Position numbers and translations under genes: made by a program | In this document: one piece after another, positions 1 to 25,066 of the stretch | Numbering within the stretch: position 1 is the stretch's first letter | How the letters are laid out: each line of letters starts with the position of its first letter | The notes under the pieces: generated by a model | Database searches by the model: none | Told to the model about the DNA's origin: nothing | Seen by the model: the letters and a program-made list of their open reading frames with translations, nothing else | Source of the DNA: Escherichia coli | GTDB taxonomy: Bacteria > Pseudomonadota > Gammaproteobacteria > Enterobacterales > Enterobacteriaceae | DNA: 25,066 nt | Assembly (NCBI RefSeq): GCF_003334815.1 | Contig: NZ_QOWO01000048.1 | Strand: one strand, 5' to 3'

Positions 1-39
1 AAAAAATCGGCTCAAACATGAAGAAATGAAATGACTGAG

Positions 40-336
40 TCAGCCGAGAAGAATTTCCCCGCTTATTCGCACCTTCCCTAGGCCATTAGCTAACAAAGCA
101 AGATAATTCGCCCTTAACCTTCTAGCATCAGCAAGTGAGATAGCTGGGAAAGCACCTATCCCTATCATTGTTCTTTTTTTTGTAGTTGGTCGTTGATAGC
201 GAAAGCGCCAGAGTTTTTTACCGTTTGTTTTCACTATCAGAAAAAGCCCATCACCATCATGCAGTGTTAGATCCTTATCTAGCGCTTTAGCACGTAGAAC
301 TTCGGTGTTGCTCAGAGGGCGTGTTGTCCGAGCCAC
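40..336 (-). pseudogene. P4-family (phage-type) tyrosine integrase, N-terminal fragment only (98 aa, then in-frame TGA at 40-42)
   Basis: Translation MARTTRPLSNTEVLRAKALDKDLTLHDGDGLFLIVKTNGKKLWRFRYQRP... matches the N-terminal arm-binding domain pattern of P4-like integrases (DGDGL..L.V...G.K.W.FRY). GTG start at 334-336 preceded by AAGGAG (revcomp of 344-349). Integrases of this family are about 400 aa; no catalytic domain continues in any frame through positions 1-39. Lies directly downstream of the ssrA 3' end, the classical island integration site. Confidence 0.6.
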
Positions 337-354
337 TTGGCCGCTCCTTAATGA

Positions 355-408
355 ATTGGTATACGCGTTTAGGTATACATCCTATCGTATACCTAAACGT
401 ATACCAAT
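355..408. repeat. Near-perfect inverted repeat upstream of the integrase fragment; candidate operator or arm-type site
   Basis: Left arm 355-378 attggtatacgcgtttaggtatac and right arm 387-408 gtatacctaaacgtataccaat are reverse complements apart from a 2-nt indel. Inner perfect 13-bp arms at 366-378 and 387-399, 8-bp spacer atcctatc. Contains four GGTATAC motifs. Confidence 0.7.
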
Positions 409-519
409 AATCACTGGATTTAGCGGGATATCCTCGGACAACGGTAGACACAAAAAAGCCCACAGGGCTTGCGCCATGCGGGCTTTCAGGATTTCTCCGG
501 ACGTATCCGGAAGAGCAAG

Positions 520-882
520 TGGTGGAGCTGGCGGGAGTTGAACCCGCGTCCGAAATTCCTACATCCTCGGTACTACATGCTTAGTCAGTCTTTACATTCG
601 CTTGCCAGCTGCGGACGGACACGCCACTAACAAACTAGCCTGATTAAGTTTTAACGCTTCAACCCCAGGCAGGGCTTCCACGCGATCTCTTTTGGGTTTG
701 ACCTCTCTTGATCCCCGTCCTAAGAGCGGAGGCTAGGGAGAGAGGGCTCTAAGCAGGTTATTAAGCTGCTAAAGCGTAGTTTTCGTCGTTTGCGACTATT
801 TTTTGCGGCTTTTTACGAGGCCAACCGCCCCTCGGCATGCACCTTGGGTTTCGCAAATCCCGTCGAATCCAGAATCAGCCCC
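520..882 (-). ncRNA. ssrA: tmRNA (SsrA, 10Sa RNA), 363 nt
   Basis: Reverse complement reads GGGGCTGATTCTGGATTCGACGGG at the 5' end (882 downward) and ...GTTCAACTCCCGCCAGCTCCACCA at the 3' end (to 520), matching E. coli tmRNA. Internal tag reading frame present. Confidence 0.97.
761..793 (-). other. ssrA: tmRNA tag-peptide reading frame encoding ANDENYALAA plus stop
   Basis: Reverse complement of 761-793 is GCAAACGACGAAAACTACGCTTTAGCAGCTTAA = A N D E N Y A L A A stop, the canonical E. coli degradation tag. Confidence 0.9.
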
Positions 883-896
883 AATGTGTAAAGGTA

Positions 897-926
897 AGTA
901 TACCAGATTTATGAGCGCCATGACCA
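897..926 (-). promoter_or_regulatory. ssrA: Putative ssrA promoter (-10 TATACT, weak -35 TGGTCA)
   Basis: Reverse complement of 897-902 is TATACT, about 14 nt upstream of the mature tmRNA 5' end, consistent with a short precursor leader. Candidate -35 TGGTCA is the reverse complement of 921-926 at 18-bp spacing. Inferred from sequence only. Confidence 0.4.
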
Positions 927-1096
927 GCCTCAATGGCGTTATCGTTAAAGATTTAGCACCCATGTAGCCTGATTTTTATTCGATTAAGCAATGGGATGGC
1001 AACATTTGTGTCGGATGTGATAGCCAATAAGATGTTCATTCGCGCCGCCGGAGAGGGAGGCGCGGTGAGGAACTGGTCAATAATTGGAGTGCAGGT

Positions 1097-1579
1097 TTAA
1101 CGGTGGGCGTTTTTCATGATACGTGCTTTATCCACCTGCCATTCGCGCTCTTTGATATCTGAACGTTTATCGTGCTGTTTCTTACCTTTGGCGACGCCGA
1201 TTTTCACTTTGCACCAGGCATTTTTCCAGTACAGGGAGAGCGCCACTACGGTATAGCCTTCTCGATTGACGCGACCGTACAATGAGTCCAGTTCGCGCTG
1301 GTTGAGAAGTAACTTGCGGGTACGGGTAGGATCGCACACCACATGCGTGGAGGCCACGGCCATTGGCGTGATGTTAGCGCCAAACAGAAATGCCTCTCCG
1401 TCACGCAGAAGGACGTAGCTGTCGCTGATATTGGCTTTTCCTGCGCGCAGGGATTTAACTTCCCAGCCTTGCAGGGCAAGTCCCGCTTCGAACTCTTCTT
1501 CGATAAAGTATTCGTGACGGGCGCGCTTGTTAAGCGCGATGGTCGCTGAACCAGGTTTATGTGCTTTTTTCTTCGTCAT
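1097..1579 (-). CDS. smpB: SsrA-binding protein SmpB (160 aa)
   Basis: ORF translation [45 protein letters not shown]... matches SmpB; immediately upstream of ssrA in the same orientation. Confidence 0.97.
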
Positions 1580-1710
1580 AAGCGTCGTGAATCATCGGTA
1601 ATCTGAAATCGAAAACACCCCATATCAATCCTGCGGGGGACAAGGCTCTATCTTAGCATGAACCCGATGTTACCCAGCGCCGGGATAGCGTTTTTTTTAC
1701 AGCAGGATAA

Positions 1711-2187
1711 ATGATATTATTTGTTGGATTTTTGTTGATGGAAATTGTTATGCCTCAGATTAGCCGGACCGCACTGGTACCCTACAGCGCGGAGCAAATG
1801 TATCAGTTAGTGAATGACGTTCAGTCTTATCCTCAGTTTTTGCCGGGTTGTACCGGAAGTCGGATTCTGGAGTCCACTCCTGGGCAGATGACTGCGGCGG
1901 TAGATGTCTCTAAGGCTGGGATCAGCAAAACGTTTACTACCCGCAACCAGTTGACCAGTAACCAAAGTATTCTTATGAATCTGGTGGATGGGCCGTTCAA
2001 GAAATTGATTGGTGGATGGAAGTTTACGCCGCTGAGCCAGGAGGCGTGTCGTATCGAGTTTCATCTCGACTTTGAGTTTACCAATAAGTTGATTGAACTC
2101 GCCTTTGGTCGCGTGTTTAAAGAGCTGGCGGCTAATATGGTCCAGGCTTTTACGGTTCGTGCGAAAGAGGTTTACAGTGCCAGGTAA
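1711..2187 (+). CDS. ratA: SRPBCC/Coq10-like ribosome association protein RatA (PasT/YfjG), 158 aa
   Basis: ORF translation [47 protein letters not shown]... matches E. coli RatA; divergent from smpB as in K-12. Confidence 0.9.
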
Positions 2188-2467
2188 AATTGCCGTTGAG
2201 GTGGCTTATGCGCTACCTGAGAAGCAGTACCTGCAGCGAGTGACGCTGCAGGAGGGCGCGACGGTTGAAGAAGCTATTCGCGCCAGTGGCTTGCTGGAAT
2301 TGCGTACCGATATCGATTTAACTAAAAACAAAGTCGGCATTTACAGCCGTCCGGCAAAACTAAGCGATAGTGTGCATGATGGCGATCGGGTGGAGATTTA
2401 TCGCCCTCTCATTGCCGATCCGAAAGAGCTTCGCAGGCAACGAGCAGAAAAATCAGCGAATAAATAA
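2177..2467 (+). CDS. ratB: RatB (YfjF), 96 aa, RnfH/ubiquitin-like fold family
   Basis: GTG start at 2177 gives [27 protein letters not shown]...; overlaps the ratA 3' end by 11 nt. The ORF track's longer 124-aa version starts inside ratA. Confidence 0.85.
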
Positions 2468-2474
2468 CAGACAG

Positions 2475-2503
2475 AAAAAAGGTGCTCATTGAGCACCTTT
2501 TTT
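2475..2503. terminator. Bidirectional intrinsic terminator between convergent ratB and bamE
   Basis: aaaaaa-GGTGCTC-att-GAGCACC-tttttt: 7-bp perfect stem, 3-nt loop, flanked by an A-run and a T-run so it can terminate both strands. Confidence 0.75.
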
Positions 2504-2528
2504 AACGTCTTTGAGAGCAACTTTATTA

Positions 2529-2870
2529 TTAGTTACCACTCAGCGCAGGTTTGTTATCAATATTGGTCAACACACCGCTACTGTTAAAGGTCAGCGTCAG
2601 CGTTTGCTGAGTTACACCTTCATGACCTGGTTGCTGGCGGAAGACATAGAACCAGGTATTCGTACCAAATGGATCGGACATCAGCGGTGTACCCAATGCG
2701 TACGCAACTTGTTGTTGCGTCATGCCAACACGTATTTTGGATACGTCGTTAGCGGTCAGATAGTTCCCCTGGTTGATGTCAGGACGGTAAACCACTCGCT
2801 CCAGAGTGGAACAGCCTGCGGTCAACATCAATAGTACTGCTGCTGCAGCAGTCAGCGTTTTACAGCGCAT
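2529..2870 (-). CDS. bamE: Outer membrane protein assembly factor BamE (SmpA) lipoprotein, 113 aa
   Basis: Translation [38 protein letters not shown]... with lipobox LTAGC; matches BamE. Confidence 0.95.
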
Positions 2871-3018
2871 AGTGATTTGATTCCTTTTCGGGCCCGAGCA
2901 GTACGTGGCTCATCTGTAATATGCCGATGATAATAGACCTTTCATCACTTTAAAACCTTTTGCTTTCCGGTCTTACGGCGTTTTGCTGTTTACTCTGACC
3001 GTGAAGCAGGAAAAAAGT

Positions 3019-4680
3019 TTACGCTGCAAGCAGTTCTTTCGCATTCGCCAGTGTATTACGTGTGACTTCACTGCCACCAAGCAGGCGCGCCAGCTCTTGT
3101 AACCGCGCTTTTTTATTCAGGGATTGCATATGCGTTTCTGTCATCGCACCATCGGTTTCTTTGCTGACAAAATAGTGTTGATGACCACATCCCGCGACTT
3201 GTGGCAGGTGGGTAACACACATCACCTGAGTTGATTCGCCGAGTTGACGCAGCAGTTTGCCGACAACTGCCGCTGTTGGACCGCTAATCCCTACATCCAC
3301 TTCATCAAAAATCAGTGCCGGGGTTTCCATTTTACGCGCCGTGATGACCTGGATTGCCAGTGCGATGCGGGACAATTCACCACCGGATGCGACTTTGGCA
3401 ATAGGCTGCATTGGCTGACCTGGGTTGGTGGTTACCCGAAACTCAATACGATCGGCACCGTCAGCGCCCAGGTGATGCTCGTCAAATTTAACATCGATCG
3501 TAAACTGCCCATGCGGCATTGAGAGCGCATGCATACTGTCGGTGATCAGCTGTGCAAGTTCTTCTGCATATTGCTGGCGTTGTTGGTGTAATGCGCGCGC
3601 GATTTCCAGTGCCTGCTGATGATGTTTCGTTACCGCCAGCGCAAGCGTTTCTTGTGAGTCGGCCTGATCGTCCAGTTGCTGCTGTTCTTCCAGTAGCGAC
3701 TGGTAATACTGTGGCAATGCCTCAGGGCTGACGTGATGTTTACGTGCCAGCGAAATCTGTTTTGAGATGCGCTGTTCAAGTTCAAATAGTCGGTTGGGAT
3801 CGAGATCCAGACGATCGCAGTAGTGGCGCAGTTCATCGCTGGCTTCAGCAATCTGGATGGTAGCTTCTTCCAGCATATCAAGTACGCCGGACAGTTTGCT
3901 GTCCATGCCAATCAATTCGCTCACCAGTTGTTTAGCCGTGTAAAGCTGACTTTGCAGGTTTGCGTCTTCACCGTCGGCCATTAATGCCAATGCATTCTGG
4001 CTGGTGGTCAGCAATTGACCGCTGTTCGCCAGACGTTTGTACTCTTCGTCGATTTGTTCAAACTCTCCGGGCTGCGGATTAAATTCGTTAAGTTCTTTTA
4101 ATTGGTATTGCAGCAGTTCCGCACGGGCGGCGCGTTCCTGACTTAACTGTTGATGATGCGCGAGGTCACGGCAGCTTTGATGCCACAACTGATAACGTGC
4201 GGTCATTTCCTGCAGTAGAGAGGTTTCATTGGCATAGCCATCAAGCAGGAATTTTTGGTGCTCAGGTTTGGTGAGTAATTGATGAGCGTGCTGACCATGG
4301 ATCTGAATCAGCAACTGACCCAGTTCGCGCAGTTGTGACAGAGGAACAGCTGTACCGTTGATGAAACCACGGGAGCGACCATCGCTGCTGATCACGCGAC
4401 GAAGCAAACATTCATGCCCGTCTTCAAGCTGGTTTTCTTCCAGCCAGCGCAGAGCCGCTGGCGTATCTTTCAGAGAAAAACGGGCGCACAGGTCAGCGCG
4501 AGCAGCGCCGGTACGCACCATGTCGGCTTCAGCGCGACCACCGAGACAAAGACCGAGGGCATCTATTGCAATAGATTTACCCGCGCCGGTCTCGCCAGTT
4601 ATTACGGTCATGCCGCTATGAAAATCAATCTCAAGCTCACGAACGATAGCAAAGTTGCTGATGGTCAGTTGTGCCAACAT
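3019..4680 (-). CDS. recN: DNA repair protein RecN (SMC-like ATPase), 553 aa
   Basis: Translation [44 protein letters not shown]... with Walker A GETGAGKS; length and sequence match RecN. Confidence 0.97.
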
Positions 4681-4688
4681 AGTCGTTT

Positions 4689-4748
4689 TCCTGTATGAAA
4701 AACCATTACTGTTATTGTGTACAGTATAAACTGGTTTTATATACAGTA
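4689..4748 (-). promoter_or_regulatory. recN: Three tandem LexA (SOS) boxes in the recN promoter region
   Basis: On the recN strand: TACTGTATATAAAACCAGTT (4729-4748), TACTGTACACAATAACAGTA (4707-4726), TAATGGTTTTTCATACAGGA (4689-4708). Each fits CTG-N10-CAG spacing; immediately upstream of the recN ATG at 4680. Confidence 0.85.
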
Positions 4749-4765
4749 AAGAGGCTGGCGTAAAA

Positions 4766-5644
4766 TTAGAATAATTTTTTTGACCAGCCGAGCTTGGTGC
4801 TTAATGTGTTGAAATAACTGTAATCTTTCGGATGAATCAGATTCAGATGGTAATCACAGCGACGAATCAGGACATCTTCACCTTCCTGAATCGGCAGTGC
4901 TATCTGGCTGTCGCAACTGATTTCCAGGTCGTTACGGCGATGCGAAAAACGCAGACGGATCGTGCTGCTGCTGTTTATGACCAGTGGTCGTGCTGACAAC
5001 GTATGCGGGAACATGGGCACCAGGGTAATCGCATCCAGAGAGGGGGTCAGAATAGGACCGCCTGCAGAGAGGGAATAGGCGGTGGAGCCTGTTGGCGTCG
5101 AAATAATTAGTCCATCAGATCGCTGAGAAAACGCAAAGATCTCGTCGATATACACTTCGAACTCAATCATATGCGCCACTTTGCCTGGATGAAGCACCAC
5201 TTCATTTATCGCGGTGCTGATGCGTTTCTGGCAATCTTGCTGACAGACTTGCGCTTCCAGCAAAAAACGTTTCTCGCTGATGTAGTGGCCTTCCAGCACA
5301 TCGGCTAACTGTTGCTGGGCGTTATCGGGGTCAAGGTCAGTCAGGAAACCCAGGTTGCCACGGTTGATTCCAATAACTTTAATATCGTAACGGGCGAGTG
5401 TGCGTGCCGCGCCCAGCATATTACCGTCGCCACCAACGACTACCGCGAGATCAGCTAGTTGCCCAATCTCCGCGAGCGTGCCAGTTTTCACATTCTTCAG
5501 TTGCAGTTCGTGAGCGATTTGTTGCTCAACGATGACCTCGTAACCTTTTGTGCACAGCCAGCGGTAGAGCATTTCATGTGTTGTCAGTGCAGTGGGGTGC
5601 CGTGGGTGTCCCACAATGCCAATACACTTGAAATGATTATTCAT
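4766..5644 (-). CDS. nadK: NAD kinase NadK (PpnK), 292 aa
   Basis: Translation [42 protein letters not shown]... with the GGDGN motif ([14 protein letters not shown]). Confidence 0.95.
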
Positions 5645-5689
5645 TTTTCCGAGGTCCTTGTTGCGAAGATTGATGACAATGTGAGTGCT

Positions 5690-5722
5690 TCCCTTGAAAC
5701 CCTGAAACTGATCCCCATAATA
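5690..5722 (+). promoter_or_regulatory. grpE: sigma32 (heat-shock) promoter of grpE
   Basis: CCCTTGAAA at 5691-5699 and CCCCATAAT at 5713-5721, 13-bp spacer; matches the sigma32 consensus CTTGAA-N13-15-CCCCATNT; 45 bp upstream of the grpE ATG. Confidence 0.8.
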
Positions 5723-5733
5723 AGCGAAGTTAG

Positions 5734-6360
<627 letters not shown>

Positions 6361-6381
6361 TTTCTGCTTTCGTAATAATTC

Positions 6382-6414
6382 ACGGCCCTGCATGCGAATG
6401 CCGGGCCGTTTTCG
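6382..6414. terminator. Putative intrinsic terminator between convergent grpE and yfjD
   Basis: ACGGCCC (6382-6388) pairs with GGGCCGT (6403-6409) around a 14-nt loop, followed by TTTTCG. The loop is long, so confidence is moderate. Confidence 0.55.
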
Positions 6415-7701
6415 TTACTCCGCCACACTCTCGCGCAGCGGTTTCACAGGAAAAACTTTTACCTGCTTAATCATATTGTCCTGTACGTCGAGAATATCGA
6501 TATCGTACTCGCCAATACGCACGCGGGTGCCTGCGACAGGGATCTCTTCCAGTGCCTCAAGAATGACGCCATTAACCGTGCGGGCATCATCTTCCGGTAG
6601 ATGCCAGTTAAAGGCTTTGTTGATTTCCCGCACGTTGGCGGTGCCATCGATAATCACCGAACCGTCGTTTTGCGGCGTGACCTCTTCGGCAAGTGTTGGC
6701 GACATCGACGTAGTGAAATCGCCGACAATCTCTTCCAGAATATCTTCAACCGTCACCAGCCCCTGAATGTCTCCATACTCGTTGACGACCAGGCCGACTT
6801 TCTTTTTGTTGCGCTGAAACTTTACCAACTGCGTGCTGAGCGGCGTACCTTCCGGCACAAAATAGATCTCGTCCGCGGCGCGCAGCATGGTTTCTTTGGT
6901 GAACTCTTTTTTCTCCGACATCAACCGCCAGGCTTCACGTACTCGCAGCATACTGATGGCGTCGTCCAGCGAATCACGGTAGAGCACGATGCGCCCGTGA
7001 GGTGAGTGGGAGAGTTGGCGCAGAATCGATTTCCAGTCATCGTTGATATCAATACCGATAATTTCACTGCGCGGCACCATGATGTCATCAACGGTCATTT
7101 TTTCCAGATCGAGCACCGACAGCAGCATATCCTGATTGCGACGGGAAATTTGTGAGCGTGATTCGTGCACGATAGTGCGCAACTCTTCTTTGCTCAAAGA
7201 GCCGCTAACCACGATATCGGTTTTGATACCCATCATGCGCATCAGCATACGGGTGATAGCATTCAGCAACCAGACCAGCGGCATCATCAAAATTTGCAGC
7301 GGAGCCAGCAGAAAACTACTCGGATAAGCGACTTTTTCCGGGTACAGCGCGGCAATGGTTTTCGGCAATACCTCAGCAAATACCAGTACGACAAAAGTCA
7401 GCACACCAGTCGCAATTGCCACGCCCGCATCGCCGTACAAACGCATCCCAACAATAGTGCCGAGCGCGGAGGCAAGAATATTGACCAGGTTATTGCCGAT
7501 TAACACCAGGCTTATCAGGCGGTCTGGCTTACGCAGCAATTTTTCGACGCGTTTGGCCGAGCGATTACCCTGTTTCGCCATATGTCGCAGACGATAGCGG
7601 TTGAGGGTCATCATTCCGGTTTCGGACCCGGAAAAATAGGCTGAAATGACCACCATGATGATCAGAATAATGATCAACGTAGTAGTAGAAATGTGTTCCA
7701 G
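6415..7701 (-). CDS. yfjD: CNNM/CorC-family inner membrane protein YfjD (DUF21-CBS-CorC domains), about 428 aa
   Basis: Translation ...LIIILIIMVVISAYFSGSETGMMTLNRYRLRHMAKQG... The ORF track starts at a TTG (7677, 420 aa). An AAGGAG Shine-Dalgarno sits 6 nt upstream of an in-frame CTG at 7699-7701, which would give the 428-aa length I recall for K-12. Start codon uncertain. Confidence 0.85.
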   Translation of the reverse strand: MEHISTTTLIIILIIMVVISAYFSGSETGMMTLNRYRLRHMAKQGNRSAKRVEKLLRKPDRLISLVLIGNNLVNILASALGTIVGMRLYGDAGVAIATGVLTFVVLVFAEVLPKTIAALYPEKVAYPSSFLLAPLQILMMPLVWLLNAITRMLMRMMGIKTDIVVSGSLSKEELRTIVHESRSQISRRNQDMLLSVLDLEKMTVDDIMVPRSEIIGIDINDDWKSILRQLSHSPHGRIVLYRDSLDDAISMLRVREAWRLMSEKKEFTKETMLRAADEIYFVPEGTPLSTQLVKFQRNKKKVGLVVNEYGDIQGLVTVEDILEEIVGDFTTSMSPTLAEEVTPQNDGSVIIDGTANVREINKAFNWHLPEDDARTVNGVILEALEEIPVAGTRVRIGEYDIDILDVQDNMIKQVKVFPVKPLRESVAE

Positions 7702-7721
7702 GGGAAACTCCTTTTCTGGGT

Positions 7722-8513
7722 TTAGCTGATTAACTGCTGGACAATTCGGCTGCCGAAGTAGGCCAGTGTCAGAATTACCGCGCCCGCAACGTTAAACCAG
7801 ACGACGCGGCGTCCACGCCATCCTTCATGATAATGTCCCCACAGCAGCACAATATAGACAAACCACGCCACGATAGAGAGCACAGCCTTGTCGATATTTT
7901 CCATGCTAAATAAGTTGTGCATGTAGAACAGGCCAGTGCAAAGCGTGAGCGTTAGCAGCACCACGCCAATCTGCGTGATGTGGAACATTTTACGCTCGAT
8001 ACTCATCAATGGCGGCATTTCCTGGTTAAACGCCAGCTTCTTGTTCTTCAGTTGGTAATCAATCCACGCCAGTTGCAGCGCGTACAGGGCGGCGATAATT
8101 AGCGTGGCATAGGAAAAGAGCGATAAGCCAATGTGCACCAGCATCCCAGGCGTAGCTTCCAGATGGGTGATGTATTCATTGGGCATGAAGGTTGCCAGCG
8201 CCAGGTTGATAAGCGCAAAGGCATAGACAATGGGTAGCAGCAGCCAGCCACGATTGCGAGAAGCCACAATGGTCATTACCGTACAGATCATCAAACTGAC
8301 CAATGAACCAACGTTCAGCAGGCTGAGGTTTTGTCCGCTATCACCGTCGGGCAGGATGCGGGCTTCCAGAGCGATTGCGTGGCAGACCAGCGCAATGACC
8401 GCAGAAATAATAGCCATGCGCCGCCAGCCGCCGTTTTTTTGCAGCAGACCGGGAACAATCAGCGCAAGACTGACGGAGTAGGCGACAAGCGCGAGCAGAG
8501 CAAAAACGGGCAT
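7722..8513 (-). CDS. ypjD: Inner membrane protein YpjD (CcsA/cytochrome c assembly-like family), 263 aa
   Basis: From the internal ATG at 8511-8513: MPVFALLALVAYSVSLALIVPGLLQKNGGWRRMAIISAVIALV...; multiple hydrophobic segments. The ORF track's 288-aa version extends 25 codons upstream. Confidence 0.85.
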   Translation of the reverse strand: MPVFALLALVAYSVSLALIVPGLLQKNGGWRRMAIISAVIALVCHAIALEARILPDGDSGQNLSLLNVGSLVSLMICTVMTIVASRNRGWLLLPIVYAFALINLALATFMPNEYITHLEATPGMLVHIGLSLFSYATLIIAALYALQLAWIDYQLKNKKLAFNQEMPPLMSIERKMFHITQIGVVLLTLTLCTGLFYMHNLFSMENIDKAVLSIVAWFVYIVLLWGHYHEGWRGRRVVWFNVAGAVILTLAYFGSRIVQQLIS

Positions 8514-8679
8514 AGTGATGTCGACAGTTTGAGCAATAAGAAAGAGAAGCAGTATAGCGTCAGGTGAACGCTGCTCCAACCGTTGCATAACAACAAAGAC
8601 GCCTTCATGTTATACTGCGGCAAAATACTGATGATGTGTCGCGATTGCGGCCAACCGTTTCCACCCCAGGCGAGAGACA

Positions 8680-10041
8680 ATGTTTGATAATTTAACCGAT
8701 CGTTTGTCGCGCACGCTGCGCAATATCAGTGGCCGTGGACGCCTCACTGAAGACAACGTAAAAGATACGCTGCGCGAAGTGCGCATGGCGCTGCTGGAGG
8801 CGGACGTAGCTCTGCCGGTAGTGCGTGAGTTTATCAATCGCGTAAAAGAGAAAGCGGTTGGTCATGAAGTTAATAAGAGCCTGACGCCGGGGCAGGAGTT
8901 CGTCAAAATAGTCCGTAACGAACTGGTTGCGGCGATGGGCGAAGAGAACCAGACCCTGAACCTGGCTGCGCAACCGCCTGCGGTCGTACTGATGGCGGGC
9001 CTGCAAGGTGCCGGTAAAACAACCAGCGTTGGTAAACTCGGTAAGTTCCTGCGCGAGAAGCACAAGAAGAAAGTGCTGGTGGTTTCTGCCGACGTTTATC
9101 GCCCGGCGGCAATCAAACAGCTTGAGACGCTGGCAGAGCAGGTGGGCGTTGATTTCTTCCCTTCTGATGTTGGTCAGAAGCCGGTAGATATCGTTAACGC
9201 GGCGCTGAAAGAAGCCAAACTGAAATTCTACGACGTGCTGCTGGTGGATACCGCTGGTCGTCTGCACGTTGACGAAGCGATGATGGACGAGATCAAACAA
9301 GTCCATGCGTCGATTAACCCGGTTGAAACCCTGTTTGTGGTTGACGCCATGACCGGTCAGGATGCGGCCAATACGGCAAAAGCATTCAATGAAGCGTTAC
9401 CGCTTACCGGCGTAGTGTTGACCAAAGTGGACGGCGATGCCCGCGGCGGTGCGGCGCTCTCTATTCGTCACATCACTGGCAAACCGATCAAGTTCCTCGG
9501 TGTTGGCGAGAAAACTGAGGCGCTGGAGCCGTTCCATCCGGACCGCATCGCGTCGCGTATTCTCGGCATGGGCGACGTACTGTCGCTGATCGAAGATATC
9601 GAAAGCAAAGTTGACCGCGCGCAGGCAGAGAAATTAGCCAGCAAGCTGAAAAAAGGTGACGGCTTCGATCTCAACGACTTTCTTGAGCAGCTGCGCCAGA
9701 TGAAAAATATGGGCGGCATGGCTAGTCTGATGGGCAAGCTGCCGGGCATGGGGCAGATCCCGGATAACGTCAAGTCACAGATGGACGATAAAGTGCTGGT
9801 GCGTATGGAAGCCATCATCAACTCGATGACGATGAAAGAGCGCGCTAAGCCAGAAATCATCAAAGGTTCGCGTAAACGCCGTATTGCTGCCGGTTGCGGT
9901 ATGCAGGTGCAGGACGTTAACCGTCTTCTGAAACAGTTCGACGACATGCAGCGCATGATGAAGAAAATGAAGAAGGGCGGAATGGCGAAGATGATGAGAA
10001 GCATGAAGGGTATGATGCCCCCAGGCTTCCCTGGTCGCTAA
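8680..10041 (+). CDS. ffh: Signal recognition particle protein Ffh, 453 aa
   Basis: Translation MFDNLTDRLSRTLRNISGRGRLTEDNVKDTLREVRMALLEADVALPVV... with GTPase motifs GLQGAGKTT and DTAGR and a methionine-rich C-terminal M domain. Confidence 0.97.
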   Translation: MFDNLTDRLSRTLRNISGRGRLTEDNVKDTLREVRMALLEADVALPVVREFINRVKEKAVGHEVNKSLTPGQEFVKIVRNELVAAMGEENQTLNLAAQPPAVVLMAGLQGAGKTTSVGKLGKFLREKHKKKVLVVSADVYRPAAIKQLETLAEQVGVDFFPSDVGQKPVDIVNAALKEAKLKFYDVLLVDTAGRLHVDEAMMDEIKQVHASINPVETLFVVDAMTGQDAANTAKAFNEALPLTGVVLTKVDGDARGGAALSIRHITGKPIKFLGVGEKTEALEPFHPDRIASRILGMGDVLSLIEDIESKVDRAQAEKLASKLKKGDGFDLNDFLEQLRQMKNMGGMASLMGKLPGMGQIPDNVKSQMDDKVLVRMEAIINSMTMKERAKPEIIKGSRKRRIAAGCGMQVQDVNRLLKQFDDMQRMMKKMKKGGMAKMMRSMKGMMPPGFPGR

Positions 10042-10186
10042 TCGGCCTGGCTTGTTTGCCATTTTGGCACCGGGATGTGCTCGTCATCCTCACGTACTGC
10101 GTGTACGCTCCGGTGACTGCGCGCACTCCGGCACCAAACTGGCTGCACCGCCGACGGCCTTTTACAGCAGAGTTAGCAACTGTTGA

Positions 10187-10538
<352 letters not shown>

Positions 10539-10556
10539 TCTGTCACGGTGGTCATG

Positions 10557-11105
10557 ATGAGCAAACAACTCACCGCGCAAGCACCTGTTGATCCCATCGT
10601 TTTGGGAAAAATGGGTTCGTCTTACGGTATTCGTGGGTGGCTCAGAGTGTTTTCTTCCACCGAAGACGCCGAAAGCATTTTTGACTATCAGCCCTGGTTT
10701 ATCCAGAAGGCGGGTCAGTGGCAGCAAGTCCAGCTGGAAAGCTGGAAGCACCACAATCAGGACATGATCATCAAGCTGAAAGGCGTTGACGATCGTGATG
10801 CGGCGAACCTGCTGACGAATTGTGAAATTGTCGTGGATTCATCGCAGCTGCCTCAGCTTGAAGAGGGGGACTACTACTGGAAAGACCTGATGGGCTGCCA
10901 GGTAGTAACCACTGAAGGCTACGATCTCGGTAAAGTCGTCGATATGATGGAAACCGGATCTAATGACGTTCTCGTCATTAAGGCAAACCTGAAAGATGCG
11001 TTTGGTATCAAGGAACGTCTCGTACCGTTCCTCGATGGGCAGGTTATCAAGAAAGTCGATCTCACTACTCGTTCAATCGAAGTAGATTGGGATCCTGGTT
11101 TTTAA
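10557..11105 (+). CDS. rimM: Ribosome maturation factor RimM, 182 aa
   Basis: From the ATG at 10557: [42 protein letters not shown]... Confidence 0.93.
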
Positions 11106-11135
11106 ACCACCGGATAAACGGTAAAAGACGGCGCT

Positions 11136-11903
11136 ATGTGGATTGGCATAATTAGCCTGTTTCCTGAAATGTTCCGCGCAATTACCGATTACGGGGTAAC
11201 TGGCCGGGCAGTTAAAAATGGCCTGCTGAGCATCCAGAGCTGGAGTCCTCGCGACTTCACGCATGACCGGCACCGTACCGTGGACGATCGTCCTTACGGC
11301 GGCGGACCGGGGATGTTAATGATGGTGCAACCCTTGCGGGACGCCATTCATGCAGCAAAAGCCGCGGCGGGTGAAGGCGCAAAGGTGATTTATCTGTCAC
11401 CACAGGGACGCAAGCTTGATCAAGCGGGCGTCAGCGAACTGGCAACGAATCAAAAATTGATTCTGGTGTGCGGTCGCTACGAAGGTATAGATGAGCGCGT
11501 GATCCAAACCGAAATTGACGAAGAATGGTCAATCGGCGATTACGTTCTCAGTGGTGGTGAGTTACCAGCAATGACGCTGATTGACTCCGTTTCCCGGTTT
11601 ATTCCGGGAGTACTGGGACATGAAGCCTCGGCAACGGAAGATTCCTTTGCTGAAGGATTGCTGGATTGCCCGCACTATACGCGGCCTGAGGTGTTAGAAG
11701 GGATGGAAGTTCCGCCAGTGTTACTGTCGGGCAACCATGCCGAGATACGTCGCTGGCGTTTGAAACAGTCGCTGGGCCGTACCTGGCTTAGAAGACCTGA
11801 ACTTCTGGAAAACCTGGCTCTGACTGAAGAGCAAGCAAGGTTGCTGGCGGAGTTCAAAACGGAACACGCACAACAGCAACATAAACATGATGGGATGGCG
11901 TAA
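11136..11903 (+). CDS. trmD: tRNA (guanine37-N1)-methyltransferase TrmD, 255 aa
   Basis: Translation [62 protein letters not shown]... matches TrmD. Confidence 0.97.
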
Positions 11904-11941
11904 GCCCCCGAGATATCAGTTTACCCAGGATAAGAGATTAA

Positions 11942-12292
<351 letters not shown>

Positions 12293-12321
12293 GATTTCGC
12301 TTAAGCGACATCCTGTTAAGA

Positions 12322-12351
12322 AGGGCTGGCCAATTGGCTGGCCCTTTTTTA
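12322..12351 (+). terminator. Intrinsic terminator of the rpsP operon, downstream of rplS
   Basis: AGGGCTGGCC-aatt-GGCTGGCCCT hairpin (10-bp stem with two G-U wobble pairs) followed by TTTTTT. Confidence 0.8.
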
Positions 12352-12367
12352 TCTGTTTGCTGGTGTT

Positions 12368-12850
12368 TTAAGGGGTAGTAATCACCACTGCGACGCGGCG
12401 GTTCTCGGCGCGGCCCTGGGCGGTCTTGTTACTGGCTATGGGATATTTTTTTCCTAAACCCTGTGTGGTGAGATTGCTGCGTGGAATTTGTCCACCCATA
12501 GCCCATGCATCGGCCACGACATTCGCCCGTTTCAATGATAAGCCTTCGTTGTAACTGTCTTCACCATAGTTATCGGTGTGTCCATCCATACGGGCATGTG
12601 TTAGCCCTGTCGAGGCCAATTTAGCTGCCATGGTTTGGATCTGTTGCTGGCTTTCCGGGAGCAATTTGTAGTCATTTTTTGCGAACAGAATGGCATCTGA
12701 TAAGCCCAGCGACCAGTCGCCGGCGGATTCAGTAAATCCATAAGATTGCATAGCGGCGACTTGCTCAGGAGTAAACTTTCCCTGAGGGGACTGGCAGCCA
12801 GTCAGTATTAGTGAGGTGAAAACCAGGGGTGCTACCAGGTGCTTTATCAT
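12368..12850 (-). CDS. yfiB: OmpA-family peptidoglycan-binding outer membrane lipoprotein YfiB, 160 aa
   Basis: Translation MIKHLVAPLVFTSLILTGCQSPQGKF... (lipobox LTGC) with an OmpA-like C-terminal region (NRRVAVVI); last gene of the yfiR-yfiN-yfiB operon. Confidence 0.93.
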   Translation of the reverse strand: MIKHLVAPLVFTSLILTGCQSPQGKFTPEQVAAMQSYGFTESAGDWSLGLSDAILFAKNDYKLLPESQQQIQTMAAKLASTGLTHARMDGHTDNYGEDSYNEGLSLKRANVVADAWAMGGQIPRSNLTTQGLGKKYPIASNKTAQGRAENRRVAVVITTP

Positions 12851-12865
12851 ATCGATATATCCTTG

Positions 12866-14092
12866 TTATCTCACCAGCTTTTCGGCACGCTGGTGTTTGG
12901 CCTGATACATATTGTGATCGGCAAGCTCTTGTAATTTTTCCGCAGAGGCGTGCTCAATGGTCATCGCGTAACCAATGCTTAATGTCATGGTGGTCTGATG
13001 GCCATTATGAAGATCAAACGGGAGATTAAAGATTTGTGTCAGTGCTGAACATATCTGCTGCACTTCAGATTCCGACTGTACATCATAGAGCACCATAGCG
13101 AATTCATCGCCGCCCAGGCGGTATGCTTTATGTCGCAGCCCGCCAAATTCAGCTAACCGTTTTGCGATTTCAATCAAGACTCTATCGCCCGTCGCATGAC
13201 CCCAGGTATCATTGATGTATTTGAAATTATCGCCATCAAGAAATAGTAACGCCGACGTTTTTCGGGCATCGGAATTGTTCATCAACGTGTTGATGCCGCT
13301 ACGAAACGCTGCGCGGTTAGCCAGCCCGGTTAATGGGTCATGTAGCGCGGTACGTAGAAGCTGCGCATTTTTAGCCTGTAAACGAAGCTGCCACTCTTCC
13401 ATTTCATCCAGCAGACTGTTGAAGTCGAGAGCGAAGCGGTGAAACTCAGCGATACGTTCTTCCGAAACTCGTCGGGAAAAATTGCGGTTGGAACGCACAT
13501 CATGTACGACATCGGTGATATTTTTCAGCGCTTCTACCAGGCCATTGTGCAAATGGCGGGTGAGGGTAATTGCGATGCCTGATGCCAGCAGAATACAACC
13601 GGTCAGTACGGCGAGCGAAAACCAGATAAAATGGCTGATTGAACTGTCGCGAGCGGTTAAGCGTACTTCGCCAATGGTTTCACCATTGTGACGAATCGGC
13701 TGAATGATGGGGGCAGGGAAGAGCCAGTGGCTTATGAAATTACTGAAAGTATCGCCTGGATCCTTACGGGTGTAATGCCAGGATGCCAGAATATTTTGCT
13801 GCTTATCACGTACTTCTGCAGTTGAAAATTGCCCTTGCTGGCCCAGCGCTGCCAGTGTTTCAGTTGCTGCAGGGCCATCGGCAAAAACGACAGCTGCTTC
13901 CAGACTGTAAGTCATTGTTGCTGCTGTCAGTGCCAGGTTTTTTTGCGCGTACTGTTTCAGGGTCAGCACCGAGGTCACGGAAAGCAGCAACCAGATCAGC
14001 ATCATAGTGATAAATATGCTGGTCATACTGATGTTGCGTAATGCTCTTTTAAACGTGGGGCGCTTATTAAGAGAATTATCGTTATCCATCAT
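12866..14092 (-). CDS. dgcN: Inner-membrane diguanylate cyclase YfiN (DgcN), 408 aa
   Basis: Translation [37 protein letters not shown]... with an N-terminal transmembrane/periplasmic region and a C-terminal GGDEF domain ([12 protein letters not shown]). Confidence 0.93.
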
Positions 14093-14600
14093 TTTTCTTC
14101 CGTGCGAGCATTAAGACATCCGGGTTGACCTTTACACCGCTACGCGATAAGGCATCCAGGTTTACGGCAAATCTGACGTCATTATTGTGGATGATCAGAC
14201 AAAAGGCGCTACCAATAATGCACTCGGTATTTTGTTCGGCAATTAATAATAACGCCTTTGACGGATATTGTTCGGTTAATTCCATCTGGAATGTCGGTGA
14301 CTCGTTGCCAAAATAAAAACCATTGCAGCCTGAAATCATCGCCTCTTGTTGAGTGTGAATGATGACAGGCAGATAAGGCAAAGATGTCGCGGCATTCTCT
14401 TGTAGGGCGGTACTAAAACGTGAAGATGAAAAGATACATAACTTTGGTGGCCCTGATAGCGCAGGCCAGCGGGTGTAACTGACAATACCGGAAACCATCA
14501 TACGCACGTTTTTCGCAACGTCAGAAGGCTCCTGAGCGAGTATTGGTGCTCCCGTCAGCAGGAGAATCAGAAGTAAGAACAGTCGGTGAGAAAAACGCAT
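14082..14600 (-). CDS. yfiR: Periplasmic repressor of YfiN, YfiR, 172 aa
   Basis: Translation [46 protein letters not shown]... with a signal peptide; overlaps the yfiN start by 11 nt. Confidence 0.9.
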
Positions 14601-14749
14601 TCAGGGATCCCCACCATCTTCGCTCGAAATGCATCGATATTTTTTCAGAATGCTCATTAAAATATCATTTTTTCATGCGACCGTCATCAATGTGAGAAAT
14701 AAAACACAATGAGTAAAATCTTATGTTTAATTTATTTGTGGGGTTTTAA

Positions 14750-15115
14750 TTAATTTAATCGTATTGTGCTGGCATTTTCATCAGCCCCTTTTTGCCATAC
14801 TTCATGCAGTTGGCTGGCATTTTCAACATTGTTGCAGCTGGCAGGAAAGCTTTTACCGGAAAGTCCTCGGGCATAAGTAAAATCGGTCTGGCAAGTTTTC
14901 TTTTGTCCTTCGGCATATCCTTTAAGGTATAGACCGCGATCCGCCTGTGAATCGCTAAATGCATCGTCATCTTTTATGGCGCTGCCCGATATCGCATCTT
15001 CCATACCGACATCATACCAGTCGGTGCTGGTCAAGGTTGGCGCGTGAGTATAAGGATCAATCTGACATCCGCTAACCAGTAAAGCCAACAAGGGGGCGAT
15101 AAACTTTTTCATCAT
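14750..15115 (-). CDS. yfiL: Lipoprotein YfiL, 121 aa
   Basis: From the internal ATG at 15113-15115: MMKKFIAPLLALLVSGCQIDPYTHAPTLTSTDWYDVG... with lipobox LVSGC. The ORF track version extends 13 codons upstream. Confidence 0.8.
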   Translation of the reverse strand: MMKKFIAPLLALLVSGCQIDPYTHAPTLTSTDWYDVGMEDAISGSAIKDDDAFSDSQADRGLYLKGYAEGQKKTCQTDFTYARGLSGKSFPASCNNVENASQLHEVWQKGADENASTIRLN

Positions 15116-15160
15116 TTCTTTCTCCTTTTTCAAAGCATAGCGGATTGTTTTCAAAGGGAG

Positions 15161-15230
15161 TGTAAATTTATCTATACAGAGGTAAGGGTTGAAAGCGCGA
15201 CTAAATTGCCTGTGTAAATAAAAATGTACG
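15161..15230 (+). promoter_or_regulatory. aroF: TyrR boxes upstream of aroF
   Basis: TGTAAA-tttatc-TATACA (15161-15178) and TGTAAA-taaaaa-TGTACG (15213-15230) fit the TyrR box consensus TGTAAA-N6-TTTACA; a weaker TGAAAA-N6-TTTATG lies at 15241-15258, overlapping the putative -35. Confidence 0.7.
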
Positions 15231-15239
15231 AAATATGGA

Positions 15240-15267
15240 TTGAAAACTTTACTTTATGTGTTATCGT
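15240..15267 (+). promoter_or_regulatory. aroF: Putative aroF promoter
   Basis: -35 TTGAAA (15240-15245), 16-bp spacer, -10 TATCGT (15262-15267), about 58 bp upstream of the aroF ATG and adjacent to the TyrR boxes. Confidence 0.5.
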
Positions 15268-15324
15268 TACGTCATCCTCGCTGAGGATCAACTATCGCAA
15301 ACGAGCATAAACAGGATCGCCATC

Positions 15325-16395
15325 ATGCAAAAAGACGCGCTGAATAACGTACATATTACCGACGAACAGGTTTTAATGACTCCGGAACAACTGAAGGCCG
15401 CTTTTCCATTGAGCCTGCAACAAGAAGCCCAGATTGCTGACTCGCGTAAAAGCATTTCAGATATTATCGCCGGGCGCGATCCTCGTCTGCTGGTAGTATG
15501 TGGTCCTTGTTCCATTCATGATCCGGAAACTGCTCTGGAATATGCTCGTCGATTTAAAGCCCTTGCCGCAGAGGTCAGCGATAGCCTCTATCTGGTAATG
15601 CGCGTCTATTTTGAAAAACCCCGTACCACTGTCGGCTGGAAAGGGTTAATTAACGATCCCCATATGGATGGCTCTTTTGATGTAGAAGCCGGGCTGCAGA
15701 TCGCGCGTAAATTGCTGCTTGAGCTGGTGAATATGGGACTGCCACTGGCGACGGAAGCGTTAGATCCGAATAGCCCGCAATACCTGGGCGATCTGTTTAG
15801 CTGGTCAGCAATTGGTGCTCGTACAACGGAATCGCAAACTCACCGTGAAATGGCCTCCGGGCTTTCCATGCCGGTTGGTTTTAAAAACGGCACCGACGGC
15901 AGTCTGGCAACAGCAATTAACGCTATGCGCGCCGCCGCCCAGCCGCACCGTTTTGTTGGCATTAACCAGGCAGGGCAGGTTGCGTTGCTACAAACTCAGG
16001 GGAATCCGGACGGCCATGTGATCCTGCGCGGTGGTAAAGCGCCGAACTATAGCCCTGCGGATGTTGCGCAATGTGAAAAAGAGATGGAACAGGCGGGACT
16101 GCGCCCGTCTCTGATGGTAGATTGCAGCCACGGTAATTCCAATAAAGATTATCGCCGTCAGCCTGCGGTGGCAGAATCCGTGGTTGCTCAAATCAAAGAT
16201 GGCAATCGCTCAATTATTGGTCTGATGATCGAAAGTAATATCCACGAGGGCAATCAGTCTTCCGAGCAACCGCGCAGTGAAATGAAATACGGTGTATCCG
16301 TAACCGATGCCTGCATTAGCTGGGAAATGACCGATGCCTTGCTGCGTGAAATTCATCAGGATCTGAACGGGCAGCTGACGGCTCGCGTGGCTTAA
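15325..16395 (+). CDS. aroF: Tyrosine-sensitive DAHP synthase AroF, 356 aa
   Basis: From the ATG at 15325: [66 protein letters not shown]...; the ORF track version extends 23 codons upstream. Confidence 0.95.
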
Positions 16396-16405
16396 GAGGT
16401 TTATT

Positions 16406-17527
16406 ATGGTTGCTGAATTGACCGCATTACGCGATCAAATTGATGAAGTCGATAAAGCGCTGCTGAATTTATTAGCGAAGCGTCTGGAACTGGTTGCTGA
16501 AGTGGGCGAGGTGAAAAGCCGCTTTGGACTGCCTATTTATGTTCCGGAGCGCGAGGCATCTATGTTGGCCTCGCGTCGTGCAGAGGCGGAAGCTCTGGGT
16601 GTACCGCCAGATCTGATTGAGGATGTTTTGCGTCGGGTGATGCGTGAATCTTACTCCAGTGAAAACGACAAAGGATTTAAAACACTTTGTCCGTCACTGC
16701 GTCCGGTGGTTATCGTCGGCGGTGGCGGTCAGATGGGACGCCTGTTCGAGAAGATGCTGACCCTCTCGGGTTATCAGGTGCGGATTCTGGAGCAACATGA
16801 CTGGGATCGAGCGGCTGATATTGTTGCCGATGCCGGAATGGTGATTGTTAGTGTGCCAATCCACGTTACTGAGCAAGTTATTGGCAAATTACCGCCTTTA
16901 CCGAAAGATTGTATTCTGGTCGATCTGGCATCAGTGAAAAATGGGCCATTACAGGCCATGCTGGTGGCGCATGATGGTCCGGTGCTGGGGCTACACCCGA
17001 TGTTCGGTCCGGACAGCGGTAGCCTGGCAAAGCAAGTTGTGGTCTGGTGTGATGGACGTAAACCGGAAGCATACCAATGGTTTCTGGAGCAAATTCAGGT
17101 CTGGGGCGCTCGGCTGCATCGTATTAGCGCCGTCGAGCACGATCAGAATATGGCGTTTATTCAGGCACTGCGCCACTTTGCTACTTTTGCTTACGGGCTG
17201 CACCTGGCAGAAGAAAATGTTCAGCTTGAGCAACTTCTGGCGCTCTCTTCGCCGATTTACCGCCTTGAGCTGGCGATGGTCGGGCGACTGTTTGCTCAGG
17301 ATCCGCAGCTTTATGCCGACATCATTATGTCGTCAGAGCGTAATCTGGCGTTAATCAAACGTTACTATAAGCGTTTCGGCGAGGCGATTGAGTTGCTGGA
17401 GCAGGGCGATAAGCAGGCGTTTATTGACAGTTTCCGCAAGGTGGAGCACTGGTTCGGCGATTACGCACAGCGTTTTCAGAGTGAAAGCCGCGTGTTATTG
17501 CGTCAGGCGAATGACAATCGCCAGTAA
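16406..17527 (+). CDS. tyrA: Bifunctional chorismate mutase / prephenate dehydrogenase TyrA, 373 aa
   Basis: Translation [55 protein letters not shown]... matches TyrA; 10-bp gap after aroF (operon). Confidence 0.97.
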
Positions 17528-17534
17528 TAATCCA

Positions 17535-17567
17535 GTGCCGGATGATTCACATCATCCGGCACCTTTT
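17535..17567. terminator. Bidirectional intrinsic terminator shared by convergent tyrA and pheA
   Basis: GTGCCGGATGAT-tcac-ATCATCCGGCAC: perfect 12-bp stem, 4-nt loop, followed by CTTTTC on the + strand; it lies between the tyrA stop (17527) and the pheA stop (17570). Confidence 0.8.
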
Positions 17568-17569
17568 CA

Positions 17570-18730
17570 TCAGGTTGGATCAACAGGCACTACGTTCTCA
17601 CTTGGGTAACAGCCCAATACCTTCATTGAACGGGTGATTTCCCCTAACTCTTTCAATGCTTTTTGCATTTCCGCTGATTCAAGATTGGCCTGAATATCCA
17701 GATAGAACATCTCTTCCCATGGATTACCGTGAATCGGGCGTGATTCCAGACGGGTCATAATCAGATTGTGGTTGCGCAGTACCAGCAACGCTTCAACCAG
17801 CGCACCGGCTTGTTGCCCGGTCGCCATTAACAACGTGGTTTTCGCCGGAACCTGATCAGACACGTTAATGGCTTTACGCGCCAACACCACAAATCGGGTG
17901 AAGTTTTGTCGCTGATTTGCTTCAATACGCTCCAGTACCTGCAAACCGTACAAAGTGCCGCCAGCTTCGCTTCCCAACGCAGCAACATGCGGTGATTTTG
18001 CCTGTGCAACCTTTTCCATTGCCGCAGACGTACTTTCGGTATATTCAATCTTCCAGTGCGGATAACGATTAAGGAATTTGCTGCATTGCTGGAATGGCTG
18101 CGGATGGCTGTAGACCGTATTGATGGTGGATAAATCAGTAGTGCCGGAGACCAACAAACAATGGTCGATAGTTAACGTCATCTCGCCAACAATCGACAAG
18201 CTGGTATGTTGCAGCAGATCGTAAACGTCGTTTATGGCACCGGAGCTGGTATTTTCAATCGGTACGACGGCATAGTCGGCCTGGCCGGTTTCCACCTGAT
18301 TAAAAATATCGGCAAATTTGGCGCAGCCACTTTCAATGAATTGCTCAAAGTGACGGGCAGCATACTGGCGCGCCGCAAGATGGGAATAAGAACCTTTGGG
18401 GCCGAGAAAAGCGATGCGTGCTGAGTGCGGATTAATTTTATTGAGATGTTGTTGGAGCAAAGCCTGCTGAGTTAATACGGAATCTTCAATGATGAGCTGG
18501 AACAGGCGAGTAATGTAATGGGCGTCCAGATGGTGCGCTTTACCGAGCGTAATTAATCTTTCCAGCAAATCGCGTTCACGATCAATATCACGTACCGGGC
18601 GATGCGAGAGCAGTTTGGCTTTTCCCACCTCGACGGCCAGTTCGCGCCGTTCTGCCAGTAACGCTAATAATTTTTCATCCAGCGCGCTGATTTTCTCTCG
18701 CAGCGCCAGTAACGGGTTTTCCGATGTCAT
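17570..18730 (-). CDS. pheA: Bifunctional chorismate mutase / prephenate dehydratase PheA, 386 aa
   Basis: Translation [59 protein letters not shown]... matches PheA. Confidence 0.97.
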
Positions 18731-18752
18731 AGTGTTGCCTTTTTGTTATCAA

Positions 18753-18784
18753 TAAAAAAGGCCCCCCGATTTGGGAGGCCTTAT
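18753..18784 (-). terminator. pheL: pheA attenuator terminator (leader 3:4 hairpin)
   Basis: On the minus strand: AAGGCCTCCC-aaatc-GGGGGGCCTT followed by TTTTTT, lying between the pheL stop and the pheA start. Confidence 0.75.
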
Positions 18785-18828
18785 TGTTCGTCTTCGCATT
18801 CTGTTTCACACGACGAAACGCCTCCCAT

Positions 18829-18876
18829 TCAGGGGAAGGTAAAAAAGAATGCGAAGAAAAACGGTATGTGTTTCAT
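18829..18876 (-). CDS. pheL: pheA leader peptide PheL (15 aa, Phe-rich)
   Basis: Reverse complement reads ATG AAA CAC ATA CCG TTT TTC TTC GCA TTC TTT TTT ACC TTC CCC TGA = [15 protein letters not shown]; seven Phe codons, the classical attenuation leader. Confidence 0.85.
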
Positions 18877-18900
18877 GTTTGTTTCCTTAAGTGACTTTAG

Positions 18901-18931
18901 TACAGTACCCGTACTGTTTTCACGCTGTCAA
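18901..18931 (-). promoter_or_regulatory. pheA: Putative pheL-pheA promoter
   Basis: On the minus strand: -35 TTGACA (revcomp of 18926-18931) and a candidate -10 TACTGTA (revcomp of 18901-18907) at 18-bp spacing; hexamer assignment is uncertain. Confidence 0.45.
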
Positions 18932-18932
18932 C

Positions 18933-18956
18933 AAAAAACGCGCCCGAAGGCGCGTT
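18933..18956 (-). terminator. Intrinsic terminator downstream of raiA
   Basis: On the minus strand: AACGCGCC-ttcg-GGCGCGTT followed by TTTTTT; about 25 bp after the raiA stop. Confidence 0.75.
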
Positions 18957-18979
18957 GGCGATACACTCAATATAAAGGA

Positions 18980-19375
<396 letters not shown>

Positions 19376-19543
19376 TCAAAATGTGTGATGAAAATCTCAT
19401 AATTTTGTCACTTTTTGTCAACGAATCTTTTTTGTGAGAAATCGCAGGAAGAGATGTTTTTTTACTTGAGGAATATCTCAAAGCGAGCCATATTTGATGA
19501 GATCGATAGCGACTAAATCGCTTCAGTTTCACAACTGACAGAA

Positions 19544-19576
19544 TAAAAAAACGGCAGCTCAAGGGCTGCCGTTTTG
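19544..19576 (-). terminator. Intrinsic terminator downstream of bamD
   Basis: On the minus strand: AAAACGGCAGC-ccttga-GCTGCCGTT followed by TTTTTTT; about 16 bp after the bamD stop. Confidence 0.8.
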
Positions 19577-19591
19577 TGTTTCAGGTTTCTG

Positions 19592-20329
19592 TTATGTATT
19601 GCTGCTGTTTGCGGCGATGATTTTCGCTACTTTTTCAGCTTGCGCATTCATCTGCATCTGACGGTATGCATTTTCCATCAGCGGCAGCGCATCACGCGTA
19701 GCCTGGGTATCCGGGTAGTCGCGCAACATGCCTTCTACGCGGTTAACGACGGCAACCCATGCGCCACGTTCTGTATAGTACTCGGCCACGGAGTATTCAT
19801 ATTTCGCCAGACGATCTTTCAGGAATACCAGACGTTTGGTGGCATCGGTGGTGTACTGACTGTTCGGATAGCCGCGCACCAGTTTGGAAAAGTCACTAAA
19901 CGCAGCTCGTGCATGTTGAGGATCGCGATCGCTACGATCGACGCCAAAGAACCCTTGCAGCGCACTGTCATCCAGCGCCATATTGGTCAGGCCACGCATG
20001 TACATGACATAATCGATATTCGGATGGGTCGGGTTAAGGCGAATAAAACGATCGATGGCAGCCTGTGCTAACGGCAAATCGGCGTTTTTATAGTAGGCGT
20101 AGATGAGATCCAGCTGCACCTGCTGCGAATACGGACCAAACGGATAGCGATTATCTAACGCTTCCAGTTGCGTTATTGCCTGTCTCCAGTTACCGTCCTG
20201 CAGCTTTTGTTGTGCAGTCGCGTAAATTTCATTTGGCGGATTATCAGGTACTTCTTCCTTTGACCCCGAGCAACCCGCCAAAAACAGGCTTAGTGTGGCG
20301 GCTGCCACCAGATATTTCATGCGCGTCAT
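19592..20329 (-). CDS. bamD: Outer membrane protein assembly factor BamD (YfiO) lipoprotein, 245 aa
   Basis: Translation [67 protein letters not shown]... with lipobox LAGC and TPR-like repeats. Confidence 0.95.
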
Positions 20330-20463
20330 GACGTTTTGACTTTCCTCAAAATGTAATACGGGAGATTCTCTGTTCCTGCTCCCGGTTAAGACCAGCTACA
20401 ATAGCACACTATATTAAACGGCAAAGCCGTAAAACCCCAACGATAAACGAAGAAGCAGTATAT

Positions 20464-25066: not shown

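Follow-up and report, generated by a model that had tools for sequence, protein, structure and literature searches.

The ssrA locus and the boundary of the element

The DNA analysed here, referred to as the window, is a stretch of 25,066 nt. Both ARAGORN and Rfam find a single tmRNA gene in it, ssrA (520-882, minus strand); the tag peptide is ANDENYALAA, and the Rfam match, RF00023, is full length with 295.8 bits. At 897-926, just upstream of the ssrA 5' end, lies the sole sigma-70-like promoter match in positions 1-1100 (TGGTCA-18-TATACT), which is probably that of ssrA.

Alignments with K-12 and with variant elements locate the attL core region in the ssrA 3'-terminal segment TTCAACTCCCGCCAGCTCCACCA (520-542, minus strand). 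The shared sequence stops right past the CCA at 520, where divergence from K-12 and from the variant elements starts. The DNA beyond this CCA end varies among element variants, whereas ssrA itself does not, and by this comparison it is element-borne; to note, the K-12 annotation has CP4-57 begin 15 nt before the end of ssrA. An intrinsic terminator, a hairpin followed by a T-run (448-486, minus strand; inverted repeat 455-468/473-486), is located 3' of ssrA on the element side of attL. A terminator scan reports a terminator-like site there, 470->456 with the tail TTTTGTGTCT, and the alignments show that the ssrA terminator is kept across the variant elements and K-12.

At the far end of the element, relatives carry degenerate copies of the ssrA 3' segment that share CCGCCAGC: TTCAAACTCCGCCAGCCCCA at about 13815-13834 of locus L006 (strain Z1323CEC0018) and TTCAGACTCCGCCAGCCCACCA at about 18800-18822 of locus L014 (strain GF3-3), each just past the alpha gene. 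These copies, identified by alignment, are taken as the expected attR. The direct repeat anticipated in the preliminary description of this DNA thus exists in relatives in degenerate form; a search of one relative for exact or near-exact 15-23-nt copies returned only the ssrA site and one chance match within glaH.

A chimeric reading frame adjacent to ssrA

Directly downstream of the tmRNA end, in the usual orientation, an ORF of 98 codons runs from 336 to 40 on the minus strand, with a GTG start and a TGA stop at 40-42, exactly as first described. A Shine-Dalgarno motif, AAGGAG (344-349, minus strand), can be read in the sequence 7 nt upstream of the GTG, which is also the RefSeq start of the intact int gene. 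Pfam analysis reveals a single domain in the product, Arm-DNA-bind_3 (PF13356, formerly DUF4102; residues 9-85, E 8.6e-20, model positions 2-73 of 83), and neither the core-binding (PF22022) nor the catalytic domain (PF00589). The product also aligns to the arm-binding domains of solved CP4-like integrases, 3JU0 (E 8e-15) and 3JTZ/3RMP (E 6e-11). Its earlier assignment to the N-terminal arm-binding domain of P4-type integrases is therefore confirmed.

The intact allele, WP_000124709.1, is 397 amino acids long, in line with the roughly 400 proposed for full-length members, and comprises Arm-DNA-bind_3 (9-91), Phage_int_M (107-198) and Phage_integrase (213-377). Up to residue 86 the window product does not differ from it; beyond that, the two are unrelated. 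The integrase part, codons 1-86 (79-336, minus strand, 100% identical to the same codons of WP_000124709.1), carries the arm DNA-binding domain and stops at its close, just before the linker; codons 87-98 (GKVRISGEILLG) and the TGA are the translation of an IS5 end. Alignment with CP4-57 IntA, proposed as a means of placing the truncation, gives 53% identity, and only residues 1-86 (window 336..79) are integrase. The ORF is accordingly a chimera of 86 integrase and 12 IS5 codons, and of the two readings first offered for it the truncated remnant is the one that holds. With the Phage_int_M and Phage_integrase domains cut off from the arm domain, int in the window cannot encode a recombinase; on these alignments, it is a disrupted and nonfunctional member of the P4/CP4-57-type tyrosine integrases. 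A small terminator-like hairpin in the IS5 end, at 33-45 (GGCTGACTCAGTC then ATTTCATTTC), falls where the chimeric ORF has its stop codon.

The IS5 end and its junction with int

Window positions 1-77 (plus strand) are the terminal 77 bp of IS5, at the end downstream of the insH stop. They align without a mismatch (77/77) to the low end of K-12 IS5A, starting at the terminal repeat GGAAGGTGCGAATAAG, a 16-bp inverted repeat that is the reverse complement of 62-77. By this alignment, insH would run on the plus strand toward position 1. Searched alone, positions 1-77 give 8210 matches spread over 1733 E. coli genomes and lying beside IS5-family transposase genes; one of these matches sits directly after such a gene. 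When positions 1-520 are compared by megablast with 5,426 complete E. coli genomes, many 100% matches are obtained, every one of them covering 78-520 only.

The homology to uninterrupted loci ends exactly at 78, the first base of a CTAG (78-81) that forms the IS5 target at the insertion point. This CTAG occurs once at the site in the uninterrupted allele GGCCTAGATCC, which reads ...AATGGC CTAG ATCCACAAG..., whereas the window reads ...AATGGC CTAG|GGAAGGTGCG.... The target and duplication motif of IS5 is 5'-YTAR-3' (PMC5009759); the CTAG at the junction fits it, and the insertion point falls after int nucleotide 259. The window thus shares with IS5 (K-12 IS5A/insH; IS5-like ISKpn26 in RefSeq naming) the same terminal 77 nt, the 16-bp repeat and a YTAR-type target. 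It differs from a full IS5 in showing one end only, the transposase gene and the target duplication being outside the window.

Comparison of the two alleles indicates that the integrase is shortened by insertion of IS5 at CTAG, and neither by an unexplained deletion nor by a sequencing error. IS5 has jumped into the CTAG after int nucleotide 259, so that translation now runs 12 codons into the IS5 repeat end and stops at the IS5 TGA. Nothing is missing from the att arm that separates ssrA from int, which retains the 3' core of ssrA, the terminator, the ribosome-binding site and four GGTATAC repeats. The preliminary description needs revision in this light. It is true that no integrase sequence runs through positions 1-39, but the break lies at 77/78 and not at 40. 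The sequencing error considered at 40-42 gives way to an insertion, window 1-77 being IS5, and this IS5 end is a second accessory-genome signal where only one had been recognised.

GGTATAC repeats in the int-proximal arm

The window has five copies of GGTATAC where 1.16 would be expected; a stretch of 48 bp contains four of them. These four form a 22/24-nt imperfect palindrome at 355-408, with copies at 358-364 and 372-378 on the plus strand and at 387-393 and 399-405 on the minus strand. The fifth copy, at 898-904, overlaps the promoter match at 897-926, and the motif match there is probably due to chance.

The same motif is found on the other side of the element in relatives: the far arm in Z1323CEC0018 possesses two tandem direct GGTATAC (13741-13759 of L006), about 60-80 nt from the attR core. 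In the variant satellite of GF3-3, whose Int is 77% identical, GGTACAC stands at the matching places on both arms (L014 18878-18896 and 29812-29859). When the Int variant changes, the arm motif, GGTATAC or GGTACAC, changes with it, and does so on both att arms. K-12 CP4-57 (AGGCCCA) and the int2 of a second island (GGGACCC/GGCACCC) each show a motif of their own, arranged in the same layout. We infer from the position, which corresponds to a P4-like layout, and from this covariation with Int that 355-408 contains putative arm-type sites of the integrase in the int-proximal att arm, over the likely int promoter.

No int promoter scores above threshold in the promoter scan. Autorepression is reported for P4 Int, which binds DNA close to where int transcription starts (Piazzolla et al. 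2006, as cited in PMC2951348); by analogy, it would fit repeats that overlap a weak int promoter. The palindrome at 355-408 also folds strongly as RNA (z = -5.3). A purely RNA-hairpin reading was nevertheless set aside because the far-arm motif consists of direct repeats without an inverted partner and changes in concert on both arms. The GGTATAC repeats provide a clean and testable prediction of arm-type sites for this integrase subfamily.

The satellite in closely related genomes

At least 11 complete chromosomes, for the most part from poultry isolates, match window positions 78-25066 (24,989 bases) at 100% identity, and the strain comparison suggested at the outset shows int to be intact in all of them. 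In three of these genomes, Z1323CEC0018, TUM3755 and E2, the intact int heads the same P4-like satellite, roughly 10.5 kb in size in relatives and integrated at the ssrA 3' end. Past int, the gene order in these three is two hypotheticals, psu, ogr/delta, sid, a gene for an AlpA-type helix-turn-helix protein, an Icd-like gene, the derepression (epsilon) gene, a DUF5375 gene and the alpha primase-helicase gene. Pfam analysis of the satellite gene set identifies the families Psu, Ogr_Delta, Phage_AlpA, Phage_ASH, Derepression and primase/D5. P4-like satellites are defined by the core set int, psu, delta, sid, alpA, epsilon as well as alpha (PMC8628076), and the closest relatives, whose sequence matches the remainder of the window at 100% identity, have this set. 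By analogy with these genomes, the parent element of the ORF is a P4-like phage satellite at the ssrA 3' end. The same int heads the ssrA-linked satellite in relatives, and the reading of the window edge as the attL (proximal) boundary of an element integrated at ssrA is borne out. About 44% of E. coli isolates are reported to carry P4-like satellites (PMC9122126).

Behind the satellite, relatives carry a tandem second island with its own integrase, followed by ypjA and ileY. In Z1323CEC0018 this island (noted at L006 14000-15229) encodes a serine recombinase, two ParB-like proteins, a RelA/SpoT-domain protein and a relaxase. The same strain harbours ISEc12 (IS21 family; L006 8613-10915) just upstream of alpha, while in TUM3755 and E2 alpha comes directly after the DUF5375 gene.

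Between int and psu, the P4 defence hotspot of the nearest relatives contains a cassette of two genes, outside the window (L006 2068-3626; L007 1543-3101; L016 10684-12242), encoding proteins of 219 (WP_000343805) and 299 amino acids (WP_024238668). Neither gene has a Pfam or PADLOC match. Each of the two accessions is included in Table S1 of Rousset et al. 2022, with different partner accessions, as 'hypothetical + hypothetical', and the cassette is a candidate uncharacterised defence system. In the diverged ssrA satellite of GF3-3, the same hotspot encodes the antiviral reverse transcriptases DRT3a/DRT3b (L014 25239-28446).

Comparison with P4, CP4-57 and an IS1-interrupted allele

The intact window-type allele resembles that of P4 (NC_001609) in its order of arm-binding, central and catalytic domains, and in both elements int adjoins an att core formed by the 3' end of a small RNA gene. 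P4 has an annotated 'attP arm sequence repeat': two copies in tandem and an inverted one lie next to the int start, and the other side of the core has a further tandem pair, a layout matched by the GGTATAC copies of the window and, on the far arm, of the relatives. The gene order int-hotspot-psu-delta-sid...alpA/vis-cI region-epsilon-alpha is likewise the same in P4 and in the window's relatives. The differences concern the target, the motif and the state of the integrase gene: the P4 core TGAGTCCGGCCTTCGGCACCA lies at a tRNA-like 3' end whereas the window element targets ssrA, the P4 arm motif is GGGGGCA instead of GGTATAC, and the window int copy is interrupted by IS5. P4 Int is absent from the 15 best phage matches to the window-type integrase, which themselves reach at most 57% identity.

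CP4-57 of K-12 is integrated at the same ssrA 3' end in the same orientation, and its IntA (b2622) belongs to the same integrase family, the 53% identity extending over the N-terminal part. Also shared are the terminator conserved behind ssrA and, upstream of int, a comparable cluster of repeats. In contrast to the window element, its repeats are AGGCCCA/TGGGCCT, its IntA is intact with 413 amino acids, and it is not a P4-like satellite.

A further comparison is with an allele of this int that IS1 interrupts, likewise at the ssrA locus and in the same satellite (GCA_047262435.1, locus L016; draft contigs L019-L021), and that is split just after the arm-binding domain. The interrupted gene lies at 8681-10651 in L016/L017 and is found at the starts of L019, L020 and L021. 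It yields a 110-amino-acid Arm-DNA-bind_3 ORF and a 216-amino-acid catalytic-domain ORF. Here, IS1 was inserted after int nucleotide 306 (codon 102) with a 9-bp duplication, CAGATAGCC, as a simple insertion that left the satellite in place. The insertion sequence, the 9-bp duplication and the site (nucleotide 306 versus 259) all differ from the window allele; this is an independent event, present in many assemblies. The 216-amino-acid C-terminal fragment is on record in 77 index blocks. It was considered as the remainder of the window strain's IS5 allele and rejected, the contigs read being IS1-interrupted alleles of other strains. One Logan contig (L018 9459-10651) has ORFs of 154 and 216 amino acids that no insertion sequence separates. 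In strain 510016, IS1 and a truncated autotransporter gene come directly after the same int; the island is deleted and no satellite is present.

Distribution and age of the IS5 allele

The IS5/int junction is present in none of the 5,426 complete E. coli genomes searched by megablast, and a degenerate pattern for either IS5/int junction (TTCGCACCTTCCCTAGRYCMWYARS) has no match in metagenome contigs or species-representative genomes. The exact 98-amino-acid product is found on one public contig only, CBDBYT010000060.1 of GCA_965212685.1 (25,289 bp). It possesses the same junction and ends 118 nt into IS5 (L015 10260-10377), i.e., 41 nt beyond the window. Where visible in both, its IS5 stretch agrees with IS5A by eye, the formal alignment covering 77 nt. 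The left edge of the window is inside IS5, as is the end of CBDBYT010000060.1, a typical break of draft assemblies at a repeat, and the window resembles a trimmed version of this contig.

The 100% identity of the flank to genomes with an intact satellite implies that the insertion is very recent. As far as these comparisons go, the IS5 insertion is recent and strain-specific, in an otherwise unremarkable background.

Interpretation and alternative explanations

Taken together, the junction, the intact alleles and the relatives make it very probable that the ORF 336->40 is the 5' end of the int gene of an ssrA-integrated P4-like satellite, into which IS5 transposed at the CTAG after nucleotide 259. 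Two explanations that deny this are given little weight. That the ORF might be a genuinely short, evolved arm-domain-only gene, the other reading initially offered, deserves practically no credence: a ribosome-binding site, a start codon and almost the whole arm-binding fold are indeed kept, but the last 12 codons and the stop belong to the IS5 terminal repeat region, the identical gene has 397 codons in genomes identical over the 24,989 bases of the rest of the window, and the product is known from a single public contig. A chimeric contig end joining IS5 to an int that is really intact would be an understandable artefact in a draft contig ending inside a multicopy repeat. It is most improbable here, as int and IS5 have no common repeat to mislead an assembler other than the 4-bp CTAG at the join, and the IS5 terminal repeat meets int precisely at its first base and at the canonical target, as expected of real transposition and very unlikely for a random chimera.

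Concerning the DNA beyond position 1, a simple insertion with the satellite retained is the likely arrangement. That cargo lies there, as the preliminary description proposed, is likely by analogy with relatives. It is favoured because the flanks are identical to those of intact-satellite genomes and because the IS1 allele sets a precedent in the same gene. IS5 would then continue for about 1.2 kb beyond position 1 and be followed by the second CTAG and ATCCACAAGTTCAAGC (int nucleotide 260 onward); the far IS5 end would be joined to CTAGATCCACAAG, with the distal junction expected to read ...GGGACTTGTTCGCACCTTCC|CTAG|ATCCACAAGTTCAAGCTGAAC. The remaining 311 int codons and roughly 10 kb of satellite would come next, with hotspot cargo, psu, delta, sid, the alpA-like and icd-like genes, epsilon and alpha. 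Alternatively, an IS5-associated deletion or rearrangement (IS5-IS5 recombination, adjacent deletion) could have removed or relocated the 3' part of int along with all or some of the satellite, leaving unrelated DNA on the far side of IS5. The distal junction has no match, either as the junction pattern in the metagenome and species-representative collections or as the predicted 317-amino-acid product (TTG start inside IS5), of which no record is found, and the public contig stops 118 bp into IS5. Some close relatives have at least one other IS5 copy, and the satellite-free locus of strain 510016, int followed by IS1, demonstrates that satellite loss does occur at this locus. Such a loss is nonetheless unlikely in the window strain: the identity of the flank to intact-satellite genomes implies a very recent event, an exact IS end at a canonical CTAG is the mark of primary transposition, and the analogous IS1 event in the same int was a simple insertion.

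A further question is whether the 98-residue remnant does anything. If expressed, it might act on the GGTATAC sites, repressing the int promoter or competing with a cognate integrase, and thereby stabilise the island or block ssrA-targeting satellites. Its ribosome-binding site, start codon and the four int-proximal repeats are intact, it spans the region aligned to solved arm-binding domains, and the autorepression of P4 Int cited in PMC2951348 offers a parallel. Independent disruptions elsewhere also leave arm-domain ORFs, of 110 and 154 amino acids, although their break positions are not independent evidence because the disrupted-allele query could detect only breaks upstream of codon 182. 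Against these points, the allele is present in one assembly only and hence shows no sign of selection for the remnant; the remnant lacks Pfam model positions 74-83 and has an unrelated tail of 12 residues in their place, and no strong promoter is predicted. Activity of the remnant on these sites is thus very unlikely. The broader proposal, a small DNA-binding regulator or dominant-negative protein at ssrA-linked att sites that would stabilise the satellite or hinder incoming satellites with the same integrase type, is highly improbable; were it true, insertion sequences breaking int right behind the arm domain, as IS5 does at codon 86 and IS1 at codon 102, would be favoured and not accidental.

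Consequences for annotation and mobility

The proper annotation for the ORF 336->40 is that of an IS5-disrupted integrase pseudogene and not of a short arm-domain protein. If the satellite is retained, it has no recombinase of its own: it could neither excise nor integrate by its own Int and would be locked in the chromosome unless a cognate Int were supplied in trans, the contents of its defence hotspot being fixed along with it. The disruption by IS5 of an integrase of known kind in a common satellite is an ordinary event, every component of which is of a known kind. It has little wider significance: this is a textbook case in which an insertion sequence disrupts a gene of a very common type of mobile element.

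The window is otherwise conserved core genome, from smpB to clpB, and 5194 of 5426 genomes cover at least 80% of the window. The idea that the right end of the window also falls in a repeat found no support: it lies about 190 nt beyond the stop codon of clpB, and neither rRNA nor any other Rfam match is present there. The RyfD sRNA (Rfam RF02768, 125 bits) is located at 22183-22321, immediately upstream of and overlapping the start of the clpB ORF (22290-24875).

Follow-up and report, generated by a model that had tools for sequence, protein, structure and literature searches.

A palindrome between ssrA and a truncated integrase gene of Escherichia coli as a predicted cluster of arm-type sites from a P4-like satellite

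The inverted repeat located upstream of a truncated integrase gene (int), next to ssrA, in a stretch of Escherichia coli DNA of 25,066 nt (hereafter the window, at its full length) very likely represents the cluster of P' arm-type sites of an ssrA-specific P4-like satellite, and probably works also as an autoregulated int promoter. Comparison with related elements leads to a scheme in which each site, of around 10 bp (T-T-R-G-G-T-A-T-A-C), would be recognized by the N-terminal Arm-DNA-bind_3 domain of the integrase. The P' arm would carry two direct sites followed by two inverted ones, and the P arm two direct sites by the alpha/crr replication region, with integrase molecules bridging the arms and the core, i.e. 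the final ~20 nt of ssrA, in the integration/excision complex. The int promoter would be embedded in the module, with its -35 element in site 1, its -10 element in the 8-bp spacer and the transcription start near site 3; the first two sites would span positions -35 to -13, and the start and leader would lie under sites 3 and 4. Given this location of the promoter inside the arm-site module, we propose that bound integrase would also repress its own transcription. We infer binding by Int, the promoter and autorepression from features that are directly observed and described below, namely the layout of the sites, their conservation, their presence on both arms, the geometry of the attachment region, the domain composition of the integrase and, in a sister family, the co-variation of motif and N-terminal domain. 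The arrangement as such is well known and does not constitute a new mechanism; with respect to P4, the motif and the target are different and there is a sixth site.

Sequence and surroundings of the palindrome

The element at 355-408 is composed of arms of 24 and 22 nt separated by a spacer of 8 nt (Table 1) and contains four GGTATAC motifs, at positions 358 and 372 of the + strand and 387 and 399 of the - strand. The reverse complement of the right arm is identical to the left arm, save for an additional CG at 365-366, and the stem is A+T-rich. When an indel-tolerant inverted-repeat score was calculated along the window, the palindrome was the top-scoring inverted repeat of the 25 kb, with a value of 18 versus 13 for the runner-up real site, and 13 was also the maximum reached in 100 dinucleotide-preserving shuffles of the whole window. 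The first-pass annotation of this DNA, which had described a near-perfect inverted repeat with four GGTATAC motifs and a 2-nt indel, and had considered it beyond chance, is therefore borne out in sequence, arms, spacer and score; the surroundings it described also agree with the sequence, which has the GTG start at 336-334, AAGGAG at 349-344 and tmRNA at 520-882, and so does its view of the integrase as a fragment, the gene being interrupted by the end of an IS5 after codon 86.

Table 1. Coordinates of the attachment-site region in the window; arm-type sites and promoter elements are predictions.
Feature	Position	Strand	Sequence or remark
Palindrome, left arm	355-378		ATTGGTATACGCGTTTAGGTATAC
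Palindrome, spacer	379-386		ATCCTATC
Palindrome, right arm	387-408		GTATACCTAAACGTATACCAAT
Predicted arm-type site P'1 (site 1)	399-408	-	ATTGGTATAC on the int-sense strand; holds the -35-like TTGGTA (407-402)
Predicted arm-type site P'2 (site 2)	387-396	-	TTAGGTATAC; 12 nt after P'1
Predicted arm-type site P'3 (site 3)	369-378	+	TTAGGTATAC, inverted
Predicted arm-type site P'4 (site 4)	355-364	+	ATTGGTATAC, inverted; 18 nt before the GTG start
-10-like hexamer TAGGAT of the predicted int promoter	379-384	-	Central spacer; 17 nt after TTGGTA
Ribosome-binding site of int, AAGGAG	344-349	-	Read from the sequence
Native part of truncated int, codons 1-85/86	82-336	-	ORF 40-336
IS5 end (1-77) and CTAG target site (78-81)	1-81		
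Conserved P'-arm blocks	409-447	-	GTCCGAG, ATCC, AAATCCRGTGAT; full stretch TTGTCCGAGGATATCCCGCTAAATCCAGTGATT
Element-supplied intrinsic ssrA terminator	449-486	-	Terminator scan
Attachment-site core	520-539	-	Last ~20 nt of ssrA, ending in CCA
tmRNA (ssrA)	520-882	-	

Beyond the palindrome, a single further copy of GGTATAC exists in the window, at 898. This lone GTATACC (898-904) lies outside the element, next to TATACT, a -10-like sequence in the promoter region of ssrA, and is probably due to chance.

The integrase and its host element

The minus-strand ORF that begins at the GTG codon extends to position 40 and encodes 98 aa, comprising nearly the whole Arm-DNA-bind_3 domain plus 12 residues encoded by the IS5 end. 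The assignment to IS5 was made on the basis of an 81-nt stretch that is multi-copy in 1,734 genomes, with an identical copy abutting an annotated IS5 transposase; the IS5/int junction of the window was absent from the complete E. coli genomes in the collection. Because the insertion removed the catalytic part of the integrase, the system in this window is a relic. In intact relatives the gene product is a tyrosine integrase of 397 aa, which presents the organization of a heterobivalent integrase: in a full-length relative, the arm-DNA-binding domain PF13356 (Arm-DNA-bind_3) covers residues 9-91 (E 4.7e-21) and is followed by Phage_int_M and Phage_integrase. The family integrase is 36% identical to P4 Int over the full length.

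The DNA between the 3' end of ssrA and the int start was found in 387-403 of 5,426 complete E. coli genomes, always adjoining ssrA. Complete relatives correspond to a P4-like satellite of 9.5-11.5 kb with the integrase at its start, and share the gene order int, variable cargo, psu, delta, a gene in the position of sid (annotated as capsid or hypothetical protein), a gene for a Vis-like HTH protein of 88 aa, an icd-like gene, the alpha primase-helicase gene, crr-like iterons and the far junction.

Presence of the motif on both arms and conservation of the sites

The palindrome was sought in other ssrA-associated elements, using loci from viral contigs that had been retrieved by the integrase protein alone. 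The module was found at a constant offset from int in all of the 62 loci with enough upstream DNA. Inside three complete elements, GGTATAC is present only at both ends, with four copies by int and two by alpha. The pair at the far end consists of direct copies, ATTGGTATACG[A/C]TTAGGTATAC, placed just after alpha/crr, so that the 22-nt unit ATTGGTATACGnTTAGGTATAC recurs there, 54-56 nt before an ssrA-3'-like core. When diverged far-junction arms were compared, this unit and the ssrA-like core TTCARACTCCGCCAGC were the sole conserved blocks, the rest being unalignable; at that junction, the P-arm unit precedes a degenerate copy of the core, CARACTCCGCCAGCCCACCA. Unit and core were 56 nt apart in all 27 loci compared, and 41 genomes from other species had spacings of 54-56 nt. 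The far unit was present in 24 of the 80 viral-contig loci; the stored DNA of the others ended before reaching it, the locus being too short or the element larger than the 10-kb flank.

A search for the 22-nt unit in one genome per species (100,044 species) gave 73 exact matches, while ~0.14 would be expected by chance, distributed over many genera of Enterobacterales and Aeromonas. Forty-one of them are P-arm units, with the core 54-56 nt downstream, and 27 are P'-arm units, followed by the inverted copy and the integrase gene. The five remaining matches are truncated or degenerate, four being still recognizable as P or P' classes and one (L139) uncertain. With the doubt on L139, all the matches to the unit in the scanned genomes are thus within such attachment-site arms. 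The motif is distinct from the core, occurs on its P and P' sides, and keeps a fixed distance to it on each, of 54-56 nt (P) and 111 nt (P'). The latter, from the ssrA CCA to site 1, was found in 61 of 71 instances, despite the existence of unrelated versions of the trailer between them.

An alignment of 43 relatives revealed differences among the four sites of the module. Site 4 was invariant in its 10 columns (entropy 0.00), site 1 almost so (0.03), and site 2 in 8 of 10 columns (0.19), whereas flanking columns had entropies of 0.47-0.75. Site 3 was the most variable of the four (0.40), and in around one third of the relatives it is degenerate, with the sequences GTATGCC, GTATCCT or GTTTACC. 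It is this additional copy that makes the module a near-perfect palindrome. The 12-nt period between sites 1 and 2 is common to P4 and to the Klebsiella phage Kp4866-6, whose family is described below.

These data bear on the idea that the palindrome is a product of chance or a neutral repeat, such as the relic of a local duplication and inversion. Palindromes can arise by template switching, and in one clade sites 2 and 3 have changed in a concerted manner (TATTGG / CCAATA), which would fit with such an origin. However, the score exceeds that of every shuffled sequence, the outer sites remain invariant while their flanks diverge, and the module is found in 62 of 62 relatives and is spread over many Enterobacterales genera and Aeromonas. 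A chance or neutral origin would thus be effectively refuted by conservation, and we give it a negligible probability.

The blocks at 409-447, between the ssrA terminator and site 1, are also kept across the 43 relatives and can be recognized in P4 and in the Aeromonas elements. They include a direct ATCCRG repeat, with ~10 nt between copies, and are a candidate site for an accessory factor, e.g. IHF or a Vis-like excisionase; a search with the strict IHF consensus WATCARNNNNTTR gave no match in either arm of the relative L011. Around 487-519, the ssrA 3' end, the trailer and the terminator are all brought by the element. At least three unrelated versions of the trailer exist among the relatives in alignment A4, most of them with a small CCGGATACGTCCGG hairpin.

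A predicted int promoter inside the palindrome

On the int-sense strand, TTGGTA in site 1 and TAGGAT in the spacer form a sigma-70-like element with a 17-nt gap, entirely contained in the palindrome. Among 28 variants of the module, positions 1, 2, 5 and 6 of the -10-like hexamer (TA..AT) are invariant, positions 3 and 4 are only G or A, and the gap is constant. A promoter scan identified TTGGTA-17-TAAAAT in L064 and TTGGTA-17-TAGAAT in L023 as the only promoter-like site of the intergenic region, whereas TTGGTA-17-TAGGAT of the window, which matches 8 of 12 consensus positions, falls below the cut-off of the scan. P4 lacks a good equivalent of the spacer hexamer: its sequence at these positions is TTGGGG-17-TTAACT, with a poor -10, so that P4 does not corroborate this placement of the promoter.

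According to the accounts that PMC2951348 and PMC7286903 give of the work of Piazzolla (2006), P4 Int represses its own gene by direct binding to DNA near the int start site, and the integrases of KplE1 (IntS) and PAI I536 likewise autorepress (PMC2951348, PMC7286903). From the report on P4 and the conserved promoter-like element found inside the palindrome we infer that autorepression by the integrase through this promoter is likely.

The first-pass annotation had also suggested a hairpin insulating the island from ssrA read-through. More generally, such a hairpin could form in RNA, blocking read-through or sequestering the int ribosome-binding site, or in DNA as a cruciform. The folding of the int-sense RNA agrees with it: a long hairpin forms, the 121 nt having a minimum free energy of -42.2 kcal/mol (z -4.1), and in the fold of lowest energy its helix reaches in the direction of the ribosome-binding site. 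Yet ssrA already has its own separate terminator at 449-486, and the palindrome is not followed by a T-run on either strand, as the first reading of the sequence had correctly remarked. The terminator scan detected the ssrA terminator (456-470) and, within the IS5 end, another terminator-like hairpin (33-45); at the palindrome it found nothing with the features of an intrinsic terminator. With respect to structure conservation, one pair was changed on both sides in the 28 variants, a result equalled by 126 of 500 shuffles, and the covariation term given by RNAalifold was -0.36 of -35.1 kcal/mol, the compensatory changes being in the terminator helix only; site 3 decays with no change in its partner, site 2. 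A search in Rfam gave only tmRNA above threshold, while the palindrome produced miRNA-like matches with 24.7 bits, versus a gathering score of 81, so that it has neither a match to a curated model nor significant covariation. An mRNA initiated at the predicted promoter would hold only half of the palindrome, and conservation is just as high for the half-unit of the far arm, which is unable to form a hairpin. The insulating hairpin thus finds no backing in these data, and we consider a hairpin function of any of these kinds very improbable.

Arm motifs and the integrase N-terminal domain in other families

A de novo detector was applied to the 150 nt upstream of int, looking for a direct pair of 7-mers spaced 11-14 nt and an inverted copy within 60 nt. 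The families of Kp4866-6 and P4 were collected by separate searches with the respective integrases. The layout was present in 61 of 62 loci of the GGTATAC family; in 70 of 77 loci of the Kp4866-6 type, whose integrase is 57% identical and also associated with ssrA, with TTAGGCACC or TAGGCCC as the motif; and in 29 of 45 loci of the P4 family, with TTGGGGGC in close relatives and other motifs in distant ones. None of 2,440 shuffled controls showed it. The layout also accompanies the integrase into elements that are not P4-like, namely a Klebsiella phage of 45 kb and an island of E. coli that carries helicase and DUF2290 genes.

Within the Kp4866-6 family (L254-L333) two motif classes could be distinguished, GGCACC in 31 loci and GGCCC in 24, and the switch from one to the other affects the three sites at once. 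Twelve protein columns discriminate between the classes, and ten of them are located in the first 95 of 413 residues, where ~2.8 would be expected. This enrichment may correspond to a single recombination block; even so, the class-specific residues would link the domain that binds the arms with the motif found there. In L321, of the Kp4866-6 type (74% identity), the motif is a third one, GGTACC, of which several inverted copies exist.

Overall identity of the N-terminal domain was tried as a predictor of the motif and failed: integrases from Aeromonas (~37% identical, 47% in the N-terminal domain) retain the identical 22-nt GGTATAC unit, while the 57%-identical integrase of Kp4866-6 is associated with a different one. 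In L118 (Aeromonas veronii) and L151 (A. taiwanensis), the 22-nt unit is accompanied by one inverted CGTATACCAAT overlapping the int ATG, and the integrases share the N-terminal peptide MPRTTRPLS with that of E. coli. A 56-nt partial match in the E. coli locus H30 was first taken for a second palindrome, and is actually a fragment of the ssrA terminator adjoining a different ssrA-type integrase; it was this locus that supplied the TTAGGCACC comparison.

The independence between motif choice and overall Int identity would also be expected if the palindrome served as operator for a different, element-encoded regulator (a Vis/AlpA-like HTH protein or another dimeric repressor), with no binding of the integrase to it. 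A dimeric repressor would agree with the dyad symmetry and with the position over the predicted promoter, the elements encode the 88-aa HTH protein, which resembles P4 Vis, and the latter has been reported to down-regulate int (PMC2951348). Several observations are difficult to reconcile with this possibility, to which we assign a low probability. The unit on the other arm stands as a lone direct pair, remote from any promoter and with a constant spacing to the core, the layout also goes with the integrase family in elements unlike P4, and the motif switch in the sister family of Kp4866-6 maps to the N-terminal domain of Int. As for P4, its authors suggested, according to the account in PMC2951348, that Vis acts on int mRNA and not on the repeats.

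The first-pass annotation had contemplated both an operator for a dimeric regulator of int and integrase arm-type sites retained in attL. Part of the former stands, since the promoter-like element inside the palindrome agrees with an operator effect, although the regulator would likely be the integrase itself. The latter is favored by the sites on the other arm, the P4-like geometry, the arm-binding domain and the co-variation in the sister family.

A further, rather unlikely idea considers an exchangeable cassette, formed by the arm sites together with the N-terminus of the integrase, that would move between otherwise unrelated integrases, with the corollary that a truncated gene such as that of the window would yield a free arm-binding domain. 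The sequence M-A/P-R-T-T-R-P-L-S is present at the integrase N-terminus in every GGTATAC user examined. If correct, the cassette would explain the identical 22-bp unit associated with ~37%-identical integrases, from Escherichia to Aeromonas, and the free domain could occupy the sites of incoming related satellites, behaving as a dominant-negative immunity factor or a stand-alone repressor.

Comparison with known attachment sites

The closest parallel to the predicted arm-type cluster is found in P4, whose record (NC_001609) is annotated with 'attP arm sequence repeats' (Pierson & Kahn 1987, as listed in PMC7286903). It includes two direct 12-mers by crr, a 20-bp core that corresponds to the 3' end of tRNA-Leu, and, adjoining the int start, three 12-mers, two of them direct and one inverted (NC_001609). 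Both systems thus share two direct repeats with a 12-nt period on the P arm, two direct repeats and inverted repetition of the motif on the P' arm, and a core that consists of the 20 terminal nt of a tRNA-like gene, with CCA at its end. Distances are also alike: the first P' repeat lies 111 nt away from the core in P4 as well as here, and the P repeats 55 nt (P4) or 56 nt (here). The 54-bp P' modules can be aligned free of gaps, the single inverted repeat of P4, ATGTGCCCCCAA, aligning with site P'4, and upstream blocks AAATCC and TCCGAG are common to both. The integrases are homologous, and both have the arm-binding domain. In contrast, the motif is GGGGGCA in P4 and GGTATAC here, the target is tRNA-Leu in P4 and ssrA here, and P4 has no counterpart of site 3, so that there are six sites here versus five attP-proximal ones in P4, whose record shows one further repeat inside int.

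In attL/PintS of KplE1 (CPS-53), the int promoter overlaps the arm-type sites of IntS and is negatively autoregulated, and an embedded, autoregulated int promoter has been predicted to be general for integrases associated with tRNA genes (PMC2951348). As in KplE1, int is transcribed here away from a tRNA-type gene, and the promoter, in our case a predicted one, is embedded in the P' arm sites; the repressor is Int, together with the RDF, in KplE1, and would be Int here. KplE1 differs in belonging to another integrase lineage and element, in its TAAA-containing consensus and in its target, argW, and it has been studied experimentally, the arrangement in the GGTATAC family being predicted from sequence.

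The attP of phage lambda carries the arm-type sites P1, P2 and P'1-P'3. There, too, the integrase is heterobivalent, and the sites for its N-terminal domain are distinct from the core, located on both sides of it and in mixed orientations. The N-terminal domain belongs to another Pfam family, and the number and spacing of the sites are different. Lambda int is transcribed toward att, with no control through the arm sites.

Implications for the satellite lineage at ssrA

This analysis provides coordinates for the core, the six predicted arm sites and the predicted int promoter (Pint) of a common lineage of ssrA-targeting satellites with variable anti-phage cargo, harbored by ~7% of complete E. 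coli genomes and also found in Aeromonas and many Enterobacterales. The att coordinates and the 22-bp unit can help delimit P4-like elements in annotation, and the natural pairs of motif and N-terminal domain (GGTATAC, GGCACC, GGCCC and GGGGGCA) are of use for the study or re-engineering of arm-site specificity in integrases of the P4 family.

P4-like satellites and their variable cargo region have been described before (PMC8628076, PMC9122126). The cargo between int and psu differs in nearly all the relatives fetched (L002, L004, L007-L010, L011, L019, L020), and includes genes for DUF4435 plus an AAA ATPase, SIR2 plus an ATP-binding protein, a DEAD/DEAH helicase, a restriction endonuclease, a DNA methyltransferase or DUF4747. 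This variability next to int fits with the defence hotspot published for P4. As in P4, two crr-like repeats are found before the far junction of L011, at 13,700-13,980 and 14,135-14,320, with GGTGAACA iterons and a separation of ~180 nt. Directly past that junction there is a second ssrA-like trailer with its terminator, followed by a second, different integrase, which indicates that elements are arrayed in tandem at ssrA.

Follow-up and report, generated by a model that had tools for sequence, protein, structure and literature searches.

Positions 520–1579 of the analysed stretch (25,066 nucleotides of Escherichia coli contig NZ_QOWO01000048.1, assembly GCF_003334815.1, in the following called the window) are almost certainly a canonical E. 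coli trans-translation locus, smpB followed by ssrA, with the stump of a P4-like island at the 3' end of ssrA. A sequence-only reading of this region had described a complete trans-translation module. The locus is real and was rightly interpreted, and all that lies within its coordinates is already known. The following features make up the module:

1097–1579, minus strand: smpB, encoding the SsrA-binding protein SmpB of 160 aa (ATG at 1579–1577, stop at 1099–1097); based on the open reading frame, NCBIfam, a PDB match and identity to K-12.
883–1096, minus strand: spacer of 214 nt between smpB and ssrA, holding the predicted ssrA promoter and a short 5' leader; based on a promoter scan and 100% identity to K-12.
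520–882, minus strand: ssrA, the mature tmRNA of 363 nt; based on ARAGORN, Rfam RF00023 and identity to K-12.
758–793, minus strand: tag reading frame within ssrA, consisting of the GCA resume codon, ANDENYALAA and TAA TAA; based on ARAGORN and translation.

ARAGORN found one tmRNA gene in the whole window, located at 520–882 on the minus strand and 363 nt long. A covariance-model search had been proposed as the check on this gene and recovered tmRNA at exactly the same positions; the claim of an intact tmRNA of 363 nt is confirmed. The RF00023 match reached 295.8 bits compared to a gathering score of 47 (E = 5e-121), and its alignment covers model positions 1–374 of 374 with no truncation. 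The acceptor stem, the T-arm (GCGGGUUCAACUCCCGC) and the internal helices are all aligned to the model. In the 7-bp acceptor stem of the tRNA(Ala)-like domain GGGGCUG pairs with CAGCUCC, including the G3·U357 wobble formed by bases 880 and 526, and the stem is followed by ACCA, that is the discriminator A and an encoded CCA. The Rfam E-value together with the 100% identity to the K-12 gene rules out a match by chance.

Translation from 796 to 755 gives V-ANDENYALAA-stop-stop-P. Within this frame the GCA resume codon occupies 793–791, the ten sense codons 793–764, the first TAA 763–761 and the second TAA 760–758. ARAGORN likewise reports the tag peptide with its double stop at tmRNA positions 90–125, the GCA resume codon being at position 90. 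The sequence-only reading had placed the canonical tag ANDENYALAA at 761–793; the peptide is indeed the one translated here, and that interval spans the ten sense codons and the first TAA.

The protein partner is intact as well, as had been claimed. SmpB scores above both NCBIfam equivalog cut-offs (222.2 bits against 130 for NF003843 and 182 bits against 119 for TIGR00086) and is identical to the K-12 protein. Its residues 1–160 match residues 1–160 of chain 5 in PDB entry 6q98 with E = 2e-106, and the full-length matches are to E. coli SmpB in cryo-EM entries of ribosome–tmRNA complexes (6q98, 7acj and others). The basic C-terminal tail, which is needed for engagement of the A-site and the mRNA channel, is included, and frameshift, premature stop and loss of the tail are all absent.

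We compared the locus with E. coli K-12 MG1655 by BLAST. The DNA is 100% identical to this strain over smpB, the spacer of 214 nt and the full 363 nt of ssrA, and no part of 520–1579 deviates from what is the most thoroughly studied trans-translation locus. The locus thus has the same DNA as K-12 smpB (b2620) and ssrA (tmRNA, also 10Sa RNA), and it lies among the same neighbours in the same order: ratA, yfjF, bamE, recN, nadK and grpE, and further on pheL-pheA, RyfD and clpB. When the search was extended to complete E. coli genomes, ssrA was present at 99% identity or more in 5,426 of 5,426, in agreement with the description of the module as a conserved core feature.

In E. coli, alanyl-tRNA synthetase (AlaRS) charges the tRNA-like domain of tmRNA through the G3·U357 wobble, and SmpB binds this domain and brings tmRNA to ribosomes that have stalled on non-stop mRNAs. 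Translation then restarts at GCA, ANDENYALAA is added and the ribosome is released at the double TAA. The added peptide directs the protein to ClpXP and related proteases, which degrade it. The K-12 gene has been characterised by experiment, and as ssrA of the window is 100% identical to it, we infer both alanine charging and tagging activity for the latter. Judging from this identity and from what is established for E. coli, the locus would work by the same scheme, with charging through G3·U357, delivery by SmpB, resumption at GCA, addition of ANDENYALAA and termination at the double stop.

The two genes had been called co-oriented with no strand given; both lie on the minus strand, with smpB first and ssrA second in the order of transcription and a gap of 214 nt in between. 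Upstream of ssrA a TATACT −10 element is located at 902–897. The distance to the mature 5' G at 882 is exactly 14 nt (896–883), where about 14 nt had been estimated. TATACT is an extended −10 element with TG two bases upstream (TGgTATACT), and a weak −35-like element, TGGTCA, is found at 926–921 with a spacing of 18 nt to the −10. In the promoter scan this candidate showed 9 of 12 matches with the TG present. As suggested by the sequence and by established knowledge of E. coli, ssrA would be transcribed from its own sigma-70 promoter (TGGTCA, 18 nt, TGgTATACT). The resulting precursor would have a short leader at its 5' end and, at its 3' end, a trailer of about 70 nt that stops at an intrinsic terminator, and would be trimmed to the tmRNA of 363 nt.

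Alternatively, smpB and ssrA might form a single operon expressed from the smpB promoter alone, the TATACT being a chance match to the consensus. The terminator scan found no minus-strand site resembling an intrinsic terminator between the two genes in the 214-nt spacer, and promoter-like sites in the region are no commoner than in shuffled sequence (3 found compared to 2.4 expected), both of which would fit such an operon. However, the −10 is TG-extended, and a start about 7 nt downstream of it would leave a short leader of the kind that RNase P removes. The spacer is moreover unchanged relative to K-12, and E. coli ssrA reportedly has its own promoter, which yields a precursor transcript, as Komine et al. 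are said to have described in 1994. Given the extended −10 at the right distance and the knowledge of the E. coli gene, we regard a purely smpB-driven operon as unlikely and assign it only a slight probability. Transcription of ssrA from its own promoter remains the preferred reading.

The situation is different on the other side of ssrA. The match to K-12 ends precisely behind the CCA of the gene, between bases 519 and 520. In K-12 the CCA is followed by the cryptic prophage CP4-57 with intA, whereas in the window it is followed by the stump of a different P4-like element with an integrase cut by IS5. The sequence-only reading had seen the relevance of the module in its role as anchor for the adjacent island. 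This role was borne out: the island lies on the low-coordinate side, at 1–519, and only its stump is in the window. From ssrA towards the window edge, the stump consists of:

450–519, minus strand: 3' trailer of ssrA, with a small hairpin and, after it, an intrinsic terminator (stem at about 486–455, then a T-run); based on a terminator scan and RNA folding.
355–408, no strand assigned: imperfect palindrome of 54 bp with four GGTATAC/GTATACC units; inverted repeats I3 and I8.
78–336, minus strand: 5' fragment of a P4-type tyrosine integrase gene, first 86 codons; based on NCBIfam NF007246 and identity to the integrase of strain 14EC001.
1–77, no strand assigned: terminal 77 bp of IS5, whose inverted repeat ends at 77, with the CTAG target at 78–81; based on matches to IS5 copies.

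The trailer, with its strong terminator, folds with −32.9 kcal/mol (z = −3.9). It is a sequence of the island type that differs from K-12 directly after the CCA and is not present in WB61, a strain without the island. The palindrome sits between this terminator and the integrase gene, just upstream of the start of the latter. One half of it, the 22-mer GTATACCTAANCGTATACCAAT, occurs once in the window. The same 22-mer is found at both ends of the intact island of 14EC001 (positions 14628–14649 and 26321–26342 of the region taken from that genome, L005), with 0 occurrences expected by chance. The repeats at 355–408 are probably arm-type binding sites of the integrase and part of the attL of the island, as their position and their occurrence in 14EC001 suggest. 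In a permissive Rfam search of 1–1750 two matches to microRNA families also fell on this palindrome; both were below threshold and were discarded as noise. Direct and inverted repeats in 1–1100 other than I3, I6 and I8 were short matches in two copies and were treated as chance.

The integrase fragment matches residues 1–85 of the 413-position profile NF007246 with 95.5 bits, compared to a cut-off of 434. It represents only the N-terminal, arm-binding portion of the protein; through the insertion of IS5, whose end interrupts the gene after codon 86, it lacks the catalytic domain. The reading frame stays open beyond the junction and reaches base 40 within IS5. Over its first 86 residues the protein is identical to the 397-aa integrase of 14EC001, and the sequences diverge after residue 86. 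At the DNA level, E. coli chromosomal matches to the locus begin at base 78, while bases 1–77 recur in thousands of copies on plasmids and chromosomes and are located exactly where an annotated IS5 transposase element ends. A later end of the mobile element was considered, as plasmid matches to 1–90 reach 87–90. We judged this to be a chance extension: about 2,800 IS5 copies share the CTAG, all chromosomal matches to the integrase start at 78 and the protein diverges after residue 86. The junction of IS5 and integrase (77/78) was found in 0 of the 5,426 complete E. coli genomes when these were searched with bases 1–700.

Related islands without this insertion are found in other genomes. From base 78 through ssrA and smpB the window is 100% identical to 14EC001 (NZ_CP024127.1), and about 340–385 other complete E. 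coli genomes match it from base 78 onward at the same identity. 14EC001 carries the arm-type repeats and the integrase N-terminus as in the window. In these genomes, however, the 397-aa integrase is complete and the island measures about 11–12 kb, where the window has IS5 at base 77 instead. In 14EC001, ssrA is followed by the 397-aa integrase and a P4-like satellite with psu, ogr/delta, an Icd-like protein and a P4-family primase, and the island ends next to ypjA. Taken together, the comparison indicates that 1–519 is the stump of a P4-like satellite island, comprising trailer and terminator, arm-type repeats and integrase fragment, and thus a remnant and not an intact island. It also points to the 3' end of ssrA as the attachment site of such an island. 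As a separate observation, 14EC001 contains two hypothetical genes between psu and the integrase (23486–25044 of L005), a position at which variable cargo is often found in P4-like satellites; the window has neither gene.

We then considered the opposite ends of the attachment site. On the far side of the 14EC001 island BLAST detected no long direct repeat matching the ssrA 3' end. By alignment, a short degenerate copy (CTCCGCCAGCCCAATCATG) was found at the distal end of this island, next to ypjA. Strain WB61 (NZ_CP020025.1; 2501–2900 of the region L006) provides an island-free site in which ssrA is directly followed by ypjA. Here ssrA matches positions 1–356 only and then continues with CAATCA instead of TCCACCA. 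Judged by its sequence, the natural isolate WB61 thus appears to have a tmRNA with neither the partner of the G·U wobble nor the CCA end. The ssrA of WB61 was also the weakest among the matches listed from across the 5,426 genomes. In K-12 the attR remnant psaA reads CCGCCAGC-CCACCA. Alignment of WB61, the distal end of the 14EC001 island and K-12 psaA shows the ancestral chromosomal side as CGCCAGC followed by CAATCA, CCCAATCA or CCCACCA, with T357 lacking in every case. Since T357 is absent from WB61 and from the K-12 attR remnant, we assign the seven terminal bases of ssrA (T357 to A363) to the island side of the junction, along with the trailer and the terminator; all of these would be island-borne.

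The existence of such truncated ends raises the question whether the gene in the window could itself be a decayed or excision-scarred copy, either lacking T357 as after excision of CP4-57 or representing a displaced attR fragment, and thus tmRNA-like and non-functional. Alleles of this kind do exist in E. coli, as the ends of WB61 ssrA and K-12 psaA show, and ΔU357 abolishes trans-translation (PMC10107115). The 3' end in the window however reads CAGCTCCACCA, with T357 present and CCA encoded, and all 363 nt are identical to the functional K-12 gene. We consider this explanation refuted by the intact end and the K-12 identity and give it hardly any weight. Even less credible is a permuted (two-piece) tmRNA, a tRNA-like chance match or another RNA family: the permissive Rfam search of 1–1750 did return tmRNA_permuted (RF04321) with 32.7 and 18.8 bits under its permissive E-value threshold, but these matches stay below the gathering score of 47 and overlap the full-length match to standard tmRNA at 295.8 bits, and ARAGORN calls a standard one-piece tmRNA, so that the relative scores refute a permuted gene. 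The gene at 520–882 is an intact standard ssrA.

The arrangement closely parallels that of CP4-57 and ssrA in K-12, which was reportedly described by Kirby et al. in 1994. In both cases a P4-like element with an integrase gene, of which only a fragment is left in the window, lies at the 3' end of ssrA and supplies T357 through CCA together with a similar terminator hairpin, and in both the ancestral chromosomal side lacks T357. The two differ in the type of island and in the sequence of the 3' trailer, and in the window the integrase is cut after 86 codons by IS5, with the far end of the island falling beyond the window. Islands at ssrA are a published theme, with CP4-57 in E. coli and CP4So in Shewanella as examples, and the island-borne ssrA end of the window repeats this theme and opens no new question.

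Excision of CP4-57 deletes U357, inactivates trans-translation and switches ribosome rescue to ArfA/RF2 (PMC10107115). As the integrase in the window is cut by IS5, self-excision of the island is not expected. The island would supply the 3' end of tmRNA while IS5 has destroyed its integrase, and the strain may therefore be locked in a tmRNA-on state with no switch of rescue to ArfA/RF2 by excision. We put this forward as a tentative reading that we would not call probable; it requires that no other integrase acts in trans and depends on the sequence past the edge of the window. If true, it would be a strain-level variation on a known phenomenon and not a new system.

For the annotation, the value of the locus lies in the landmark at 519/520, which separates core chromosome from mobile-element remnant. 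It also fixes the identity and orientation of the window as E. coli chromosome nearly identical to K-12, running from ssrA to clpB. Some biological colour is added by an important RNA gene that appears to receive its terminator and its seven final bases from an island, and by an IS5 copy that disabled the integrase of this island.

Across 520–25066 only two base differences to MG1655 were found, at positions 5896 and 25063. The former lies in grpE, where a change from G to A leads to V44I in GrpE; the latter falls in the intergenic stretch that separates clpB from rrsG. Over this backbone of 24.5 kb the strain thus lies extremely close to K-12, and yet it carries a different island at ssrA. 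Two further RNA elements within this backbone gave gathering-level Rfam matches, both in line with the gene order of K-12: the Phe leader (pheL attenuator) at 18752–18877 on the minus strand with 132 bits, and the sRNA RyfD at 22183–22321 on the plus strand, upstream of clpB, with 125 bits.

Follow-up and report, generated by a model that had tools for sequence, protein, structure and literature searches.

The ratA–ratB pair of Escherichia coli K-12 (yfjG–yfjF), which is the same locus as pasT–pasI of UPEC, was described in the original 2011/2012 model as a type II toxin–antitoxin (TA) module, in which the toxin, RatA, binds to the 50S subunit and prevents 70S formation, with RatB as the antitoxin. 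Later, pasTI was reported not to be a TA module, PasT was recognized as a homologue of Coq10, and human COQ10 was found to complement pasTI mutants (Fino et al., 2020, PMC7424257). In a 2026 preprint, RatA was reported to bind ubiquinone-8 (Q8) and to interact with UbiG and UbiF; it was proposed to act as a ubiquinone shuttle, the new name ubiM was put forward for its gene, and the function of RatB was stated to be elusive (bioRxiv 10.64898/2026.05.04.722385).

RnfH, the family to which RatB belongs, is known from the Rnf1 complex of Azotobacter vinelandii, where it is a cytoplasmic subunit that has no cofactor and is in contact with RnfB and RnfC (PDB 8AHX). In Rnf complexes, paralogues of RnfH function with no RatA present.

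The window analyzed here is a stretch of 25,066 nucleotides from E. coli (assembly GCF_003334815.1, contig NZ_QOWO01000048.1). Its ratA–ratB locus has the same genes, the same overlap, and the same neighbors as the K-12 and UPEC loci, from which it does not differ, and the 951 bases from 1580 to 2530 are 100% identical to those of E. coli K-12 MG1655 and many other strains. The gene order from left to right is tmRNA, smpB, ratA, ratB, and bamE, followed by recN, nadK, and grpE. The features of the locus are the following:

520–882, minus strand: tmRNA gene (Rfam, 295.8 bits)
1097–1579, minus strand: smpB, the divergent neighbor (NCBIfam SmpB, 222 bits), 170 nt from the ratA start at 1750
1711–1749, plus strand: obsolete N-terminal extension of ratA, 13 codons; promoter and 5' UTR, non-coding under native expression
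1712–1720, plus strand: probable extended −10 element TGaTATTAT of the ratAB operon (conserved block; mapping in PMC11988751)
1750–2187, plus strand: ratA (pasT, yfjG) coding sequence, 145 aa (Pfam PF03364, NCBIfam PRK10724, PDB 1T17, conserved ATG)
2165–2170, plus strand: ratB Shine–Dalgarno (SD) sequence AAGAGG, in the ratA codons K-E-V, 6 nt before the GTG
2177–2187, plus strand: 11-nt overlap between the beginning of ratB and the 3' end of ratA (window sequence)
2177–2467, plus strand: ratB (pasI, yfjF) coding sequence, 96 aa, GTG start (PF03658, PRK01777; RefSeq coordinates identical)
2475–2503, both strands: bidirectional intrinsic terminator A6-GGTGCTC-ATT-GAGCACC-T6, with a 13-pair stem and a T run
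2529–2870, minus strand: bamE, the convergent downstream neighbor (NCBIfam BamE, 231.7 bits), in conserved synteny

The pair is very probably a core operon of the E. coli chromosome with a housekeeping role, whose two cistrons encode a Coq10-like RatA and an RnfH-type RatB, and not a TA module. The finding in the earlier note is real, was correctly interpreted, and is already published (Fino 2020; Fasnacht 2025, 2026), to which the evidence of natural RatA::RnfH fusions for a partnership of the two proteins is a modest addition.

Both the 11-nt overlap and the divergence from smpB (on the minus strand), as described in the earlier note, agree with the window sequence and the ORF coordinates. 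The ORF at 1711–2187 on the plus strand ends with the TAA at 2185–2187, while ratB opens with the GTG at 2177–2179 in a frame shifted by one relative to ratA and runs for 96 codons to the TAA at 2465–2467, the shared bases being 2177–2187. Both ORFs are real genes, with Pfam matches and NCBIfam equivalogs above their cut-offs. Between ratB on the plus strand and bamE on the minus strand lies a hairpin of seven perfectly matched pairs with A6 on one side and T6 on the other, a terminator common to both genes. The Rfam search of positions 1–3100 returned the tmRNA only and no riboswitch, leader, or sRNA at the locus. Two antisense ORFs (1807–2064 and 2206–2340) were considered spurious, as they lie inside strongly supported coding sequence, and a terminator-like hairpin at 1676–1692 on the plus strand was treated as a chance feature, since only its T-tract and not the hairpin is conserved in other genera.

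RatA was assigned by the earlier note to the SRPBCC/Coq10 family and RatB was expected there among RnfH-like proteins, and the profile searches placed the two in Polyketide_cyc (START) and Ub-RnfH, respectively, and in no unrelated family. RatA matches the full model of PF03364 (positions 1–126, 1.5e-38), PF10604 (4.9e-11), and the NCBIfam equivalog PRK10724 (304.8 bits). Its closest solved relative is the Coq10-type protein CC1736 of Caulobacter (PDB 1T17), matched by sequence at 1.7e-19. When the AF2 model of a fused relative (P0286, 219 aa) was searched with Foldseek, START/ARO-CYC folds and 1T17 were the top matches, the latter with a TM score of 0.74 (target), so that the helix-grip START fold is indicated both by the sequence match to 1T17 and by the model of the fused homologue. 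RatA thus shares its Pfam family and START fold with mitochondrial Coq10 and CC1736; unlike Coq10, it is partly cytosolic and not purely membrane-bound (bioRxiv 10.64898/2026.05.04.722385), and in beta- and gammaproteobacteria it is paired with an RnfH, whereas Coq10 has none. Solitary ratA genes are common outside the beta- and gammaproteobacteria.

RatB covers the whole Ub-RnfH model (PF03658, positions 1–83 of 83, 3.7e-35) and scores 154.1 bits against NCBIfam PRK01777, for which the cut-off is 75. Among solved structures, it matches the hypothetical protein of PDB 2HJ1 (6.8e-28) and chain H of 8AHX, the RnfH of the A. vinelandii Rnf1 complex (1.4e-13). The protein homologue search returned near-identical Enterobacteriaceae proteins only; the breadth of the family comes from a library of 1.84 billion representatives, in which 3572 RatB family representatives were found at E <= 0.001. 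The family motif DGDR-v-EIYRPL-xx-DPK-xx-RR-x-RA is present in the RatB of the window, and 24 diverse members all share its residues E72, I73, Y74, R75, L77, P81, and R85. The RnfH proteins linked to RatA form a subfamily marked by the near-invariant C-terminal tail YRPLxxDPKxxRRxRA. RatB and the RnfH of Rnf1 share PF03658 and the beta-grasp fold, and both are without a cofactor; they differ in that ratB is encoded after ratA and not after rnfE, and in the tail, which is unmatched because the alignment to Rnf1 RnfH ends at chain residue 74 of 86, before DPKxxRRxRA. At this locus, ratB lies outside any rnf or rsx operon, the rnf-operon type being seen in Methylococcus. RatB is reported to be intolerant of tags.

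The left boundary is the one point on which the earlier note did not hold. Position 1711, given there as the beginning of ratA, is the first ATG of the ORF and corresponds to the obsolete K-12/UniProt start, while the functional coding sequence is 1750–2187 and begins 39 bases downstream, at the ATG that yields 145 aa. RefSeq also places the ratA start at window position 1750 with a product of 145 aa, and the 144 positions of the NCBIfam ratA model align to residues 14–157 of the long ORF only. The comparison comprised 82 loci, from 80 Enterobacteriaceae species plus two RefSeq E. coli loci (L001 and L002), and the ATG equivalent to 1750 is kept in all 82. The ATG of the 1711 type is separated from that of the 1750 type by an in-frame stop in 23 of the 80 species; an open upstream ATG at −39 is absent in 26 of the 80; and the species alignment contains 1-nt indels between the −10 element and the real ratA start. 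The upstream ATG at 1711–1713 is nonetheless well conserved, although it is not a start. It falls within the block AAATGnTAtTATTT, which is the best-conserved stretch of the smpB–ratA spacer (alignment of 79 loci, 69 distinct sequences). In our reading of this block, TG at 1712–1713 and TATTAT at 1715–1720 would form an extended −10 (TGnTATAAT-like), the exact assignment of the hexamer being our own.

The segment 1711–1749 is promoter and leader and not coding sequence. The conserved −10 block and the non-coding character of this segment fit the experiments of Fasnacht et al. (2025, PMC11988751), which comprised western blots, mass spectrometry, mutagenesis, primer extension, and dRNA-seq and in which the native promoter was found to give rise to the Met14 form of RatA only. 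The same study placed a sigma70 −10 box within the annotated ratA ORF and the transcription start site downstream of Met1, and mutation of Met1 led to less ratA mRNA (PMC11988751). Owing to a poor −35, the promoter escaped a simple sigma70 scan, which gave none on the plus strand upstream of ratA; it was recovered, as an extended −10, only from the 80-species alignment.

The earlier note derived the ratB start from the overlap, placing it inside the ratA 3' end, and this placement is upheld by the comparison across species. The GTG at 2177 is the only in-frame start conserved in all 80 Enterobacteriaceae species, and no true start lies downstream of the ratA stop at 2185–2187; the best alternative is present in 52 of the 80 and would remove the first conserved strand. 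An extension of ratB to TTG-2093 (124 aa) was rejected on account of in-frame stops 36–51 nt upstream of the GTG in 24 of the 80 species, and likewise no alternative start is conserved for it. The overlap itself is 11 nt long in 72 species and 17 nt in the remaining eight, which belong to the Citrobacter freundii group and have an insertion of 6 nt that leaves the relation of the two frames unchanged. In 79 of the 80 species, the GTG is preceded by GAGG. The glutamate codon of ratA that holds the SD core is GAG in 80 of 80 species, against 58% GAG at the other ratA glutamate codons (46% to 86% at six other conserved sites), which directly indicates that selection acts on the ribosome-binding site of ratB within ratA. 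The bases within the overlap vary freely, so the geometry is what is conserved, and its maintenance across 80 species argues that the overlap is not a chance feature.

Beyond the Enterobacteriaceae, ratB starts with GTG in an 8-nt overlap in Yersinia, Proteus, and Aeromonas, with ATG in an 8-nt overlap in Neisseria, and with ATG in a 14-nt overlap in Legionella and Ralstonia. In metagenomic relatives whose RatB is 45–57% identical, the start is ATG as called, with overlaps of 1, 4, 8, or 14 nt or a 3-nt gap. None of the RatA-linked junctions examined across beta- and gammaproteobacteria has a gap of more than 3 nt; locus L090 is too short to include its junction. Overlap is thus a general property of RatA-linked rnfH genes, with a length specific to the clade.

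The start codon and SD of the downstream gene thus lie inside the upstream coding sequence in a conserved geometry, as in a coupled pair. Translational coupling of ratA and ratB is plausible on the basis of this geometry and of the synonymous constraint on the SD, and the conserved GTG and SD together with the GAG bias support, short of proof, a tightly linked translation. The RNA fold of the junction (2130–2230) gave z = 0.02, with no structure predicted to hide the ratB start; since ratB has a good SD of its own and no sequestering structure, independent initiation could suffice.

The distribution of the pair is that of a conserved chromosomal locus and not of a mobile TA cassette, as the earlier note had stated. 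All 5426 complete E. coli genomes have the locus, the median copy number being one, and among the 80 Enterobacteriaceae loci the order smpB–ratA–ratB–bamE is kept wherever the flanks extend far enough to include these genes. A divergent smpB lies 146–187 nt upstream in 81 of the 82 loci, the upstream flank of the remaining one (L026) being too short to tell. Homologues of RatA and RatB were found in 37 and 26 of 72,556 plasmid records, respectively, many of the matches being Mb-sized records or fragments with chromosomal gene order, and in seven and nine of 50,697 phage records. In the four phage records listed, the locus is near an end of the record, and these copies are read as host DNA flanking ssrA-integrated prophages. 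The distribution is therefore not patchy, multi-copy, or associated with mobile elements, and the pair is not recognized by defense or TA profile libraries, as neither RatA nor RatB matched a family of the PADLOC profiles at E <= 0.01. The ratA–ratB locus is a core chromosomal operon and not a mobile TA module.

When two genes are fused, this is classically taken as evidence that their products are partners, physically or functionally. Among the RatB family representatives, a 241-aa protein with both domains was found, and RatA::RnfH fusions comprise at least 26 distinct clusters at 90% identity, 219–259 aa long, with PF03364 followed by PF03658 and a mutual identity of 37–84%. The five clusters examined have 4 to 64 member sequences each, with several members on Mb-scale contigs; MAG Gammaproteobacteria and Candidatus Persebacteraceae (Tethybacterales) are among the names that the sources give for the fusions. 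By sequence, the fusions form two groups, and they occur in two genomic contexts, one being dnaB–[fusion]–smpB on a single strand, where the fusion gene and smpB overlap by 4 nt, and the other smpB(divergent)–[fusion]–dksA. In a rough NJ tree without support values, one fusion group was placed with unfused gammaproteobacterial pairs, a hint that fusion has occurred more than once. For one fusion, an AF2 model built from a paired alignment has a pLDDT of 91.9 and a pTM of 0.76, and in it the C-terminal helix of the START domain leads into the first RnfH strand via a two-residue connector. An E. coli protein with both Pfam domains (P0001, 163 aa, 100% E. coli) was set aside as a frameshifted gene call in the TTG-2093 frame and not a real fusion. 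As far as the text of Fino et al. (2020, PMC7424257) and of the preprint (bioRxiv 10.64898/2026.05.04.722385) was covered by term search, it contains no mention of such fusions. The fusion evidence stands in contrast to the published view, in which no functional link between RatA and RatB is evident.

The natural fusions argue that RatB is a physical partner of RatA. Judged by their occurrence in several gammaproteobacterial lineages, RatB is most likely a partner or adaptor of this kind. More specifically, and tentatively, RatB may be a dedicated beta-grasp partner of RatA/UbiM in beta- and gammaproteobacteria, produced in step with it, that docks the Q8-loaded START domain on a membrane redox or biosynthetic complex; this docking is modeled on that of RnfH at RnfB and RnfC and is supported by the RatA::RnfH fusions. 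Purified RatA and RatB formed no complex in the original study (bioRxiv 10.64898/2026.05.04.722385; PMC7424257). The construct used in that test was an N-terminally His-tagged version of the annotated ratA ORF (PMC11988751), presumably the mis-annotated long form, and the missing complex may be owed to the use of this 158-aa RatA.

The original TA model is already largely refuted, and we regard it as scarcely tenable for this locus. The earlier note had called the toxin role of RatA questioned, and the evidence goes further and refutes it (PMC11988751; PMC7424257). The product name in NCBIfam and RefSeq is still "type II toxin-antitoxin system toxin RatA" and the family name "RatA family toxin", which is historical. 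Similar to classical type II systems such as MazEF and RelBE, ratA–ratB is a small operon of two overlapping genes, and over-expression of the 158-aa ORF arrests growth, an effect relieved by co-expression of pasI in one study. The growth arrest, however, requires the non-native 13-residue extension, while only the delta14 form is made natively (PMC11988751), and, as noted above for the start, 23 of the 80 species have stop codons that close this extension. In contrast to MazEF and RelBE, the gene order is reversed, with the presumed toxin gene first, deletion of ratB is viable, and native toxicity, a neutralizing complex, mobility, and a patchy distribution are all lacking (PMC11988751). The universal, single-copy, and syntenic occurrence of the pair in E. 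coli and the 80 species, its near absence from plasmids and phages, and the lack of a PADLOC match likewise speak against a TA module, and the fusion of the two genes in some lineages would join a toxin permanently to its antitoxin, which is at odds with TA logic.

The other two alternatives accept a housekeeping operon and differ on the role of RatB. That the overlap is incidental compaction, with ratB translated separately from an SD of its own and with two functionally unrelated products whose genes are neighbors by descent only, seems unlikely, even though the ratB SD is strong, is under selection of its own, and is occluded by no predicted structure. This reading would also accommodate the differing overlap lengths of the clades (1, 4, 8, 11, 14, or 17 nt, or a 3-nt gap), the complementation of all ratAB deletion phenotypes by ratA alone (bioRxiv 10.64898/2026.05.04.722385; PMC7424257), and the occurrence of rnfH without an upstream ratA in Acinetobacter, in loci L091 and L092 (where the upstream ORF has no NCBIfam match), and in the rnf operon of Methylococcus. 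It is opposed by the limit of 3 nt on the gap at every RatA-linked junction, by the recurrence of ratA–rnfH fusions in two sequence groups and two contexts, by similar copies per cell (~30 RatA and ~50 RatB, cited in PMC7424257), and by the collapse of ratB expression on deletion of ratA (log2FC −6.75; bioRxiv 10.64898/2026.05.04.722385), the last of which could be a transcript effect. It is quite unlikely that RatB works mainly with another partner, either RsxB/RsxC of the Rnf-like Rsx complex or SmpB–tmRNA. A link to Rsx or Rnf is conceivable from the match of RatB to the Rnf1 RnfH of the cryo-EM structure and from a two-hybrid interaction in Legionella between a RatB-like and an RnfB-like protein (PMC11445079), but the alignment to Rnf1 RnfH stops short of the tail that is conserved in the RatA-linked subfamily, and rsx is located elsewhere in the genome. 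The adjacency of smpB was noted previously (Iyer et al., 2006; Hudson et al., 2014; PMC1779556, PMC4131195), and a role with SmpB–tmRNA was suggested from the gene neighborhood by Iyer et al. (2006); smpB is the divergent neighbor at nearly all loci and overlaps the fusion gene on the same strand in one fusion lineage. Nevertheless, E. coli RatB has no experimental link to Rsx or tmRNA, and the protein to which RnfH is fused is RatA, not SmpB or RnfB.

The reading preferred here, a housekeeping operon for a Coq10-like protein and its RnfH-type neighbor, would work as follows. Transcription would begin from the sigma70 extended −10 promoter at 1712–1720, inside the formerly annotated ratA ORF, and would end at the bidirectional terminator at 2475–2503. 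The first cistron (1750–2187) encodes the 145-aa START-fold RatA/PasT (UbiM), a homologue of mitochondrial Coq10 that binds ubiquinone-8 and is its proposed shuttle between the Ubi metabolon in the cytosol and the inner membrane, which would sustain aerobic respiration. The second (GTG 2177 to 2467) provides RatB/YfjF, a cofactor-less beta-grasp protein of the RnfH family, from an SD within the last ratA codons. As the ratB start lies 11 nt before the end of ratA, ribosomes finishing ratA would terminate just downstream of it, and both proteins may be made together.

Among the "false TA" loci of E. coli, ratA–ratB is one of the best characterized, and its reinterpretation has already been published. 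It is a clean case in which a mis-annotated start codon created a spurious toxin, the old start being part of the promoter −10, and the promoter nature of that start can be recovered from comparative sequence alone. The recurrent fusions and the strictly conserved junction lead to the hypothesis that the ubiquinone shuttle RatA has the conserved RatB/RnfH protein as a stoichiometric partner, and this partnership is testable with the correct 145-aa RatA.

The extended -10 element of ratA (TGaTATTAT, 1712-1720), which lies inside the formerly annotated ratA ORF, is directly overlain by two minus-strand pairs of sigma70-like hexamers, together spanning 1711-1744 of the window. Both pairs could represent a putative smpB promoter placed back-to-back with that of ratA in a common AT-rich block. 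At the other end of the gene pair, a symmetric A6-hairpin-T6 terminator between the convergent ratB and bamE can terminate transcription on either strand.

1744..1716, minus strand: sigma70-like hexamer pair 1
1738..1711, minus strand: sigma70-like hexamer pair 2
2475-2503, both strands: symmetric A6-hairpin-T6 terminator between ratB and bamE

At the left edge of the window, beside the tmRNA gene ssrA, bases 1-77 are part of a multi-copy element. This element has matches in 2,031 of 5,426 E. coli genomes, where a single genome can carry as many as 42 of them, and was also located at 910 places on plasmids. It adjoins a truncated integrase fragment, and window 1-336 looks like a decayed ssrA-integrated island interrupted by IS-like sequence.

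1-77: part of a multi-copy element of E. coli genomes
40-336, minus strand: ORF of a truncated P4-type integrase fragment

Among homologous loci, some RnfH genes are missing the RatA gene upstream. For instance, in Acinetobacter baumannii (L105:416-1806), RnfH is preceded by, and shares 1 nt with, a hypothetical ORF of 355 aa that is unrelated, and bamE and fur are retained downstream; in Methylococcus (L108:184-1174), RnfH follows rnfE in an rnf-operon type of arrangement. At L084:778-1190, upstream of a RatB relative with 65% identity, ratA is broken across two reading frames (two tblastn segments) and carries no gene call; it is a pseudogene or else the product of faulty assembly.

RnfH also occurs in fused forms. 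P0218 (428 aa), from an AT-rich uncultured organism, joins an RnfH domain to an APH/choline-kinase-like domain (protein-kinase fold) of approximately 330 aa; at both of its loci, the gene still lies 3 nt downstream of ratA, and smpB is divergent from it. In one lineage of natural single-ORF ratA::rnfH fusions (L095-L098), with dnaB upstream, the fusion ORF runs 4 nt into the start of smpB, which has the same orientation. In this lineage smpB appears to share a transcript with the fusion and is possibly translationally coupled to it.

L093:1274-2560 and L094:2501-3787: P0218 gene
L095-L098:3001-3660 and 3657-4154, same strand: ratA::rnfH fusion ORF and smpB

Follow-up and report, generated by a model that had tools for sequence, protein, structure and literature searches.

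Organisation of the nadK–recN region

The window, meaning the whole stretch of 25,066 nt that was analysed, is ordinary Escherichia coli chromosome extending from ssrA to clpB. Positions 78–25000 align at 100% identity to several E. coli strains, for which the RefSeq gene order is ssrA, smpB, ratA, yfjF, bamE, recN, nadK, grpE and yfjD, continuing to clpB. Matches at the Rfam gathering score were obtained for tmRNA (ssrA; 520–882, minus strand), for the Phe leader upstream of pheA (18752–18877, minus strand) and for the RyfD/Ysr155 small RNA upstream of clpB (22183–22321, plus strand), all as expected in this region of the E. coli chromosome. Bases 1–77 are unaligned in the best-matching E. 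coli genomes, which carry an integrase gene just past ssrA at this point, and this short segment is probably a variable island junction at the ssrA attachment site.

The recN gene (3019..4680, minus strand) encodes a protein of 553 amino acids and starts with an ATG at 4680–4678. Its product scores 1069 bits against the NCBIfam equivalog model NF008121 (cutoff 418). The nadK gene (4766..5644, minus strand) lies upstream of recN in the same orientation and encodes a protein of 292 amino acids that scores 567 bits against the NCBIfam NAD(+) kinase model NF002893, well above the equivalog cut-off. RefSeq agrees with both coding sequences, and the gene identities proposed in a preliminary description of this DNA, which was made from the letters alone, are therefore upheld by the NCBIfam equivalog models and by RefSeq alike. 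The two genes are separated by a spacer of 85 bp that is 67% A/T, in which upstream of recN means towards higher coordinates.

Every one of the 5426 complete E. coli genomes contains the interval 4600–4900. Each of the 5426 also contains the 93-bp recN control region, to which 3530 records are 100% identical; about one third of the E. coli records show some difference from the window within these 93 nt. Both variant E. coli strains examined carry a G→A change at 4683, a position that lies past the Shine-Dalgarno sequence, ahead of the ATG, and in none of the LexA boxes described below.

Three LexA operators upstream of recN

Three adjacent matches to the gammaproteobacterial LexA operator (SOS box; TACTG(TA)5CAGTA, with a 16-bp core CTGT-N8-ACAG whose spacer is A/T-rich) are present on the minus strand between nadK and recN. 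Box 1 (4748–4729; TACTGTATATAAAACCAGTT) has the half-sites CTGT...CCAG, with one mismatch (CCAG) that is a common variant among validated boxes. Box 2 (4726–4707; TACTGTACACAATAACAGTA) is a perfect CTGT-N8-ACAG and the sole zero-mismatch match in the 25-kb window. Box 3 (4708–4689; TAATGGTTTTTCATACAGGA), the weak site, has the form ATGG...ACAG, in which both mismatches fall in the left half and include the C of CTG, and it carries the core motif in part. Boxes 1 and 2 are separated by 2 bp (ta) and boxes 2 and 3 share 2 bp, giving centre-to-centre spacings of 22 and 18 bp. The ATG of recN begins 8 nt past the end of box 3.

Reading of the raw sequence had placed genuine operators to the base. 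The preliminary description had put three LexA boxes upstream of recN, and they were found at exactly the positions that it gave. It had further described them as packed back-to-back, which holds for the span of 4689–4748 and nearly holds for the arrangement, given the 2-bp gap between boxes 1 and 2 and the 2-bp overlap of boxes 2 and 3. Two boxes had been said to match the consensus half-sites well; this applies in full to box 2, which is perfect, but box 1 departs from it by one mismatch. The replacement of ACAG by CCAT reported for the half-site of the third box is literally correct on the plus strand, where box 3 reads TCCTGTATGAAAAACCATTA.

The boxes were scored with a LexA matrix of 20 columns that was built from 17 published E. 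coli SOS boxes (PMC3009722 Table 4), with the recN entry held out, and symmetrised because LexA binds its palindrome as a dimer. The held-out scores of boxes 1, 2 and 3 in the matrix scan were 25.15, 17.85 and 13.25 bits, respectively. The preliminary description had named scores below threshold at all three sites as grounds for rejecting it; instead, they rank first, second and third among ~50,000 positions on both strands, and the fourth-best site reaches 8.0 bits. The best match away from recN, AACTGGATATTGAAAAAGCC (5996–6015, plus strand), lies inside grpE and is at chance level, with 7.3–10.0 bits depending on the matrix.

The exact tail probability of a single position is 1.8e-9 for box 1, 4.3e-7 for box 2 and 5.2e-6 for box 3, and in 3 Mb of Markov-simulated sequence their scores were attained at 0, 0 and 10 positions, respectively. 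With the spacer's own composition as background, the counts expected in the 85-bp spacer are ~9e-7, 1e-4 and 1e-3. Sites of the strength of box 3 are expected at ~0.13 per 25 kb; taken alone, box 3 is marginal genome-wide, and its credibility comes from its position.

As judged by leave-one-out scoring, the 17 validated boxes range from 4.5 to 28.1 bits. On this scale box 1 is among the strongest operators, box 2 is in the lower middle, and box 3 falls between the validated boxes of dinB (13.55) and dinG (13.17), well above that of polB (4.5). The heterology indices of boxes 1, 2 and 3 are 4.2, 9.1 and 11.7, approximate values calculated with our own matrix and not with that of Lewis et al., to which the limit of ~15 quoted in reviews refers.

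Promoter and leader of recN

The consensus scan detected one sigma-70-like promoter on the recN strand, TTTACT-16-TATACT, which matches the consensus at 9 of 12 positions. The predicted −35 hexamer (TTTACT; 4750–4745, minus strand) and the predicted −10 hexamer (TATACT; 4728–4723, minus strand) each extend beyond the LexA boxes by two bases, TT at 4750–4749 and TA at 4728–4727, the latter between boxes 1 and 2. Both dinucleotides are invariant in the relatives compared, which supports the assignment of the hexamers. From this promoter, transcription of recN is predicted to start at about 4716. Box 1 shares bases with the predicted −35 hexamer and with the promoter spacer, and box 2 with the predicted −10 hexamer and the putative start site. 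Box 3 lies in the transcribed leader, where it contains the Shine-Dalgarno sequence of recN (AGGA; 4692–4689, minus strand), read from the sequence 8 nt before the ATG.

Other hexamers, TTTACG-17-TATAAA, are given for the nadK–recN spacer in a genomic-SELEX list (PMC3946193). These correspond to 4764–4759 and 4741–4736 on the minus strand, so that the −10 hexamer would fall inside box 1 and transcription would start near 4728, and the alternative −35 hexamer (TTTACG) sits in a poorly conserved part of the spacer. Under either model the operators are located on core promoter elements.

An ATG at 4706–4704 (minus strand), in the degenerate half of box 3, opens a reading frame of 13 codons that extends to about 4665 and overlaps the start of recN in another frame. 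This frame has no Shine-Dalgarno sequence and begins ~10 nt from the predicted 5′ end of the transcript. Two lineages have CTG in place of the ATG, and loci with 1-nt indels have a shifted frame; 78 of 80 species keep the A. This upstream frame is probably not translated.

A leader hairpin pairing GGUUUUU (4703–4697) with GAAAACG was considered as a reason for the conservation of box 3 and was rejected. Its folding (z = −0.70) is no better than that of shuffled sequences, and the 3′ partner varies among relatives (GAAGGC, GAAAGC, GAAGAC) with no compensating change.

Conservation of boxes 1 and 2 and proposed repression of recN

Conservation was assessed by a scan with RecN of one genome per species, comprising the 80 closest species of Enterobacteriaceae (83–98% protein identity). 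The boxes were scored at 48, 26 and 8 nt from the recN ATG, with a shift of 1 nt allowed. All 80 species have box 1 at the same offset with 10 bits or more (median 23.9), and all 80 have box 2 with at least 15.7 bits (median 22.1). The half-sites of box 2 are retained as CTGT in 79 and as ACAG in 80 species, and its spacer varies freely; this is the signature expected of a palindrome bound by a protein. An extra LexA-like match of 10–11 bits, 71 nt upstream of the recN ATG, was observed in Enterobacter quasihormaechei and Enterobacter hormaechei and is absent in E. coli.

Boxes 1 and 2 combine the LexA motif, a score within the range of validated boxes, overlap with the predicted promoter, and conservation. 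The best explanation of 4689–4748, to which we assign a probability of about 0.9, is that it constitutes the control region of the SOS gene recN with three adjacent LexA operators.

In an undamaged cell, LexA dimers would sit on the three adjacent operators, presumably at the same time. The dimer on box 1 would cover most of the −35 hexamer together with the promoter spacer, that on box 2 would cover the DNA from the −10 hexamer to about +10, which includes the region of the start site, and RNA polymerase would be kept off the promoter by these two. A dimer on the weak box 3 would cover the leader from about +9 to +28 and with it the DNA of the ribosome-binding site; as a third dimer placed beside box 2, it would probably reinforce repression. 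Upon DNA damage, RecA-stimulated self-cleavage of LexA would vacate the operators and a good sigma-70 promoter would fire strongly. The standard SOS mechanism, LexA occlusion relieved by RecA-stimulated autocleavage, is summarised in PMC6590174.

The preliminary description had presented recN as one of the most tightly repressed and strongly induced SOS genes, and published induction data fit this. Induction of recN by ciprofloxacin reaches a log2 fold-change of 4.6, among the highest in the regulon. Mitomycin C induces the gene ~100-fold, and in a strain defective in lexA the factor is 128; in Salmonella, recN is induced 39-fold (PMC8072944). At odds with these values, a recN-lacZ fusion was only 2–3-fold derepressed in a lexA deletion strain (PMC6015884).

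Conservation and role of box 3

The most serious alternative concerns box 3. It holds that the operators are boxes 1 and 2 alone, and that box 3 is kept as ribosome-binding region and U-rich leader, an element of translation initiation, its likeness to a LexA site being incidental or almost negligible. Sequence conservation is 92% in box 3, higher than in the part of the spacer that lies upstream of box 1 (63%) and in the 8 nt that precede the ATG (70%), but box 3 attains 10 bits or more in just 20 of the 80 species and scores below 10 in the other 60. Its median of 9.1 bits is near the best chance matches in the window (8–10 bits), and in the group of Cedecea, Buttiauxella and Dryocola the score drops to 6.4 bits. 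In its left half, 67 species have ATGG and 10 have ATGT (together 77 of 80), and 2 of 80 show a proper CTG; the otherwise near-invariant C of CTG is absent in 78 species, which keep A at that position. The right half, ACAGGA, is 99.6% conserved and contains the Shine-Dalgarno sequence, and the spacer of box 3 is 95% conserved, unlike that of box 2, which is free to vary. One natural E. coli strain, MLI114, carries ATAG in place of ATGG in the weak half (equivalent to position 4704). In Salmonella, box 3 was missed by FIMO (PMC8072944).

These data are consistent with a role of the segment in translation, and the conservation of box 3 is confounded because the Shine-Dalgarno sequence overlaps it. 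Box 3 is conserved as a sequence, not demonstrably as an operator. Against the restriction to two operators, the held-out score of 13.25 bits in E. coli lies between those of the validated dinB and dinG boxes, and the heterology index of 11.7, approximate as it is, compares with a quoted limit of 15 that refers to the matrix of Lewis et al. Even in loci whose spacer differs in sequence, box 3 keeps the form ATGK-N8-ACAG and its spacer stays A/T-rich. Box 3 also abuts box 2, and cooperative binding could offset its weak half-site. Furthermore, the site is listed in the literature as the third recN box (PMC8072944, PMC10714372). On balance, an arrangement of two operators with a fortuitous third match is considered rather unlikely, and three operators of unequal strength remain the preferred reading.

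Within the reading with three operators, box 3 might have a special role. A tentative and rather doubtful proposal is that box 3 has been frozen in evolution as a purposely weak element and does more than serve simple repression by LexA. A is retained in place of C in 78 of the 80 species, although one substitution would yield a much better operator; this would suggest that selection has favoured a weak LexA site, functional only in cooperation with box 2. Box 3 could be a dual-use DNA and RNA element that combines a LexA half-operator, a U-rich translation enhancer and a ribosome-binding site, or, as a third form of such a role, it could act as a roadblock to read-through from a poorly terminated nadK. 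If true, a special role would refine a known system and would not define a new kind of system. The sequence of box 3 is conserved beyond its LexA likeness in the Enterobacteriaceae compared and overlaps the ribosome-binding site, downstream of a gene without a clear terminator.

The 3′ end of nadK and possible read-through into recN

The preliminary description had stated that the interval containing the boxes must also carry the end of the nadK transcript. A hairpin, GGCUGGU...GCCAGCC (4789–4753, minus strand), encloses the nadK stop codon and is followed by UCUUUACUGUAU (4752–4741). The hairpin itself lies outside 4689–4748; its tail, which is U-rich but interrupted, is made up of the predicted −35 hexamer of recN and the start of box 1, and in this respect alone the statement is borne out. 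The hairpin has a folding energy of −14 kcal/mol (z = −2.87), and its stem is composite with a long A/U-rich interior. The terminator scan of 4500–5000 detected no canonical intrinsic terminator and did not call the hairpin at 4789–4753, and a canonical nadK terminator inside 4689–4748 is thereby rejected. The G+C-rich stem, short loop and directly following U run that characterise intrinsic terminators were not found at the 3′ end of nadK.

A comparable hairpin was present in 52 of 79 distinct orthologous sequences, and several genera are without the 3′ arm. Of the hairpin cells, 73% were paired, as compared with 38–52% in slid controls, and two cells showed compensatory double changes; RNAalifold gave no consensus structure for the alignment of the nadK 3′ region. 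The hairpin may be, at best, a weak and lineage-variable terminator. In E. coli MLI114, a G→A change at the position equivalent to 4759 converts a G-U pair of the hairpin to A-U.

This situation raises the alternative that the array, and box 3 especially, serves mainly as a protein roadblock against read-through from constitutive nadK into recN, a need that would arise because nadK has no strong terminator. The two genes are co-oriented and 85 bp apart, no canonical intrinsic terminator was detected in 4500–5000, and the sole hairpin, which about one third of the relatives do not have, is followed by an interrupted U-tract. However, the proposal is purely inferential, as the literature search gave nothing on nadK 3′ ends or on nadK–recN read-through, and occlusion of the promoter by LexA at boxes 1 and 2 already accounts for repression. 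Moreover, the hairpin may terminate adequately in E. coli, given its energy of −14 kcal/mol and z of −2.9. A main function as roadblock is therefore regarded as improbable.

Possible binding of DnaA and chance origin of the boxes

A further alternative is that DnaA co-represses recN through a DnaA-box-like sequence that overlaps the LexA boxes, so that part of the conservation would reflect DnaA binding. A DnaA box overlapping a recN LexA box has been reported, and dnaA(A345S) led to a 2–3-fold derepression of recN-lacZ that was additive with loss of LexA (PMC6015884). Two 9-mers with one mismatch to TTWTNCACA are present in the array, TTTTTCATA (4702–4694, minus strand) inside box 3 and TTATATACA (4737–4745, plus strand) inside box 1. 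In A/T-rich DNA, however, chance alone is expected to produce 9-mer matches with one mismatch, and the effect described is small and rests on one study. Co-repression by DnaA through such a box is judged improbable.

Finally, the idea that the three matches arose by chance in intergenic DNA whose A/T-richness (67% here) raises the scores of an A/T-rich motif can be dismissed, since even with the composition of the spacer as background the expected counts are only 9e-7, 1e-4 and 1e-3, the sites occupy ranks 1–3 of ~50,000 scored positions and their conservation extends over 80 species; a chance origin of boxes 1 and 2 is ruled out by the ranks, the tail probabilities and the conservation among species.

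Comparison with known LexA-controlled promoters

Descriptions of the recN promoter with three boxes date back to the late 1980s, and the promoter is in wide use as an SOS reporter; it is textbook knowledge. Three SOS boxes in E. coli recN are given in PMC10714372, which cites Rostas 1987 and Courcelle 2001, and the recN operators of E. coli K-12 are attributed to Rostas et al. 1987, Fernandez de Henestrosa et al. 2000 and Courcelle et al. 2001 as cited in PMC10714372 and PMC5999292. LexA regulation of recN, the count of three boxes and the strong induction are taken from the literature, and the existence of the sites in this DNA, their scores, the promoter overlap and the conservation were computed here.

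In Salmonella enterica, the three boxes of recN end 8, 26 and 48 nt from its ATG, with the same spacing as here, and the third box is also the weakest, with a heterology index of 12.97 (PMC8072944). The middle box is the best in Salmonella, whereas here box 1 exceeds box 2. Box 3 of S. arizonae begins TCATGG, as compared with TAATGG here, and this difference at position 2 gives a lower score on the Salmonella side. Having been missed by FIMO, the Salmonella box 3 was added by hand by the authors of that study (PMC8072944).

The validated SOS box of dinG (TATTGGCTGTTTATACAGTA) is a close counterpart of box 3 in form: its left half (TTGG) is degenerate and its right half (ATACAG) perfect. The two are identical at 15 of 20 positions and score 13.17 and 13.25 bits, respectively. 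The dinG box, however, is a single operator, whereas box 3 of recN lies downstream of two strong operators and on the ribosome-binding site.

The promoters of lexA and of the colicin genes resemble that of recN in having several LexA dimers side by side on one promoter. Colicin promoters carry two overlapping LexA boxes. The lexA promoter has two operators (PMC9210283), as compared with three sites in recN.

Finding these boxes carries little weight as a discovery and is useful as a positive control for the recognition of operators in this DNA. The operators lie at the same locus as those of E. coli K-12 recN, boxes 1 and 2 are letter-identical to the published sequences (PMC3009722; PMC6015884 Table S1) and the geometry of the three boxes matches that of PMC8072944. 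The comparison with known recN operators proposed in the preliminary description drew on the sequences given in PMC3009722, PMC6015884 and PMC8072944, and the region shows no difference of substance from the recN operators of E. coli K-12.

Follow-up and report, generated by a model that had tools for sequence, protein, structure and literature searches.

The infC gene, which encodes the initiation factor IF3, begins with AUU and is subject to IF3-dependent autoregulation. IF3 generally discriminates against non-canonical start codons (Hecht et al. preprint, discussion), and in the reporters of that study CUG reached about 1-2% of AUG, with GUG and UUG at 10-100%. There is a general tendency for weak start codons to be offset by stronger Shine-Dalgarno (SD) sequences (Belinky, Rogozin and Koonin 2017, PMC5622118). 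The closest described case is yfjD of Escherichia coli itself. EcoGene 3.0 (Zhou and Rudd 2013, PMC3531124) reports that its CTG start was confirmed by start-codon mutagenesis (Rudd, unpublished results): mutation of the CTG abolished yfjD expression and mutation of the TTG at codon 9 was without effect, both statements being unpublished data within a database paper. A literature search found no primary data behind this mutagenesis.

The window (the whole stretch of E. coli DNA analysed here, 25,066 nucleotides) carries yfjD on the minus strand, and inspection of the sequence recovered at its position every sequence feature noted in the preliminary description. We consider that yfjD is translated from the CTG at 7701..7699 into a 428-aa product beginning fMet-Glu-His-Ile-Ser-Thr-Thr-Thr, with a probability of about 0.93. 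The features of the region are the following.

7722..8513, minus strand: ypjD, the upstream gene (cytochrome c assembly family), with its RefSeq start.
7722..7724, minus strand: TAA stop codon of ypjD (end of the RefSeq ypjD CDS), with the SD 8 nt and the yfjD CTG 20 nt downstream of it.
7708..7713, minus strand: SD AAGGAG, 6 bp with the 3' end of 16S rRNA, -8.2 kcal/mol.
7702..7707, minus strand: spacer TTTCCC (6 nt) between the SD and the start codon; 7 nt (extra C) in the O157:H7-type lineage.
7699..7701, minus strand: CTG initiation codon of yfjD (codon 1), decoded as fMet; RefSeq/PGAP, EcoGene 3.0 mutagenesis, orthologues.
7678..7698, minus strand: codons 2-8 (EHISTTT), N-terminal tail before transmembrane helix 1 (TM1); constraint, NF008604, CorB structures.
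7675..7677, minus strand: TTG codon 9, the start in the former annotation, an ordinary internal Leu codon; orthologues, no SD.
7654..7656, minus strand: ATG codon 16, an internal Met within TM1, chosen by gene callers unable to use CTG or TTG.
6415..7701, minus strand: complete yfjD (corB) CDS, 428 codons plus stop, encoding a CNNM/CorB-family (HlyC/CorC) transporter.

Read 5' to 3' on the minus strand, the ypjD TAA is followed by ACCCAGA and then by AAGGAG. A gap of 20 bp had been placed between the ypjD stop and the ribosome-binding site; the figure is right for the distance from the stop to the CTG, but the ribosome-binding site itself lies only 8 nt from the stop. The open yfjD frame is bounded upstream by an in-frame TAA at 7794..7792, and the first ATG, GTG or TTG beyond it is the TTG at 7677..7675. 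Codons 2-8 read GAA CAC ATT TCT ACT ACT ACG, and the TTG is followed by ATC ATT ATT CTG ATC ATC ATG GTG. With a CTG start the 428 codons span 6418..7701; the translation agrees with the expectation that this start adds (M)EHISTTT and gives 428 aa.

The AAGGAG had been described as lying 6 nt upstream of the in-frame CTG, and it does. Its predicted duplex with the anti-SD (-8.2 kcal/mol) is in the top 0.9% of 20-mers on the minus strand. Among the near-cognate codons of the open stretch, the CTG is the only one with an SD at a working distance. The motif AAGGAG occurs three times in the window, on both strands together, against 9.1 +/- 2.8 expected from shuffled sequences, and this scarcity indicates that its placement at the yfjD CTG is not due to chance. 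The two remaining copies are found at 344..349 and 15122..15127 (minus strand). The depletion fits an avoidance of strong internal SD-like motifs. The ATT at codon 4 was also considered as a start and was rejected, its SD lying 14 nt away.

It could be argued that the TTG at 7677..7675 is the real start of a 420-aa protein and that the upstream AAGGAG and CTG are coincidental. This TTG is the first canonical start codon of the open frame and was the start in the older K-12 annotation. However, the duplex calculated upstream of it is +2.4 kcal/mol, so that it has no SD, as had been suspected, and the EcoGene 3.0 mutagenesis cited above found its mutation to have no effect on expression. A start still further downstream, at the ATG of codon 16 (7656..7654) or the adjacent GTG, would give a product of about 413 aa and turn everything upstream into a leader. 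Here the duplex is +0.6 kcal/mol (ATG16/GTG17) and an SD is again lacking.

Orthologous loci allow these candidates to be compared. A scan of species-representative genomes gave 80 Enterobacteriaceae loci, whose products share 87-100% protein identity with YfjD; 79 of them include the start region. Codon 1 is NTG in all 79 species (CTG in 36, TTG in 30, GTG in 13) and never ATG: its second and third bases (TG) are invariant and the first base alone varies. A canonical GTG or TTG, codons whose role as starts is beyond dispute, therefore stands at the aligned codon 1 in 43 of the 79 species. Upstream, AAGGA at -12 to -8 is the sole conserved block. In codons 2-8 of the same species, the first two positions hardly vary whereas the third does so freely, with a minor-allele frequency of up to 0.58, a pattern that reads as the signature of translated sequence. 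Codon 9 behaves otherwise than codon 1: in the 80 loci (79 species and one extra E. coli strain) it is CTG in 50, CTC in 11, TTG in 8, CTA in 6, CTT in 4 and TTA in 1. The alignment of orthologue N-termini that the preliminary description had proposed as a check hence yields a start-type pattern at codon 1 and the pattern of an ordinary leucine at codon 9. The distance from the ypjD stop to the start also differs among species by non-multiples of three, and within E. coli the O157-type genomes have one extra C just upstream of the CTG. Such indels and varying lengths imply that translation cannot begin upstream of the CTG.

These comparisons weigh heavily against the TTG as the real start. Only 8 of the 80 loci have TTG at this position; the others have CTN or TTA, codons from which translation cannot start efficiently. 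The seven codons upstream of this position are under protein-level constraint. We regard a TTG start as very improbable. The ATG of codon 16, in contrast to the TTG, is invariant in the 79 species, and some automated gene calls yield products of 413 or 409 aa. However, codons 2-15 are conserved as coding sequence, and invariance of Met16 is expected for a buried transmembrane residue. For CTG-bearing species, the comparative evidence locates the onset of coding at the CTG; it is compatible with a minor share of initiation at TTG9 or ATG16.

The whole-protein homology matches listed cover Enterobacteriaceae only (at least 82% identity) and do not reach Yersinia, Vibrio and similar taxa. Outgroup loci from Pasteurellaceae were reached through a PDB fragment of Haemophilus HI0107, and the start region alone was used from them, several of these assemblies being ridden with frameshifts. 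All six Pasteurellaceae-type loci carry TTG GAC AGT ATY CCC (MDSIPLST) behind an AGGA-type SD and keep the synteny of ffh, a ypjD-like gene and the CNNM gene. A Pasteurellaceae-like metagenome scaffold, L210, contains an intact corB orthologue of 429 aa (1067..2356) with a TTG start. The same scaffold also contains, at 2501-2812, a separate ORF of 103 aa with a second CorC_HlyC domain, which resembles a partial duplicate of the 3' end of corB.

The yfjD product is a 428-aa inner-membrane transporter of the CNNM/CorB family. It scores 866.7 bits against the NCBIfam equivalog NF008604 (PRK11573; cutoff 475), its residues 1-427 aligning to positions 1-427 of the 428 of the model. Pfam profiles identify CNNM (PF01595, residues 11-184, 1.2e-53), CBS (PF00571, 278-326) and CorC_HlyC (PF03471, 344-418) domains, and the protein also matches the CBS-pair structure 3HF7 (PDB). 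The CorB structures 7M1T, 7M1U and 7CFF align from YfjD residue 10 to their residues 10-11, with about 9-10 residues preceding TM1 as an N-terminal tail. Given such a CorB-type tail, a start at the TTG would leave no tail at all and a start at ATG16 would cut into TM1. The latter codon would sit inside TM1, the Pfam CNNM domain beginning at residue 11 and the structural alignments at residue 10, and translation starting there is hardly credible. The SD, the conservation pattern, the architecture of the protein and the mutagenesis cited above all led to the rejection of TTG codon 9 and ATG codon 16 as principal start; the TTG, which had been offered as the alternative start, fails in having no SD, in the lack of conservation of codon 9 and in the absence of effect of its mutation (EcoGene 3.0).

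Many automated gene calls of the orthologue are short at the N-terminus (397-423 aa; P0085, for example, has 413 aa and starts at ATG16) and one call is mis-extended to 640 aa, whereas NCBI/PGAP entries are consistently 428 aa. The short calls are likely due to the inability of the callers to use CTG. In practice, with such callers many public assemblies carry a YfjD shortened to 420 or 413 residues or even fewer.

In MG1655 (NC_000913.3), yfjD (b4461, YP_026171.3) occupies 2748774..2750060 (1287 nt) and its first codon is the same CTG. PGAP also begins the yfjD CDS at the CTG, for 428 aa, in the four other E. coli strains checked. The preliminary description preferred the CTG to the TTG for the position of the SD and the 428-aa length, a choice that is supported, but did not decide between a real atypical start and a convention of annotation; the start is real and it is also the current annotation (RefSeq, EcoGene 3.0). 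The assignment is a correct rediscovery of a start that was already annotated and was reported as confirmed in 2013. As such the core result alters nothing, both the reference annotation and EcoGene having carried the CTG start since about 2013. Concerning initiation profiling, neither the text of the Ribo-RET preprint nor the INRI-seq text mentions yfjD, and the TRAINSPOTTER N-terminomics supplements contain no hit for it. The N-terminal tryptic peptide of the protein is 35 residues long and contains TM1, which probably explains why this N-terminus is missing from proteomics.

The start was also followed within E. coli, using 30-nt megablast queries centred on codon 1, for which a match is seeded only by genomes carrying the queried codon. 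CTG was found in 5,412 of 5,426 complete E. coli genomes, 5,081 with the K-12 background and 331 with the O157-type background; the ATG, TTG and GTG versions of the query gave no match among the 5,426 in either background. The 331 complete genomes of the O157:H7-type lineage carry an extra C, which brings the SD-CTG spacer to 7 nt. The intergenic segment 7702..7721 is polymorphic in E. coli (loci L085 and L083), and both CTG and AAGGAG are unchanged in every case. In strain ChlosBP-23-1 the ypjD stop is followed by a duplicated stretch of 9 nt (CCCCAGTAA-like).

A different possibility is that initiation is dual or conditional, the CTG giving the main 428-aa form and TTG9 or ATG16 giving a shorter form under stress. 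Cleavage by MazF at the ACA at 7696..7694 would provide an example, since it would remove both the SD and the CTG. Table 1 of the MazF-regulon study (PMC5001579) lists an ACA at 17 nt from the yfjD start as a cleavage site, a distance that only fits a TTG start and so also speaks for the TTG itself, and MazF-processed yfjD mRNA was reported there as polysome-associated. The only ACA at a fitting distance is that at 7696..7694 (minus strand), which is at 17 nt from the formerly annotated TTG and falls within codons 2-3 of the CTG ORF. However, this is a single high-throughput entry for which no yfjD-specific validation was seen, TTG9 is not conserved across species, and the ATG16 form would lose part of TM1. 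Dual initiation appears improbable. A simpler reading of the entry is an inactivating cut inside the ORF, described as lying in the 5'-UTR because of the old annotation. More generally, papers based on the old TTG annotation put features of the start region in the wrong place, as with the MazF cleavage site.

With initiation at the CTG as the preferred reading, a mechanism may be outlined. The strong 6-bp SD AAGGAG, at a near-optimal spacing of 6 nt, would position the 30S subunit, and the fMet-tRNA initiator would pair with CUG despite the mismatch at the first position. The weakness of CUG would be offset in part by the strong SD and possibly also by ribosomes terminating on ypjD 20 nt upstream, and the net outcome would be low-level expression of the YfjD transporter. 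The relative sizes assumed for the SD and coupling contributions are our inference.

A scan of the minus strand found no promoter-like or terminator-like site at the ypjD-yfjD junction, which is in favour of coupling and suggests, as weak evidence, that the two genes are probably co-transcribed. In its stronger form, coupling would mean that ribosomes finishing ypjD re-initiate at the CTG and that yfjD depends on translation of ypjD more than on independent 30S binding. The gap from stop to start is mostly short (20 nt in E. coli; of the 74 measurable species, 66 have 12-30 nt), and the weak predicted pairing of the SD and CUG regions would be opened by an upstream ribosome. However, the strong conserved SD speaks for direct 30S recruitment, and the RNA fold spanning -60 to +60 about the start does not significantly exceed shuffled sequence in stability (z = -1.2). 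Moreover, four species with a gap of more than 100 nt between stop and start still keep CTG and AAGGAG, which shows that these signals can be maintained without coupling. A predominant dependence on ypjD is doubtful, but re-initiation of this kind is compatible with the CTG start and is a possible contributing mechanism.

More than 100 nt of extra GC-rich, partly palindromic-looking sequence lies between ypjD and yfjD in some Citrobacter, Raoultella and Intestinirhabdus genomes (loci L007, L022, L023 and L034, also L017 and L024), with AAGGAG and CTG kept. This extra sequence could be an inserted REP-like element. As for ypjD, its longest ORF starts at ATG 8588 (288 aa) and the RefSeq start is the internal ATG 8513 (263 aa, MPVFALL...). 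An obvious SD is lacking at both ATGs, and the ypjD start looks uncertain. The similarity of YpjD to the CcsB/cytochrome c assembly family is weak, at 34 bits where the cutoff is 187.6.

ATG is absent as the yfjD/corB start throughout the loci compared: 0 of 79 species, none of the 5,412 E. coli genomes and 0 of 6 Pasteurellaceae loci. In the metagenome collection, ATG joined to GARCAYATHTCNACNACNACNYTNATH gave no match, and the forms with C, G or T as first base matched at least 120 contigs. The SD varies with the start codon. Of the 36 species with CTG, 32 have AAGGAG; of the 43 with TTG or GTG none has it, and all 43 have the weaker AAGGAA or AAGGAC; mean SD duplex energies in the 79 species are -8.1 (CTG), -5.9 (TTG) and -6.1 (GTG) kcal/mol. 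Among the metagenome loci listed, AAGGAG is found with CTG in 28 of 29 and with other starts in 0 of 50.

Changes were mapped by parsimony on a neighbour-joining gene tree built from codons 10-400, branch lengths being ignored and taxa between Enterobacteriaceae and Pasteurellaceae left out. The start codon changed at least nine times, its first base moving among C, T and G. The CTG state and the AAGGAG state each changed eight times, and in six cases both changed on one and the same branch. The tree has 156 branches, and random placement would give such a coincidence with a P of roughly 4e-8. Its root is reconstructed as TTG without AAGGAG.

That ATG is never used suggests that low expression is kept by stabilising selection. 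We advance only tentatively, and with the odds slightly against it, the broader proposal that yfjD/corB is held on a sub-optimal start across Enterobacteriaceae and Pasteurellaceae and that ATG is selected against. If true, it would imply stabilising selection on a low and tightly set dose of a Mg2+/cation transporter, or on responsiveness to IF3, and would be at odds with the usual weak selection for maximal initiation. ATG avoidance and the co-evolution of CTG with AAGGAG may be new, as a modest addition at the level of this locus. The yfjD family also provides a clean natural example of start-codon/SD co-evolution that includes CUG and could serve to calibrate models of initiation strength.

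With respect to known systems, the result is identical to EcoGene 3.0, U00096.3 and NC_000913.3 in gene, CTG codon, length (428 aa) and rejection of TTG codon 9 as start. What is added to the EcoGene 3.0 paper is cross-species, metagenome and pan-E. coli evidence, the core claim being the same. hda resembles yfjD as a chromosomal gene of E. coli K-12 with a rare CUG initiation codon, but the gene and its protein are unrelated to yfjD. The parallel with infC lies in a conserved sub-optimal start discriminated against by IF3, by analogy with which yfjD output could respond to the IF3 level; however, infC keeps one fixed unusual codon whereas that of the yfjD family varies between CTG, TTG and GTG. 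Finally, as in Belinky et al. 2017 (PMC5622118), a weaker start is accompanied by a strengthened SD, here CTG with AAGGAG. That study concerned AUG/GUG/UUG switches genome-wide, whereas yfjD is one family that includes CUG and never AUG. It fits the published SD compensation and is a clear single-family illustration of it, CUG included, rather than a new principle.

Follow-up and report, generated by a model that had tools for sequence, protein, structure and literature searches.

Does this stretch of Escherichia coli DNA carry an intact yfiR-dgcN-yfiB operon, and how far does the published mechanism of c-di-GMP signaling by the three encoded proteins apply to this copy? We analyzed 25,066 nucleotides, referred to hereafter as the window. 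Three genes on its minus strand, yfiR, dgcN (also called yfiN), and yfiB, are co-oriented and tightly packed in that order (Table 1). The yfiR and dgcN genes overlap by 11 nt (14082–14092), and a gap of 15 bp (12851–12865) separates dgcN from yfiB. A preliminary description of this DNA had reported exactly this arrangement, which agrees with the coordinates of the open reading frames (ORFs) to the nucleotide. Shine-Dalgarno-like sequences precede each gene: GGTGGGGA lies 7 nt before the ATG of yfiR, GGAAGA before dgcN, and AAGGA before yfiB. The ORF listing also contains plus-strand ORFs of 50–76 amino acids within the operon span, which we treated as chance antisense ORFs.

Table 1 Features of the yfiR-dgcN-yfiB locus and its borders
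Feature	Residues	Window positions	Strand	Basis
yfiL (DUF2799 lipoprotein gene)	121 aa	14750–15115	minus	MG1655 annotation
yfiL-yfiR intergenic region		14601–14749	minus	AT-rich; presumed operon promoter
yfiR	172 aa	14082–14600	minus	ORF listing, ATG start
YfiR signal peptide	~1–22	14535–14600	minus	Hydrophobic N-terminus
YfiR DUF4154 ("YfiR/HmsC-like", PF13689)	33–167		minus	Pfam, E 5.7e-31
dgcN (yfiN)	408 aa	12866–14092	minus	ORF listing, ATG start
DgcN TM1	~20–46		minus	Hydrophobic segment
DgcN CHASE8 sensor (PF17152)	45–146	13655–13960	minus	Pfam, E 3.3e-33
DgcN TM2	~150–179		minus	Hydrophobic segment
DgcN helical linker	~180–245		minus	
DgcN GGDEF domain (PF00990)	249–403	12884–13348	minus	Pfam, E 2.3e-43
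GGDEF active-site motif (context AYRLGGDEF)	327–331	13100–13114	minus	Direct sequence reading
yfiB	160 aa	12368–12850	minus	ORF listing, ATG start
YfiB lipobox LTGC	16–19	12794–12805	minus	Cys19, Gln at +2
YfiB OmpA/Pal-like peptidoglycan-binding domain (PF00691)	55–151	12398–12688	minus	Pfam OmpA, E 1.8e-17
rplS/yfiB convergent-gap hairpin		12318–12349	both strands read	Terminator scan and RNA fold

The locus was compared directly with positions 2728000–2756000 of the E. coli K-12 MG1655 chromosome. Window positions 520–25066 align in reverse complement to MG1655 2731409–2755955, ungapped and with 2 mismatches. The three genes match b2603, b2604, and b2605 at every position (0 nucleotide differences, 100% DNA identity), and both their order and their neighbors on either side are those of K-12: rpsP-rimM-trmD-rplS converges with yfiB-dgcN-yfiR-yfiL, which is followed by aroF-tyrA. 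Neither the ORFs nor the comparison with MG1655 revealed a frameshift or an internal stop in yfiR, dgcN, or yfiB. Pseudogenization or frameshift of the operon was rejected because the operon is the same as that of MG1655 at every nucleotide. The preliminary description had named a frameshift or loss of the GGDEF motif as the observations that would speak against its reading; the motif, like the reading frames, is intact.

All three proteins pass the cut-off of a curated NCBIfam equivalog model. YfiR scores 168 bits against NF053586 (cut-off 85), DgcN scores 504 bits against NF007423 (cut-off 325), and YfiB scores 348 bits against NF007424 (cut-off 155) and 231 bits against NF053585 (cut-off 128). 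Judged by these models, scores of 168, 504, and 348 bits lie far beyond chance. Nothing that we found speaks against the identification, and we regard it as virtually certain that the locus is the yfiR-dgcN-yfiB operon on the chromosome of an E. coli strain with an essentially K-12 core genome in this region. The operon is already known and fully described, and the published experiments were performed on the well-studied K-12 operon, with which the present one is identical, so the label of a described system in the preliminary description was apt. As a textbook locus of the E. coli core genome it carries little weight as a discovery; it is useful as a positive control, having been annotated correctly from raw sequence.

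The products had been read as a periplasmic repressor with a signal peptide, an inner-membrane GGDEF diguanylate cyclase with an intact RLGGDEF motif, and an OmpA-like outer-membrane lipoprotein. Each of these readings holds. YfiR begins with a hydrophobic N-terminus that ends in ...APILA/QEP and matches both NF053586 and DUF4154. DgcN contains RLGGDEF at residues 325–331 and two hydrophobic segments; these segments flank the CHASE8 domain, which places the sensor in the periplasm. YfiB carries the lipobox LTGC and matches the Pfam OmpA model. The preliminary description had also proposed a comparison with the characterized Pseudomonas and E. coli systems, and the best matches in the PDB are indeed the Pseudomonas aeruginosa proteins: the GGDEF domain of TpbB/YfiN for DgcN (42% identity), YfiR for YfiR (32% over the aligned stretch), and YfiB for YfiB (40% over the aligned stretch).

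Upstream of GGDEF, DgcN has the GTP/Mg-binding block DxDxFKxIND..GH..GD at residues 286–303. The RxxD motif of the product-inhibition site (I-site) is absent from the whole 408-amino acid protein. The I-site position, five residues before GGDEF, is occupied instead by GLRH (residues 318–321), and the same GLRH and lack of I-sites have been reported for YfiN (PMC10127611). That study designates a predicted secondary I-site residue as N280. Residue 280 of DgcN (window 13253–13255) is a serine and the nearest asparagines are residues 272 and 289, in a translation identical to that of MG1655; the discrepancy probably reflects a numbering difference in PMC10127611. A further observation concerns the N-terminal half of the protein. 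Residues 17–232 (window 13397–14044), which comprise the TM-CHASE8-TM-linker region, match an NCBIfam model named "sensor histidine kinase, YfiR-like protein-associated" with an E value of 8e-23, a score below the cut-off of that model. From this match, some histidine kinases elsewhere seem to employ the same sensor module under the control of YfiR.

The domain search recovered the GGDEF and OmpA-like domains expected from the preliminary description. It did not recover the third domain expected there: a HAMP domain in DgcN gave no Pfam match even at E≤10. A PDB sequence search with residues 163–250, the linker from TM2 to GGDEF, returned only chance-level matches. Among the NCBIfam models, residues 169–236 match residues 172–238 of the BaeS model weakly (E 5.8e-4), and residues 159–404 match LapD, in addition to the match of residues 17–232 to the histidine kinase model given above. 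The matched regions of BaeS and LapD presumably contain HAMP. The HAMP label for DgcN comes from the literature, in which the linker between TM2 and GGDEF is so named (PMC4992967), and the NCBIfam matches, chiefly that to the BaeS region, lend it weak, indirect support. The question does not affect the identification of the operon.

The YfiBNR system of P. aeruginosa (PA1119–PA1121, in which TpbB is YfiN) has the same three-part architecture. The two systems share a signal peptide and four cysteines in YfiR, a lipobox and Pal-like peptidoglycan-binding residues in YfiB, and, in YfiN, both a GGDEF active site and a degenerate I-site. However, the YfiR proteins are only 32% identical, the YfiB proteins 40%, and the GGDEF domains 42%. 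The roles of individual residues at the YfiB/YfiR interface and in peptidoglycan binding are described in PMC4887326. The cysteines of E. coli YfiR at positions 55, 92, 127, and 134 align with Cys71, Cys110, Cys145, and Cys152 of the P. aeruginosa protein. YfiR retains F151, L166, V176, P178, and L181 (P. aeruginosa numbering), whereas E163 is replaced by alanine, I169 by leucine, and Q187 by lysine; three of the four P. aeruginosa residues that form the putative YfiN-binding site differ here. Two of these, E163 and I169, also contact YfiB, and the partner of E163 is R96 of YfiB (PMC4887326). In YfiB, the residues kept include the lipid-anchor cysteine, F48 and W55 in the regulatory N-terminal segment, R96, and the peptidoglycan-binding residues (N68, D102, G105, and R117 in P. 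aeruginosa, corresponding to N59, D93, G96, and R108 in E. coli), whereas L43 is replaced by methionine and F57 by leucine.

Published work on the identical proteins suggests how the operon would act in this strain. YfiR is exported to the periplasm, folds with two disulfide pairs, and binds the periplasmic CHASE8/PAS-like sensor of DgcN, thereby keeping DgcN inactive; these steps have been demonstrated in the literature on the same protein. Repression of the cyclase activity of YfiN by YfiR has been shown for the identical proteins of MG1655 (PMC4992967, PMC10127611), in which YfiR blocks YfiN function and DTT or mutation of dsbA relieves the block (PMC4992967). In E. coli, reducing conditions or loss of DsbA thus inactivate YfiR and release DgcN. 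Free DgcN converts GTP to c-di-GMP and, because it lacks RxxD, can run unchecked and deplete GTP. The growth arrest that YfiN causes through GTP depletion is abolished when GLRH is changed to RxxD together with a second-site change (PMC10127611). On additional envelope stress, DgcN moves to the division ring and halts division, as shown in MG1655, where this second stress brings YfiN to the Z ring via FtsZ and ZipA (PMC4992967).

The remaining step concerns YfiB, which in its activated form, as an outer-membrane lipoprotein bound to peptidoglycan, would sequester YfiR and so relieve repression. Sequestration has been demonstrated structurally in P. aeruginosa (PMC4887326), where genetic data agree, and has support from Shigella. 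Because it has been shown there and not clearly in E. coli, we infer this step by homology. Of the envelope-stress link to c-di-GMP proposed in the preliminary description, repression by YfiR and its relief by reductive stress have been shown in E. coli; the route through YfiB follows the Pseudomonas model and has been shown in E. coli only in part.

Alternatively, YfiB may not be the envelope-stress sensor that sequesters YfiR in E. coli. DgcN would then respond to the redox state of YfiR together with an envelope signal independent of YfiB, and YfiB would have some other task, for example cell-wall anchoring. E. coli lacking yfiB still relocates DgcN when the envelope is stressed (PMC4992967), yfiR-yfiN occurs in Salmonella without yfiB (PMC4992967), and several residues of the P. 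aeruginosa interface are changed here (E163 and I169 of YfiR, L43 and F57 of YfiB). Against these points, E. coli YfiB scores above the cut-off of the curated equivalog model for YfiB, keeps F48, W55, R96, and the N/D/G/R residues that bind peptidoglycan, and is encoded on the same strand only 15 bp after dgcN. Moreover, in Shigella flexneri, a close relative, deletion of yfiB lowers c-di-GMP and changes biofilm formation and adhesion (PMC8948675). On balance we consider this alternative unlikely, though it deserves to be kept in mind. What YfiB does in E. coli is less clear than in P. aeruginosa, and E. coli DgcN adds division-arrest and GTP-drain activities (PMC4992967, PMC10127611).

A second tripartite system, described as homologous, is HmsCDE of Yersinia pestis, in which the YfiR homolog HmsC responds to the redox environment (PMC5550408). 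We liken it to the present operon by description and by family names; RefSeq labels some fragments "YfiR/HmsC family". HmsCDE controls the biofilm that blocks the flea, in contrast to the phenotypes of E. coli.

We scanned positions 12150–15300 for promoters and terminators. Upstream of yfiR, the minus strand of this span showed no consensus sigma-70 site, and promoter-like sites occurred at the frequency expected from shuffled sequence (5 found versus a mean of 4.6). The RNA fold of the yfiL-yfiR intergenic region was no better than that of shuffled sequences (z −0.68) and gave no sign of a structured leader; an Rfam scan of the whole window placed no RNA family in or adjoining the operon. 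At the other end, the hairpin in the convergent gap between rplS and yfiB differs markedly between the strands. On the plus strand it forms 14 pairs with a folding energy of −28.3 kcal/mol (z −4.5), and the T-run is present on this strand only. On the minus strand the energy is −16.1 kcal/mol (z −1.6), the U-tract is poor, and two G-U pairs of the plus strand become C-A mismatches. As an intrinsic terminator the hairpin is strong for rplS, whereas the structure on the yfiB strand is much weaker. Because the minus-strand hairpin is weak and its U-tract poor, yfiB has no convincing intrinsic terminator, and the scan of 12150–15300 found no minus-strand terminator after either yfiB or yfiL.

The lack of a terminator after yfiL is the reason that we keep in view co-transcription of yfiL with yfiR-dgcN-yfiB, which would make a four-gene unit with YfiL as a fourth, Enterobacteriaceae-specific component of the pathway from envelope to c-di-GMP. 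yfiL lies on the operon strand 149 bp upstream of yfiR, with neither a minus-strand terminator-like hairpin nor a consensus promoter in between, and shares with the 5′ part of the operon a dip in G+C content to 0.43. The characterized systems of Pseudomonas and Yersinia are not known to include yfiL, which counts against such a unit. In addition, the AT-rich gap of 149 bp is typical of a promoter region, yfiL is annotated separately in MG1655, and a literature search found no link between yfiL and yfiR, its matches being irrelevant or incidental. We therefore judge the four-gene unit improbable and retain yfiR-dgcN-yfiB as the operon, with its presumed promoter in the gap. Two observations about this region may be added. 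The G+C value of 0.43 was obtained for window positions 14001–15500, which cover the 5′ part of yfiR, the spacer, and yfiL, versus about 0.50–0.53 in the flanking genes. The program-called yfiL ORF (14750–15154) begins with TTG and encodes 134 amino acids, versus 121 in the MG1655 annotation.

The operon was next placed in the context of the species. RefSeq contains 5426 complete E. coli genomes, every one of which matches its 2.4-kb region at an identity of at least 95%, and the features beneath these matches are annotated as dgcN, yfiB, and YfiR family protein. We sampled 60 of the genomes at even steps down the match ranking. The operon formed one uninterrupted match of 2233 bp in 55 of the 60, IS1 lay within the operon span in three, a short gap was present in one (97% coverage in two pieces), and most of the operon had been lost in another. 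The intact state seen here is the common one. In E. coli LR-24 (2083–3377 of the compared locus), IS1 interrupts yfiR at a point 84 nt short of the 3′ end of the gene, and derepression of DgcN would be expected. IS1 is found repeatedly in yfiR or within the operon in other E. coli genomes, on backgrounds 100% and 98% identical to the window, and IS2 in dgcN is seen as well.

Such insertions in yfiR or dgcN raise the possibility that the operon, though intact in sequence, is effectively silent or decaying in this strain, and native expression of DgcN in MG1655 is indeed too low to detect with a GFP fusion (PMC4992967). Yet the operon has no frameshift, stop, or insertion here, and the locus is kept in every one of the complete genomes. 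The identical MG1655 allele, furthermore, produces a lag-phase phenotype at native level, with a burst of protein upon dilution into fresh medium (PMC10127611). A silent or decaying operon is for these reasons hardly credible.

Outside the operon, the strain differs from MG1655 at window positions 1–519 and in GrpE. Only two differences occur in the 24.5 kb from 520 to 25066: at position 5896, A replaces G and changes valine to isoleucine at residue 44 of GrpE (V44I), and the other, likewise A for G, lies at position 25063, in an intergenic region upstream of clpB. Positions 1–519, beyond ssrA, are unlike MG1655: in place of the CP4-57 prophage they carry another island linked to ssrA, together with one end of an IS5-family element. 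Bases 78–519 match a gene for an "integrase domain-containing protein"; the ssrA-linked island to which this gene belongs is present in about 370 E. coli genomes. Bases 1–77 are the end of the IS5-family element, with terminal GGAAGGTGCGAATAAG and CTAG at the junction; the element, which occurs in 1–42 copies per genome on chromosomes and plasmids, interrupts the island integrase gene in the window. No complete genome in the collection contained the IS5-family/integrase junction in one piece, the best coverage being 86%. Of the small RNAs, RaiZ, which is annotated in MG1655, had no Rfam match in the window. The Rfam matches above the gathering score were tmRNA (ssrA, 520–882), the Phe leader (pheL, 18752–18877), and the sRNA RyfD (22183–22321), all of which agree with the annotation of MG1655.

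Follow-up and report, generated by a model that had tools for sequence, protein, structure and literature searches.

Which gene is governed by the array of TyrR sites that lies between the divergent genes yfiL and aroF of Escherichia coli, and how do its individual boxes relate to the promoter beneath them? We addressed this question in a window of 25,066 nucleotides (the whole stretch of DNA analysed; contig NZ_QOWO01000048.1 of assembly GCF_003334815.1), in which the array (15161-15267) falls wholly within the 209-bp yfiL/aroF intergenic region, directly 5' of aroF-tyrA. The window matches E. coli K-12 MG1655, with 100% identity over the 1-kb stretch around the array; the MG1655 genome also encodes the regulator itself (tyrR, b1323), and the 1-kb stretch was found in all 5,426 complete E. 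coli genomes. Downstream of tyrA, the annotation places pheA and pheL in convergent orientation, while the RefSeq records at the aroF locus carry no annotated regulatory features. As detailed below, the array is almost certainly the classical three-box TyrR operator of the aroF-tyrA promoter, at which tyrosine brings about repression and RNA polymerase is excluded. This operator is already known, well described and strongly conserved, and the K-12 version is the same object with an identical sequence, from which nothing differs here.

Scanning for the consensus TGTAAA-N6-TTTACA, an 18-bp palindrome with 12 arm positions, returned the sites listed in Table 1. We take the upstream box to be box 3, the promoter-proximal strong box to be box 2 and the weak box to be box 1 in the numbering of the Pittard laboratory, and use these names throughout. 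Boxes with at least 10 of 12 arm matches are classed as strong and those with fewer as weak, with a G-N14-C pair that is invariant and essential (PMC4374768); by this rule, the array therefore counts two strong boxes and one weak. That is also how the first-pass annotation of this DNA had described it, and its two strong boxes and weaker third candidate were recovered with 11, 10 and 8 arm matches, respectively. The limits it had given for the array proved meaningful as well, as they run from the first base of box 3 to the last base of the -10 hexamer TATCGT. Its statement that the boxes overlap the putative -35 element, on the other hand, holds for box 1 and has to be withdrawn for both strong boxes, which end 10 bp (box 2) and 62 bp (box 3) upstream of this hexamer. 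The promoter in question was the single sigma-70-like site detected between 14900 and 15500 (TTGAAA / 16 nt / TATCGT). Box 1 takes in the entire -35 hexamer of this predicted promoter, a placement compatible with repression.

Table 1. Positions of the aroF-tyrA operator, its promoter elements, the neighbouring genes and the RNAs of the window.
Feature	Position	Strand	Basis or remark
yfiL (divergent lipoprotein gene)	start codon 15115	-	annotation of identical MG1655 record
Upstream strong TyrR box TGTAAATTTATCTATACA	15161-15178	.	11/12 arms, G-N14-C kept; centre ~-104.5 from inferred +1
Promoter-proximal strong TyrR box TGTAAATAAAAATGTACG	15213-15230	.	10/12 arms, G-N14-C kept; centre ~-52.5
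Weak TyrR box TGGATTGAAAACTTTACT	15236-15253	.	8/12 arms, G-N14-C kept; centre ~-29.5
Overlapping alternative register TGAAAACTTTACTTTATG	15241-15258	.	9/12 arms, without the C of G-N14-C
aroF -35 hexamer TTGAAA (predicted)	15240-15245	+	promoter scan; inside weak box
Extended -10 TGtTATCGT (predicted)	15259-15267	+	promoter scan; hexamer 15262-15267, 16-nt spacer to -35
Transcription start, A (inferred)	15274	+	promoter geometry, 7 nt past -10
aroF, tyrosine-sensitive DAHP synthase, operon gene 1	15325-16395	+	RefSeq annotation of identical MG1655 sequence
tyrA, chorismate mutase/prephenate dehydrogenase, operon gene 2	16406-17527	+	annotation and ORF list
tmRNA	520-882	-	Rfam
Phe leader, upstream of pheA	18752-18877	-	Rfam
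RyfD sRNA, upstream of clpB	22183-22321	+	Rfam

Counting loose consensus matches did not set the array apart, as the whole window held 7 matches with at most 3 mismatches compared with 11.0 ± 3.4 in shuffled sequences, a number not above chance. The claim therefore depends on match quality, and because the consensus count was uninformative, we used instead a position weight matrix (PWM) derived from other promoters of the regulon. This matrix was symmetrised and built from 12 TyrR boxes (8 strong, 4 weak) of the tyrP, aroL, aroG, mtr, aroP, tyrR and folA promoters (NC_000913.3), with zero aroF sites among them; a scan of the tyrB promoter from -350 to +30 did not recover a box, so that tyrB gave no training site. 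Scanning the window with such a matrix, the check suggested alongside the first-pass annotation, placed the two strong boxes at ranks 1 and 2 and the weak box at rank 5 of 25,049 positions. Box 3 scored 19.3 bits (19.3-19.9) and had no equal in 6 million Markov-1 positions, followed by box 2 with 17.5 bits (17.5-18.1; P ~3e-7 per position). Box 1 reached 10.05 bits (8.4-10.1; P ~9e-5 per position, with ~2.2 such sites expected per window) and is not statistically significant when considered alone; a site of this score would occur 22-24 bp away from a strong box with a chance of ~3e-4. The trained boxes themselves scored 15-21 bits when strong and 8.9-10.2 bits when weak, a range into which the 10.05 bits of box 1 fall.

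Besides, the scan returned two TyrR-like matches elsewhere in the window. One (TGTAAAGCTGACTTTGCA, 3939-3956; 13.2 bits, 0.28 expected per window) lies within the recN coding sequence, and the other (TGTAAAGGTAAGTATACC, 887-904; 11.0 bits, 1.2 expected per window) is found 5 bp upstream of the 5' end of the tmRNA gene ssrA. Both are probably chance matches.

Conservation of the array was assessed in an alignment of 17 Enterobacteriaceae genera, in which 22 of 36 arm positions were invariant compared with 4 of 107 positions elsewhere upstream (Fisher P = 8e-13). Mean conservation decreased from the arms (0.91) over the N6 spacers (0.73) to the remaining upstream sequence (0.54), and the arm means of the individual boxes were 0.86 for box 3, 0.92 for box 2 and 0.95 for box 1. 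The G-N14-C pairs of all three boxes (G15162/C15177, G15214/C15229 and G15237/C15252) are invariant columns in the 17 genera, while the four invariant positions outside the arms are G15242 (-35), C15247, and G15260 and T15262 of the extended -10. Spacing is maintained as well. All 15 Enterobacteriaceae loci matching the box 1 pattern have exactly 23 bp from the start of box 2 to that of box 1, as against 22 bp in Yersinia, Brenneria and Budvicia; 23 bp correspond to 2.2 helical turns, not exactly 2, and equal the spacing of the tyrP and aroP pairs. Box 3 precedes box 2 by 52-53 bp in most genera, by 61-62 bp in three genera and by ~107 bp in Erwinia and Pantoea, that is, by ~5, 6 and 10 helical turns. 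A weak box depends on a strong one close by and facing the same side of the helix (PMC7142922), and the conserved spacings agree with this requirement for cooperating boxes.

To extend the comparison beyond this family, one genome per species was scanned with AroF as the query; this yielded 80 loci, ranging from Escherichia albertii to Halomonas, with 79 usable upstream regions. These regions held 132 sites of at least 12 bits as compared with 3.3 ± 2.3 in Markov-1 resamples (~40-fold), and at least one such site occurred in 65 of the 79; a control of 77.6 kb of coding sequence contained 2.

Given the intergenic location, the array, or at least box 3, might serve the divergent yfiL, either instead of aroF or besides it. 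Box 3 precedes the yfiL start codon by 46-63 bp, and the promoter scan of 14900-15500 found no separate yfiL promoter, both of which could speak for such an assignment. However, among the 16 other Enterobacteriaceae loci in the alignment, no more than 6 have yfiL as a divergent neighbour, with Acerihabitans carrying it farther off, and the upstream box is kept where a neighbouring yfiL is lacking, as in Kluyvera, Superficieibacter, Klebsiella, Mangrovibacter and others. Nor did we find a link between yfiL and TyrR in the literature consulted. Because the upstream box is conserved irrespective of whether yfiL is present, we rejected this gene as the reason for that conservation, and consider it improbable that the array belongs to yfiL in either form.

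A second concern is whether box 1 is a TyrR box at all, or merely a -35 region conserved for RNA polymerase, with the two strong boxes repressing on their own. With a score of 8.4-10.1 bits, a site of this kind would turn up about twice per window by chance, and the TTGAAA that it contains is kept for promoter function, which may explain part of its conservation. Yet the right arm of the box (CTTTAC, 15247-15252) falls between the -35 and -10 elements, in spacer sequence that is not read by RNA polymerase, and is nevertheless invariant in the 17 genera, as is the TG-A upstream of the -35. Moreover, the box keeps G-N14-C and its offset of 23 bp to box 2, and in Yersinia, Serratia and Budvicia it even improves to 9 of 12 arm matches (TGGATTGAAAxxTTTACA; 12.3-14.0 bits). 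We therefore regard a pure promoter element as very unlikely and retain box 1 as the third box of the aroF operator.

Its register was a matter of choice between two overlapping frames. The alternative register (Table 1) has more consensus matches than box 1 (9 versus 8 of 12), is the one reported by a scan that tolerates at most 3 mismatches, and attains 7.8 bits and rank 6 with a PWM trained on strong boxes only. In the 12-site PWM, however, it falls to rank 19, and it is devoid of the C of G-N14-C, a pair that according to PMC4374768 does not vary and is essential. Conservation of its right arm ranges between just 0.47 and 0.88 per position, and the arm mean is 0.75, compared with 0.95 for box 1. 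On account of this difference in arm conservation, the comparison of sequences settles on 15236-15253; the other frame, rejected for its missing G-N14-C and its poorly conserved right arm, retains hardly any credibility. Least tenable of all, with a probability close to nil, is an origin of the matches by chance in A+T-rich intergenic DNA, as the loose count over the window might have suggested: the two best PWM scores of the window are 52 bp apart and precede a known TyrR-regulated gene (each P <= 3e-7 per position), the box positions are conserved across genera, and PWM ranks, orthologue enrichment and conservation together refute this reading.

How repression would operate at the aroF operator can be pictured from its layout. 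TyrR dimers would occupy the two strong boxes, and binding of tyrosine and ATP would lead to assembly of a TyrR hexamer, which would additionally fill the adjacent weak box and thereby hold the -35 element. With RNA polymerase kept out in this way, the cell would cease to make the tyrosine-sensitive DAHP synthase and TyrA; the upstream box presumably acts via the same hexamer. Mutational work by Garner and Herrmann, by Cobbett, and by Andrews et al. reportedly showed that all three aroF boxes contribute. In line with this scheme, the unliganded TyrR dimer binds strong boxes only, while tyrosine and ATP give rise to a hexamer that occupies weak boxes along with strong ones (PMC6524683, PMC4374768), and the tyrosine-induced hexamer denies RNA polymerase access at aroF-tyrA and aroLM (PMC10170061). 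The aroF promoter is subject to TyrR repression with tyrosine as the corepressor (PMC11878033), and aroF went up 39.5-fold in a tyrR mutant of Yersinia pestis (PMC4325908). The box geometry fits the hexamer-occlusion model exactly, with TyrR binding, tyrosine dependence, hexamerisation and polymerase exclusion all being taken from the literature. A full-text literature search by the box sequences themselves returned nothing relevant. Taken together, the tyrosine-mediated repression of aroF-tyrA that the first-pass annotation had proposed is supported by locus identity, the aroF-free PWM, half-site conservation, orthologue enrichment and published work.

Two other TyrR targets share parts of this architecture. 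Like aroF, aroL (aroLM) is equipped with three TyrR boxes, one of them strong and located far upstream, and is repressed by tyrosine via the hexamer (PMC10170061). Counted from the ATG, these are TGTAATTTATTATTTACA at -181, TGGAATTTTTTCTTTACA at -105 and, placed between these two strong boxes in contrast to aroF, a weak one at -128. A further difference is that aroL is under additional TrpR control (PMC5343134). The tyrP promoter resembles aroF in its adjacent strong/weak pair with 23 bp from start to start (at -109 and -86) and in its repression by the TyrR hexamer in response to tyrosine (PMC6524683), yet it has only two boxes instead of three. According to PMC4374768, a strong tyrP box would lie over the -35, whereas at aroF the -35 lies under the weak box. 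Finally, tyrP can also be activated by phenylalanine-bound TyrR (PMC6524683), which is not described for wild-type aroF.

Outside the Enterobacteriaceae, the arrangement of boxes changes or is lost. No TyrR box was detected in the upstream regions of three Shewanella loci (L063, L067, L069), nor in those of one Glaciecola and both Halomonas loci (among L072, L080 and L081). In a published reconstruction, aroF-tyrA belongs to the core targets of TyrR in most gammaproteobacteria but is TrpR-controlled in Shewanellaceae (PMC5343134), and the boxless Shewanella, Glaciecola and Halomonas loci would be consistent with a replacement of the regulator. Colwellia-type loci, from Colwellia and its relatives (L055, L056, L061, L065, L068, L074) carry a TyrR-like pair with 23-bp spacing ~200-250 bp upstream of the start of the match. 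The architecture in Vibrionaceae differs from that in Enterobacteriaceae: in addition to an upstream pair, aroF is preceded by a third strong TyrR box at ~-29 from the start codon, directly before the ribosome-binding site (about -26 to -33 from the ATG in L034-L036, L039, L040, L045, L049, L050 and L053). At the same offset, E. coli has an 8/12 pseudo-box (CGCAAACGAGCATAAACA, 15296-15313) of 3-4 bits and rank ~42-45, which overlaps an invariant block of the aroF UTR.

This block (TATCGCAAAC, 15293-15304) is invariant or nearly so in the 17 genera and thereby exceeds the promoter in conservation. It follows a predicted hairpin at the 5' end of the predicted aroF mRNA (AUCCUC-GCU-GAGGAU, 15274-15288; -6 kcal/mol) and precedes the aroF Shine-Dalgarno sequence AGGA (15313-15316). 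When 16 Enterobacteriaceae sequences were each folded singly, most of them formed a stem of 4-6 bp at the same place, in some cases with a changed sequence (UUCUC/GAGAA, CCCU/GGGG). RNAalifold did not recover this small hairpin from the 5' UTR alignment because the alignment staggers it. A study on GcvB predicted that it forms a strong duplex with aroF (-28.27 kcal/mol) yet found no regulation. Apart from the expected tmRNA, Phe leader and RyfD, an Rfam search of the window returned no RNAs.

Within E. coli, the operator region (15156-15226) is unusually polymorphic. Over the 191-bp regulatory region, identity to K-12 amounts to no more than 90-95% in 1993 of the 5426 genomes, whereas the 1 kb surrounding it never drops under 95%. 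The differences are concentrated in the interval separating box 3 from box 2 and in the N6 spacers. An alignment of six E. coli sequences with that of E. albertii has four substitutions between box 1 and the ATG, all of them in E. albertii. An exact K-12 allele of the 65-bp region with box 2 and box 1 is present in 2877 of 5426 genomes, and an allele in which box 2 reads CGTAAAGAAATGTGTACG (the CGTAAA allele, 9/12) is found, again as an exact match, in 562. Since box 3 lies so close to the yfiL start codon, TyrR could also gate yfiL. That it does so in Escherichia, Citrobacter and Enterobacter, and that box 2 alleles tune repression between E. coli lineages, is an improbable proposition.

In summary, the array before aroF serves as a positive control rather than a discovery: the first-pass annotation correctly identified a classical operator from the sequence alone, the three boxes, their register and their phasing were all reproduced, and existing knowledge of the aroF operator is left unchanged. 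This operator is routinely deleted or swapped in E. coli strains engineered for the production of aromatic amino acids. In its native place before aroF-tyrA, it is the TyrR operator through which the cell turns off tyrosine synthesis when tyrosine is plentiful.

Follow-up and report, generated by a model that had tools for sequence, protein, structure and literature searches.

The question raised by this locus was how transcription of pheA is controlled in a place where its promoter lies directly against the end of the preceding gene, raiA. The window, that is, the whole stretch of DNA that was analyzed, comprised 25,066 nucleotides of Escherichia coli (assembly GCF_003334815.1, contig NZ_QOWO01000048.1). 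The genes of the locus followed one another on the minus strand throughout, in the order raiA, a 103-nt spacer, pheL, the attenuator and pheA (Table 1). The attenuator was the sole promoter-like or terminator-like site between pheL and pheA, and pheA lay on the same strand. A query of 501 nt (window 18600-19100) showed 100% identity to E. coli K-12 MG1655 and had matches in all 5426 complete E. coli genomes. The RefSeq annotation of the K-12 stretch listed raiA, a 'Phe leader region', pheL and pheA. In addition, the Rfam family Phe_leader (RF01859, gathering score 55) matched 18877-18752 on the minus strand with 132.3 bits (E = 5.5e-24), covering model positions 1-125 of 125. Because of this covariance-model match and the 100% identity to the annotated K-12 sequence, chance was excluded as an explanation for the leader and attenuator. 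The interval 18753-18931, to which a sequence-only reading had drawn attention, had its two limits exactly at the -35 hexamer and at the last base of the attenuator U-run. We concluded, with a probability of about 0.97, that the element is the ribosome-mediated transcription attenuator of E. coli pheL-pheA, with its promoter set directly against the raiA intrinsic terminator. The comparison with the pheL-pheA leader of E. coli K-12 (RF01859; PMC3082878) gave the same peptide, the same 1:2, 2:3 and 3:4 segments and the same position before pheA. There was no difference, and the element of the window is that element. The leader and attenuator are already known and described, ordinary and unchanged from K-12.

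Table 1. Positions of the features discussed in the text, in window coordinates
Feature	Position	Strand	Details and basis
raiA (ribosome-associated translation inhibitor, 113 aa)	18980..19321	-	ORF list; RefSeq annotation of identical K-12 sequence
raiA intrinsic terminator	18933..18956	-	arms 18956-18949 and 18944-18937; UUCG loop 18948-18945; T6 18938-18933
Candidate attB core inside the terminator, CCTTCGGGCGCGTTTT	18935..18950	-	common to both junctions of P2-family prophage
-35 hexamer TTGACA	18926..18931	-	sequence; conserved across spacers
-10 hexamer TACTGT	18902..18907	-	18-bp spacer; conserved; older literature
pheL, leader peptide gene	18829..18876	-	ATG 18876, TGA 18831-18829; K-12 annotation
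Protector structure sequestering segment 2	18786..18862	-	MFE fold, inverted repeat I1, Rfam consensus structure
Antiterminator (2:3)	18772..18827	-	UGGGAGGC 18827-18820 with GCCUCCCA 18779-18772; constrained folds, repeat search
Term-seq 3' end in leader	18812 (K-12 2737663)	-	M63 medium only; PMC7815308 supplementary files 1 and 3
Attenuator terminator (3:4)	18752..18782	-	stem 18782-18773 with 18767-18758, loop 18772-18768, U-run 18757-18752
pheA (bifunctional chorismate mutase / prephenate dehydratase), the regulated gene	17570..18730	-	ORF list, RefSeq
tmRNA (ssrA)	520-882	-	Rfam, 295.8 bits; expected for K-12 region
RyfD small RNA	22183-22321	+	Rfam, 125.3 bits; expected for K-12 region

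The leader peptide was analyzed by translation. The 15-codon leader with seven Phe codons that the sequence-only reading had described was confirmed, with 15 sense codons from the ATG up to the TGA and Phe at codons 6, 7, 8, 10, 11, 12 and 14 (18861-18853, 18849-18841 and 18837-18835). A Shine-Dalgarno sequence, AAGGA, was located at 18888-18884. The 3' end of pheL read UUC_CCC_UGA, an ending that gives 15% +1 frameshifting, which is apparently incidental (PMC3082878). When other species were compared, the C-terminal 10 residues of PheL were found again in nearly all of the 120 species retrieved, where the search pattern forced only FFTFP*. The N-terminal four or five residues varied freely. 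This was in agreement with a variable N-terminus and a kept C-terminal part of PheL as reported by Gurvich et al. (PMC3082878).

Structures of the leader RNA were then considered. The GC-rich hairpin and T-run that had been claimed to follow the leader were present. The terminator scan gave a hairpin of 10 pairs, 7 of them G-C, followed by TTTTTT and placed 21 nt before the pheA ATG; folded alone (18782-18758), it had a free energy of -19.0 kcal/mol. The whole leader had an MFE of -52.9 kcal/mol compared to -32.0 ± 3.6 kcal/mol for shuffled sequences (n = 200), which corresponded to z = -5.8, and 0 shuffles equaled it. The unconstrained MFE fold consisted of a long helix, a 1:2 hairpin within it and the 3:4 terminator after it. 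In the long helix, the Phe codons (18862-18839) were paired with their downstream complement (18809-18786). The 1:2 hairpin inside it was formed by CCUUCC (18838-18833) and GGGAGG (18826-18821). The 5' arm of the terminator, GCCUCCCA, could pair with either segment 4 or segment 2 (UGGGAGGC). All three complementarities were recovered by an independent repeat search, in which the 2:3 pairing (I3) joined 18827-18817 with 18782-18772 over 11 nt at 91%.

Constrained folding was performed to check whether the antiterminator and terminator structures were mutually exclusive. A fixed ribosome footprint of 15 nt upstream and 13 nt downstream of the A-site was assumed and placed at each codon in turn. 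The transcript used for the ensemble probabilities was truncated at 18758, the point at which segment 4 has only just appeared; a full-length fold with the 5' end and the U-run gave an AAGGAAA/UUUUUU pairing between the 5' and 3' ends that was judged spurious. The two structures excluded each other, so the leader passed the refuting check that the sequence-only reading had set, and masking of Phe codons moved the leader from ~100% terminator to at least 96% antiterminator. The same bases (18779-18773) paired with 18761-18767 in the terminator and with segment 2 in the antiterminator, with complementary ensemble probabilities. In the folding model, the terminator had a probability of ~1.0 when no ribosome was present or when the A-site was at codons 1-4 or 11-16. 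The antiterminator had a probability of 0.96-1.00 when the A-site was at codons 5-10, a stretch that takes in Phe codons 6, 7, 8 and 10. Stalls at Phe codons 11, 12 and 14 still favored the terminator at equilibrium in this fixed-footprint model, so antitermination from these codons would have to be kinetic. With segment 1 masked, the 2:3 structure was formed (-22.8 kcal/mol) before segment 4 was transcribed. In the modeled folds, this is the folding order that a kinetic switch requires. At full length with segment 1 masked, the MFEs with and without the terminator were nearly equal (-37.3 vs -37.5 kcal/mol). This meant that the decision must be kinetic, as in the classical model. When the ribosome was placed at UGA, segment 2 was covered and 3:4 was free.

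The pairings were compared across Enterobacterales. With a DNA pattern over the pheL end and segment 2, we found 120 loci from as many species; since this pattern fixed segments 1 and 2, their invariance carries no weight. In 110 distinct leaders, 94.7% of the pairs of the long helix were canonical, with compensatory double changes at 6 of 20 pairs. The corresponding values were 96.7% and 2 of 10 pairs for the 3:4 terminator, and 94.5% and 1 of 8 pairs (in a single sequence) for the 2:3 antiterminator. One compensatory example was the change from GCA-UUC / GAA-UGC to GCU-UUC / GAA-AGC. In the terminator, the pair 18780:18760 changed from G-C to A-U in 59 sequences and the pair 18773:18767 from C-G to U-A in 18; with C-to-U at 18773, the antiterminator retains a G-U pair there. 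As judged from these enterobacterial leaders, the pairing of the long helix and of the terminator is kept through compensatory changes. The upstream neighbor was also shared, with raiA on the same strand in 115 of the 120 species. The four Yersinia loci kept GCGCGTTTTTTATTGACA after raiA, and their distance from the promoter to the pheL ATG was about 70-150 nt vs about 50 elsewhere. Two insertion sequences have been described in Yersinia, IS1541 between pheL and pheA and, in Y. pestis, IS100 inside pheA (Gurvich et al., PMC3082878).

Published Term-seq data were used to look for RNA ends in the leader. The 3' end at 18812 was the only leader end, and no 3' end was listed at the attenuator U-run (K-12 about 27377xx) in the tables of PMC7815308. 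This end followed the 1:2 hairpin by 9 nt and had the sequence context G(-10) Y(-1) G(+1). A pause in the pheL leader is part of the model in the Figure 1 legend of PMC3082878. We infer that the 18812 end probably marks the pause of the attenuator or arose by RNA decay. A different explanation would be that Rho, or translation-coupled polarity, is the main cause of premature termination in the leader, instead of the intrinsic 3:4 terminator. The sole leader end lies away from the U-run, as this explanation would have it, and Adams et al. (PMC7815308) listed a Rho-dependent termination region with a peak at K-12 2737662 (window ~18813), with a score of 1.99 and p = 2e-7; however, the score compares 800-nt windows, which here span raiA and pheA, and cannot localize termination to the leader. 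The twofold change was also small. The 18812 end fits a hairpin-plus-consensus pause, and a canonical intrinsic terminator (10-bp stem, 7 G-C, U6) was present at the classical position and maintained by compensatory changes. The Rho-dependent reading was therefore rejected as very improbable, because the score cannot localize termination and the intrinsic terminator is both present and maintained. Nothing contradicted the attenuator model.

The response of pheA to phenylalanine and to charged tRNA-Phe through translation of the leader has been reported for the identical sequence (PMC3082878). In the accepted model, the polymerase pauses after segment 2. Ample phenylalanine lets the ribosome proceed to the stop codon, and termination by 3:4 follows; a shortage of Phe-tRNA holds the ribosome within the Phe run, so that 2:3 can form and transcription of pheA ensues (PMC3082878). 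Basal pheA expression, which requires the ribosome to be released at UGA, amounts to ~10% of that under starvation (PMC3082878). On this model, the element of the window would act in the following steps. RNA polymerase would initiate at a promoter whose -35 hexamer is perfect and whose -10 hexamer is weak, and the first transcribed base would lie ~20 nt ahead of the pheL ATG. It would transcribe the 15-codon leader and probably pause after the 1:2 hairpin until a ribosome begins pheL. When charged tRNA-Phe is plentiful, the ribosome would pass the seven Phe codons and reach UGA, so that segment 2 is covered or paired. With segment 2 unavailable, the G+C-rich 3:4 hairpin would form before the U-run and transcription would end ahead of pheA. 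When charged tRNA-Phe is scarce, the ribosome would come to a halt on the Phe codons and thereby open the helix that keeps segment 2 sequestered. The freed segment 2 would then pair with the emerging segment 3, the terminator would be blocked and the polymerase would enter pheA.

Enterobacterial amino-acid leaders such as trpL, hisL, leuL, thrL, ilvL and pheM share one logic of attenuation. The pheL leader followed it, with a short leader ORF rich in the regulatory codon and alternative 1:2, 2:3 and 3:4 pairings. An intrinsic terminator likewise stood ahead of the first structural gene, and a probable pause would keep ribosome and polymerase in step. However, the seven Phe codons of pheL form two runs of three and a single codon, compared to a total of two Trp codons in trpL. 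Unlike trpL, it has an extra long helix around the 1:2 hairpin, in which the Phe codons pair with their downstream complement, and a frameshift-prone UUC_CCC_UGA end. The phe operon, unlike the trp operon, is not known to have a repressor.

The promoter was compared with the sigma-70 consensus. The -35 hexamer matched at 6 of 6 positions and the -10 hexamer at 3 of 6, with a spacer of 18 bp. A generic sigma-70 scan of 18500-19500 called no promoter. The promoter was missed because its -10 hexamer matches only three of six positions, and the miss was not taken as absence of the promoter because of its conservation and the literature. The identity of the -10 hexamer was likewise assigned because of conservation and older literature. 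In 97 of 108 raiA-pheL spacers (107 other species and E. coli), an exact TTGACA preceded the pheL ATG by 40-75 nt. The arrangement TTGACA-18 bp-TAnnnT was present in 89 of 103 unique sequences, and the commonest -10 hexamer was TACTTT. The consensus of the -35 region was GCGTTTTTTaTTGACA at a level of at least 80%. The predicted transcription start of pheL was near 18895.

A perfect 7+7 dyad, ACAGTAC-GG-GTACTGT, overlapped the -10 hexamer of pheL at 18917-18902. This looks like an operator, and it recalls the old idea of a pheR repressor, in which pheA would be under a repressor that binds the -10 dyad and the leader would be minor. The dyad was partly kept in Citrobacter (ACAGTAC-GG-GTACTTT) and Enterobacter. 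However, it was lost in promoters of the Serratia, Rahnella and Erwinia types. The pheR gene turned out to be tRNA-Phe, and we know of no repressor of pheA. The operator reading was rejected as largely refuted, since the dyad was not conserved outside close relatives, and control of pheA by such a repressor has next to no chance of being correct. Control by the leader attenuator was retained.

The terminator of raiA was analyzed in the same way. Its hairpin at 18956-18937 was AACGCGCC-TTCG-GGCGCGTT in DNA and AACGCGCC-UUCG-GGCGCGUU in RNA. The stem was a perfect 8-nt inverted repeat with 6 G-C pairs that began 23 nt after the raiA stop codon, and the centroid fold had a free energy of -14.4 kcal/mol. 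Compared with shuffles of its 61-nt context, the terminator showed no significant excess of stability (z = -0.86). With the shuffle test null, the terminator was called because of its hairpin-plus-T-run geometry, its conservation and a mapped 3' end. The dominant raiA 3' end in Term-seq was at K-12 2737542 in LB at OD 0.4 and 2.0 (PMC7815308 supplementary file 1), with a depth of about 62,000-72,000 reads (Adams et al., PMC7815308). Two independent mapping routes placed this position at window 18933, the last T of the run. The same end is shared by RaiZ, a ProQ-dependent small RNA of Salmonella and E. coli that is released by RNase E and consists of the last third of raiA and its 3' UTR (PMC5391140). 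The hairpin and its U-run correspond to the intrinsic terminator that ends the raiA mRNA and RaiZ (PMC5391140). That paper made no mention of pheL or pheA and was thus silent on the promoter one base past the 3' end of the RNA. RaiZ species of 160 nt and 122 nt have been reported (Smirnov et al. 2017, PMC5391140). The equivalent in the window would be ~18933-19092 on the minus strand, with the start of the 122-nt form near 19054, where the 5' ends are extrapolated from the published lengths. No Rfam match to RaiZ was obtained in the window at gathering thresholds.

The junction between the two elements was therefore placed to the base, with the T-run ending at 18933, a G at 18932 and TTGACA at 18931-18926. 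Transcripts of raiA, and RaiZ with them, end at the last T of the terminator T-run, one base before the -35 hexamer. The sequence-only reading had claimed that the raiA terminator abuts the -35 hexamer and that termination of raiA and initiation of pheL-pheA are only a few base pairs apart. The abutment held, with a gap of 1 bp from the Term-seq 3' end. The second part needed a more exact wording only: the short gap lies between the 3' end and the -35 hexamer, and the predicted start of transcription is ~38 nt downstream of the raiA 3' end. The last T-run ended exactly 1 nt before a -35-like hexamer in 89 of the 102 spacers that had such a hexamer. The abutment of terminator and promoter is conserved across Enterobacterales.

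This conservation raised the question of whether selection maintains the abutment for a dual use or whether the two genes are simply packed closely. Dual use could take two forms. In the first, the T-tract next to the -35 hexamer would aid the weak pheL promoter, either like an UP element or as a bent A/T tract. In the second, polymerases terminating at the highly active raiA gene would transiently occlude the pheL promoter, and initiation of pheA would be inversely coupled to raiA. Such use would be consistent with the 1-nt spacing, with GCGTTTTTT(A/G)TTGACA being at least 80% conserved across Enterobacteriaceae, Erwiniaceae and Yersinia, and with the strength of the raiA 3' end, at which a polymerase positioned at 18933 would cover the -35 region. 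In the seven Serratia-like loci, the terminator was 15-19 nt further upstream, yet a second T-run without a hairpin (TTTTTA) abutted TTGACA. However, these loci are related, and one insertion event within an ancestral T-run could account for all of them. They may hint that a T-tract beside the -35 hexamer contributes to the promoter, or the second T-run may simply be left over from that event. In addition, the six Rahnella-like loci had only an A/T-rich stretch before TTGACA and no T-run. The T-run lies on the non-template strand at -37 to -43 and mismatches the proximal UP-element consensus, which is A-rich. The role of RaiZ and ProQ alone could explain the strong conservation of the raiA hairpin, and conservation of the terminator is also explainable by a role as a phage attachment site. 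No expression data on the coupling were found. We consider selection for dual use rather unlikely.

The attachment-site role came from genomes in which the raiA-pheL region was split. The split was present in 153 of 5426 complete E. coli genomes (about 3%), and the raiA terminator was taken as an integration site of P2-like prophages in these, with the break examined in two genomes. In these two, the break was at 18956-18950 and a P2-family prophage lay between raiA and pheL with its integrase gene towards pheL. The prophage genes adjoining pheL encoded an integrase, an HTH repressor and Cox. The first of these strains, the one fetched in full, had a prophage of about 29 kb with CCTTCGGGCGCGTTTT (18950-18935) at both junctions, and the raiA terminator was regenerated and the pheL promoter intact. 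The integrase of the raiA-terminator prophage shared only about 57% identity with the integrases of P2 and its relatives. The int/att arm had no near-identical match in the phage collection, and no paper describing this attachment site was found in the literature on raiA/yfiA-pheL as a terminator or prophage integration site. The observation drew on seven loci, three in E. coli, two in Citrobacter and two in Salmonella enterica subsp. arizonae. The junction was the same in the Citrobacter loci, and Citrobacter sp. R56 had a similar prophage at the same spot, with an integrase about 57% identical to P2 Int. Salmonella arizonae had a 1.7-kb islet at the same junction, encoding an EspJ-family T3SS effector. 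The pheL promoter was always left intact at insertions.

Other features of the window were recorded. The convergent 42-nt gap between pheA and tyrA contained a single 12-bp hairpin, GTGCCGGATGAT-TCAC-ATCATCCGGCAC, at 17535-17562 (+/-). It is probably the terminator for both operons, and the terminator scan called its plus-strand (tyrA) side only. The RyfD small RNA has a very abundant Term-seq 3' end (Adams et al., PMC7815308).

For the control of pheA, these results add nothing to knowledge dating from the 1970s-80s. The classical attenuator and its neighbors were located to the base from the raw sequence with tools that concurred, which makes the locus a positive control. A modest residual value lies in the conservation of the junction, the prophage site and the 18812 end. 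The block of hairpin, T-run, one base and TTGACA might be a multi-purpose element that is kept intact for several reasons at once, a proposal that we regard as quite unlikely. The block ends raiA and RaiZ and carries the 3' hairpin bound by ProQ. Its T-tract may contribute to the weak pheL promoter, or terminating polymerases may gate it. Its loop, 3' arm and T-run may also be the core at which P2-family prophages and small islands attach in several genera. The conserved junction, the prophage site and the 18812 end could be of interest for the engineering of phenylalanine overproduction, in which the promoter and attenuator are often replaced, and for the study of 3'-UTR small RNAs and phage attachment sites. 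It would be new if raiA expression (in stationary phase and in the cold) or lysogeny were linked to the initiation of pheA transcription.
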